From assembly GCF_006345805.1 (NCBI RefSeq), contig NC_043004.1, positions 24,118,001 to 24,182,000 of the forward strand: a stretch of 64,000 nt of DNA. The letters run 5' to 3'. The stretch is from Octopus sinensis (lineage: Eukaryota). This document shows positions 1 to 64,000 of the stretch, piece after piece; position 1 is the first letter of the stretch; every line of letters starts with the position of its first letter. Both the position numbers and the translations under genes were made by a program. Below the pieces are notes generated by a model. It worked only from the letters and a program-made list of their open reading frames with translations, was not told where the DNA came from and made no database searches.

Positions 1-3
1 CTT

Positions 4-48
<45 letters not shown>

Positions 49-249
49 TAATTGAAAGAATTATCTTATTAAGGATAATTCGAAAGATAACCGATAACTG
101 GGTAGCAAATTCACATCAGAAAGAACACGGTTGAAGCTACGTCCCTAGGGCATAGACTACGTATCTTCGTGCGGAAATTTGTATGTTTATCTTAAAATTA
201 TAAGTATATGAAAGAATGGAGTTGAAGGACTAGTTAACAAATATCCTTT

Positions 250-334
250 ATTCTCGACATATGTTTCGAAGGCTGCATATTCCTAATTCCGAAGGAATAA
301 GGAGTACATTATGCAGATTTCTCATCAGGAAAAT
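250..334 (-). ncRNA. Type I hammerhead ribozyme motif, inverted copy
   Basis: Reverse complement of the left arm gives the same core, helices and GUC triplet (cleavage between 256 and 255). Helix II includes CTGCATA/TATGCAG. Confidence 0.8.
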
Positions 335-408
335 CAAGGAACTTATGTCGACATCAAAATGCACAAAAAACTTTTACCTGACGGCTCTCAAGGAGCCCAT
401 GACGATAA

Positions 409-493
409 ATTTTCCTGATGAGAAATATGCATAATGTACTCCTTATTCCTTCGGAATTAGGAATATGCAGCCTTCGAAACATATGTCGAGAAT
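409..493 (+). ncRNA. Type I hammerhead ribozyme motif, predicted cleavage after GUC at 487
   Basis: ATTTTC(409-414)-CTGATGA(415-421)-G...C helix II (422-475)-GAAAC(476-480)-ATAT-GTC|GAGAAT. Helix I ATTTTC/GAGAAT pairs; helix III is the palindrome ACATATGT. Confidence 0.8.
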
Positions 494-569
494 AAAGGAT
501 ATTTGTTAACTAGTCGTTCAACTCCATTCTTTCATATACTTATAATTTTAAAATAAATATATATATATA

Positions 570-1620
570 TTCTCTCAGACATTTCACTCCGGTGATAGAC
601 ATTTCTTCAGCCTAGTACTTATTTTATCGGTCCGCTTTACCTAACAGCTATGTTACAGTGAGGTAAACACACCAACAAGCGGTGGGGGGAGGGGGACAAA
701 CACATGCACAAACACATACACACACATACACACATAAAAGGTGTGGTAGATAAACTGTTATCGAAATTGAGCAAAAAGGAAAATAACACTGACATCTCAT
801 TTTAGCTGATATACTTACAAAACTTACATTAAACTTTCTTGAAATACTAAAATGTAAATTTATTCCTTAAAACGCCATTGGCTTCAACCAGGGCCTTCAG
901 ACGAAGCTGGAATCTGCTGCAACTCTTCTGGACGGTCTCCTTGTTAAGTTGTAGAATATTGCCATAATATTGCCATAATCCTTGGTGTTATAGGGAGTTT
1001 TGTTGGTCTCTCGCTCACCTGCGGCCCACACATAATAATCTAGGATGTTGCAGTCTGGGGAATTAGGTGGCCAGATGTTAGGGGTGATGTGGTCGCAGAA
1101 ATTGTCTGACAGTCATGACTGGGTTCTCCTGCTTGTGTAGCATTGTGCACAGTCCTGTTGCCAGACATAGGGTCTTCCAGCAGCCACCCACTTGACTGTC
1201 GGCATCACTAACTCCTCCAAGAACTGGATGTAAGACTTCGTGTTGAGTCTGAGGCCGTGTTGGAAGATGAATGGAGGCATAACGTCGCCATCACTAGTAA
1301 TTACTCCAAACACCATGATGTTGACTGGATGTTTGATTTTTATCACTCTCGGTACATATCCTCAGATAGTATTTTCCTCAGATTTACACGCAAATACTCT
1401 GAAATGTTCGTATTGGTGCGTCGGGTGCCGAATACCATATATATATATTTTCCAAATTTCTGGCAGAGCGAATTGCGTCATGGTGCTGTTCTTCACATAG
1501 AAGGTGCCCAATTATTTCTGCTATACTGTGTAGACGTCAAAATTAAAAAGAAATAATGCGCATGCGCGAAATCAAAAATATAAAATGGCGACAATTTACC
1601 CATCACATACTGTGTGTGTG

Positions 1621-1652
<32 letters not shown>

Positions 1653-1688
1653 GTTAAATACGATAGGCTTCTTTCAGTTTCCGTTCAC
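570..1688 (-). mobile_element. Degenerate composite SINE interrupted by a maT transposon in its internal microsatellite
   Basis: 3' half at about 570-720 (cctagtacttattttatcggt...acaccaacaagcggtgggggg) and start of the 5' half at about 1660-1688 (acgataggcttctttcagtttccgt) match the intact copy at 21657-22083. Confidence 0.65.
737..1612 (-). mobile_element. Deleted Tc1/mariner element, maT (DD37D)-like transposase remnant
   Basis: ORF 1113-1346 reads KHPVNIMVFGVITSDGDVMPP...RPYVWQQD and continues past a TGA as LSDNFCDHITPNIWPPNSPDCNILDYYVW. Imperfect TIRs at 737-762 and 1587-1612; TA at 735-736. Confidence 0.85.
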
Positions 1689-2630
1689 CTGCGCCTTTAT
1701 ATATATATATATACACATATATTTATTTATGTTTATATATGTGTGTGTGTGTGTCTATGCGTGAGTGTATACACGCGTATACCCAAGTATGCAAACATTG
1801 ACCTGCAGTAATTAAATCACCTTGAGAGAGATGCAACATAAGTTAGGTTCATATACCAACTACGTTATATAATTCGATTAAAGAGGTAGACGATTTGCGT
1901 GATTAGTTTGAGAATATATATAATTTGAAGCACAGAACATGGTATTTCAACCACAGAATACAGATAGATTATTATTAACATCACAATAACTGGCTACAAA
2001 TTTGTTTTTGACACTAATTAATTCAAGCGTTCTTAAATTATGTGGAAATTCCTTTGAGCTATAAAATGTGTGACTGAATGTCTGCATCAACTGCTTTCAA
2101 ATCTATTCGTTTATTGTTCATCTATTCACTCCTTAAGACAACCAACTGCTTACTAAATTTTCTTATCAACGATCTTACAATTTCATACAAATACTAATAT
2201 TCTAATACGTACTCCTACAAGGAGAATATAGTTTACAGAGGTGTTAGTTCAATTGGTTGAACGCCTGCTTTGTACTGGAACAAAATCCGACTTCCTTATT
2301 TAATTTTCGAGGTAGTATCTACGCCTCGCATGAAATGCTAGAAGAAGCAGTTTATATTTGAAAATATACTAGATTGCATAATGTAGTCCAACACATATCG
2401 CCTCTGAACGGAAAGGTTAATTAGAGACTATATTGTGAAGGTTTGGCAGGTATTTCGATTTCAGTCAATCTATCTATCTATCTATCTATCTATCGAAAAC
2501 CTACCCCTTGTTTTTTCTTTTTCTTTCTTTCTTTTTTTTCTCCCCAAAAAGAAAAGCTCTACATTATAATTTGTTCCCTCTGTGTTCATCTCTGTGTGGC
2601 TAATAAAGAAACATATCTATCTATCTATCC

Positions 2631-2705
<75 letters not shown>

Positions 2706-2720
2706 ATCTAGCTATCCATG

Positions 2721-2801
<81 letters not shown>

Positions 2802-3759
2802 TGTGTGTGTGTAAGTAAACATATATGAATGTATGTATGTATGTATGTATATGTATATAGAGAAAACTTTGATAAATTCAGTTATTATAAAGAACAATTT
2901 TAGATCGTATTCTTCGTCTCTGCGGGAGCATCAAAGGGAAAGAAAGAGAGAGCGGGAAAGATGGTCGCAGAGAGGATAGAAATACGTCACACTGATCACC
3001 ACTTTCTTAGGATACAGTGTGTAATCTTCAATAAATACGTGCTGCTATTTTGATAGACTCGTGAATATATATATTGTTGTCTCTCTCAGCTTCCAAATAA
3101 TTTTTGTCCGTGTGTTTATCTATGTGTATATGCGTCTGTGTACATCGCCTGCATATACATGTCCGTATATATATTTTTCAGTTACGTTGACATTTCTGTG
3201 CGTTTTACCATATTCAGGCGACTAATTTGTCGAAGGAACGATGTGCTTTCTGTTGCCAACATTGAAATAGAAATAGAAATACGCCTGGAAATGAAAAAGA
3301 AAAAAATCGATGTATGGGTCTAAAAGTTAGAATTGTCACTGTTCCAATTATTCTATGCCTCTCAGTTATATGAACCGTGTGATTTATAAAAGCTAAGACA
3401 TTATGCTATGTTTATAACAATATATTTTCAAGATATGCAATAAGCATACTCTCGGTTGATTTTATCGTTAGCTGTTATTTCTCGGAGTTAAACAATCCTC
3501 ACCGTCTCTGTGGTTGACAGTTGGTTCAAACTTTGGAAAGTATCCCTCCTAAAATGTATTAATGTATTGGATATTTTCAAATGTTCAAAATTTCGGTCAA
3601 TACACAAACTAAAAACGGAAGAATATAATAATCCGTCCTAATAATTATTCTCGAGAAATGAATGCAATACATTCAGTGAACTGGCCGGTAACTATTTACT
3701 GCCTAAGTCTCTAACCAGCCAACAACCTCTACCACTGACCATACAGTTATCCTTTCCTC

Positions 3760-4900
3760 TCAACAGGTTATTAGCTGTTCCAGTTACCGAGGAACTGCCT
3801 ATATTACTGATCAGACAAATGTCTATAACATTGATCAACCAATTTTCTCTACCACTGTTCAATAAATTGTCTGAATGTACCTTCGGTCAAGAGATTATCT
3901 GTGCGATTGTTCAAATGTCTATTACTAATCAAAGAACTCTTAATATCCTTGCCCATTTGTCTATATAAGAGATCAGAGAAGGCAATTATTTATATCACAG
4001 ATCAAGCAAATGGTATACCATTGTTTAAGTAACTGCCTGTTAATATCTCTGATAAAACAATTGTTTCTCTATACCACCAGTCGGACAATTTTATACAGTT
4101 GATCAAGCAGCTGCTTACACTATTGATCAGGCAACTACTTTCTTTATCACTGATCATGCAACTATCTAAACTACTCTTCAGAAATTATCAATAATACTGA
4201 TCAACCAATTATCTGTCTATCCCACTGATCATACAGTTAGGCAATTGCCTCTACGACTCATAGGCAACTGTCTATAATATGGGTTAGGCAACTCTCTGAT
4301 TATTCCACAGATTAAGCAGCAGTTTACCGCCTGATCAAAAAGCTGTCAATACCACAAATCCGACAGCTAATCGGGCAACTCTAATCGGGCAATTGTCAGT
4401 ACTACTCATCAGAAACCTCTCTAAACCACTGATCATGCAGTCTTCTACACTACACATCAGACAATAATTTATTCTTTTAATAGAGAAACTGTGTTTGCCA
4501 CTTTTTAGGCAACTGTATGTATATACATCATTAGAGTACTATTTCCAATAAGGTAGTTGTCTACACCACCATTCAGGCAATTTACTATGCCACTCACTGA
4601 TCAGACACCCGTCTACTTCATCAGGCGATTGTCTGCACCATTATTCAGGCAAATGCTCATACTACAGATCAGGCAACTGTCCGATCCATTTATGACCACA
4701 ATTGTTTAAACCACTGATCAGGCAATTTTCTATGCATATCATTGTTCAAATATGTCTATACTATTATTCATGTACCTTTATAAGCAATTGATCAACCAAC
4801 TTACGATACATCACACAGCTGCCGATGCCGCTGGGCTTACTCAAGAAATAGCCTATACGACTGACAAGCCAGTTCTATGTACTATTGTCCAGGCAACATA
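3760..4900. repeat. Old degenerate minisatellite of about 24 bp, consensus near CCACTGATCAGGCAACTGTCTATA
   Basis: Recurrent TGATCA-GCAA cores, e.g. GATCA at 4101, 4125 and 4152; near-consensus unit at 4711-4734. Confidence 0.75.
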
Positions 4901-6584
4901 TTGAAACTCGAATACTATATACATTCTCTATAAATATATTAGACTCTAAATTACACACTATGAATAATGGCGAAAATAAAGTATGAGTAAATTACGTAAT
5001 AGTTAGGTATATATAGAATAAAATATAGCAATACTTGATGTCATTAATGTTTGACGTAATGCTTTAGTTGATTAACTTCCGAGCCAATATGTAGACATGT
5101 TTATCAAACAAACTGACAATAGAAATTAGTCGTTCCTATAAATGTTTTGTTCATTACACACACGAAACATTATATTGCATATTAGTTACATCCCAAAATG
5201 TATAAATCGTATTCGAAGTACTAGGTATATTAAACTATGTTCTATGTGAACTACAAGCGAACATTAATTAGTGGGAATCATATTAGCAAGAGATTATATA
5301 TTACAATTTTTAATGAAGTGGAATAGATTATTCAGACATTTCTAGAATTAGCTTCATCGCTATTTTGGAACCAAATTATCACTAAGATGTTATTTCTATT
5401 CTTCGACAACCATTGCGGTATTGTGGGAATTCTATATATTGCACAGTAATTTATACAACTGTTCTAGTCATTTGTTCTGTATCCACTTCACAACAAACAT
5501 TGTCTAAACAGGTAACTGTAAATCAATCAGAAAATAGATTTGAAGGTACGATCGTTACACTGCTGTGTAATTTTCAAATATGCAACACTTCTGTAACGCG
5601 GAGGATGTCAATACTTTATAATAATGTATGAAACTAAAAGATAATAAAGCAAGAAACTATAAAGTTGTGTGCGTGTTATAAAATTATATCTATTGTTTGG
5701 TTAATGAGCTGGTCAAGATTTTTGACAACTCTTGTAACCGTTCCTGATATTCTGGTATTAAAGCATCTTTTTTTATCCCCAGGCTAGCTTTCATCGAGCT
5801 GACTTGCTATCAAAGATGTTCCAGTCTCTATATATATTATTTAATTAATCGTCTTAAATAAAGTATTCTTTCTTTATTTAAGATGTGAGGATGTGTACAG
5901 AAAGAAATCTGTCTGCTTTTTTTCTGTCATGTTAAGTAACCAATTATAGGTTTGAACAGTAACCTAAGTAAAGTATGGAGTTGATTGCTGTACTGGCATT
6001 AAAAAGTAATTCATACCTGTCACCTACGTGTTATTTTTAACAGAAACAAACAGAACATTAGAACAATGTGTTGCTAGTTACTGAAGATTGAAAACAAAGT
6101 ATTAAGATGCATCAAATACAAACGTTCCAAGTACAAATTTGACAGTTTCCATTAACTTCGATATTCTTCTCTTCAATTATACAAATAAATATACTGGCTA
6201 TATATACTGGTTAGATTGACAACTCTAGCCATGAATTACATAAGTTCTTTTTGAAGGTGCTTTCTGATTCTTGCTGTGGTGCAAACTCCACGTAAAGAGC
6301 ACTGAAGGGGATATCTTAGGAGAAGTCTTCTTTGAAAACTATATTTCATATATATATAACACTGTCAGGTCGATTATGATTGAAGTCATTCCGATGTATT
6401 GAGAAAAATTCTGGGTATATAAATAATCATGACTATGGAGCGAAATCGAGAACATTGTCTTTCATATTATTCTGCAATGGTACAGAGCAAAGTGCATATA
6501 GGTGAACACACAATTTCAGACTCCCCTGATTCTGGACAATTGAATATGATAAATATATATGCGCGCGTGCGTGTATATATGTGT

Positions 6585-6653
<69 letters not shown>

Positions 6654-7031
6654 TATGCATGCATACTTATGTGTACGCATATATGCATATATCTCTGTGT
6701 GTGTATGTATATATATATATATACATATATATGCACATGCGTGTGTGTGTGTTTATGTATACAAATATGCATACTTAGTACATGCATACATACATATAAA
6801 CACACGCACGCACATAGAAACACACACAATTATGAGTCCGTAATGGGCTTTAATATTTTGCTCCATGGTTTGTCAGTTAATTTTCTTGAGAATAAATGTG
6901 TGTAATAGTGTATACCTTGGATATCATTCTATAATTAAAACATTGCTTCTTTTAAAGGCTATTTATGTTGATTGTTACAGAATAAAATTATAGGCGTAGA
7001 CATAGCACTAATTTTTTAGTTACTTCGATTA

Positions 7032-7088
<57 letters not shown>

Positions 7089-7443
7089 TATATTATTCAA
7101 AAAAATTCCAACTCTGTTTTTTATGTTTTATTTATATTCTCTATAATATTAATGTAGAATATAGAATATACAGTATAAATAATATGTATATAATAAGATG
7201 AAATGAAGTATTGTCTTATTGAATAGATGGAATATTGAAAATAAAATATAAAATATTAAGGGACTAGTATACTTTCTTGCATTATAGCAGTCTACAAGGT
7301 CCCAGATTGTGACAGGAGTATACGTACATATATATATATAAAACTTAGATAAAACTTAGATATGTTTCGACCAGAGATTGGTCCAGGCCATGTCTAACTT
7401 AATAGCACCACCTGATAGGATTATTCGAATCCTGTTTAAGTCA

Positions 7444-7529
7444 AGTTTTGTTCAAGTAGTGAGTTCTTGTTGGGTGACTTGTATCCAGTTTTGTTCAAGT
7501 AGTGAGTTCTTGTTGGGTGAGTTATATCC
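7444..7529. repeat. 43-bp tandem duplication at the LINE ORF2 C-terminus
   Basis: Units 7444-7486 and 7487-7529 (agttttgttcaagtagtgagttcttgttgggtga...), about 2 mismatches. Confidence 0.9.
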
Positions 7530-9881
7530 AATTATGGGTGGCTTATCTGGTATTCTTTGAAGGAATCTATCCAGACTCTGTTTGAAGTTGATGGGATCCT
7601 TTTCCTCTTTGATCTCCCTCGGGACAATGTTAAATAGGGCAGGGCCTGTTGAGGAAAAGAAATTATGTTGCAGTGTACATGTATGTTGTGATCTTGAATT
7701 TGGCAGGGGACGTATAGCCCGTGGTCCAAGTCTCGGATGAACCTTGAAGCTAATGTTTAGGTCGTTTGGGCAAAGTTGGCGGTATATTTTCCACATCGTA
7801 CAAATGATGTACCGCTCACGGCGACGCTGGAGGGAGTAAAGTTTCAAGGCTTTAAGGCGATCCCAATAGTCGAGAGCAGCCATGCCTTCAATTTGTTTAG
7901 TGAGAGCCCTCTAGGGTGACTCAATTCTGGAGATGTTTTGTCTTGTGTGAGGAGACCACAGTGGGCAGCAGTATTCAAGATGTGGCCGTACAAAGGATGA
8001 AAAAAGTGGTATGATGACACCTTGTTCTCTGGACCGGAAAGTTCTTAAGATCCAGGAACTCATCCTACGAGCTGTATCGACCTTCTTGTTGATGTGTGCA
8101 CTCCAACTGAGATCGTCATCAACAATTACACCCAGGTCTCTGATATTGTTAGAGGTTGTGAGCGGTTCCCCTGAAGGAAGAGAGTATGGTTGTTTTAGTG
8201 AGGAATTTCTTCCAAAATGCATCAGCTCAAATTTTCCCTCATTCAGTTGCATTTTGTTTCTGTCTGCCCATTGACTCACAGCATATAGGTCAGACTGGAG
8301 TTGAGTTCGGTCTGCTTCTTCATTGACGATTTGCTGGAGCTTAGTGTCATCAGCGAATATTTTCACTTTGCAGTGATGTACGACACTGGAAAGGTCGTTT
8401 ACATAAATTATGAAGAGTAGCGGACCCAAAACAGTTCCCTGGGGAACACCGCTGGTGACTTTTGCTGGGTTTGAGTGGACTCCATCAACTACAACATGTT
8501 GTGTTCTATTCGCTAGGAAATACTGAATCCAGTGTAGAACTTTTCCACGGATTCCAACATTTGCCAATTTTGAGAGTAGGATGTTATGGTCTAATCTGTC
8601 GAACGCTTTACTGAAGTCAAGGTATATGACGTCAGAGTTCGAACCTGTTCCCAAGGCTTTGAGTACATCTTCAATGTGGTGTAAGAGCTGTGTTAGACAG
8701 TCCCTGCCACAGCGAAAGCCATGCTGATTTGAATTTAGGAGTTTGTGGGTCTCCAGGAAGTCAGCTATCCTTGATCTTAACACTCTTTCAAACACTTTAA
8801 TGATGTGGGAGGTGAGTGAGATTGGGCGATAGTTGACTGCGAGGGATCTGTTTCCCTGTTTGAAAACCGGGATGACCGACTGGGATAGAAACTTTTTCGG
8901 TATATAACCTGCGTCTAACGAGTTTCTCCAGAGGTTGGTCAGAGGGACTGCAAGTTGATATCTACATTCCTTCAGGAGACTGGCGGGAAATCTATCAGGG
9001 CCTACAGCAGAGTAATGTTTGACCTCATTTATTGCTGCTACGATGTCGGTGGCAGTGAAGGTTATGTCTGCGATTTTGTGTTGGGAGTCAGCTTCGTTCG
9101 TTTCCCTCACATCAATATCAGTGGGAACACTGAAGACAGAGCAATATTGTTTCTGCAGTATTTCTGCCATTTCTTTAGCATCGTGTTGGGGAATGCCGTT
9201 TTCATCAATCAATGGCCCAATAGGTGAGACAGTGGTTCTATGCTTATTTGCATAAGAATAGAACACTTTTGGGTTCTGTTTGATGTTTTTGATTACCCAT
9301 TGTTCCTCCACAGCTCTTTGATTTTCAATGGAGGTTTTCATGTTAGTCTGCAGATGAAGTTTTTCCAGCTCTAGTCTTTTCAATGTTGTTGAATGTGGAT
9401 GTTGCGTGTGGGAATATTTTAATTGGTTGATTTTTTTGTTGAGTCTTTTGATGCGCCTGATGAGTGTTTTTTTTTTCTTTTTAGGGAGCCGGTTTCTGTT
9501 TGTGTTAGTAGATTTCTTGGGAGCGTGTTTAGAGCATGTGTCGGTGACAATGGTTTCAAAGTGCTGCCACGCGGTCTCAATATGAGGGGAATTGAGAGTA
9601 AAAGACCAGTCGATGGAAGACAGATCCTTTCTGATTGTACCCCAGTCCGCTTTGTGGAAATTTTTGTTGTCAAATGGGTGCCATGGAGTGGGATTGGCTG
9701 GTTTGGTTTTTATACGTCGGGAATTAAGATTGCAGAGTACCATGTCGTGGTCTGAGAGGAGAGTTTTTTCGACTGAAATGCTGTGAACGTAGCTAGAGTG
9801 ATTGGTCAGTACCAGATCCAAGATCGTTTTATTCTGTCTCGTTGGTTCAAGCACTAGCTGAGTCAGGAAATACTCATCCAT
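7452..9881 (-). pseudogene. LINE ORF2 (end of APE endonuclease plus reverse transcriptase) with one in-frame TAG at 7911-7913
   Basis: Motifs LTQLVLEPTR..LDLVLTN, YRPISLTS, YLDFSKAFD, GVPQGTVLGPLLF, FADDTK, RPHLEYC. ORFs 7911-9881 and 7452-7883 are in the same frame, joined by 9 codons (RALTKQIEG). Confidence 0.95.
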
Positions 9882-9939
9882 CAGATTAAAGAGCAGTTCT
9901 GCTGCTGCCCTATCTGATGTAGAGCACTTGCCTAACTTG

Positions 9940-9942
<3 letters not shown>

Positions 9943-10037
<95 letters not shown>

Positions 10038-10038
10038 A
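9943..10038. repeat. (TA)n microsatellite at the LINE 5' truncation point
   Basis: Direct reading. Representative of dozens of (TA)n, (CA)n and (TATC)n tracts in the window. Confidence 0.99.
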
Positions 10039-12255
10039 CATGATGAGAAGCAGAAATTAATAATCGCAGCTTCAAGAACCGAATGTCAAGAATTTTGAAG
10101 TCACTTGTAGATAAATCTTCTACAGCTAACGTAAAATATAATCAATAATAACAATGATGATGATGATGATGATGACGACGACAACGACGGCAGTGGTGAT
10201 GGTGAATAATATTGGTGGTTGGTGGTTATGATGATGACTACGACGACGATGATTATGATGATGATGACGATGGTGATGAAGATGATGTGAGTTTGTTTTG
10301 CATTTGAATTTTTCTTGCATTGATATCTGAATTCTGTACAAGGTATGGTGCCTCTTCTACCACATTAACAAAACCTAAATATACAAAAAGCATATTTACT
10401 CCTGGTGTTGTTATATCCTTATTTTTCGTGTTCATTTCATACTTTTCTACTGATATTGATTTTACATTCTTCGATTCTCTGCTTCTTTGATAATCCATTC
10501 TTTCTTCTTGGAACTAAGGTGAATTTCATTTCTTCTGTTTTTTTTTTTTATATTGCATCTAGTCATACAAAATTGTATTATATATGTTTATATTTTTCGT
10601 AATTCTTGTATCCAACCAAGTTATCATTCTTTGTTCACTCTCCTGTGTTATATTTAGTCTTCATTATGTCGAAACATTTGCATGCAAGATGAAATAATTA
10701 ATAAACAAAGCAACACCATCAACAAAAGATGCTAAAATGAAACGATGTTTCACAATAAATATGTTTTATTTTATTTGAAACGATTTTATAATCAGGAACT
10801 TAATTATATCAGTTATAATTATGTCAGAACCTAATTATAACTGGCATAACATAATTAATACCCATTACATAATGACAGGTTAACATCACTCACTACCATA
10901 TCAGCTAATGCCATAGCCCCGTAGTCTTTGTGGAATTGTAGGCGCGCTGGCGTAACATATAGCGGAGGCAATTTTTTGTCATCTCTAATCAGAGCCCAGA
11001 TTCAATTTCTTCCGGAAGGTGAGAAAAAGATTGAGAGAAAAATCTAAGGGAACAAAAGAATCAACGTCGATATAGAAGGAACTGGTACTTTATTTATCGA
11101 TCTTTGTGTGTTGATGAAAGGCCAGGCCGACCCAAGCCAGATTTCAAAACACACTAGGATAAATTTCTCTCTGAAATACCAGATGAACACACATCGTGGC
11201 AGGAGACACAGAAAAGAGCAGCTCCCTCCAGCTAGATTCTTTACCAAAGGCAGTACATAATGGAGATTCAAAAACACCGAAAGGCGGTGCTCCAGCATGG
11301 CCCCGTCCTCTAGCTGTCACGAAGAGGAAGAATAAAAGATTGAAAGAATAAATACCATAACGATATGAATCTTCTACCATGATTCTTCCGAAATTCCGGC
11401 GACTAAAATGGTGCTTTAATACAAATTATGATAGATGTCCCCTTTCGAATATAATGCTCACAATATTCGAAAATTAGAGAGCAAAACTCATGCGATTTTT
11501 AAACCAATATCCTATCGTCTTATTGCTGAAGATTTTTGCCACATGAAGGTAACAAGTATCGCCAGTACTAGAATTTTTTTTTTCTTCTTTACCTTTTGAA
11601 AACCGAAACTAAATTTTTAGACTATCTGAAAGCATTAACTGATGACAAGTGATATTTCAAAATATTTGTGTTTGTGGGAGAATACTATGGTCAATTCCAA
11701 CGAGAGTTATATCAACAGAAATATCTCTTAGCAAAATGAAACATAGTAAACGACACTTTTGAGGTCTAACATGTCACAAGCCCGGGCTGTTGATGTAGCA
11801 AGTTTCAGAAATTGATTTAAACAAATACTATTTTGCAGATTAAAAAAAAAAAAAATAACTAGAAAAGGTCATTTCATTAAGTGATTGACTTAGGTTGTCT
11901 TTTTTTATGAATTATATTATCATTGCTTGGTTATTTGGTAATTCAATAAATGATCTACGAAAATTTATACACCATTCTATTCAAACATCTTCGCATTATC
12001 CATCATGTTCAATGATGCCATACTAACCATTCAAAAATGTAATCGATGGCGCATAATTTTTTAGCAAAGACTATGTACATCAACAGCATATTTCTTTTCG
12101 GATTTAAGGATTATTGGGATCTTTGATACTCAATTCTGGCAATGTCGATTTTCCTACACACGGATGTCCCAGAACAGTGTTGTTTTAGCGAGCAAATTTT
12201 CTCTCTAAAGTAAGGATCGGTATAGTCATACAAACATACATACATGCATACAACC

Positions 12256-12319
<64 letters not shown>

Positions 12320-12321
<2 letters not shown>

Positions 12322-12480
12322 CGTTTTTGGGTTTGGTTTGCAAGATACTTTATATGAGTTCGTGTGTTGAAGCATATTCTGTTGTGTCTGGGGAGAGTCA
12401 TTTTCTTTTTGTGCCTTATTATTTAACACACTCACCGGTAAAATTTCCAATTTTTTCTTATTTTTTATTGTCCTAAAATT
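12320..12480. mobile_element. Dispersed repeat fragment, Penelope-like terminus family
   Basis: gagagtcatt..cttt..gtgccttattatttaacacactcacc.gtaaa is shared with about 61478-61530; abuts (TA)n. Confidence 0.6.
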
Positions 12481-12815
12481 TTCGTTGTGTCTTGCAACCT
12501 TTTCAATAGTTTTGACTCTGTCCGTTATTTACACAGCATTCCCTTTTGTTTGTTTGTGCGCATGTGTGTGGGTCAGTGTGTGTATGCATATGTATATATG
12601 TATGTATGTGTGTGCATGTGTGTGTGTGTGTGTGTGTGTGTACCAAGTTTGTATGTATGGATGTGCATCTTTATATGTGTGGATACGTGTCTCCATATGT
12701 GTCTATATGCCTATCCGTCTGTATATTGATCTATTTATTTACATATCTATATGCTTACATACAGAAAAAAAGTGCATACACACACCCACTCACACCCACA
12801 TACATGCATACGCAC

Positions 12816-12882
<67 letters not shown>

Positions 12883-12964
12883 CATCCACCATGTTGAAGC
12901 GTTGAAATCTACAAGTATATTTTCATTCTCTCAGTGTATTGTCTCTTGTTTCTTTTGAAAAGCA

Positions 12965-13071
12965 TAGATTCCAAACGTAAAACACTTGTTCAGTTTTCTC
13001 AAGCCTCAAACTAATACAATTGCTTGTTGTTCATACACCTGTCGTCATCTTTTTGTTTTCTATAGATTTCA

Positions 13072-13075
<4 letters not shown>
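12965..13075 (+). mobile_element. Truncated copy of the 26030/32240/61230 repeat family
   Basis: aaacgtaaaacacttgtt...actaatac...ttgttgttcatacacctgtc resembles 26054-26135; ends in (TA)n. Confidence 0.6.
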
Positions 13076-13155
<80 letters not shown>

Positions 13156-15140
13156 TGTATACGTGTGTATTTTATGCATATAAATATATACATATATACA
13201 TGTATATATGTAAACATATATATATATAACGTATATATTTGTATATATTTATATATATATATATATATATACATACATACATATATACAGCGTTCTTTGT
13301 GTCTCGTCTACAGGATTTTGATGTAAAATCGTGCATTTATATATATATGCATGTACACACAGAGACACATATATCATATTATATTATATTATACACACAC
13401 ATACACACAAACATTTTTCGAATTTAAATATATATATATTATTGACAGCTGGTCAGTCCTGGAAAGTGTGTATGTTTATATTAGAGGTGTATGCGTGTGT
13501 GAAAGAGAGAGGGCGAGAGAGGGCGAGAGGGAGCATTGCAAACAATGAATGGAATAAACATGAAATGAAAAATCGTATGGATAAAATCTCGCTTATTTAG
13601 ATTTGTGAACTTGAAATATTCAATAATAAAAGGAAATTCAGAATGTAAATATTTCAGAAAACTTCAGTCTACAGAAATCTCTCTTGCTTAGTTAATATAT
13701 CTTTCAGTTATGTATCCTAGTTGTAACATATCTGTAATTTAAACAAACTTCAAGGTTTAGTATATTAAAAACAGCAGTGATCACATAGTTATTATTTTAA
13801 GGCTTATAGTGTTTCCAACAAAATCCCTTCTTAATTTCTAATTTTTTTTTTAGTTATACAGGTTTATTAAAAAATTTTCATTTTATCAAAACTGAGACTC
13901 AAAATTATGCAGCTAGTTTGTCTAATAGCATCCGATTTTTTGTCTAATAGTAAAATATTCAATAAATATTTATTTTTACATTACGTATGTAGAATAAACT
14001 GTGGGTTTTGCAAAGAGCGAATTAAAGGTTGAAATGAAAACATTGAAATGAATATATATGAAATTAACGTTAATAAATATGGGGACGAGATAGAGGGAGG
14101 GGAAGTTGCAAATGAAAACGGAAAATTTCGCCTGCAACGAATTAATATTGTTTATTAAATCTAGTCTACAATGAACGCAACAAATACTTAAACATGTCAA
14201 AAACTTGTAGTTCAAATATTCAATAACCTTTAGAAATCGAAATTAAGAGAAGATATATTTATATAAATGTTTCCAGACGGTCAAGCCTCTAATAATTGCT
14301 TTCTTTAATAATTGCTTTCTTTTTGTAACTGTTACATACCTAAAGTTTTATCTTAATAATTATGATGCGCACTCTTAACTTTTACTAATTCTCCTCTGTC
14401 TATCGCTCTCCCTCTCTTGTTCTTCATCCTTTCTGATTCTCTCCCACCCTTCCCTATTCTTGTCCTCTCCTCTTCACCGTTCCCTCTCTCTTACTCCTCC
14501 TCCTCCTCTTCCTCGACTCTCATCACTGATACGTAACCGGAGGGAAATCATCTTTCCAACTGCAATCTTCACCGAGACAAGGCGGCTTGTCCTGTCCCTC
14601 TGATAAGCTGCTCCCTTAATGCGTTCAAAATAATTTTTCCAACGTCTTGGCTTAACAGCCCTCATGATTTATTTTTACTGTGTTATTCTCTTTGTCCTGT
14701 CTTTTACTGTTTTTACTTGTATTGTTTTTACTGTCTTGTTTTGTTCTTAGTGTCCTGTTCTTGCTACCACTTTTACCCCTCCGCAAAAAAACCCAAATTT
14801 TATTTAATTTCCTTTGCGGGGAGGACTGTTTCAACGAAGTTGCATCTTGTCCTTGGATTCGAAACGCGGAATAGACAAAACAGGGACAACTGAAGAAGAG
14901 GAATATTCCTTGTGTTGTATGTCTTGTACTCTGTTGTTTAAAAAAAATGTTCGTTTCCATGTTTTTATTTCTTTTCATTTCTCATTGTGTTCAACGTTTT
15001 TTTTATGTCCTGTTCCCATATATGCATGTATATATACATATAGATGTAGGTATGTACATATATGTATGTATATATGCATATATTTATATATTATTTATAT
15101 TAATAAATAATCAGCTTTCTTTATTATAATATTGATAGAT

Positions 15141-15172
<32 letters not shown>

Positions 15173-15289
15173 GTTAATTTTGTCTTCGGACTAGAATCTG
15201 ACAAGTTCTCCACGAAGCTACAGCGTTTGCGGGTGCGAAACCTTTGGACACTCTTATTAACTTTATTACTTTTAATACACACACACATA

Positions 15290-15368
<79 letters not shown>

Positions 15369-15603
15369 CAATTAGAGGTTGGATAAGTCTCATTAAGGGA
15401 TAGTAATATCCAATGAATTACTGGTCCATTACCTAGTATTTGTTGTAAATATTAATTATAATACTCATGAATAACATATCATTAGATAAATGAAGTTTAT
15501 ATTTATTTAAGAACAATAAGACAATGGAGCTACATCAATTAATAAGTATATTTATTAATGGCAAAACTAAACATTATATATTATTTTATATCAATACTGA
15601 TGA

Positions 15604-15634
<31 letters not shown>

Positions 15635-15673
15635 CATATATACACATACACACACAAACACGCACACACACAC

Positions 15674-15713
<40 letters not shown>

Positions 15714-15854
15714 TTGTATGTATATATTATACGTATGTAAACTATTATTGATGTATATATATATAAAGTTAATCCAAACAAGAAAGCATATATAAATGTG
15801 TCCTTTCTAAAGCCTAGCCAGTTTCCATGGCTTATATGGTCCCCAGCTGGACGT

Positions 15855-16011
15855 GATGCCAGTTGCTCATTTTTGCCAGCTGAGTGGACTGGAGCAACGT
15901 GCAATGAAGGATTTAGCTCAAGAACACATCGCGTCGCCCAGTTCAGGAATCGAAACAACAATCTTACGATCATGATACTGACACCCTAACCACTAAGCCA
16001 CGCGTCTCCAC
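15855..16011 (-). mobile_element. tRNA-headed SINE, family D
   Basis: Minus strand has A box gtggcttagtggtta, B box gtttcgattcc, and body ctccagtccactcagctggcaaaaatgag shared with 27001-27309 and 45192-45420. Confidence 0.85.
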
Positions 16012-16015
16012 ACAT

Positions 16016-16126
<111 letters not shown>

Positions 16127-17062
16127 ATTTTCTCTTTAGATAATACACACAATTTATACAATACATTGTATATTTGAAATATTTATATGTGCATAATATA
16201 CTGAAGATAGATAGATATATAGATAGATAGATAGGTAGGTAGGTACTTTGAAACATGTATGTGTATATGGAGCCATGTTTTGTACATATCTATGTATATA
16301 TATAAGTGTATTTATATGCGTATGCGCATGTGTTTGTGTGTGTGTGTATGTGTGTGTATGTGTGTGTATGCACGCGTGTATTTGTGTGCTTTGCAATATC
16401 TCAGATAAGAAATTACCATCAGCGTCTCGAAGACTCTATATCCGATAGCATGCTCTGGTACGTTATTCCCCTACGTGTAGGTAGCAACTTTGATCATACT
16501 GTTCACAGTTTTCAATCACAAGGTTACTTTCATGGAACAGATGCCTTATATTAAATGATTTCACTGTAAAATTTTACTGACACTTAACAAGGTAACATCT
16601 GAGTAAGCAGTTTGAACGTTTTGCAGCATCTGATTTAGTTATAGTATTGATCCTTGCTGCGTCTATTGAAGTTCTGCTCTCTGAAATGTCTCTTTATAGA
16701 ACAGTCTAGAGTTTCCTATTTACCACTACTACAGAGATAATCAAACAAGAATACTTGATACTCCCGTATCACGAGGTTTAATAACAATTGATATGCAACT
16801 GTTAGCACACTGGTCGTTATTACATCTATTGATTGTGATAAGAGTTAATCCTGCAACTTTTTGCTACTTCAGCGCCAGCAATATTAATGCCGTTTTGTAG
16901 AAGCCCATCATATATAAACATCGACATAAGCACTATAACATTGACATTGTCGTGCGTGTGTACATCCGTGTGTGCGACTGACCCTTTATGTGTGAAAGGG
17001 GGAGAGCGAGAGAGAAAGAGAGATTGACATACCACGTTCACTTTCAGTCTACAAGATGCGCC

Positions 17063-17188
17063 CACAAGGCTTTGGACGACCCAGGGCTATGGTAGAAGAC
17101 ATTTGCCGAAGGTGCCACGCAGCCGGACTGGCCCCAGAACCTTGTGGTTGAGAGGCAAGCTTCTTACTACACAGCCACACCTGCACCT
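17063..17188 (-). mobile_element. 5' half of composite SINE (tRNA head plus CORE-like segment)
   Basis: Matches 21965-22083 (cacaaggctttgg...agaagaca...aaggtgccacgcag...cttac.acacagccac). Confidence 0.8.
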
Positions 17189-17209
17189 AAGTAAAAGGTA
17201 TATATGCAA

Positions 17210-17275
<66 letters not shown>

Positions 17276-18678
17276 TGTGTTTTAGAGTTTTACGCTGTTC
17301 ATCAGTCAGGTGTTGAGATGCAGTGTCTGCAGTGATTATACTACTATACTCTAAGTCTTGTAACAATCATTGCATGTTTGCTAGCATTTTGGACAATGAA
17401 GTCTCTAGCTGTAAGCAAGAGTCGCCGGAAGAATGTCAAGTCCAACACCAAAGCACCTGCAAATTTATTCCGACATTTATTCTCTATAGTCTTGTTTGTA
17501 TTCTCTAGTCTTGTCTGCAAGAGTATTTACTTGAAATTGAGCTTGCGTAATCCTGGACAGGAACCCATAAGAGGTACTGTCAACAAGAGCGAAATGAACA
17601 CGTGACTTCTGAGAAGCAAGGTCCTGACGACCTGAAGAAATAAATGAGGTCATTAAACACTACCCTACTGTTAGCAATTATAATAAATATGTCCATCATG
17701 ATGAATGAAACTAAGATCTATCAGCTAGTGACTTTGACGTCTCTGACCATCCGCTGTGCGATATCTCTCGTCGTTAGGGACTGTTGGAACTAAACAAATA
17801 AACAAAGCAGACTTAACCCCAACTTTTTTTTTTTTTAGAAAAATTGTATTACATGACACGAGCGTAGAAGAAAATGCGCATTTATGTGTATTTAAGTTAG
17901 TCTCTACTTATTTTAGTTATGCTATTCGGCTGTGATGTTCCTCAGTAGAGACGTCTATTGTTGCACAGCCTATCGGTGAGAAACAACCACGAGCACAGTA
18001 TAATCATAAGATATTTTGGGATCATAATAAACAACCTAACTGTTACCTTATCTGAGCCGTTTCGCATGACTAAAACTAAGAGACATTCCAATAACCGAAC
18101 ATACATGCAGATATTGCACGAGTTAACGTGAAATAGACAAATATCTTTGGTTCATGTGTTATTTAGATTATTATACATATTATAATCTCATATCATTTTG
18201 AGTTAAATTACACACGCACAAACACACATACACACACGCATACATGTTCGTGTACGTGTGCGTATGTGTGTCTGAGTGTGTTAAAAGTGAGTGTTCTGGA
18301 TGCGATATACAACAAATTGTATATCTTTTGAAATTTCGGTTGGAGCGGATTACGAAACACACACAAACGCACACACACTCACAACACAAACACATGCACA
18401 CAACACACACTCACGCATACACACACACACACACACAAATATAGAGACCTCGCGACATTCACACAACGCAGTCATTCACAGACACTTACGCATATACACA
18501 AATGGGATTGCATGTGTGTATGTATTTGTTTTAAGAGTCTAAGCAGTTTCTGGGCTTCTATACATTATCCTTAACATAAATATATAACTTTTCTATCTGT
18601 GTCACCAATCAGCTATTTATCTTGCTATACATGTATATACATACACACACATGCATATATCCATATAAATATATATCC

Positions 18679-18737
<59 letters not shown>

Positions 18738-18794
18738 ATACATATATATACATACATACATATATATGCATGGATGCATGTGTGTATATATCTA

Positions 18795-18855
<61 letters not shown>

Positions 18856-19158
18856 TATGTAAGCACATACACACACACACATATATATATATGTGTGTAT
18901 TTATATATATGTAGGCATATATGGTTATATGCATATGTGTTGATGTATGTATATATATTATATATATGCTCATAAACATTTTGTCACACACACGCGAACA
19001 CACCATCAACAATATAATTCGCTAAATTATAGGGCAGCAAAGATCGATTACAACAAACATTAAGAGTTATGTTTGACGTTAATACACCGGTCAATGATAT
19101 ATAATCTACGATATTTCCCCTATCTGGAATATCAAGAAAATATACATAAGGTATATCT

Positions 19159-19159
<1 letters not shown>

Positions 19160-19206
<47 letters not shown>

Positions 19207-19230
19207 CTGGTGGTGGTAGTAGTAGTAGTG

Positions 19231-19266
<36 letters not shown>

Positions 19267-19273
19267 CTGGCAA

Positions 19274-19358
<85 letters not shown>

Positions 19359-19359
19359 T

Positions 19360-19400
<41 letters not shown>
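19160..19400. repeat. (TAG)n/(TGG)n trinucleotide microsatellite
   Basis: Direct reading. Similar tracts at about 26545-26690, 35740-35910 and 36030-36150. Confidence 0.98.
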
Positions 19401-19527
19401 TTCATTAAATGTATAAATCGAAACCAAATCACGTTTTTTGAAACACAATAACATATACACCACTGTGATGGGAACTACATTTTAAAATTTCAGTATTAAA
19501 CCTTATCTTCATCTTCATCTTTTTTTT

Positions 19528-19862
19528 TTCCTTTTGTCGCTATTGCAGTGATATTTCATTTCGATGCTATTCTAATGGCCTACCTCTCTGTTGCTATTTT
19601 TTGGCGTTTCTCATTGTTGCTGTTGCACTGAAGTTTTTCTCCCCTGCTGCTGCGTTGATGTTTCTCTTTGTCGCTATTGTACTGACGTTTATATTGCACT
19701 AGTGTTTCCTTTTCTTGCTATTCCAATGATGTTGCAACTGTAATAGTGTTTCTCTTCGTTGCTATTGCATTGATTTTTCTATTTGTTTCTATAGCATCAG
19801 CGTTTCTCATCCTAGCTATTGCACTGATGTTTCAGTTTGTTACTATTGTACTGACGCTTGTC
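19528..19862. repeat. Degenerate 27-bp minisatellite, consensus near GTTTCTCTTTGTTGCTATTGCACTGAT
   Basis: GCTATT cores at 19539, 19566, 19593 and GCTGTT at 19619 (26-27 bp period); about 12 units. Confidence 0.8.
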
Positions 19863-20261
19863 AAATGTCTCTTCAAAACTCAGTGAATAACACGAAATAG
19901 AAAATCACATCAAGGCTTTGCATCAATACTGCATATAGGTGGCCAACAGGAATAGTCATTTGATCCATGAAAAAAAAAATGTTCCAGGGTATATATTCTG
20001 GCTCTTTATATTCTGAGTTCAAATCCTACTGATGAAAATATCACTTTTTATCTGTCTAGAATCATCAAATCCAGTACTAATCTAAATGGGTGTGCTGGTT
20101 GAATTCTTACAACAGTTGAGAGGACACCCTGCGTCATTTGCTCCATATCATTGTGCTCTAACATGCTTTCCTGCCGTAGCTTTCTTGAATGATTGACATG
20201 CATCTGGATTTACCACTCTAGCTTTGGACGCCCTTTACTTACTCTTAAGCCCCAGGGTTAA

Positions 20262-20503
20262 AGATACTTTCCTATTTCTTTATTACCCACAAGGGGCTAA
20301 ACACAGAGCGGACAAACAAGGACAGACATAGGTATTGAGTCGATTACATCGACCCCAGTGCGTGACTGGTACTTAATTTATCGACCCCGAAAGGATGAAA
20401 GGCAAAGTCGACCTCGGCGGAATTTGAACTCACAACGTGACGCAGACGAAATGCCGCTAAGCATTTCGCCCGGCGTGCTAAGGTTTCTGCCAGCTCGCCG
20501 CCT
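20262..20503 (-). mobile_element. tRNA-headed SINE, family A, near full length
   Basis: Minus strand: ggcggcgagctggcagaa...gagttcaaattccgccgaggtcgactttgcctttcatcctttcggggtcgataaattaagtaccagt. Highly similar to 44710-44945. Confidence 0.9.
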
Positions 20504-21133
20504 TAAAAATACTTTCCACCACCCGACAAACACACGTGTGTGTGATTTTGCGATATATCAATTGCGAAGTTATTCCCCCAATCCCTTGTTGCTTACTGAA
20601 AATATGGCAATAACGACATACCACAATTGTCTTTTCATTTAGAAATTGAATATTAAAAAGCAGTGATGTTTATATGTCCTTTATTACTCAATTACATAGC
20701 TGTTAACTATATTAGCAACGATGATATAAGTGAACACAATATAAATATTTGACAAAATATATTGCTATATCTAGTTACGGTTCTTTACACTCTGAGTTCA
20801 AACCCTATATTAACTTTCACATTTGGTGGAGGGAGGGGTCAATAAAGGAAGTACTATTTCAATATTCATATACATTCCCTCCAAATGATTGCTGTTGATA
20901 TGAAAAATAATTACCTGAAAGTATTGCCTTGGTATGACCGTATTTCAGTACCTAAAATCAATACTGATTCTTATGTATCGAACCCAGTACATATTTACTT
21001 TATAAAACCTGGGCCTTATTAAATTGACTATATATATATACACATATATATATATATATATTTATTCTATTTTATTTTATTTTATTTTATCTAGTTTCAG
21101 CTCACGAGCTGTGGCCATGCTGGGGCACCGCCA

Positions 21134-21191
<58 letters not shown>

Positions 21192-21192
<1 letters not shown>

Positions 21193-21440
21193 TGTTATAT
21201 TTCGGAATGGTCATATTGCCAGTTTAGCCAATAAAACCACACGCACTATATATTTGGTGTTATTTTGCTTCAGTGATATTTATTTTTTACATTAATCTTA
21301 ATCTTATTTCGGCCAAAGTTCTTTCGTTACACTCCTGTGACCGCATCAGTGGTCCTTTGTTTTCTTCTCACTTACTTGTGTCTCTCCTTACTAACCGTCT
21401 GAAACTGGTGACGGGAATCATGTAAAACCTTGACACAGAG
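21192..21440. mobile_element. Penelope-like terminal fragment next to (TA)n
   Basis: ttatatttcggaatggtcatattgccagtttagccaata is the reverse complement of about 55031-55069. Confidence 0.55.
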
Positions 21441-21656
21441 TTACATTTAGAAAATGTGTACTTATATATAGCAATATATGAGCGAGGAATCTCAGTACAC
21501 ATGTGTGCTTGTGCCTGTCTTTCTCTGAAATCTGTGTTTCTACTTTTGCTTCTTTCTCTCTCTCTCTCTCTGTCTCTCTTTCATACACCGTCTTTTCCAT
21601 ACATATTCATACACATCTACCCATATGTATATATATTTATACATTATATCTGTATT

Positions 21657-21863
21657 TTTTTTACTTGTTTCAGTCATTTGACTGCAGCCATGCTGGAGCA
21701 CAACCTTTAGTCGAGCAAATCGACCCCAGGACTTATTCTTTGTAAGCCTAGTCGCTTTTGCCGAACCGCTAAGTTACGGGGACGAAAACACACCAGCATC
21801 GATTGTCAAGCGATGTTGGGGGTACAAACATAGACACACAAATACACACACACATATATATAT

Positions 21864-21927
<64 letters not shown>

Positions 21928-22083
21928 GACGGGCTTCTTTCAGTTTCCGTCTACCTAATCCACTCACAAGGCTTTGGTCGGCCCGAGGCTATACTAGAAG
22001 ACACTAGTCCAAGGTGCCACGCAGTGGGACTGAACCGGAACCATGTAGTTCGTAAGCAAGCTACTTACCACACAGCCACTCCT
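21657..22083 (-). mobile_element. Full-length composite SINE: tRNA head, CORE-like segment, internal (TA)/(CA) microsatellite, LINE-like tail
   Basis: Head 22083-21927, spacer about 21835-21926, 3' half ending ...gctccagcatggctgcagtcaaatgactgaaacaagtaa. Confidence 0.9.
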
Positions 22084-24851
22084 ATTAATATGTTATATCT
22101 GTATATATGTATGCCCATATGCACATGAGTGTGTGTGTGGTGGAGGTATATATATATGTGTGTATGTGTGTGTGTGTTTAGCGTCTGTGTGTGAATGTAT
22201 ATATGTAAGTGTTAATTATACCTGCCTTGAGCTAACAGCTGCTTGTGGGTCTTTCTGAATGATACACCTAAACAAATAATTACCTTGAAATTTTTAACAG
22301 TGCAGACCACCTCATGATGAGCCGTGTCTTATGCGACTCACAACTCGAAAAATTGTTACGCATGCTTTATCTGTTATCTCTACAATCCTTAAGAAATAGA
22401 ATCAAACATATTTGTGAACATGTGTGCATGTATGTGCGTGTGCGTGCGTGTGCGTGTGTGTCTGTGTGTGTGAGCATGTGTTTCTAGGTCATTACACATA
22501 ACAGAATTCATTGATTTGCATGAAGCTGTAGATTCAGTACACTACTCCAGGTTTCTGGTTTAGTTCATTCATGTAAGCCGCAGAAATATGTCTATCTTAT
22601 TTTTTATTAGATCTGATAAGATTTATTTATGTATTTTTAAACATATGTATATATATCTCAACTTATACCCAGTGACAATTTTTTTAAATATTTCATATGC
22701 TTGTTTTATCTACGTCACATTTTATGATTCAGCGTTTAAGTCTTCTTCGCGTCATGTTCAGGAAAGACCTTTGAACACTGACTCAGTTCAATCCGTAAGA
22801 GTAAAACCGTGTTAGCGGAAACTGTGTAAACCGCCTGTGTAAACATGAACCTCATATGCTCCAGGTTCATATATTTTATCTGTTTCCCTGTTTCAAACCT
22901 TTACAAAAATTGTGTGTTGTTGATGGAATCTACTCTGTTGCAAGCATAGCGACCCGGTTTTATCTTTTTCCCTACCAGTCCTGAAAGCCTTGCAAACGGT
23001 CCTTTTTGCACGTTACTAATACTTAACGGTAAACCCCCTGGGTTTGTTTATTACACAAATAACTAACAGAGTTATGCCCAGGAATTCAGAAGATGTAAGT
23101 ACTTTTTAGACATATGGAGTTTTCTATGACTACTTCACCTTGGTATACTTAATAAAACTCTATTGCGATGGGACCTAGTAGATCCTGAGACCCAGTTACC
23201 TAGTAACCTAGTGACCCTGTAGTCAAGTATTACAGGGAATATGGCGGTGATAATCTGTGCATTCAAGATGTTAATTATATTTGAAATGGCTTTATTGTTA
23301 CCATTCTCAGATGTTTTTATGCATTAAACTTAAAGTGAATTCGCTTTCATCTACCAAGATCGATAAAATAGATGGTAAATACTTACTAGGAAAAATCCAA
23401 CTGATTACACTGTTTCCTGGTAAAGTATGACATTCTACTTAAACTAGAAATCCTCATCTATGTTATCAAAGAAATGATTTTCCAACCGACACCAAAAATT
23501 GTGAGGAACTGTCATATACGGATCTCATGTTTACAGACATCAGAGAAATACTTTACCGGTTCCATTGATTTGGGTTAGTGACTATGTAGGCGTCATCATC
23601 GCTGAAGTAGCAGGGATCGTCAAAGAAGCGACACAAAAGAAATCAATAATACAATAATATGTCTTTGAAATATGTTATGATTTTAATGAACCTGGTCTCT
23701 CAAAACAATAACTTTTTAAACAGTTGTTTCTTTATCGAGTCTTGATGTATTTTATATTATTGCCTACATCAATCAATCGTCTTCAAAGTGTTTTCTAACA
23801 TGCGCCTAAGCCACAAGAAACAAATATTGCATCTTAGTGGTTTATAAAGAGAGCAGGAATCAATATAAGGCCAGCTGTATTAAAGAAACTAATTCGATAT
23901 TTCTCTCCTTTAATTTCAAATCATATCAGAATTACGTTTGCTTTTCGTCATATGATTAAACAAAGGCGAATTAGGTTTAATAATATCTATATTGGGAGTT
24001 ACTATAACTTAATATTTAGAAAGCAAGCCACATAATTTAGGGGTGGGGTGCTGTTAATTAAATTGAACTGGTGTATGACTGGTACTTATATTTCCGACTT
24101 CAGAAAGATAAAATCATCCCCAACGTAGATTGAAATCTGAGAATAAATGAAAGTAACATCGTACAGATATTATTGCTTTGTGCTCTTGTGTGTCTGCTTA
24201 TCCAATAACATGTGATAAAGCTAATTTATTGTGTAAAATACTATAATTTAGAGAAATTACTTTTTCTGAGTGAATAGACTGATAATTAGATTTATTACGT
24301 TTAAATTAGGAGACAATTTTGTACATTATTAAATATATAAATATTTTGAAATAATTAGTTGAATAAATAAATATTTGCCGTTAAATTTCACTCCTACAAA
24401 ATTTATGTTATTGCCATTGGAAAATATCATATCATATAAAATGTCCATATACGGTACAACGCTTGAAGCACATTGTCTTAATAAAAGCATTTTCAATTTG
24501 AATCCTTCCAAATTTGTGGCCTCTCATAAATCAAGTTTCGGCTTCGGTATGTCACCACGTTCCTAATGTAAGCTAATATTGTGTTCATTAGATAGAAGAT
24601 AACGCTCATACAATAACGTTCACTTCCGTTTTCTCTTTAAATTGAAGGAGATAAATAAATAGCTGATTTTCCTGACCGCGCATTAATGAACAAAACATCC
24701 AAGCCATATTGGATTGTAAGAAATGTAATATCCAATCTCACTACATATAAGTTTGCGTGTAGAAATATTTCAGTTATTAAAAGCAAATATAAGAGTATAC
24801 CTCGGCATTTGGAACCGGCTCAAACTTTGAATGACATGTGTATATAGGATG

Positions 24852-24930
<79 letters not shown>

Positions 24931-25007
24931 ATATATATATATGTATATATGTATGCATGTATGTATGTATGTATATATATATGTATATATGTATGCATGT
25001 ATGTATG

Positions 25008-25082
<75 letters not shown>

Positions 25083-25558
25083 TTTGTGAATGAAGAATAT
25101 ATGATTGAAGGCTACCATTGGCTTCATGTTCAGAAAAGTAACAAAATACCCTAGTCTCTCCACAATTTTTAAAGCCTTGGTGTTTGCCTCCATCGGCTTG
25201 AAGAATTCTTAATACATGTTTTTCTACTTTCTTAACATAAAACCAATGCTAGTGTTAATACATATATATATGTGTGTGTGTATATGTGATGTGGCCCATT
25301 GATTTTAGAATAGATAAACATATGTGTGTATGTTTGCGTTTGTACATTTTTGTGTGCGTCATTGTTCCCGCGCAAGTCTATTTGATCATTACCTGTAACA
25401 ACCTATTGTGTAGCAAAATAAAAAAAGTGGTATTAAACCAGTGCGTGTGTTTCTCCTAACTTTTATTGGCAGAATGACACACCCTAGACACAAGATTTAT
25501 TTAAAGACACTAACTCACGTCAAGAAACTCGCAAACCATCCAAATATAGAAACGAAGG

Positions 25559-26150
<592 letters not shown>

Positions 26151-26649
26151 TTATTTATATGTGTATATGTATATATATATATGTATGTGTATATATGTAT
26201 AATATATATATGTATAATCTATATATGCATACGTTTGTGAGTATATACTTAATACATATATACATATATTTATTCATATATAATTGTTTTTATGTACTTA
26301 TAATTAAAACACTGTCACATGTATATATAAAAATGTGCAGAGATATAAAAACATGTGCATATGTGTTATTTTGCGCGCGCGTGCTTGAGTCGTGGTGCAG
26401 GTTTTTTATTTCTTTGTGAATATCTGACAAGCGAATTAATTATAAATAGTAAGAAGATATCTGGCACTTAAAATTTCAAAATATAGTCTTGTCTTCTCTT
26501 CTATATTCGTTCACATTGACTGTAGTCGCCGTAGCAGCAGCATTTGCAGTAGTAGTAGTAGTGGTAGTAGTAGTAGTAGTAGTAGTAGTAGTAATAGTAG
26601 TAGTAGTAGTATCAGCAGCAGCAGTAGCAGTAGTAGTAGTAGTAGTAGC

Positions 26650-26689
<40 letters not shown>

Positions 26690-27000
26690 TTTCCTGTTGT
26701 AACAAATTGCGAAAACTTATTGTTTTTTGTTTCTTTTTATTCTCTTTCTTATTACATATAATATCTTATTCAGAATGTTAAAAGAACACCTTGGCCCCTT
26801 ATTGTTGTCTGTTATTTTCTGGCAGGTGTAATAGAATGTGTATCCTATGAACGGAAACTTGGCCCAGATGCTTACAACACTTTGCACATCCCTCGAAGCA
26901 CTCAAGGGTGATGTGAGACAGTAAACAAAGCAACAGACTGAATTTAACCCCTAACCTCAACAACCGTCCCTTAGAATCCCTTCTCACAATATTATCAACC

Positions 27001-27309
27001 TGGCATTCCGTCAGTCGCGACAGCAATGGTTCCAATTGATCCGATCAACAGAACAACCTGCTCATGAAATTAATGTGCAAGTGGCTGAGTACTCCGCAGA
27101 CACTAGTATCTGTAACGTAGTTCTCGGGGAGATTCAGCAAGACGCTGAGTATGACAAGGATGGCCCTTTGAAATACAGGTACTACTCATTTTTTTTTGCC
27201 AGCTGAGTGGACTGGAGCGATGTGTCTTGGTCAAGGACACAACGCGTCGCCAAGAAATGAACTCACGATCTTGCGATCGTAAGCCGAATGTTATAACCAC
27301 TAAGTCACG
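27001..27309 (-). mobile_element. tRNA-headed SINE, family D, full length
   Basis: Head matches 15855-16011; body and tail match 59735-59934 (ctcagccacttgcacattaatttc...gacggaatgcca). Confidence 0.85.
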
Positions 27310-29081
27310 TTCATCTAAAGTTTAGGTGAAGTTATTCTCAACCATATTGCCCCTGGGGATCAATGTAAGATTTTGTTATTAAAATTGACTTGCAGTAAAT
27401 TGCTTATACTTCTATAGTACACAAAAAAATTTAACCAATTTTTATTACAATTCCTAATGATATTTGATTATAAAAATGTAATATGATTTTTTTTTTTTTT
27501 GCTAAAAGACTACAAGGGTCCATCCAAGTAAAATAGGAATCAAAGGGGGTTCTCAAGCAAAAAATGGTTGAGAGACACTGAAAACGGACGTTATGGTACA
27601 TGAAGCACAAAGTGTTACTCATAGGTCGGGAGAAGCCTAAGTCTTAATCACGCAGCGTGCCTGCTTCGATCTTTAAGCAGAGTAGAGAAGTCTGCCATAT
27701 ATCCGTCAGACGGGTGGAAATTTTCAGCTGGAATATATACAGCTTAAATTGTCCAGAAAACAGATATCAACTAGGCAGAGTTAGGAGCGATTATCTTAAA
27801 TTTTCTTTCGGTATTTACTTGTATCAGTCATTGAATTGAGATATTAAAGGAATTTTTTAGTCGACGACTCGAGTCGGTGCGTATTCTGGAACTTATTCTG
27901 TCGATTTTTTTTTTATCGAACCGCTGACATCGGTTTCAAGCGGCAACGGCGGGTAGAAGACACACGTCCTAGATGCCACACTGTGAATGAGAAACAAATG
28001 TCTTTCCACAGTGACGGTCTGTCTGAGCCTATATGTGAGGTTTATGGTGAGAGAAGATATAAAGAGGAGCAGGTGCAAATATGACGTGCTTGATTCTAAA
28101 CCAGACACCCTACTTGCAAATAGGGAAGACGTTTTTGTTAGAAAACAGGACCAGATAAAAGGGAATACTTTTCCTGTCATTGTTGTTTAACTATTTGTCT
28201 GCTGTGATCGAGATAACGAGACTACTCTGCCATAATTTTCTCAGATATATTTACATGTCTACATTACGTACACATGTTTCCAAGTCAACTTTGCTTTCTT
28301 TCTTTACGATGATAGAATGTGATTGGAGGAAGATTTAACCGTTATTCCTTACTGCTACAACGATATTAGAGACAGAAAAATAAAAGCGTGGGCTGATTAG
28401 GTAGGTAGGAAAATGGTATGTCGTATATTTGACGAAAATATATGAAAGTGGCATGTCGTATATTTGAGGAAAATACATCAATTTTTCTCTGATAATGTCA
28501 TATTGGTCAATAGTTAAATAATATTTTTGAGTGATTGCTTTTATTTAATGAAAGATATTGTAGAAGTAACATTTATCTTACAAATATCTACACCTACGTG
28601 TACACATGCCCACGTGTACACAACTATGAAAACACACACCAACACTCAGGTAGAAACGTTTATATGTCCACACCTACAGGCACAACCACACATCCACATA
28701 CATGCACATACATGTTCACACCTAAATACAAACATACAAACACTCACGTGGACAAGGTGATTTATATGCGTCAACATATAGACACATTCATATACATACA
28801 TACATACATCATACAGAACATCTGCATACACAAGTCACAAGGCACATGTACACTTATACAAAAACGCCCACATAAGTATAAATACGTATAACTCCCACAT
28901 ACACACACCAGTACGCACACGCACACATGCACGCATGCACACGCACACACATGCACACACACACACGCGCGCGCGCGTACACATTCATATGTAATCCTCC
29001 CTTGCAGCTGCGTTCGAATTCATATATATACATACAAATATATGTGTGTATGTGTGTGTGAATGTGTGTGTGTATGTATGC

Positions 29082-29137
<56 letters not shown>

Positions 29138-29534
29138 CATGCATGTATACATATGCATAAATCTATATATGTCTGTATATATAATTATATGTATCTATGT
29201 GTATACACATACACGCACACACACATATATGATATTCTAACGCGGTTGACCTTGACACAAATAATTTTGCTCTTTACCTTGCTACTGAACGAATGCTTGG
29301 TTCTTCAACATTATCAACACCCTCACCATCATCATTATCAACGCAGTCGTCTTCATCATCGCTGCCACCGTTAACATAGCTATAACATTGTTTTATATCA
29401 CTCGCAAATTACTATACTTATGTTACAAAAATACCAGATTAGATTTTGGTAAATATGAGTGCTAGAAAATTGGCGGGGTTTACAGAAAAAATTCTTACAA
29501 ATGATTATATTGAGTTGAAATTTTGACACAACGC

Positions 29535-29720
29535 CAACAATCTCGGGAAGGGGGCTAGTCGATTACATCGACCTCAGTAGTAAACTGGTATGTATTTTAT
29601 CCACCCCGAAAGAACGTAAAGCAAAGTTGACCCCGGCGGTGTTTGGAGTCAGTATATAAAGACGAACGAAATACGTCTATGAATTTTGTCCGCCGTGCTA
29701 ACGATTCTGCCATCTCACCA
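29535..29720 (-). mobile_element. SINE family A, degenerate
   Basis: gtcgattacatcgac...ccccgaaag...aaagttgaccccggcgg...gtgctaacgattctgcca. Confidence 0.8.
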
Positions 29721-29948
29721 CTCTGGTAGATATGATACCAGCAGAAACATCTAGTTTTGGTTTCTATGGAATTCTTCCAGCGAAGAGTTTTGTACAAAAT
29801 TCAATACTTTATTTTATCTGTCGTTTTTGCTGATTCACTAATTTCTGGGGACATAAACAAACCAATACCGGTTTGTCTATCTTCTCGTAAAATAAACACA
29901 GGGACAAAGACATATACATGCATAGATACATGCATACATTTACACACA

Positions 29949-29995
<47 letters not shown>

Positions 29996-30095
29996 CAACT
30001 AATCAATATAAGGGTAGCAAAAAATTCAAGAAAAATTTTTCGCCACCAGCGGTCTAGTGAGAAAGAGAAATAGTCACAGATTATATATATATAAT

Positions 30096-30336
30096 TTCAA
30101 CAATATTAAGGAATGGCCCTGATAGGCCATTCGACCCACTAGAAAAAGCAGCCAACTCAAACCGCTAAATAGTTGTAATTCTGAAACCAAGGGAGAAATA
30201 AAAACATTTACCCTTATCGGTAAATGTTTTTATTTCTCCCTTGGTTTCAGAATTACAACTATTTAGCGGTTTGAGTTTGGCTGCTTTTTCTAGTGGGTCG
30301 AATGGCCTATCAGGGCCATTCCTTAATATTGTTGAA
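30096..30336. repeat. Near-perfect palindrome: arms 30096-30212 and 30219-30336, 6-nt loop
   Basis: Arms differ by one extra T by manual alignment; flanked by (TA)n; carries the TAGAAAAAGCAGCCAA motif and an internal GAATGGCC/GGCCATTC hairpin. Confidence 0.95.
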
Positions 30337-30388
30337 TATATATATATACATACACATACATATATACATACATGCATAAACATGTATA

Positions 30389-30495
30389 TGGCCCAGGGCT
30401 ATTGTACAAGACACTTGTCCAAGATGCCGCGCAGTGTGACTAAACCCAAGACCGCATGTTTAGGAGACATGCTTCTTAACTACACAGCCACGCCT
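30389..30495 (-). mobile_element. 5' fragment of composite SINE
   Basis: ggccc.gggcta..aagacacttgtccaag.tgcc.cgcagt...cttaactacacagccac matches 21980-22083. Confidence 0.75.
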
Positions 30496-31885
30496 GAGTC
30501 ACCGAAATAACTGAAATAGCAGTTAAGTGTTCTTGACATCACAATCAAGTATCCTATCTTTAAAAACATAAATGAAATAAAAATCGAGGAAGAATTGAAT
30601 AAATCATTCCGATTTACAAAGGTTAAACACCTGAGATTGTCAAATATTGAATGCCTTTGATAATAAATGGAATAACATACAACGAAATAATAAACGGCAG
30701 CATCTACAAAACTTCATGCTTCAGCAGTAACCCTACAATTGCGCCCTCGAGATTTTCCCACAGCAGTTTTAGAATTCAGGGATGTAAGAAACCGTTGTAG
30801 GCGCTGATGATTCTGTCATCTTTATTGTTGGTGGCATTGTCGTTGTTGATGCTGCTACTTCTCCTGTTGATGATGATGATGATGATATTGTTGTCATTGC
30901 ATTTGAGTGTTTTGTTGATTTTGTAGTTGTTGTTGCTGTTAGCGTTATTGCTGTTGTTTTATTCTTGATCTTGTTCTTCTTGTTATTACTGTTCATGCTG
31001 TTCTTGTGGCTATTGTTGTTGCTGCTATTCATAATTCCACCGTTATTGAGATTTTATTGATGTTGATAATGTTACACTTGTTGTTGGTGTTTTTGTTGCT
31101 GTTGTTATTGTTGTTGTTATTGCAGTTGTGCTGCTGTCGTTGTTGACATGGTTGATATTCTTGTTTTTGAATATCATCGTCGTGTTGTTATTGTTGTTGA
31201 TTATGTGTTGTTTCTGACGTGTTTGTGGGTATAGTTGTAGCCAAATGTATCTCGATATATCAAACATGAAATCATAACCAATCATACCTTTTCACTCGCA
31301 TTGTCTATCTTGGACTTTAACAGTCAATGTGTTGCTACCTCAAATTTACAAATTTGAGGTACTATATCCTGTTTTTCCTAATAGTCCCAACGAACACTTG
31401 GTGGCCTCTCGTCAGGTGGTCTACATGTTATTAGTGACGTGGTTGTTCAGCCCTGATCCGGGGTTGATCCGATGAAGAAAAGAGAACGCAATATGTTGAA
31501 TATAAAAGTAACTTCAGGTTTCTATCGTGGTTAAATTTTGACGGCATAGCGATCGTCAGGCTGGTTTCATTAAGACTGTATTTTTGCTATCACATACATT
31601 ACCTACAGCACAATTGACAACACTACGTTCCCATCTCTTCTTACAGTTTGAGGAAGAGAACGATCAAGAGAGATCCCAAAAGTAACAAGCAGAGCAATGC
31701 TTTATTGTCAAAATCACTGAATTGAAAAACCTCGAAAATCCGTATTTCTTTTGGGCCTTATGAGGTCAGTAACAGAAAGTCCTACCAGACAAAATACGAC
31801 AAGCAAAAATTCTATCCTAACATTCGTCTTCTTGCATCTATATTTGAAATCAATATGACGGAGGAATTGTGTAATATACATATAC

Positions 31886-31949
<64 letters not shown>

Positions 31950-31992
31950 GGATGTAGGTATGTATGTATGCATACATATATACATACAAATG

Positions 31993-32035
<43 letters not shown>

Positions 32036-32069
32036 GCACATACACACAAATACACACCCAAACATAGAT

Positions 32070-32136
<67 letters not shown>

Positions 32137-32146
32137 TATATATATA

Positions 32147-32342
32147 GATGAAATTTCAGAAAAATCAAAAGACCAAGACAGATGTATAAACAACAAACAG
32201 GTATATTAGTTTGATGCTCGGGAAAGTGAGAAAGTCTTTTACGTTTCGAGCGTAAACTCTTCAACAGAAAGGAACACGATGAAATAAACAGAGAGAGAAT
32301 AAAGATAAAACAGTTGTGGAGTTAGCGGCCAATCATAGTGGC
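32147..32342 (-). mobile_element. Penelope-like terminal fragment with hammerhead-like motif at 32236-32271
   Basis: Minus strand: CTTT-CTGTTGA-A-GAG tttacg CTC-GAAAC-GTA-AAAG. Homologous to 25962-26150 and 61135-61330; between microsatellites. Confidence 0.6.
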
Positions 32343-32352
32343 ACACACACAA

Positions 32353-32387
<35 letters not shown>

Positions 32388-32881
32388 ACACACACACACA
32401 CACACACACACACATACCTATGTATATGGTTCAAATTTTACAAAAAAAAAAGCAAGAAAAAAACAATGACAGTGACAGGTGAGAGAATAAGAAACATGGT
32501 GTATTATTCTAGGCACAAGTCGAGCAGTTGCTTCAGTTAGCATTTCCTGAGAATACAGGCTAACAACGTCCGTTTAAGTAGGCGTTTTCCTTGCAGAAAA
32601 TTAGTTCCACATAAAACTGAAATTCCGAGTAGACTATATAAGCTGCGGAGTGCAATATATTAGGGACAATAATAGTATTACATTTGTTCCTCCATTACGA
32701 TTGTTTCAACAATACATGGTTGGATATAAATGACTATGTAAAGCTACAGTATGATATACGTCGTATTTTCCAATATTATACAATTATTTATACTCATGAT
32801 ACGTATGAATCATAAATTGATGAGGCGAGAGTAACGGATGAGAAATGCAATACAGACATCTCTAATCTTGGGCTTACTTCA

Positions 32882-32959
<78 letters not shown>

Positions 32960-33398
32960 GGAGAGAGAGATAGTTATAGACTTACAAGTATGTATGTACG
33001 TTTGCGTGTAGTGAGTTTTCAGTTCTCTATGGGAAATGTCTCAATATATGTTTATTATGCCCCCATATATCTCATATACATATATTACTTCTTGTTTCAG
33101 TCACTGGACTTCGGCCATCTTGGGGCACAGCCTTGAAGGTTTCAGTCGAACAAATTGATACTAGAACCTGTACTCACGTATATAAGTATGTGTACATATG
33201 CATGTGTATATATGTACACACGCATACACATATACATATATGTGTGTGTGTGCATGTGTATGAGTTTAGATGTACATGTATATGTATATATATATATATA
33301 TATACATGCATATATATATATATGTATGTATATACATGTATATATATATACACACACACATATATATATACATACATACATATATATTTATTTGTATA

Positions 33399-33962
33399 TT
33401 GGGTTGTCCGGAAAGTTCGTGCCGATTTATAGTAGCTTATATTTCGACTCATTTTAGAACATGGTTGAGTCCATAAAATAGGATTTGCCTACACCTCTAT
33501 TTAAAGCACTGTTTAAGCTATCTTTTCGTGGAAGAAGGTCTATATTCCTATAACCTGTGTTAATTCTGTTACCCTTTAAAATGAAAGATAAGCAAGTTTA
33601 TTTTCGGCACTTGATGCTTTGCGAACCAGACAAAAATTGCTGCAGCTCAGCTGGGATGTGTTACCGCACCCTCCATATTCACCAGATATTGCTCCTTCAG
33701 ATTTCCACTTATTCAGGTCTGCAGAATAGTGTTAATGGTACAAATTTCAATTCCTTTAATGACATAAAAAGATACCCTGATGAATTGTTTGCCATGAAAG
33801 CACTTCAATTCTAGGAAGAAGGTATTTTCAAGTTCAAGGAAAGATAGAGACGCAATGTGCAACGAAATGATTCATATTTGGTTGATTAAAAATGTAATGG
33901 CAAGTATTTATTGACCATTTTCTTTCCTTTAAAATTCGGCACGAACTTTCCGAACAACCCAA
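33399..33962 (+). mobile_element. Internally deleted mariner element, 564 bp
   Basis: TIRs ttgggttgtccggaaagttcgtgccgattt (33399) and ttcggcacgaactttccgaacaacccaa (to 33962), TA on both sides. Residual MKDKQVYFRHLMLCE N-terminus and a shifted-frame PPYSPDIAPSDFHLFRS-type C-terminal motif. Confidence 0.92.
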
Positions 33963-34270
33963 TATATACATACATATATATTTATTTATACATATACATT
34001 CATACATATATATATATATATATATATGTAAAATAAAGAAAGAAGTACTGAGATGGGGAGAGAATGTCAATGAGAAACCAACAGACATAGTGAGAGAAAG
34101 GTGTTGTTGCTACACGTACTATTTAAGTTACTGTAGAATGAGGTAAAGACCAGTACCAGAACGAGTAAGGTATAAGGGTAAATTAGATGAGTGTAATCTA
34201 CAGGTAACAAGAATCGTCAAATTGTTTTGTAAGGAATCCTGCAAATATGGAAGCGAAGATGAAAATAACA

Positions 34271-34504
34271 TCTTTTATTCTTTTCAGTCATTTATCTGTA
34301 GCCATACTGGAGCACCACCTTGAAATGCTTCAGCGGAACAAATCGAACCCAGGATATATGTTTAAAGCGTGATACTTATTCTATCAGGCTCTTTTGTTGA
34401 ACTGCTACGTTACGGGAAGTAAATACAGCAATACTGATTGTCAAGCGGTGGGGGGGGGATACAAACACAGATACAAAGACACACACACACACACACACAC
34501 ACAC

Positions 34505-34543
<39 letters not shown>

Positions 34544-34750
34544 TTATTTATATATATATATATATTTATATATATGTATTTATGTTTGAATATATGTATA
34601 TATACGTGTATATATGTATTTATGTATGAATATATGAATATGTGAATATATATGTATATATAATTTTTATTGTATATATGCATATATATATATATATATA
34701 TATATGCATATATATATGTATATATATTTATATGCATATATATATGTATG

Positions 34751-34812
<62 letters not shown>

Positions 34813-34947
34813 TATATATGAATATGCATATATATATTTATATATAATGTATATGTGTATATATATGTATGTATATGTATATATATATATATGTATATAT
34901 ATATTGTGTATATATGCCTGTATATGTATATATGTGTATATACACAC

Positions 34948-34990
<43 letters not shown>

Positions 34991-35138
34991 GAGCTTTTTT
35001 CAGTTTACGTCTACCAAATCCACTCACAAGGCTTTTTTCGGCCCGAGGCTATAGTAGAAGACACTTGTTCAAGGGACCGCACATTGGGATTGAAACCGGA
35101 GCTATGTAGCTGGCAAGCAAGCTGCTTACCACACAGCC
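34271..35138 (-). mobile_element. Composite SINE with internal microsatellite expanded to about 500 bp
   Basis: 3' half 34271-34480 and 5' half 34988-35138 are collinear with 21657-22083. Confidence 0.85.
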
Positions 35139-36597
35139 TAGCCTCGCTTGTGACTTATATTTATAGATGGAGAACAGAAAACGAAGATTGTTTCATGAGT
35201 AAGACGTTGCACGGTAGTGAAAGTCAATAGTTTCACCACGCACTTTCAAGAAACTGATCTACAGCAAACAAACTTTCAAATGCTATAAGCAGTTATAGTG
35301 CTTATCAGCTGTTAAGCGGGTTCAGGTAACCGCACCAGTAACTATGTATAAAACGTGTTACTCGATTTGAAAATTATGGTGTTTAAACAGCAATCTTTTG
35401 GCAATCCCTTTCGTATATTAAACTTCTAATCAAATTTCGCAAAAATACAGTTAATTCATTAATTAAAAATTGCGTTTTCGTTTGGAGGAAGTAGGCCGGT
35501 GAGATTGAAGCGCTTAATCTTCCTCGTGATTTCAAATCTCATATATCATCACCCGCTGTTTCATTGATTCTATTAAGCGCAACTGACCCTTTGAGCAAAA
35601 ACATGTGTTTCACATTTGTCATTTCTGTTACAGGTTGATAACAGAAGTATTTTGTGTCCGAATGAAAAAAATCATGATGATGATATGATGATGACGATGA
35701 TGACGATAATAATGATACCAATGTTTGTATGATAATAGTATGTTAGTAGTAATAGTAGTAGTAGTAGTAGTAGTAATTAGTTTTAGTAGTAGTAGTGGTA
35801 GTAGTAGTAGTAATTAGTTGTAGTAGTACCAGTGGTAGTAGTACTACTACAACTACTACAACTACTACCACTAGTAGTAGTAGTAGTAGTAGTAGTAGTA
35901 TAGTAGTAGTAACTTCAATCAGCAAGAGTTGTGTTAATCGCAGTACTGAACAAAAACAGGCGTGCTAACAATGGTGAATAGATAACAAAATACAGATTGT
36001 AAATAGCCGAGATTACAACAACAACAACAACAGTAGTAGTAGTAGTAGTAGTGGGTAGCAGTGGTGGTGGTGGTGGTGATGATTGTGGTGGTGGTGGTGG
36101 TGGGTGGTGGTGATACTAGTGGAAGTGCCGGTGGTGGTGGTGGTGGTGGTGATGGTATCATTCTTGTGAATTTATCAACTGTAGTCAAAATTGACGCGAA
36201 CGATATTGCAATATAACTTGGCAAATATTTATGAAGAGCAGTGGCAGCAGCACCAGCAGCAGCAGCAACAGTATCTATGATAATAACAGTAGATGTGACA
36301 GTGACGGCGGTATTAGTTTCTTAATTCTTCTAGCAGTAACTCCTACCCCTACCCCGTAACTGCTAAAGTAGTCTTGTTAGCTGCTCTTTACATTACAAAA
36401 TCAAATTTTCCAGGCAATACAGACCTGCCTATCGCTTCAGCAAAAACAACAACAGAACCTATTGTCCATGGTTTGCACCTAATTGTGCAATGGAGGATCA
36501 GAGATTTTCTAAGTCTAAATCACAGCATCATACACAAAAGTAAAAGTTCACGTTTTATCCTCTCACCCTTACCTCTCCTTTAAGAAAACAGAACATG

Positions 36598-36668
<71 letters not shown>

Positions 36669-36670
36669 TA

Positions 36671-36877
36671 ATTCTTTCTACTATAGGCATGAGGCCTGAA
36701 ACTTTGGAGGAGGGGTTAAGTCGATTACATCGACACCGGTACTCAACTGGTACTTAATAATATCGACCCCGAAAAGATGAAAGGCAAGGTCGATCTCGGC
36801 GGAATTTGAACTCAGAACGTAAAGACGGACGAAATGCTGCTAAGCATTTCGCCCGGCGTGCTAACGATTCTGCCAGC
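36671..36877 (-). mobile_element. SINE family A within a (TAA)n tract
   Basis: Matches the body of 20262-20503; (TAA)n on both sides. Confidence 0.9.
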
Positions 36878-36914
<37 letters not shown>

Positions 36915-36915
<1 letters not shown>

Positions 36916-37130
36916 CCTTTCTACTATAGGCATAAGGGTTGAAATTTCGCGGGGAAGGAGCTAGTCGATTACTTCGACTCAACCGGGCTCAACAGGGCTC
37001 AACCGGGATTTTTTTTTTTTTGTCGAGCCCGAGAGGATGAAAGACAAAGTCGACCTCCGCGGAATTTGAACTCAGAATGAAAAGATTGGTGAAATTCCGC
37101 TAAGCATTTTGTCCGGCGTGCTAATATTCG
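36915..37130 (-). mobile_element. SINE family A, second tandem copy about 120 bp into the intron
   Basis: gaggatgaaagacaaagtcgacctccgcggaatttgaactcag...cggcgtgctaa. Confidence 0.85.
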
Positions 37131-37246
37131 AACTTCATACTTTTCTTCCATGTTTCTTTCGATGAAGTTATGTTTAATTTGCAAAACTATGAAACTGCAT
37201 AAAATTTCTGGACAGTCGACTGAATGATAGAAAAATCTTATGACAT

Positions 37247-37252
37247 ACTTAC
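37247..37252 (-). promoter_or_regulatory. 5' splice donor GTAAGT, phase 1
   Basis: Plus-strand acttac at 37247-37252 is a perfect consensus donor where family similarity ends. Confidence 0.85.
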
Positions 37253-38030
37253 TTCTAGCCTCCAATGACGCTTTTATAAGATGCTCGGTGAAATCCTCGA
37301 TAGTGTCATAAACTTTTATATTCCAAACTTCTGTGTTATAGTAGGAATTCCAATTTTTAAATATGCCTTCTAAGGTGAAATAACAACGCGACATCCCTTT
37401 CGAATCGTCTTCATATTGTTCATACATCAAACCAATTTTCGTCCAATTAAAATGCAAACACATTCTCAAGAAAAACTCGCCGGCTTTATAAAACGTTCCA
37501 TGAACTCGTGTCAACAGCCCGTAGTTAGTCTTATTTCTGAAAGCATTTACCATTGCCCCAGCACTCAACACAGGAATTCCCCAGTAAGGGGAAAATCTGG
37601 CAATTGGTGCAATACTGTACTCACAAACGGGCCCAATGAATACATGGGCCAATTTACGCATGTCAATGGCGGCCAAGGGAGCCAAAATGTCGGAACATTG
37701 AGAATCATTATAGTAAAGTTCAATCCTATAATTTGGTAGCAGATTGTATCGATATTTGACAGATTCTACGGCATACTCCAGTGCTGGACGCGTCCTCGAA
37801 ATAGAATAAGAATACCAATTGTTCTCTGGCAAAATAACCGATATCCTCAAGATTTTTTCCGTGTTATTATTATCATTATTATCGTTGTTATTTTTGCTTT
37901 TGTTGAGATTAATATTACTTAAATTATTATTGTTATTATTATTATTATTATTGTTATTATTAACTTCTAATCCGTTTAAGAAACAAAGAGTATGAAACAA
38001 GGTAAAAAAAAATAAACACAAAGGTTTCAT
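37253..38030 (-). CDS. First coding exon of a natriuretic peptide receptor-like / receptor guanylyl cyclase gene (signal peptide plus N-terminal part of the ANF-receptor ligand-binding ectodomain)
   Basis: MKPLCLFFFTLFHTLCFLNG signal-like start; motifs LRISVILP, RPALEYAV, DSQCS, FIGPVCEYSIAPIARFSPYWGIPVLSAGA, LTRV, HFNW; ends ASLEAR + A followed by GTAAGT. An alternative in-frame ATG lies at 38075. Confidence 0.9.
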
Positions 38031-40232
38031 AATTAAATAAATATTCCGCTTCTTCGGCTGAAATGAAATGATCATTTCGGGTTTAGAAATAGAACAACCA
38101 CAGTAACATTTACAAACGATTCTAGTTTCCTTTCTGTTTTCTTTGTTTGTTTTTTTTTTTCGTTTCTTCTTTGTTTTGGATATAATCCTAGTTATGTGCT
38201 TCACTCGGTTGGGTACTCATTATTCAAAAATCTATAAAAATATCAAGTAACTACAATCAGTTACCGATTTTGAAGAATTTCCTTATGGAACGGGGTGAAG
38301 TATGGTGGAGAATGTTTAGAAATTAAATTTACACATACATGCATGTATACAGAAAACACGTATAAGCTTAGGTTTGCTGGATCTATCTCAACCTATCTTT
38401 CATATTTCACAAACAAACACACACACACACACACATATATAAATATGAGTGGGTGTATAAGGAAGTGAGAGGAGGTGTAGAATTAACTTCTTAGAGATAT
38501 ATTAATTTCGATGTATAATATAGAATGGAATATAAACATGTATATGTGTATGTATATATGTATGTATAAATATATAGAGAGCGAGCGAAAGAGAGAAAGA
38601 GAGAGAGATGGGGAAGAAGGAGAGAGAGAGGGAAGGAGAGAGGGGGGAGATAGAGAGTTAGCAAGAGAGAGAAGGGTGTGAAAATAGGTGTTTAGAACTT
38701 AGCCGTTGTGTATTTGGATGTTTACACCCTACGTACTCAAAGTGGAGAAATTAATTTATTTATAGTTTAGCAAAGCGATTTATCTAAAGTGTGACAAAGG
38801 AACTACCAATAACATATATTTGTGTAAATATTTGTACGTGTGTAAAAACATGTATGGATTCGTATCTAATTATACAAGTCCCTTTTTGTCTTCCTCGAAA
38901 GCTAATACCTGCATTCAGTTAGATATATTTTTTATAATAACCAGGTATATTTCTGCCTACGACTCGTGGGGCTGTTTGTGCACTTGTAAAACATTTTACT
39001 CAAAAACATGAAACTATATTAGCATGCTTACAATACCCTACAAAATACGATCACACGCACACACATTCACACACAAACAGACATGCATGCATACATACAC
39101 ACATAGGCACACACAGGTGCGCGCATTCGAGTCAATAAACGAAGAAGAAACAAAAACACGTGAAAGTAATCAGAATAACAAAATAAATGTGCAATGATAC
39201 CACGTCACCGTAACAAACGTAAACAATATCTGTATGTGAATGTATACATATATAAATATATATAAATACGTATATATGTGTGCGTGTGTGTGTGAGTGTG
39301 TCTTTGGAATGTATATGTGTGTATAAATAAAGCTACTGGCCTTGAGTTTAGTTACCAGTGAAGATTTGATACTGTGTCAGATCGGAAAAAAGCAAACACT
39401 TTACGGAACTTTCTAAGTGAGTAACACGAGGCCAGCCAGCGGAGCGTGGAGCAGCCGGCATGCACAGTAATAAACCATAATAGACAACATGCCACCACAG
39501 CTACTAGTACGGGCTGTACCAGTCACTACAGTAATAACAACAATAATAGCAGCAGCGATGTTTGCAGTTTCCAGTAATTATCCCCTTCATCAAAGAGAAT
39601 GAAATTAGTCCAACTAATTATCCATCGTCAACTTGAATGAAAGAAAATACTTCCATTTCTCTGCCGCCTGTTGCTGTGTCTTCCAACTTGCACCTTGCTT
39701 CATTTGTCTCTCACTCAAGCTTCTCACTCAATCTCTCTCTCTCTCTCTTACTTTAACTGTTTGTACACACACCCACTTCAATACTCATTCACTCTATCTC
39801 TGTCTCTTCCTCACACAGACACACACACATATATATATATATATATAGTCTCTTTCCCTCTTTCTCACACGCACACAGGCGTGTATTCTTTGTAGCACAC
39901 GCACACGCTCTTGTTCTCTCTCTCTCTATTCCCATCCCTCGGTCCCTCCTCTCTTCTTCCCAATTATCTATCTTCCTCTCCTTCCTCCCCTTCACTCTCG
40001 CCTCTCTCTCTCTCTCTCTCTATCCCTCCCCTTCTCTCTCTCTCTCATTTAATATCTGCCACTCTGTTCCGCTATCTTACCCCCTTATCTGTATAACTTT
40101 CAACTTACACACGAACGTATAACCACATATACACACATAAACACACCGCCGCACGCGCGCGCACTCATTTACGAAGACCATCACTCAAACTCATACGCAA
40201 ACACAAACATAAAATATTCACACACACGCACG

Positions 40233-40273
<41 letters not shown>

Positions 40274-40574
40274 GCATATACAAACACGCACGATAATCAC
40301 TCGCAAAGAAACACGCAACAGGCTAAATTGCACGCACGCAAATACGCACCTTACAGCATAACATAAACACACACACACACACACACATACACACAATCAA
40401 ACACGAATCGCATGCACACAATCTCTCATACACACATGCACGCATACATATAAATATACTCAATTCCACACATAATGTTTCTGCTGTTTCGTTTTATTAT
40501 CTTGTTTGTTTACAATCCAACTATCTTTAGCCTGTCCATGCCTCCATCAAACAACTCCACCCCGGTCGATCTCA

Positions 40575-40580
40575 TTCGAG

Positions 40581-40622
<42 letters not shown>

Positions 40623-41069
40623 AGAAAGAGATAGAAAACAGGGGAAGAGAAAGGGGGGCAGAGGCAGAGAAGGTGGGGTAGAAATGGGGAAGAAAGAAAA
40701 GGAAAAGGCGAGAGTGGGAAGGGGAGAGAGAAAAAGCGAAAACGAGAAAAGGGAGAGGTTAAAATGGAGAGGGGAGGTAGAGAGAGGGTGAATGTGGAAG
40801 GGGGGGGGGGAAGGGATGACAAGGGGAGAGGGTGGCAAGGGGGAGATGGGTAGCAAGGGGGAGATGGTTAGCAAGTGGAGGGTTGACAAGGGGAGGGGTG
40901 GCTAGGGGAGCATGAGTGAATGAGGGAGAGTGAAAGGAGAAGGGGAAGGGGAGCAGTAGAGGATGGGCAGAGGAGGGGACAGGGGTAGAAGTAGAGGAGG
41001 GCTGGGGATAGAAGGGAGACAAGGAAGGAGGGAGAGGCAGAGGAAGAGAGAGGTGAAGGGAAAGAGAGA
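40575..41069. repeat. Polypurine (G/A-rich) tract with many G-runs, upstream of the receptor exon
   Basis: Nearly pure purine on the plus strand; includes a subrepeat of about 17-18 bp (caagggggagatgggtag) at about 40820-40910. Confidence 0.9.
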
Positions 41070-41169
41070 NNNNNNNNNNNNNNNNNNNNNNNNNNNNNNN
41101 NNNNNNNNNNNNNNNNNNNNNNNNNNNNNNNNNNNNNNNNNNNNNNNNNNNNNNNNNNNNNNNNNNNNN
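41070..41169. other. Assembly gap, 100 N
   Basis: Run of N. Confidence 1.
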
Positions 41170-42684
41170 GATCCTATCGACTAAAGTTTTTCCAAGGTGG
41201 TACCCCTCCATGGCCGTAGTCTAATGACTGAAACAAGTAGAAGATACTATATATCTAACTATCTATCTATATACAGAAAGATATACATATACATACACAA
41301 CACACATATAATAATATATGATATGTATATATATCTATTATATATATATATATATATTTTAAAACTGTTGTAATAATTACAACATTTAATAAAATGATGT
41401 AGTACGAAACGATCGTACCAAATTAACGGAGTCATTCTTGTTGCTTATTTTGATTATAATCACCCCACGGATTTTTATGGATAACACCATACAGAATCCT
41501 GATGCATCTAAATTAAGTACCATATTCATTTGAATCCAAATTTTTGCTGAACTTATATATATATATATATATATATTAATCTATCTTTCTGCCTTCAGAT
41601 ATATTAGTTTATCTAGTTACTTATATGTCTATTTATTCAGGTGTATGAGTTTGTATTTATCTCCATATATGTTAATCGATGTGTTTGTATATCTGTTTAC
41701 TTAGCTACCTATTTATCCATCAATAGTCTTGTTTGTGTTCGGGCCTTGTGCCTAGAGTAGAAAAGAATATTTCTCTTCGCGTGTATCTCTCTCTATTTAT
41801 CTATCGCCATTTAATTTATTTTGTCTTATTACCGATATAACGATTCTCTCTAATCTCTCTCACCTTCTCTTTATTTATTTCTCTCTCTTTCCCTCTCTCT
41901 GACACACATACTGCAATCATGATTTTGAACACTGACCCCATACAGTTCAAGTTCAGTACCTACATTACCACTGACACCACCATTATTACTACCATCATCA
42001 TCATCATCATCATCACCACCACCACCACCACCACCACCACCACCACCACCACCACCATCATAATTATTATTATCATCATCCTCATCATCACTATCTTCAT
42101 CGCGGGCATCATCATAGCCAGAATGAGGACCACCACCACTACTGTCTTCATCCTTGTTGTCGTCACCACCAACATCACGACCGACATCATCATCATCATT
42201 AACAACATCAGCATCGGCGCTAACATTATTTCGAACAATCTAGAATTTACGACCTTTGATGCTGGATCTTCTATTTTATTCAGTTCAATGTCCTTACTTC
42301 GCCGGCCCTTCCCTACTCCCTCTCTGTTTGTAATTAGAAAACATTCGCCAAACTGTATATATTTCCATTCGTTCAGCCACTGTCGAAACACTGACTAAGC
42401 ACGCCAATACCCGCTTATCTATGCTGATTACGTAATGCCATCTGTCAGAGTGTCCTGTTGATCAAATGATTAGTACCTCGGTTAAATTTAAATTATGCAT
42501 ACAAAAAGCCGGAAGAGATCTTGCGAAGGATCTTGTAGAAGTCCAACAGGAAGAAAGATAATACTGAAATATTGTGCCCAGCGGTACCTGAACATGGAGT
42601 GTATACCGCTAGAGCAAACACAAGATATATTCTGTCTTTCGCTATAATTACTCCACTGTCATTTTGCCGCTTTATTTAATACAA

Positions 42685-42730
<46 letters not shown>

Positions 42731-42810
42731 CACACATAGACACACACACACACACAATATCTATGTTTGCATATGTGTATGTATGTAAGTATGTATGATG
42801 TACCTATGTA

Positions 42811-43000
42811 AGGCGAGCTAGCAAAATCGTTAGCACACCGGGCAAAATGTTTAGCGGCATTTCATCCGTCTTTAAGTTGTGGGTTCAAATTCTGCCGAGA
42901 TCGACTTTGCCTTTCATCCCTTCGGGATCGATAAGTTAAATGCCTGTCGAATACTTACCCCTCCCCTAAAATTGCTGGTCCTCTGCTAAAATTTGAAACC
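42811..43000 (+). mobile_element. SINE family A
   Basis: ggcgagctagcaaaatcgttagcac...ggttcaaattctgccgagatcgactttgcctttcatcc. Confidence 0.85.
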
Positions 43001-43024
43001 TATATATATATACACGCATAACTA

Positions 43025-43600
43025 CATAGTGTTCGGGCAAAATTTGACGATGTTTTTAACGTCTCATGTTTTTTTTTCTCAGGAGCAGTTTAATGTATTG
43101 GTGATCTATCCACGGCGTTGGAGAGCATAAAGTTTAAAGTTGTAGTTGAGAAAACCTTAGCTAACATGGAGCACTGGAAGCCATTCTGAATATTGGAAAA
43201 GAGTTACCTGGATCATGACGGTTTGCGCCAGATATCGAAGTGACGACAATCATGTCTCCCACTCAAGGCTCTGTGAACACTGCCAAGACTGTATGGACAG
43301 GTGAACTGAGACTACAAATCCGTGGTCAGCAGGAAGGGACGCCTACTGCGTCCACACGCCGAAATCTCCAACACTATGAACAGGATCTTAGGTTCAATTC
43401 AGACAGGTTATGTGGAGCTACTGGAGACTGTGGTCAATCCCTTATTGAAGAGGATTGCTACTGGGAAGTCATATGTGTGGCAGGAAGATTCGGCTCCTTG
43501 CCATACTTTCGAAAAGAGTCAGGAGTGGTTGTCGGTGAATTCCTACGGTTTCTGATCTCTTAATACCCTCGATTGTAATCCATGGATTACTTCGTGTGGG
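43025..43600 (+). mobile_element. Second maT-like transposase remnant
   Basis: YVELLETVVNPLLKRIATGKSYVWQEDSAPCHT..KSQEWLS, then a DCNP-like motif; homologous to 1113-1346. Confidence 0.8.
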
Positions 43601-43870
43601 GAAATAGGGATTAAATAAATGCCTTGATTAGTGCTCCATTTAATGCTTGGTACACAACTTGTAACATACAACTTAGGTAACTTTTAGGTCCTATTACCTA
43701 CAGGATTTTTACATTGTCACGTGAGACTATTTTTTTTTTTGCTCTTCGTCTCGTTTTATCCACCTTTTGTCATCTATTGTAACAACATATATCCTCGAAG
43801 CTTATTAACTTCCTACACTTAGACCCTTCGACTTAGACAACTCTTGGATCTATTCAACTCTCTCTCTCTC

Positions 43871-43911
<41 letters not shown>

Positions 43912-44113
43912 CACAATACACACACGGACACGCATATACACGCACGTACACACACATGTATACATAGGGATATAAAGTTCCTTGCTCACCGGTTTACTTT
44001 TAGTATGGAAATCTTGATCGAAATTTATTTTTCCCCGTGTACATTAACTAGAACTCGGTATTTTTCATAAATATTTAAATTACTTTCAAATAAAATATTT
44101 AATCCTTTCATAT

Positions 44114-44158
44114 TTGCCGATAGAGCTGTTTCGATATTTCGTGTCTCATCAGTAGCAA
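44114..44158 (-). ncRNA. Degenerate minimal hammerhead-like motif
   Basis: Minus strand: TTGCTA-CTGATGA-GACA cgaaa TATC-GAAAC-AGCT-CTA-TCGGCAA. Core intact; helices II and III each have a mismatch. Confidence 0.4.
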
Positions 44159-44589
44159 GCCCTTTGGCATTACATTAAATTATCTGGCAGCAGTGAGAAA
44201 CCACTTGAAATAATAAAATGTTATGAAGAAATAGAAATATTTGATGCAAATAATTCAAATCTTTTATATTAGAGAAGTGATGAAGTGGAAATTAACAGCA
44301 AGTTTAAACATTTAAAAAGTTATTATATGAATCGCAATTGAAGTTGACAGCGAGATATTCAAGCAAAAAGAGCTAAAGAAAAATAAAAGACATAGGAAGA
44401 AAATTTTAACAAGAAAATTTCTTCATTAATAAGACAACCAAAGGTAATTTAGAAAAAAAAAAACGCGCAAACGCCTGGTTTACCATGTCAATTCTAAACA
44501 TTAAATGTGCTCGATCCCAGCTTCATCTCCCTACTAAAAAAAGTGCAATCAGGGTAAGCCCAACTTTTGCAGCAAAGGCACGATACCAG

Positions 44590-45020
44590 AAATTTTTGAA
44601 ATAAGGCACTAGTCGATTGTATTGACCCTCGCATTTGACTAGTACTTTATTTGATCAACCCGGAAGATTGAAAGGTAATGTTTACCTCATCGTTATTTGA
44701 ACTCAGAAAGGCGGCGAGCTGGCAGAAACTTAGCACGCCGGGTGAAATGCTTTGCAGTATTTCGCCTGCCGTTACTTTCTGAGTTCAAATTCCGCCGAGG
44801 TCGACTTTGCCTTTCATCCTTTCGGGGTCGATTAAATAAGTACCAGTTACGCACTGGGGGCGACATAATCGACTTAATCCGTTTGTCTGTCCTTGTTTGT
44901 CCTGTCTGTGTTTAGCCCCTTGTGGGTAGTAAAGAAATAGGTATTTGAACTCAGGCCGTAAAGAGCCGTAACCAAATACTGCAATGTGTTTTGCTCGACG
45001 CTGTAACAATTCTACCATCC
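44590..45020 (-). mobile_element. Old SINE family A copy hosting a nested younger SINE
   Basis: 3' part at 44590-44706 and head at 44942-45020 flank the insertion. Confidence 0.75.
44707..44941 (+). mobile_element. Young SINE family A copy with a 13-bp target-site duplication
   Basis: TATTTGAACTCAG at 44694-44706 and 44942-44954. Confidence 0.92.
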
Positions 45021-45191
45021 TATGAGTTAGTAACTCAATTAAAAGAGCACATCGTCGAAAACGGCTGAGATCTATTTCATTTATTATACCACTGTACTAG
45101 AGATATCTCTTATTTATGGTTATATTCTTAGTCAGAGCACAATCCAAAGCGAGCATAATTATCATTTGAAGTGTGACCGTTGTCTTTTATC

Positions 45192-45420
45192 ATGTGGCTT
45201 AGTGTGTTGGACTCATGATCGTAAGATTGTGCTTTCGATTCCTGGACCAGGCGATGCGTTGTGTTGTTGAGCAAAGCAATTCATTTCACGTTGTTCCAGT
45301 CCACTAAGCTGGCAAAAATAAGTAATCCTGCGACGGACCGGCGTCCCGTCAAGATGGGGGATATATACACCACGGAAACCGAGAAACCCGCTCTAAGGAG
45401 TCTATATGGCTCAGGGAAGA
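45192..45420 (+). mobile_element. SINE family D variant
   Basis: gtggcttagtg...gatcgtaagattgtgctttcgattcc...ccagtccactaagctggcaaaaat. Confidence 0.8.
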
Positions 45421-45844
45421 ACTTTACTTACTATTGTTTTTTTTTATTAGAAGTATGTACGACTATATACTTACTGTATCCTTTTTATACAGCAGTGAAT
45501 AAAATAAACACCAGTTACGTATTGAAGGTTTTATAGCATCGAAGCTACCCCATATCAGAATAGGTATGGTGGATTGGCAAAATCATGAGAGAAATGGATA
45601 AGGCTCGGCGTTCAATCCAATGAATTTCAACATGACTTTCATCGATAAAATAAAAGGTAATGAAATAAGAGAGTTATTTTAATCGATTAACTTCACCTCG
45701 AATTCTTGGGAATTATTATTTGACAAATTTTTTAGGATATAGGCGAAATATTTTGTTGTGTTCGTAGTTATGGACATTTATGGACTGCGTTCTAGCAAAG
45801 AAGTCTACTACTGTGCCTTCCAAATTTGGTATATACATGAACGT

Positions 45845-46160
45845 ATGGCTACGTGATTAAGAAGCTCGCTTTGCAACTACGCTTTGGGGTTTCAGTCCCA
45901 CTGCGCAGCACTTTGGAAAAGTGCACAGGTATGTGTTTTTGTGTTTCTGGTTAACCATTACACCGCATGAGAACCAGAGTTCGTTTGCTTACCTCCTCGT
46001 AGCTAAGGGGTTCGGAATAAAAAAAAAACAAAAGAATAAATATCAGACTTGACAAAAATAAGTCCTGGGGGTCGATTTGCTCGTTTGAACCCTTTAAGGC
46101 GGTGTCCCAGCATGGCTGCTGTCCAATGACAGAGACAATTAAAAGATAAACAGATAAAAG
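45845..46160 (+). mobile_element. Composite SINE, degenerate, with almost no internal microsatellite
   Basis: Head ...cagtcccactgcgcagcactttggaaaagtg; tail aataagtcctgggggtcgatttgctcg...ggcggtgtcccagcatggc...aatgacagagac. Confidence 0.75.
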
Positions 46161-47677
46161 AGATGTGAAAAATACATTATCGTTCTGCTACATTTATGTC
46201 ACTCACCTTGCTATGCCACAAGTGCAATCTATTACTAGATAACACACAATCTTGAGTCACAATGACATTGTAATATTTTGATGCACACCTTATTTTGTCG
46301 CAATTGCACTTAAATACTGTATCACGCACATTATAGTACCGCTAGGACCGCTGCGTAATGTCTTTCACTGTATTTGCTTTGCTTACTACTCATAATTTTT
46401 ACAACTCTATTCATCTTGCATGTTACAGCATATCAAAATTTTCGTCACTGACAAATTTCAAACAGGTCAATCATTGATTCACTGCAGCTAATGGTAAGTC
46501 TGGCAATATCTATGCAGCATAAGCAGGATAGAAATGTCAATAAACATGTTAAAATTTAGAACAGAGAATGTAAAATTTGTTCGCCACTCTAAATTATAGG
46601 AAATTTTCCACCGGTGTTTATTATATTTCACCAGTATATACAGCAGTTGGAACTTATCAGTATGTTGCTTCCTCTCAAATTGCAATGAGGCTTAACGATT
46701 TACTTCGGGTTTATATCGCTTTCGGTACTTACGTTGGCAACATATATTCCATGACATTTTTTACAACCAACTAAACATGTACTATCTATCTCAGATGCGA
46801 TCACCGGAAACTTTGGTCCTGACTAAAATCCCCAGTTCATCTAACATAATATTTATAATATTATTCACAAGGGTGCATTAAGTACTCATATTTTTATACT
46901 ACAACAAAAACAAAAGCTCTGTAATATATATTTTTACAAGGAAAACGGTTGACTGCGAACAGTGAGTTTCGTCACGTATTGGATTCGTCAGATAGCAAAA
47001 TTCTTTAATGTTAGCTATTAACTATATGTTTAGAATCAGTTTATGGGTGGAGCATAAAGAGTGAAATGGGAGCTTAGTTTACAAAATAGTTGCCTTTATA
47101 GAAAAAGCAGGTTGGACTGAGGAGTATAAAAAGTACACTCTTAACCTTTGGAGTCGGATGTACAGCAAAAGGTTTGCAAGGTAATCTAAAATGGAACTAA
47201 AATGTTTAAATGAATGAAGGAACGAAATTGAAGAAGAAGAAGAAGAAGAAGAAGAGAAGAAGAAGAAGAAGAAGAAGAAGAAGAGAAGAAGAAGAAGAAG
47301 AAGAGTTGCTATAGGAAAAAAAATTTAAACACTAAATAGTACAGTTGCAAAGTGACATTAGCTCAAGAGTGTATAACTACGGATTTGAGCTACGATTGGA
47401 TCAAGACAATTTGGACCAGATATGGAATTTCGCACGGAAAACTATAGCTTCTTGACATCTATAGGCGTCAAAAGGTGTTGAAGGAAGGCAAACAATCACA
47501 GCTAACGTTAGGAATATTAAGTCAGAAAAAATTGAAAAAAATAACTACCTCAAAGGAGCTTGGCTAAAGGTAATAAAGTACAGGCAATAAAGTACAAATA
47601 TGTTTCTGGATGGTGCCCAAGAAACTATTCTGGGAGAAGAGTGCAGGGAGAGCAGACAAGTGTTGAAACACACACAC

Positions 47678-47716
<39 letters not shown>

Positions 47717-47719
47717 TAT

Positions 47720-47795
<76 letters not shown>

Positions 47796-47798
47796 TAC

Positions 47799-47867
<69 letters not shown>

Positions 47868-48494
47868 CGGGGAGATAGATATAGATATATATACACATAT
47901 ATACATATATATATTCTATACATATACACTTACATTCAGACAGAAGTATATATACATCTGTGTGTGTATGTATATATGTATCAATATATGTATGTATGTA
48001 GAGAGGTAACGTCTGAATCAGCCATGACTGCGATATGCTTGTTACGTTTCTAGCTCGTCCATTTCACCCGCAGTTATTACTTTTTATAAGAATCTACGAT
48101 TTCCTGTTTCCCTTACCCATTCTCTTTTGCATCATTCCATCTCCTAAACCATGATTAAATTGTACAATGAAAATGAAATGCGCCATTTTGTCTCGAATGT
48201 TCTGTTTTTTACGTTATATCAGATTCCTTCTCCTCTCTCTTGCTCTCTCTCTTTTTCTGTCGTCCCTCTCTCTCTTTCTCTCTCTGCCTTTCACGTACAC
48301 ACACACAACAATGTATATGTATGCGTGTGTTCATGTGTATTTATATGGGTGGTAATCAAAGTTACAAATGCATGTATAAATCAATGTATAACTATATATT
48401 TAACCATCAGTCTGTCTACCTACATAGTTACATAGTTATCAATCCAGCGATAAACACACACACACGCACGCAAACACACACGCTGTATACATAC

Positions 48495-48554
<60 letters not shown>

Positions 48555-48719
48555 GGTAGATAGATAGATAGATAGATGCCTATATAGATAAAGATGTATA
48601 TGGATATATATATATATATATATACAGATATAGATAGATATATATTATATATATAGATATATATGTATATATATATATAGATATAGATATATATATATAA
48701 TATATAATAGATATATATG

Positions 48720-48751
<32 letters not shown>

Positions 48752-48774
48752 ATATATAATATATATATATATAT

Positions 48775-48809
<35 letters not shown>

Positions 48810-49650
48810 ATATATGTGTGTGTATGTGTATATATATATAGGACAAGCAAGTTAGGCAAGATGATATAAAAAAGATATTAAATAAATTCAATACCAAAAA
48901 TATACATACAAAAAGTCTGATTTACACAGAATAGAAATGATATCTGGAATTAAAGGACCTGAGTAAGATTTTCACTAGTCGAGCAGTAGTTTCTGGGGGA
49001 TTGATAGTGCAAAATAATGATTGTAACTTGATTCCATCGGATGACACCAGCCACCATCTTCAGGGAAGAATTTTACGTTTCCCGCAATACAAATTCCTCT
49101 CAGTGAACATATAGATAACATCAAACCAAATTTCACAGTCTTCCCTTTCTACCAGTGCAAAGACGCAATCTCTCAACTAGAACGTTTAAATAAAGAAACT
49201 TTTTTCATTGAAAAATACAACACACGTCTTAATATGCACGCATAACCAAATTTTATATATTTTTACATATTTCAATTCACGATTACATCACTGTACATAA
49301 ATCCCTTACTAAACAAGGTTTTTAAAACGTGTCTCTGTTTTGTACACATATTTAATCCCCACCCATTACCGAAAGTTGAGCAGTTACTCCCTTACACAGA
49401 ACAATAGCAATAATAACAACCAATTACCTCCCTTTATTTATCTACTTGTGAAATCATTCACTCGTGAATTTCATCACACACAACATGGACCAAATTTCTT
49501 CTTAAGACAAAATATATATTCAAATAAGTAAAACATATTATCATGAATAGCGATAGCGAAACCGGTCGATATATTAAAAATTATATTAAAACTATGTAAG
49601 TGTGCGTATTTTCCTGTTTTTAATTTCTTATATATATATACTCATATACT

Positions 49651-49692
<42 letters not shown>

Positions 49693-49693
49693 G

Positions 49694-49734
<41 letters not shown>

Positions 49735-49760
49735 AATATACATATACATATATAATATAC

Positions 49761-49807
<47 letters not shown>

Positions 49808-49909
49808 CTTATAAATATATAATATATATTATATATATATATATTATATATACATATACTTATAAATATATAAATACATATATATATACATATATATATA
49901 TACATATAC

Positions 49910-49948
<39 letters not shown>

Positions 49949-50348
49949 TATATATATATGCATGGTAAAATATATTTACCTCTTTTCGTTTGTTCCGATT
50001 GCTTTTTTGCACTAAGTTTACACTTCCTCTCAGACACTTGTAATTATATTCCTCTCTCACTGTTACTAATTCTCTCCGCTGTCCCACCTCTCTCTCTTCC
50101 ACTTCTTAATATTTCCCCTCATTACTTCTTACACTCTATCTACAATGGCCTACATACCCTCAGAATGATGCCAATTTTCGACTTCTTCAGCTAATTTTTA
50201 TGTTACCAAATCTTTTAAGAACTCTTTATTCTTTCATCTTGGTTTTAATTTTTAGCAATTCATTTATTAATCTCCCATTTCCAATATTATTGTCTGCGTT
50301 TATTCATGTACTGGAATTAAACACACATACACACGCATATAGACACTA

Positions 50349-50446
<98 letters not shown>

Positions 50447-51130
50447 GCATTTCACACACGCATACATTTGTATATGATGCACAAAACGCACGTTGAAAGT
50501 ATGCGTGTGCGTGTGAAAATGAGACTTGACTCTCGTTATTGTGTAACTTTTTCAACATGAATAACACTGAATGAACACACACACACACACACACACCACA
50601 CACACACACACAAACACACAACCAGAAAGAGAGAGAAAGAGACAAAAGCACAGATATATCAAATGGTATACAGCTTAAATTCTTGGGTTATTAAAATTAT
50701 TTCTGCCTGTAGAGAAAATGTCGTAAATACCGAATAGCAATTATGACTACTCCATATGAGTAGGTAAGCTAATCTTAAGAATCAAGAATTTCTCCAGAGA
50801 TGACACGGCATTAAAGAAAGAGATAAGTTTATTGTCTGGAGATAAGAGGACAGAGGTGAACACGTGTTTTTTTTTTACTCAATAGGTGTCACTGGCATGA
50901 TAAATTTCTCACCTTATCTGTTGTAGCCAATGGTCTTAGACTTACACAAAACGAGTAGAAGATATTTATGACTTAGGTAATTTACATAATTTTAACAACA
51001 ATGAGCTAAGAGGACTACTGCTAAGCACTTCACCTGGCGTGCTAACGTTTCTGCATACAGACAAAGAAATCTTGGTGCTCTTAATGATAACTGTATTGTA
51101 GACTATTATAAATGTGTCGCGCGCGTGTAA

Positions 51131-52408
51131 TCAGGATAACTGGAAAGTAAGCAAAGTTTTGAACCATGAAGAATTTGCACCAGATTTATGCAGTGTTTTT
51201 AATGTTTTTAAACATCTTTTTGCTATTGTCTGATAATACAGATATTGACTTGCCCAAATGCATCAATAAATTAACATTGATTTTTTATCACCGTCGTTAC
51301 AATCAACTGAAATGGAACTGTCAGAGCGCAATTTTCGACCAATTTTACTATGCAACTTCGAAACAGGACGTAAAGCAGTTGAAACCGCTCGAGACATCAA
51401 CGAAGTGTTTGGTGAGGAAACGTCCAGTTACTGGTCATCTCAAAAACGGTTTAAACGATTTCGCAGTGGAGACCTGAGCCTTGAAAATCGTGAACGTAGT
51501 GGACGACCATCTGTCATCGACGACGGTCAATTAACGAACGTCATTGAGAAAGATCCACGTAAAACCACTCTGGCAAAAGAAGTTCAAAGTTAGCCAGAAA
51601 ACTGCCTGCAACCATTTGCATGCGATTGGAAAATCAAAAAGGCTCGACAAATGGGTACCACATGATATGAATGAGAATCAGGAATCGCAGATATGAAATT
51701 TGTTCGTTGCTTCTCTGTATCCAGACCGATCCATTTTTCGACCGTATTGTAACTTGTTATGAAAAGTAGATTCTGTACAATAAAAAAAAAGACGTTCTTC
51801 GCAGTGGTTGGACCAAAATGAAGCACCGAAAACTTTCCCTAAACCCGAGCTCTTAGAAAAGAAGGGAAGGTTATGGTGACTGTTTGGTGATGTACTGCTG
51901 GACTCATCCACTATAACTTCATAAAACCAGGAAAAACCATTACTGCAGAAACATATTGCCATGAAATCGCCAAAATAAGCGAAAAACTACTACTCTTTCG
52001 TTCTAGATTGGTCAACAAAAGAGGCCCAAGTATTCTTCATGACAATGATCGACCACACGTTTCACTAATGACGCTCCAGAAGTTGAGGGAACTTGGCTAC
52101 AAAGTTCTTCCCCACTCAGCTTATTCCCCAGATCTTTCTCCTACCGACTATCACTTTTTCAAGCACCTTGATGGTTTTCTGTGAGAGGACTTCAAAAATC
52201 AAACCGATGTTGAAAGTGCGTTCAAAGAGTTCATCAGCTCCATAACTCCAGAATTTTATGTTACTGTAAAAAACAAACTTGTAACCCTTTGGCAAAAATA
52301 TGTTGATTGTAAAGATACTTACTTTGATGAATAAAATCTCCGCATTACTGAAATATATTGTTATGGATTTCATGTTTCAAAATGTTGCTTACTTTTTACT
52401 CAGCCTGA
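51131..52408 (+). mobile_element. Full-length decayed mariner transposon (DD34D type), about 1.28 kb
   Basis: TIRs tcaggataactggaaagtaagcaaagttttgaa and the reverse complement tcaggctgagtaaaaagtaagcaacattttgaa; TA after the 3' end. The TIR start resembles Hsmar1/cecropia-type elements from memory. Confidence 0.95.
51312..52334 (+). pseudogene. Mariner transposase with multiple stops and frameshifts
   Basis: HTH region RFKRFRSGDLSLENRERSGRP; KWVPHD; VTCYEK*ILY (first catalytic D mutated); LHDNDRPH; YSPDLSPTDYHFF; ends YFDE*. Confidence 0.93.
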
Positions 52409-52770
52409 TATTTACACTGATGCATGCATGTATGTAAGCTTGTGCGTATATATTTTTGTACACATTAAAAAACTACAGACGTCAACCGACTGAACCAAAT
52501 GTTTTCGTACAAAAATGTTTAAAATAAAAATATGCTTTATGCAGCAATCTCAGCGCTGCTCATCAGCTTCAGTAGACAGGAAAACGAAATATTAATTAGT
52601 CTCTAGATGGTCGATTCCACCTGTCAAAAACAGCTGCCCAAACTAAGTCAATTATAAAGTTCAATTATAAAGTTCAAACTGGATAATGTAGCCTACGCTT
52701 GAACAAAAGACAAGTTATTAGTATATTCGCTCATACTTTATAATGGCTATATACATATATATATATACAT

Positions 52771-52844
<74 letters not shown>

Positions 52845-52911
52845 TATATATATATTATATATATATATCTGTCTGTCTATCTATCTATCTATATATATAT
52901 ATATATATATA

Positions 52912-53496
52912 TTTAATATGCTAGGCCACTGGTTTTAATTGATTAATATCAATTTCTACCCTTATTAAATTTTAAATAATAAAAAATGATCTCTAACCGG
53001 TAAATTGACTGCTGCTACTTATTGGCTGCAGGGTAGATTTCCGATCTCAGCGCGCCAAAGTGAAGCATTTGAAAGATACACATAAATATAATTGGTTGGA
53101 CTCTATGCACGCGAGACTCCGGTCAAACGTTTTTGTATCTAGTCCTGCAAATTGCATTTCTATATGACAGACTATGTTGATGAGTTTAGAGGTATCCATA
53201 TGCGTGGATAATAACAATCGAAACTGATCGGTACATAGGTAATCATTTTTATTTCGTATATTTTCATTTGTCTTGCTTATTTTATGCTTTGGTTTGTGCT
53301 GAGTTTTTTTATTTGAGAACATATTCTTGGTGGAAAATAGCGATTTGACATCTATATCTAGCATGTTGACTGTCCACTTTTAGTGGTCACTCCTTTAAAT
53401 TTCGTATGTAAAAATATTTTAATCTTCGGATTTTTTAATATGCTAGGCCACTGGTTTTAATTGATTAATATCAATTTCTACCCTTATTAAATTTTA
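52912..53496. mobile_element. Element bounded by identical 63-bp direct repeats (52912-52974, 53434-53496); Penelope-like partial tandem
   Basis: Repeats are 63/63 identical, with (TA)n outside both; GCAGCCAA family motif on the minus strand at about 53022-53029; weak DVKSLF RT-like peptide in ORF 53047-53364. Confidence 0.55.
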
Positions 53497-54267
53497 TATA
53501 TATAGGATAGTGGCTACAGGAATATCAGCCGTCTGTTTATCAGGATTGAACTGAAGGCTAAACTACCACAACGAAAACTAAAAGCAGAAATGGGGGCAAG
53601 TATCGTTGACATCAGTATAAACTATGTATGATAAGAGGTTAGCTAAAGAGAAGATAACATTACTTATCCCAACCGTCACGCCCTCGACCCACTACAACAA
53701 CAATATTGATTGGTGAGCAAAGAACCAGGTTTAGCATTTCAGAAATAGGGAAACACAGGAACCAGAAATCAATGGAAGAATGAGAAAATAGCAAGAATAA
53801 ACGTGTAGCAGAACACAATTAAGAAACGGAAGACAATCACTGACACATGTATAACTGTATGAATATAGATACGTGCACACATATAGGCACACACACATGC
53901 ACAAACGCACACACAAACGCACACACAAACACACACATACATTAGAAAGGCAAGCACACAATAAGTAGCGAACGAATGTATTTATATGAAAAGATGCACA
54001 TTCAATAATATGATCAAGTCTTGTTTTTACATCTGTTTCGCATGATATATATCTAGTTGACATTTTAACCAAGCATGTTGTGCAAGGAAATTTAATATCG
54101 CACCGTTGTTGTAGGTATTTTTAGTGTCAAAGGAAGTGTAGCACGGAGTTATCGAAGTCTGTATTAGTTGGTTCTAGTTCTTTGAATATATGCATATTCA
54201 TCATATATGTAACGTACATAGGCATTGCAAAACCCATATCCGTAACATATGTGTGTGAATCATGTAG

Positions 54268-54307
<40 letters not shown>

Positions 54308-54878
54308 ATGTATGTATGTATATATATATATACATATGTACATATATACATACACACACATAGATATGTATGAGAGAGATAGAGAGGAGCAGGGAGGGAG
54401 AGAGAGGCACACACATATGAACATAAATAGATGTGTATTACTATATCTAAACACATATATACATTCGTATATTCCACACATGTGGAATTCACATTAGTAC
54501 CTCAATAAATATAATTTTCCCCTACACACAGCAAATTGACATACACACACTAGCAAGTCAGTATGTGAGTATGAATGTTTACATATGTTTAAATATTTGT
54601 AAACAACCATTCTATATTTAGAGAGATAGTTTAGGTCTACTACGCATCTGTATTGTGTTTCATCGAATGAAGTTATTAAATGTTTGTTTAAATGGTACAC
54701 GATTGCTTGAGTATAAGTACAACTTGTGTGTACAAACAATGTCACATACTGTGACTATAAAGAATCATATATAATAAACGTACGCATGGTTTGTGAGCGA
54801 AGGCAGCTCTTTTATATAAAAAAATGTTTTTGTATGTTAAACCCTCCAACACACATATATACTATATATATATAATAC

Positions 54879-54910
<32 letters not shown>

Positions 54911-54916
<6 letters not shown>

Positions 54917-54942
54917 TATCTATGTCTAAGATATATGATCTT

Positions 54943-54999
<57 letters not shown>

Positions 55000-55099
55000 G
55001 GTATGTATCTATGTCTAAGTACGTTTAAACTATTGGCTAAACTGGCAAAATGACCATTCCGAAATATAAGGATATATATATATATATTATATAATATAT

Positions 55100-55130
<31 letters not shown>

Positions 55131-55635
55131 GTTTCTTTATTAGCCACAGATGGTTGCACACAGACGGGACAGATTACAAAGTAGAGCATTTCTTTTAGGG
55201 GAGAGAAAAAAATGGGGTAGGTTTTCGATCAAAAGGGATCGTAAAAGGAAAATAAAAAATAAAAAATAAAAAAAGGAGAAAGAAAAGAAAAGGGAAAGAA
55301 AAACTATCAGAATTCTTTGCGTAATGAGATTAAAAAATCAAGGCTGTGTAGATATTAGAACATTTATAGACAGAATGTTTTACAGCTGTTTCCAGGATAT
55401 TTATTAGTTATATCCCTTCATCGGAGACGGTGTGAGAGGATCGTTAAGTAATAATTAATTTAGATGGGATATAAAATAGAGAGTGAGGTGGGAGAAAGAA
55501 TATAGATGTGAGATATGTAGGGATATTGAATTTGCAGATCCATTTTTTAGGCAGAATGTTATATATGTAAGATTCCAATACCTTATGAGAAAAATCCAAC
55601 AATATATATATATATCTTAGACATAGATACATACC

Positions 55636-55708
<73 letters not shown>

Positions 55709-55756
55709 TACATATATACATATATAAAGATCATATATCTTAGACGTAGATACATA

Positions 55757-55758
<2 letters not shown>
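54911..55758. repeat. Foldback structure: inverted arms each with two GGTATGTATCTATGTCTAAG motifs spaced by (TA)n, enclosing Penelope-like fragments
   Basis: Left motifs 54911-54943 and 55000-55019; right inverted motifs 55616-55635 and 55726-55758. Confidence 0.85.
55377..55428 (-). ncRNA. Non-canonical hammerhead-like motif
   Basis: Minus strand: GTCT-CCGATGA-A-GGGATAT aactaataa ATATCCT-G-GAAAC-AGCT-GTA-AAAC, with palindromic helix III ACAGCTGT. The U4 position is C and the base of helix II is imperfect. Confidence 0.4.
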
Positions 55759-55795
<37 letters not shown>

Positions 55796-56512
55796 CGTAC
55801 ATACATACGTACATACATACATACATACATACATACATACGCACACACTCACACACACACACGCACATAGAGAGAGAATATGCATAACTCTCCGAAATTA
55901 ATAAATTACTAAAAAAAAAACAACGCCAATCTTTTTAAACGTGTTCTTAAGTTCTATTACACCTTTAAATTTCTTCATATGTTCGAATGCAAACAAAATG
56001 AACACGCATAACACATCCATCCATGGTCGTTAACATATAAAATGTGTGTGTGTATGTACGCTAATATGTGTGTATCTATGTGTGCGTGCATGTGTATGTA
56101 TATGTGTATATGTATGTGTATGCATGTATGTATATACATATATATATGTATATATGTGTGTGTGTGCGCGAGCGCTTTCTTAGTTTGCAATTGACGGTTT
56201 TAACTTTTAATTTTTAGTTCTAATTTTAAGTTTTAACTTTAATTCTTAATCCTTTATCTCGTAGCATTTAATTGCTATTAAGCTTGAAATATTATTTTAA
56301 ATAAGCGTATTAACCACCATACTATTGTCCTTTGAAACCTTATCTAGACTTGTCTCCCCCCCCCTTTACTGAAACTTTAATGTTTGACCTCTCACCCCGA
56401 TGCAATATTGATATATCTCTGCCATTACATTTAATTTTATTTTATTTTTATTTTTATTCTTATTTAATCTTTTTGCCCCTTTCAAATATTTATTTTTACT
56501 CCTTTCTCCTTT

Positions 56513-56544
<32 letters not shown>

Positions 56545-57439
56545 TTCTCCTCTCTCTCTATCTTTCTCCTTTCTCTCTCTCCCTAAAAAACGTTTGTGAT
56601 ATCTCTACCATTACATTTATATTTATTTTATTTAAAAAACAATTTATTATTTTTCACCTTTTTGCCGCTATCTTATTTTTTATTCTATTCTCCTCACTCT
56701 GCCCCCTCTTTCTCTTTCTCCTCTCTTTCCTATATACACCCACTCACAAAACCCATTTATGCCTATCTTACTTTCTCGCTCTATATACATATTTACAATA
56801 TAAATACAGCATTCAACATACTGTCAAAATATCGCCTGGGTTTACATTGGATTTTAACGAAGGACTTTTGCCTTCTTGGAAGTACTGACCAACATCCATA
56901 TCCTCAGGAAAAAGATGAGTTGTGAACATTATTCTCCTGCCTATATTCATCTAACTACTGTTACACTTTATTCTTCTGTTCACTCCTTTCTTCTATTTTA
57001 GTCCTTATAAACTGTGAATTCTATTCCTTGTAAACTGTAAATTTACTGTAACTCTAAAATATTCATACCTTATCTCTAATACCCAGTGCGTGGGAATACT
57101 AACCTACCGCTTGGGTTATGCCAGAAACGGCTGTAAGACATCAAATTCACCTTACTTTAATTTAATTATTCTGAATGACTTGAGATACTCATTCTGCTTT
57201 CGTTTTGATTTTTCCTCTAATACGATACCGACACACACGCACACACACTCACACACATACACACGCAAGCATATATAGATCTTACACCTATATACATTCA
57301 CCAACACACGAACCTTTGCATAAAGTACACACAAACATGCATTTCCGATTCGCAGTTGATGTTTTCGTGCACCATAGCCCTTATAAATCCTTTGGAACTA
57401 CTGCTAGGAATCATGACGTTTTGGACGAACTTGAGCATT

Positions 57440-57600
57440 CTGACGCCATCTGAATTCAAATTCCACCGGTCGAATTGCATTTCATTGTTCTGGAGTCGAT
57501 CAAATAGATGGCAGTTGAGCACTGGCGTCAGTGTAATCGACTTTCCCCCTCCCCCCCAAATTGCCGGCCTTGTGCTAAAATTTGAAAATTTGAAACCGAT
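57440..57600 (+). mobile_element. SINE family A, degenerate
   Basis: gaattcaaattccaccggtcga...gtaatcgact...ggccttgtgctaaaatttgaaa. Confidence 0.7.
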
Positions 57601-59531
57601 ATTTATCGACTTCTTTACGCCGTATATTAAATGCATACACGAGTTTACTCTAGATTCGACCTCGGAACACCAACCTTGAACTCTACATTTGGATTACCGG
57701 GTGAATGGCTTTTGCTTATTCTTTTACGTCATACAGGTGTGCGTGTTTGTGTATGTGTCTGCGTTTGTATTAAACCTACACATCGAGGAACGAGGCTGAG
57801 GTGGGATTAAACAATAACAACACCGAATTGATAAAAATAACACAATGTAGTTACACTACTGGGATACAAACAACGAACGACTTATATATATGTATGTGCG
57901 TGTATGTGTATGTGTATATACATCCGTGCGTGTGTGTCTGTGTGTCCAGTACATACGCATAAAACACACTACGCATGCGCTCAGCGACACACCACACACA
58001 CATGCACACACATACATATATCAGCGTGTGTAGCCATTTTCATGTCAGAATATCGCATGTCGTTTGTAGTATATATTTGCGATGTAAATGTGTAATGCTG
58101 GAAATATATTAAGCAGTGGTACTGTATAACTAACTGCTACAGGAAGTTATTGCTCCACCAGCTGATAGGTTAAATATTTAACCTCTCAATATATGTCATG
58201 TCAATCAATGTACAGATCCCTAATTATATCATTAATTAGGTTGTCAGCGATTTTTTTCTCTATATCTTAATATCTCAGTTTTATCTTCAGATTCCCTGTA
58301 AACACTGTATCTCATTGTACCTTGTTCAGGATTCGTGCTCATTGGCCTTCTGAGAATATTTCCTGTGAGACAGCAGTCTGCGGAGATATGGTAAACGTGT
58401 TCACTTCATTGGGTGCGAAGTCGTTCGCTACTTTTATTCCAATAGCGGGACTACATGGTGATAAATCCCACTGCCGCCCTGTTCCGGTATGGGTAGGATC
58501 AAAAGATATTCCTGCCGTAATCTTCTCGTCCTTTTCTTATATCAAGGTGATAGTTTTGTGGTTGTGTTATGGTGCTGGTAGTAGTGATGATGACAGTAAT
58601 GGTGATGTTGACGACTGGGATATTATTCATTTCATTACTTTTATCCTCAGGTCAGTCAATACTGACTCTTTTTAGAAATGCCTAGGAAATATAATCCAGT
58701 GTACAATTTCTACGACTTTTAAAACCTTCAACATATGATCTGAGTTTATTTGACTGCTTTGTCAAGCAGATCAAACGAGCACGTACAGGTCCTTGCCATC
58801 TACCTCACAGGCTCTCAACAATGTTTCATGCTATTACAATCCCTTCTGTGGTTAAGCTTCGTATAAATATAACATGGCTTAGTCTTGAGAGATATACGTT
58901 CTATGAACCATGCAATCTGTAACATACAATAGAGAGAGAACTCTTCACTGAAGCTCTAATAGAACAAGTGATTTAGTACACAGCGTTATGTAAGGTTTAT
59001 TGATAACAACCAGGATTTTTACATATACTAGTCATATTGGTATTACAATTGTTATTGTTGGTTTTAATATTTAGCCCTGGGTCAGCGATCATCACAGCTA
59101 AACGACACTGTAGTCGAGGAACATGTCATCTTTTTTTTCGTTTTTTAAACCCTAATGCAGCCTCATTTATCGAAGAAGTCCCTCTTGTTTCAGAGAACAT
59201 CAATTTCTAGCCGTTCACGTTTCCTACGTTGTTTCGTGTTTTATTGTGTAGTGTAATTACTCGAAATATTATATAGCATGATCATTTTGTCATAAATCTG
59301 AATTTGAATAGTGCTATTACCAATTACGAATTACCAATTACGATCATCATGAATTCAGAGAAGTAATTTTCACCAAGATATTTACGGCTTTCATCTCAGT
59401 ATACTTGTTTTACATGTGCTTGGCAAAAGCGTTCTCTGGACACCTGAGACCTATTCTAGTTTTCCAAAATTTAGTATATTTTCGGGTCATCGAACAGATG
59501 ATAGCTTTTAAATAGTCTTTTGTGCAATAGT

Positions 59532-59934
59532 GAAGGCACATGGTTTAGCAGCGATCGTGGTTTGATTTCCGGACCGGCTAGTGTGTTGTGCTTTTGGGCA
59601 AAACATTTCATTACAATTTCCTCCAGTCTCTTGTATATATGTATAACTCTGCGACGGACTAGCGTCCCGTTCAATGGAGATGTTGAGATCTCGGCCATTT
59701 TATTTCAATTTCCTCTAGTCTACGCAACTATAAAAAATGAGTTGTACCTGTATTTCAAAGGGCAAGCCTAGTTACACTGTGTGCCACGCTGAATCTCCCT
59801 GATAACCTGAGAAATTGCGGGAAGAGTACGCGTGTCTGTGGAGTACTCTGCCACTTGCACGTTAATTCCACGATCAAGCTGTTCCGCCGATCGGACCAAG
59901 TGGAGTAGCCGTCGTCGTAGCCGACGGAATGCCA
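59532..59934 (+). mobile_element. SINE family D (one copy or two adjacent pieces)
   Basis: Head similar to 45192; the 3' part from about 59735 is the reverse complement of 27001-27190. Confidence 0.75.
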
Positions 59935-60041
59935 GTATACGCCAGAGATACCGGGTAATTAGCCCTATCAAACAGAGAACTCGAGACGGGACTTCATTTT
60001 GTTGTGATGACTTGATAGAGTGTTGGTTATATAAGTAATAA

Positions 60042-60392
60042 TGGTTGTCCGTCGTTGTCTACGATGACCAGATACATCATATGAGAAAAGAAGGGTGATA
60101 GTGCGTCCGGCTGTGGCTGATCAGGCCGATGCGTATTCAGAAGATTCTTCCGCACGTTGGGCACTGACGGTCTGCTGGGAATGAAGGCAAACAGCTGTCT
60201 CTGGACCATCGCAGCTCACCATTTCTTTGTACTCCTACGATCCTGTTCTTTTCATACACGGTGGTACCTTTGTTGGTGCGTCTTCACTTGGAAGGGCAGT
60301 TCTGTGCTTGCATTTCTCAGGTGTCGGCGTTGATCTGAAAGCACTTCAGTGAGGCTTCGAGTGTGTCTTTGAGACGCTTTTTCTGCCCCTCT
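60042..60392 (-). mobile_element. 3' fragment of an RTE-clade (BovB-like) LINE
   Basis: Manual translation: GQKKRLKDTLEASLKCFQINADT*E...CPTCGRIF*IRIGLISHSRTH (C2H2 finger, three TGA stops); 3' UTR ends gtcatcgtagacaacgacggacaacca. Confidence 0.88.
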
Positions 60393-61015
60393 TACAAATC
60401 AGGATACTTAAAGATATGATATTATACTTGTGGTTCACAGTAATAGAAAAACATACATCAATAACGGGTTACTACAAAAAGAAGTCTCTATACAACTGAC
60501 TTGCAAAAAACAAAAACAACAAAAAAAAAAGAACGTCAGCCAAGTTTGCAATTATTTCTACGGGTAAAACCTTACGTTAATATCAAAATATATCACAAAA
60601 TAAATCAGTATTTGTTTGAATATGTCACATGTTTCTTGTGCTGGCAAACTGCCGAATTCTCTTTTATTTTTCTATATCTAGTTCAGTTGCGCAATTCTTG
60701 TGTGCTGCATGAATATATATATATATTAATATACACAACAGACAGAGTAAACTGAAGAGTTTAACACACTGCGTTGCTTTCTTTTTATTATATATCATGA
60801 TATTCACCTCTCAAATAACAATATAAATTTACATAAAGGTAGTTGACTTAGCTGCCCAACGTTTGTAACATGACAATCTCTTGTCTTACAGGAGGTTAAA
60901 AGTTTGGTTGCTCGTTTCATAAAAAAAGGAGATAGCACGACGGGAATGATTTTGAAAAGAGACCTACGCAGATTCACCTAAACAAAATGCGCTTGCTAAT
61001 TTATCTATGTGTGTA

Positions 61016-61090
<75 letters not shown>

Positions 61091-61134
61091 AATGTATGTA
61101 TGTATGTATTTATGCATGTATGTATGTGTATAGG

Positions 61135-61540
61135 GAGAGAATTCACGAAAAAAGAACAAAAGACGAAGACAGGTGGTGTAGAGAACAAACAGATGTATTA
61201 GTATAACGCTGGGGACTGAAAAAGTCTTTAACGTTTCCAGCCTACGCTCTTCCACAGAAAGGAACACAGAAAGAAATACGGAGAGAAACAAGGAGAGAGA
61301 AAAAATGTGTGTAGTGGCTAGCGGTCTATCACGGCGAATGCTGGACAGAAGGGGCACATAGGAGAGCTTGTAAGACAACAAAGGGATGAAAGAGACCTCG
61401 ATATTATGTAAATAGAGGAATTTATCTGTCAATGTAATATGTGACAATTATTTGGTGTATATATTGTTCTGTGTGGTGAGAGTCATTATCTTTTAGTGCC
61501 TTATTATTTAACACACTCACCAGTAAAGTTTCTTACTCTT
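61135..61540 (-). mobile_element. Longer Penelope-like terminal fragment with hammerhead-like motif at 61226-61261
   Basis: Minus strand: CTTT-CTGTGGA-A-GAGC gtag GCTG-GAAAC-GTT-AAAG. Joins the 32147-type and 12320-type segments in one copy. Confidence 0.6.
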
Positions 61541-63277
61541 TGCTCTTTTACTTGTTTCTGTCATTTGACTGTGGCCATGCTGGAGCACCACCTTTGGTCG
61601 AGCAAACCGACCCCAGGACTTATTTTTTGTAAGCGTAGTACTTGAAGAACATTTAGTGCTGTAGAAATAATGAGAGGAACTCTCATATCAGCCTTTTTGT
61701 GGGAAATGCTCAGTTGTTTATATTGGTCGCAAGGAGATAAATCCCCACCGATATAAGCAAGCGTTCATTTTGCAACAAAAACCTATACGAGAGTTTCTCT
61801 CACAGTATTTACCACACTAAAATCTGTGCTAACAGAATATCCACATTTAAGTGGAAATAAATATGATCGCATTGCTTTGAATGCGGAACTCTGAAGTTAG
61901 AATTAGTTCATTAATATGTTTTATTCTTTGTTATCTAGTCATAGAGACTTCTTAATCATTAGTTATAGATGCTTCCTAACATCCATATTCTTACAACTGA
62001 GTAGAATGATGACGTATAAAGTGAAGTTAAACTATTATATCAACGATTTTTTAAATCCTTTTCTCGTCCATTTTTTTCTTAGCGGAGTCCACTCCCTCGC
62101 GAATATTTGACCAAGCTATCCATTCAAACGATAATTTACTCTTTTTGTCCCAAAAGTTTCAGAAACCTTGAAAGGCTCATGTGCACAAACGTCCCGCTTC
62201 TAGCTCAGCCATATCGTATCGATTAACCTGAGGAGCTAGAGGAACATATTTTGACTGAATCAATGTGAAGCGAAGAGTGGATTTTGATCGTCCTAGGCTA
62301 TTATGTATATATTATGTTTTATGTACTAGGCTATTATGTATGTATTATGTTTTATGTATGGTTCGCTGTGTCACCGAAGAACATCTACTGTCACTCTACA
62401 GCCAAGAGACTAGTGATATCACTCCATCAGATAGGTTGCAGAAAAATTAAAACATTACTAAACTATAATCACGAGACCATCAGTAACTTCATACCGCTCG
62501 TCTCAATCATTGCAAAGACTAATGATGAAATTATTATCATTTCTGTTGACTTCATTGTGATCATTAATATTATTATCGGTTTCATCATTATTTATATTAC
62601 CGTTATTGTGATTGATCTGGTTGTTGCTGCTATTCTTGTGTTTGTTCTTGTTATTTTCTTTCCATCTCAGTTTGTTCGTCCTTCTCTTAGAGGACAGCAA
62701 TCACTCTAATAATAGATGGACATAAAAATATCTAAACTTGGTGTGCACGCAAATTTGGCTAATTACATTTCATAACAGTATTGCTGCATAATCTTATCAA
62801 ACATAAAAGAAACTTTTGATTTCTTTACGAAGTACAATATGAATGAAACATGAAAACACACACGAACACATGCGCGCGCACACACACACGCGTGTGCGCA
62901 TCATATATCCAATTAAGATTGATTATAGTTTTATCAATTCCATTCCATCCTATAGCGCAGAGACGAAACGCATACACGTATCGCTGAAGACTTGCGTCAT
63001 ATTTCTGTTTTGGGAAGAATTAAGTATTCAGTCGTGGATATTTGTTAGAAGAAGGTGTCTAGATCAATACAGATCAAATACAACTTGCATGTCGTCATAC
63101 ATGCATATTATGACGGCAATAATTGGAGACCGCTGAATGAGACAAAGGAAAGAGACACGAGGTGTTTTATATCGTGTAAGTTTTGCGTTTGACACCACTG
63201 ATTTCAAATTGCATTGGGATCGGCTATACGGTATATCAAGAGGAAATTTACGATGAAATATCATTAATATAGAATTA

Positions 63278-63730
63278 TGCGTGGATGTGTGGTAAGAAGT
63301 TTTCTTCCCAATCACATGATTCCGAGTTCAGTTTCCCAGTGTTTCACAGTTTGAGCAGGTGTCTTCGGACAGAAATAAACCCATCGCATATACATGCACA
63401 GATACATGTGTGCATGTGCGTGTGTGCTTGTGTTTGTGTGTATGTATGCGTGTGTGTGTGTGTGTGTGTATGTGTGTGTGTGTGTGCGTGCGTGTGTGAG
63501 TGATTTTGTGCGCGCGTGCGCATTTCTATGTCTACATTTCTCCCCCACCGCTGCTTCACAACCGTTACGCTGTCGTTTATGTTCCCATAAATTTGCGGTC
63601 TCGCAAAAGAGCCAGATGGAATAAGTACCACGCTTTAAAAAATGAAGATCGATTCGTTCGACTAAATCATTTCAAGGCTGTATACCATTATGGTTGCAGT
63701 TCAATGACTGAAAAAAGTAAAAGACAAAAA
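63278..63730 (+). mobile_element. Composite SINE with an internal (GT)-rich microsatellite
   Basis: Head gtggatgtgtggtaagaag...gagttcag; spacer about 63385-63530; tail caaaagagccagatggaataagtacc...caatgactgaaaaaagtaaaaga. Confidence 0.75.
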
Positions 63731-64000
63731 CATAGAAAATAAAAGAAAACTATAAAGGAAGCTACAGGGAATGTTGGTTCTCTCTGGGGCTTCCTCTGCT
63801 TTTCTTCTTTGGGTTTAAATGGACGTGCAATAAAATGTTCCACTTAGTAACACACAAACAATATTACTGTACAGTCAGATATATTCGTCATAACTATGTG
63901 ATGTTTCTATAAGATCAGAACTGTTTTTCCTTACAGATGACGTTTGTAAATAATGTGTCATATATATCTCACAGAGCAATCATATATACATAATAGATAT

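What the first reader, a model, noticed from the sequence alone, without database searches (positions are those of the whole stretch)
186..557. Self-masking pair of hammerhead ribozymes in a 149-bp foldback
Seen: each arm carries a complete type I hammerhead (CUGAUGA, GAAA, GUC, 6-bp helix I, palindromic helix III ACAUAUGU). The orientation means the antisense arm is transcribed before the ribozyme arm in either direction. Established: Penelope-like elements carry minimal hammerheads with palindromic helix III in their terminal repeats and often leave inverted termini. Inference: the duplex would silence cleavage, which could make the insertion tolerable in a transcribed intron or act as a folding-dependent switch.
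Basis: partly seen in the sequence, partly recalled or inferred. Interest (0 to 1): 0.85.

Follow-up and report, generated by a model that had tools for sequence, protein, structure and literature searches.

The report
Inverted pair of retroelement hammerhead ribozymes
Two near-identical 149-base copies of a mobile-element end, each carrying a hammerhead ribozyme motif, sit head-to-head in an animal genome; this layout is already known for Penelope-like retroelements, and nothing here shows a purpose-built ribozyme switch.

Summary
Arms 186-334 and 409-557 are a 149-nt inverted repeat with 3 mismatches and a 74-nt spacer. Each arm carries a complete type I hammerhead on opposite strands (409-493 +, 334-250 -). 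Rfam Hammerhead_1 scores both at 29.2 bits, E about 7e-6 when each arm is searched alone, below the gathering score of 34 because helix II is 54 nt long. My structural descriptor finds only these two sites in the window and none in 200 resampled windows.

Helix III is 2 bp plus AUAU inside the palindrome ACAUAUGU, the dimer-dependent type described for Penelope-like elements (PLEs) and animal retrozymes. Both copies have their 5' ends at the centre and 3' ends outward, next to TA-rich DNA. That is the published head-to-head PLE insertion layout, and opposite-strand hammerhead pairs 100-700 bp apart were reported in 2014.

The hairpin (about -245 kcal/mol) would bury the ribozyme, but any inverted repeat does this, and such hammerheads are nearly inactive as monomers anyway. 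A selected self-masking switch is unsupported.

No PLE ORF or further family copy is in the window, and no relative was found in the searchable collections. PLE membership is therefore inferred, not shown. This is a new instance of a known kind, of low interest.

The parts
186..334 (-). Left arm: a 149-nt copy of the element end, sense on the minus strand, with its 3' end at 186 and 5' end at 334
   Evidence: 146/149 identical to the reverse complement of 409-557
250..334 (-). Type I hammerhead motif of the left arm. Helix I is 334-329 / 255-250, CUGAUGA is 328-322, helix II is 321-268, GAAA is 267-264, helix III is 264-257 and C17 is 256. Predicted cleavage is at 256/255.
   Evidence: (Rfam RF00163 29.2 bits, E 7.3e-6)
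335..408 (.). 74-nt spacer of unknown origin between the arms. It contains the 10-nt palindrome ATGTCGACAT (345-354). A 19-nt stretch (340-358) is 15/19 identical to the hammerhead 3' part.
   Evidence: The interior of the spacer is not similar to the arms.
409..557 (+). Right arm: a 149-nt copy of the element end, sense on the plus strand, with its 5' end at 409 and 3' end at 557
409..493 (+). Type I hammerhead motif of the right arm. Helix I is 409-414 / 488-493, CUGAUGA is 415-421, helix II is 422-475 (54 nt, interrupted hairpin), GAAA is 476-479, helix III is 479-486 (ACAUAUGU) and C17 is 487. Predicted cleavage is at 487/488.
   Evidence: (Rfam RF00163 29.2 bits, E 7.2e-6)
558..570 (.). 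(TA)n tract directly next to the right arm's 3' end: a probable AT-rich insertion target. No clear target-site duplication is visible.

Best explanation
The locus is a head-to-head inverted pair of copies of the 3'-terminal 149 nt of a hammerhead-bearing retroelement. The element is either the terminal repeat (pLTR) of a Penelope-like element or a short non-autonomous PLE-dependent element of the retrozyme or SINE-like kind.

Both copies were most likely made in one integration event into AT/TA-rich DNA. Either reverse transcription primed from both cut strands, or the enzyme switched template. That would explain why the two 3' ends point outward and end at the same base, why the 5' ends meet at a short non-repeated junction, and why the arms are still 98% identical.

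The hammerheads are passengers of the element. They are the dimer-dependent kind, with a 2-bp helix III inside the palindrome ACAUAUGU. Any read-through transcript would fold into a roughly 149-bp RNA duplex that buries the single sense ribozyme. That is a by-product of the layout, not a device.

Shown: the repeat, the motifs, the orientation and the thermodynamics. Inferred: the retroelement origin, the single-event mechanism and the absence of function.
For: - Repeat geometry and 98% arm identity.
- Complete hammerhead on each arm, far beyond chance.
- Both sense strands run from the centre outward, i.e. head-to-head. This is the arrangement described as most frequent for PLEs, an inverted 5'-truncated copy next to the 5' end (PMC8557442, PMC3846280).
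- A short palindromic helix III is the hallmark of PLE and animal type I hammerheads (PMC4209133, PMC6765202, PMC7229834).
- Opposite-strand hammerhead pairs 100-700 bp apart are already reported (PMC4209133).
- A purified PLE protein cleaves and extends both DNA strands and prefers AT-rich targets (PMC11167929). PLEs favour (TA)n (PMC8557442), and the right arm abuts (TA)n.
- In that PLE, reverse transcription starts about 85-92 nt past the hammerhead cut site (PMC11167929). Here the element ends 70 nt past it.
- Foldback -245 / -250 kcal/mol against -12.8 for the hammerhead fold, and the core is never unpaired.
Against: - No reverse transcriptase of PLE type and no GIY-YIG domain among 81 ORFs of the window. 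The only RT is a LINE with an AP-type endonuclease.
- No other copy of the arm in 64 kb, and none in the metagenome, prokaryote-genome or viral collections. A peptide-based search also failed. Family structure, true ends and copy number are therefore unknown.
- No target-site duplication and no 30-40-bp PLE 'tail' can be seen.
- The inner edge of both arms falls exactly on the first base of helix I. That is an odd coincidence for random 5' truncation.
- Helix II (54 nt) is far longer than in described PLE hammerheads, and the extra base between A9 and G10.1 typical of them is absent.
Confidence: 0.62

Rival explanations
1. A later local inverted duplication, for example by replication fork template switching or fold-back repair, of a single pre-existing solo copy of the hammerhead-bearing element. 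It would be unrelated to the element's own integration mechanism.
For: Arms 98% identical with a short unique spacer. The spacer contains a 10-nt palindrome. No target-site duplication is visible.
Against: Both arms end outward at the same base, next to AT-rich DNA. That fits a defined element 3' end better than an arbitrary duplication breakpoint. Head-to-head pairs are a documented product of PLE integration (PMC8557442, PMC3846280, PMC11167929).
Confidence: 0.12
2. A foldback or MITE-type non-autonomous DNA transposon whose 149-bp terminal inverted repeats happen to contain, or were derived from, a hammerhead-bearing sequence.
For: Long terminal inverted repeats with a short loop, TA-rich flanks as for TA-targeting Tc1/mariner MITEs, and mariner-type domains elsewhere in the window.
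Against: No recognisable target-site duplication and no second copy in the window. An intact hammerhead with all core bases in each arm, with the 3' ends pointing outward, is what PLE integration predicts. No MITE family with hammerheads is known to me (own knowledge).
Confidence: 0.12
3. One reading: the inverted layout is selected as a self-masking device or folding-dependent switch. It would keep the ribozyme silent in a host transcript, or release it under some condition.
For: At equilibrium the duplex fully sequesters the ribozyme in transcripts of either strand.
Against: - Any inverted repeat does this.
- The evidence is a single locus, with no conservation data.
- Hammerheads with a 2-bp palindromic helix III are essentially inactive as monomers (PMC4209133, PMC6765202), and each transcript has only one sense copy.
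- Unmasked hammerhead elements are common in introns of Xenopus (bioRxiv 10.64898/2026.07.22.740005).
- Whether the locus lies in an intron is unknown.
Confidence: 0.03
4. The hairpin is used by the host as a source of small RNAs, i.e. a hairpin-RNA or endo-siRNA locus directed against the hammerhead-bearing element family. It could also be a double-stranded RNA substrate for editing enzymes.
For: A near-perfect 149-bp RNA duplex is predicted for both strands. Small-RNA profiles that switch polarity at inverted PLE structures were reported in a rotifer (PMC3846280).
Against: There is no expression or small-RNA data for this locus, and no other copy of the family could be examined. The Rfam MIR821 match (141.8 bits against a gathering score of 249, on both strands) reflects only hairpin shape.
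Confidence: 0.06

Closest known systems
Hammerhead motifs in the terminal repeats (pLTRs) of Penelope-like elements (Cervera & de la Pena 2014, PMC4209133; Lunse et al. 2017, cited in PMC6765202)
   Same: Type I topology, a full catalytic core, the G10.1-C11.1 pair and a very short helix III embedded in a palindrome that allows dimers. The motif lies near the element's 3' end. Pairs on opposite strands a few hundred bp apart are reported.
   Different: Helix II is 54 nt (3 bp + 6-7 bp + 9-bp interrupted hairpin) instead of 6-8 bp. There is no extra base between A9 and G10.1. No RT/GIY-YIG ORF is linked to it in this window.
Head-to-head inverted, 5'-truncated PLE insertions (Arkhipova 2013, PMC3846280; Craig et al. 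2021, PMC8557442)
   Same: The 5' ends face each other and the 3' ends point outward. There is a short junction containing a palindrome, TA-rich target DNA, and a target-site duplication that cannot be discerned.
   Different: Here there is no full-length copy or ORF, only two 149-nt ends. No 30-40-bp 'tail' is seen.
Animal non-LTR retrozymes: short tandem repeats with type I hammerheads, proposed PLE derivatives (PMC7229834; bioRxiv 10.64898/2026.07.22.740005)
   Same: A small non-coding unit (51-972 bp reported), an invertebrate-style helix III of 2 bp plus a tetraloop, and low GC.
   Different: Retrozymes are direct tandem repeats that yield circular RNAs after double cleavage. This locus is an inverted pair, so no unit-length RNA can be excised from one transcript.
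Rfam Hammerhead_1 (RF00163)
   Same: Full-length match to all 45 model positions, with every conserved core base present.
   Different: The score of 29.2 bits is below the curated gathering score of 34, because of a 50-nt insertion in helix II.

Membership tests
Hammerhead ribozyme, type I (Rfam RF00163) | Conserved core: C3 U4 G5 A6 N7 G8 A9, G12 A13 A14, the A15.1-U16.1 pair, and a non-G base at position 17 | tested here: met
   CUGAUGA 415-421, GAAA 476-479, U486 and C487 on the plus strand, with the same on the minus strand at 328-256
Hammerhead ribozyme, type I (Rfam RF00163) | Three helices around the core, with helix I open-ended | tested here: met
   Helix I is 6 bp (one G.U). Helix II is closed by G422-C475 and folds as a long interrupted hairpin. 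Helix III is only 2 bp plus AUAU.
Hammerhead ribozyme, type I (Rfam RF00163) | Score at or above Rfam's gathering threshold (34 bits) | tested here: not met
   29.2 bits on each arm, E about 7e-6 in a 106-nt search. No hit at gathering on the whole window.
Hammerhead ribozyme, type I (Rfam RF00163) | Self-cleavage 3' of position 17 | not testable with these tools
   This needs an in vitro or in vivo cleavage assay. As a monomer, the active fold (-12.8 kcal/mol) is less stable than the minimum-energy fold (-15.9).
PLE-type dimeric (minimal) hammerhead | Very short helix III with palindromic 15.x-16.x positions, allowing a two-ribozyme dimer | tested here: met
   ACAUAUGU is its own reverse complement. 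The unconstrained two-strand fold gains 7.4 kcal/mol over two monomers by pairing through this region, although in a non-hammerhead register. The true double-hammerhead fold could not be computed because it is not a nested structure.
PLE-type dimeric (minimal) hammerhead | Helix II of 6-8 bp with an unpaired base between A9 and G10.1 | tested here: not met
   G422 directly follows A421, and helix II is 54 nt long and interrupted
Penelope-like element insertion | ORF with a telomerase-like RT and a GIY-YIG endonuclease next to the repeats | tested here: not met
   Pfam scan of 81 ORFs of >=70 aa: one RVT_1, belonging to a LINE with Exo_endo_phos_2, and no GIY-YIG. Solo truncated ends without an ORF are nevertheless the commonest form of PLE remnants (PMC4209133).
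Penelope-like element insertion | Tandem and/or head-to-head inverted 5'-truncated copies | tested here: met
   The two copies have their 5' ends at 334 and 409 and their 3' ends at 186 and 557
Penelope-like element insertion | AT-rich or (TA)n target, and an optional 30-40-bp tail at one end | tested here: inconclusive
   (TA)n lies at 558-570 and the left flank is only TA-like. No tail and no target-site duplication are recognisable.
Penelope-like element insertion | Membership of a repeated family whose other copies are linked to PLE ORFs | not testable with these tools
   The source genome is not searchable here. There is no other copy in the window and no hits in the public collections.
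Non-LTR retrozyme | Direct tandem repeats, each with a hammerhead, giving unit-length or circular RNA | tested here: not met
   The two hammerheads are on opposite strands, and no direct repeat of the unit exists
MITE / foldback DNA transposon | Terminal inverted repeats flanked by a fixed-length target-site duplication, in many copies | tested here: inconclusive
   Inverted repeats are present. The flanks GTATG and TATAT give no clear duplication, and copy number cannot be tested.

The most novel reading that the evidence does not exclude
The 149-nt arm is the complete unit of an undescribed short non-autonomous hammerhead element. Its RNA would start exactly at helix I, carry an unusually long 54-nt helix II, and be mobilised by PLE machinery in this (possibly cephalopod) lineage. 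Head-to-head insertions like this one would then act as hairpin-RNA sources that feed small-RNA silencing or RNA editing of the family.
Probability: 0.1. Interest if true: 0.45.

Novelty: new member of a known kind. Interest (0 to 1): 0.18.

Why it matters
If the main reading is right, the locus is one more footprint of PLE-type retrotransposition and adds nothing conceptual. Its modest value is threefold. It is a clean, young example (arms 2% diverged) of the head-to-head product expected if PLE enzymes prime from both strands. Its hammerhead variant has a 54-nt helix II that falls below Rfam's threshold, a reminder that curated cut-offs miss such elements. And the arm boundary coincides exactly with helix I, which could help define the unit of a new non-autonomous family once the genome is searched.

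Tried and rejected
- Rfam at gathering threshold on the whole window gave nothing. Rfam at E<=10 on 100-650 gave only a sub-threshold MIR821 match on both strands (141.8 bits against 249). I reject it as homology: it reflects generic long-hairpin shape and shares few bases.
- A search for further family copies in the window by blastn found only self and self-inverted matches, plus microsatellite noise.
- Public collections. A core-plus-helix III pattern gave 6 hits in viral contigs. That is the chance expectation, and none has helix I or II pairing. More specific patterns gave 0 hits in metagenome contigs, prokaryote genomes and viral contigs.
- Peptide trick: antisense ORFs running through the arms were searched against 5.8 billion proteins to find other copies. 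No candidate came back.
- Source organism. The ANF-receptor exon has a best hit of 57% identity and the LINE RT 53% (best named hit Argonauta hians), so the genome itself is not in the protein collection.
- Older degenerate copies in the flanks (40-185, 558-760) are not significant against shuffles.
- The spacer as a diverged copy of the unit tail: only the two ends resemble it, and the interior does not.
- The constrained two-strand fold of the double hammerhead failed, because that structure is not nested. The value of -19.2 kcal/mol is meaningless and is not used.
- The bacterial promoter/terminator scan is irrelevant for a eukaryote and was at chance level.
- Intron test: only the first coding exon of the receptor gene (37209-37859, minus strand) is detectable. 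No later exon is found between it and the locus, so intron status stays open.

Full report
**What is there.** The window is AT-rich eukaryotic DNA (34.5% GC) full of microsatellites. At its left end, the repeat finder reports one long inverted repeat, arms 177-334 and 409-566, 96% complementary and 74 nt apart. Aligning the arms base by base shows that the real repeat is 186-334 against 409-557. It is 149 nt long with three mismatches (316/427, 227/516, 191/552). The few further 'matches' outside it are only TA-rich flank.

**The hammerheads.** CTGATGA-N54-GAAACATATGTC occurs twice in 64 kb, at 415-487 (+) and 328-256 (-), and never in shuffles. On the plus strand the parts are:
- Helix I: A409-C414 paired with G488-U493, 6 bp with one G.U.
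- Core: C3-A9 at 415-421.
- Helix II: 422-475, closed by G-C, A-U, A-U and continuing as an interrupted hairpin.
- G12-A14 at 476-478.
- Helix III: A479 C480 / G485 U486 around AUAU, so that ACAUAUGU is a perfect palindrome.
- C17 at 487, with predicted cleavage at 487/488.

Rfam did not report the motif at gathering threshold on the window, nor at E<=10 on 100-650. When each arm was searched alone, Hammerhead_1 (RF00163) matched all 45 model positions at 29.2 bits, E 7.2e-6 and 7.3e-6. The score stays under the gathering value of 34 because the model has to absorb a 50-nt insertion in helix II. An independent descriptor (helix I, core, G-C-closed helix II, GAAA, helix III, non-G at position 17) finds only these two sites and none in 200 resampled windows. 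A relaxed version behaves the same. The motif is real.

**Energetics.** The isolated 85-nt arm prefers a non-hammerhead fold (-15.9 kcal/mol) over the active fold (-12.8). Two copies together gain 7.4 kcal/mol by pairing through the palindromic region, in a non-hammerhead register. The full 372-nt transcript folds into a nearly perfect hairpin at -244.7 (+) or -249.6 (-) kcal/mol. A transcript ending at 493 is already fully zipped, and core bases are unpaired with probability <=0.003. At equilibrium the ribozyme is indeed buried. Kinetic, co-transcriptional behaviour cannot be judged in silico.

**Orientation and context.** Both sense strands run from the centre outward, so the 5' ends face each other at 334 and 409 and the 3' ends lie at 186 and 557. 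This is head-to-head. The right end abuts (TA)n (558-570), and the left flank is TA-like. No target-site duplication can be read. Each arm ends 70 nt past its cleavage site. No other copy of the arm is in the window. Among 81 ORFs of >=70 aa, Pfam finds one LINE (RVT_1 plus Exo_endo_phos_2), one ANF_receptor exon and mariner-type domains, but no GIY-YIG and no second RT.

**Comparison with the literature.**
- Cervera and de la Pena (PMC4209133) showed that PLE terminal repeats carry type I hammerheads with minimal or short palindromic helix III. [quoted passage not shown] Single motifs showed no detectable cleavage, and dimers cleaved only weakly.
- Craig et al. (PMC8557442) and Arkhipova (PMC3846280) describe an inverted 5'-truncated copy adjacent to the 5' end as a typical PLE insertion product, head-to-head being the most frequent. 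They also report palindromes at the junction, a bias towards (TA)n, and target duplications that are often unreadable.
- Frangieh et al. (PMC11167929) showed that a purified PLE protein cuts and extends both strands of AT-rich targets, starts reverse transcription about 85-92 nt past the hammerhead cut site, and does not need hammerhead cleavage for insertion. The hammerhead itself cleaved only with protein present.
- Animal retrozymes have the same 2-bp-plus-tetraloop helix III (PMC7229834) and are proposed PLE derivatives. 44% of Xenopus copies overlap introns (bioRxiv 10.64898/2026.07.22.740005).

**Interpretation.** The simplest account is that one integration event of a hammerhead-bearing PLE end, or of a short PLE-dependent element, produced two outward-pointing copies in AT-rich DNA. 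The hammerheads came along as passengers. Masking by the hairpin is automatic. It is also hardly needed, because each transcript carries only one sense copy of a dimer-dependent ribozyme. I found nothing that supports selection for a switch.

The main weakness is that the family could not be examined. The source genome is not in any searchable collection. A later local inverted duplication or a MITE-type element therefore remains possible. PLE membership fails the ORF criterion within this window.

**Unexplained details.**
- The inner edge of both arms coincides to the base with the start of helix I. This is about a 1-2% coincidence under random truncation (my rough estimate, not a tool result). 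It could instead mean that 149 nt is the full unit, or that reverse transcriptase stops at the structured ribozyme.
- The spacer holds a 10-nt palindrome, ATGTCGACAT (345-354). A 19-nt stretch is 15/19 identical to the helix III/cleavage-site region, and ACGATAAA just before the right arm resembles the unit's 3' end. The interior of the spacer is unrelated.
- Whether the locus lies in an intron is open. It is 36.6 kb downstream, on the transcribed strand, of the first coding exon of a natriuretic-peptide-receptor-like gene, and no later exon is detectable in between.

**Verdict.** The functional 'self-masking switch' is unsupported. This is a new instance of a known kind, of low interest.

Noticed in passing
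window 7455-10085 (-): A nearly intact LINE: a 724-codon open frame with RVT_1 and a weak Exo_endo_phos_2 match, followed by a 143-aa ORF. The closest named relative is a hypothetical protein of the octopod Argonauta hians at 53% identity, which hints that the window comes from a cephalopod or other mollusc.
   Followed up: partly
window 37209-37859 (-), within ORF 36999-38204: The first coding exon of a natriuretic-peptide-receptor-like gene (Pfam ANF_receptor, E 3e-24), preceded by a poly-Asn run and a signal-peptide-like start. The best homologues are only 57% identical. No later exons are detectable in 1-37000, so intron 1 may exceed 36 kb and could contain the foldback.
   Followed up: partly
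window 890-1361 (-): Frameshifted ORF fragments 330 nt from the foldback look by eye like a Tc1/mariner-type DDE transposase remnant (...VWQQDCAQCYTS..., ...IWPPNSPDCNILDYYVW...). Pfam gave no hit at E<=0.01 for the three fragments. No repeat links this remnant to the foldback.
   Followed up: partly
window, location not determined (one or two of the 81 ORFs in alignment A1): Pfam HTH_48 (Mos1 transposase HTH, E 2e-13) and Transposase_1 (E 8e-7) each match one ORF somewhere in the window. A mariner-family remnant is therefore present, but ten candidate ORFs tested did not contain it.
   Followed up: partly
window 345-354: A perfect 10-nt palindrome, ATGTCGACAT, lies inside the spacer, off-centre in the foldback. 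Each half reads like the hammerhead cleavage-site sequence AUGUC|GA. Palindromes at inverted PLE junctions are reported (PMC3846280).
   Followed up: partly
window 43-61: TATAAGTAATTGAAAGAAT, right after the (TA)n tract at 9-46, matches the arm segment 199-217 at 17/19. It could be a scrap of a third copy, but it is not significant against shuffles.
   Followed up: yes
window about 40.8-41.1 kb: A run of 100 N (an assembly gap) lies inside ORF 40759-41211.
   Followed up: no
window 18984-19463 (-) and 41919-42398: Long trinucleotide arrays that translate as poly-Thr or poly-Ile/Val, and very many (TA)n, (TATG)n-like and (CA)n tracts throughout the window. The microsatellite density is unusually high.
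   Followed up: no
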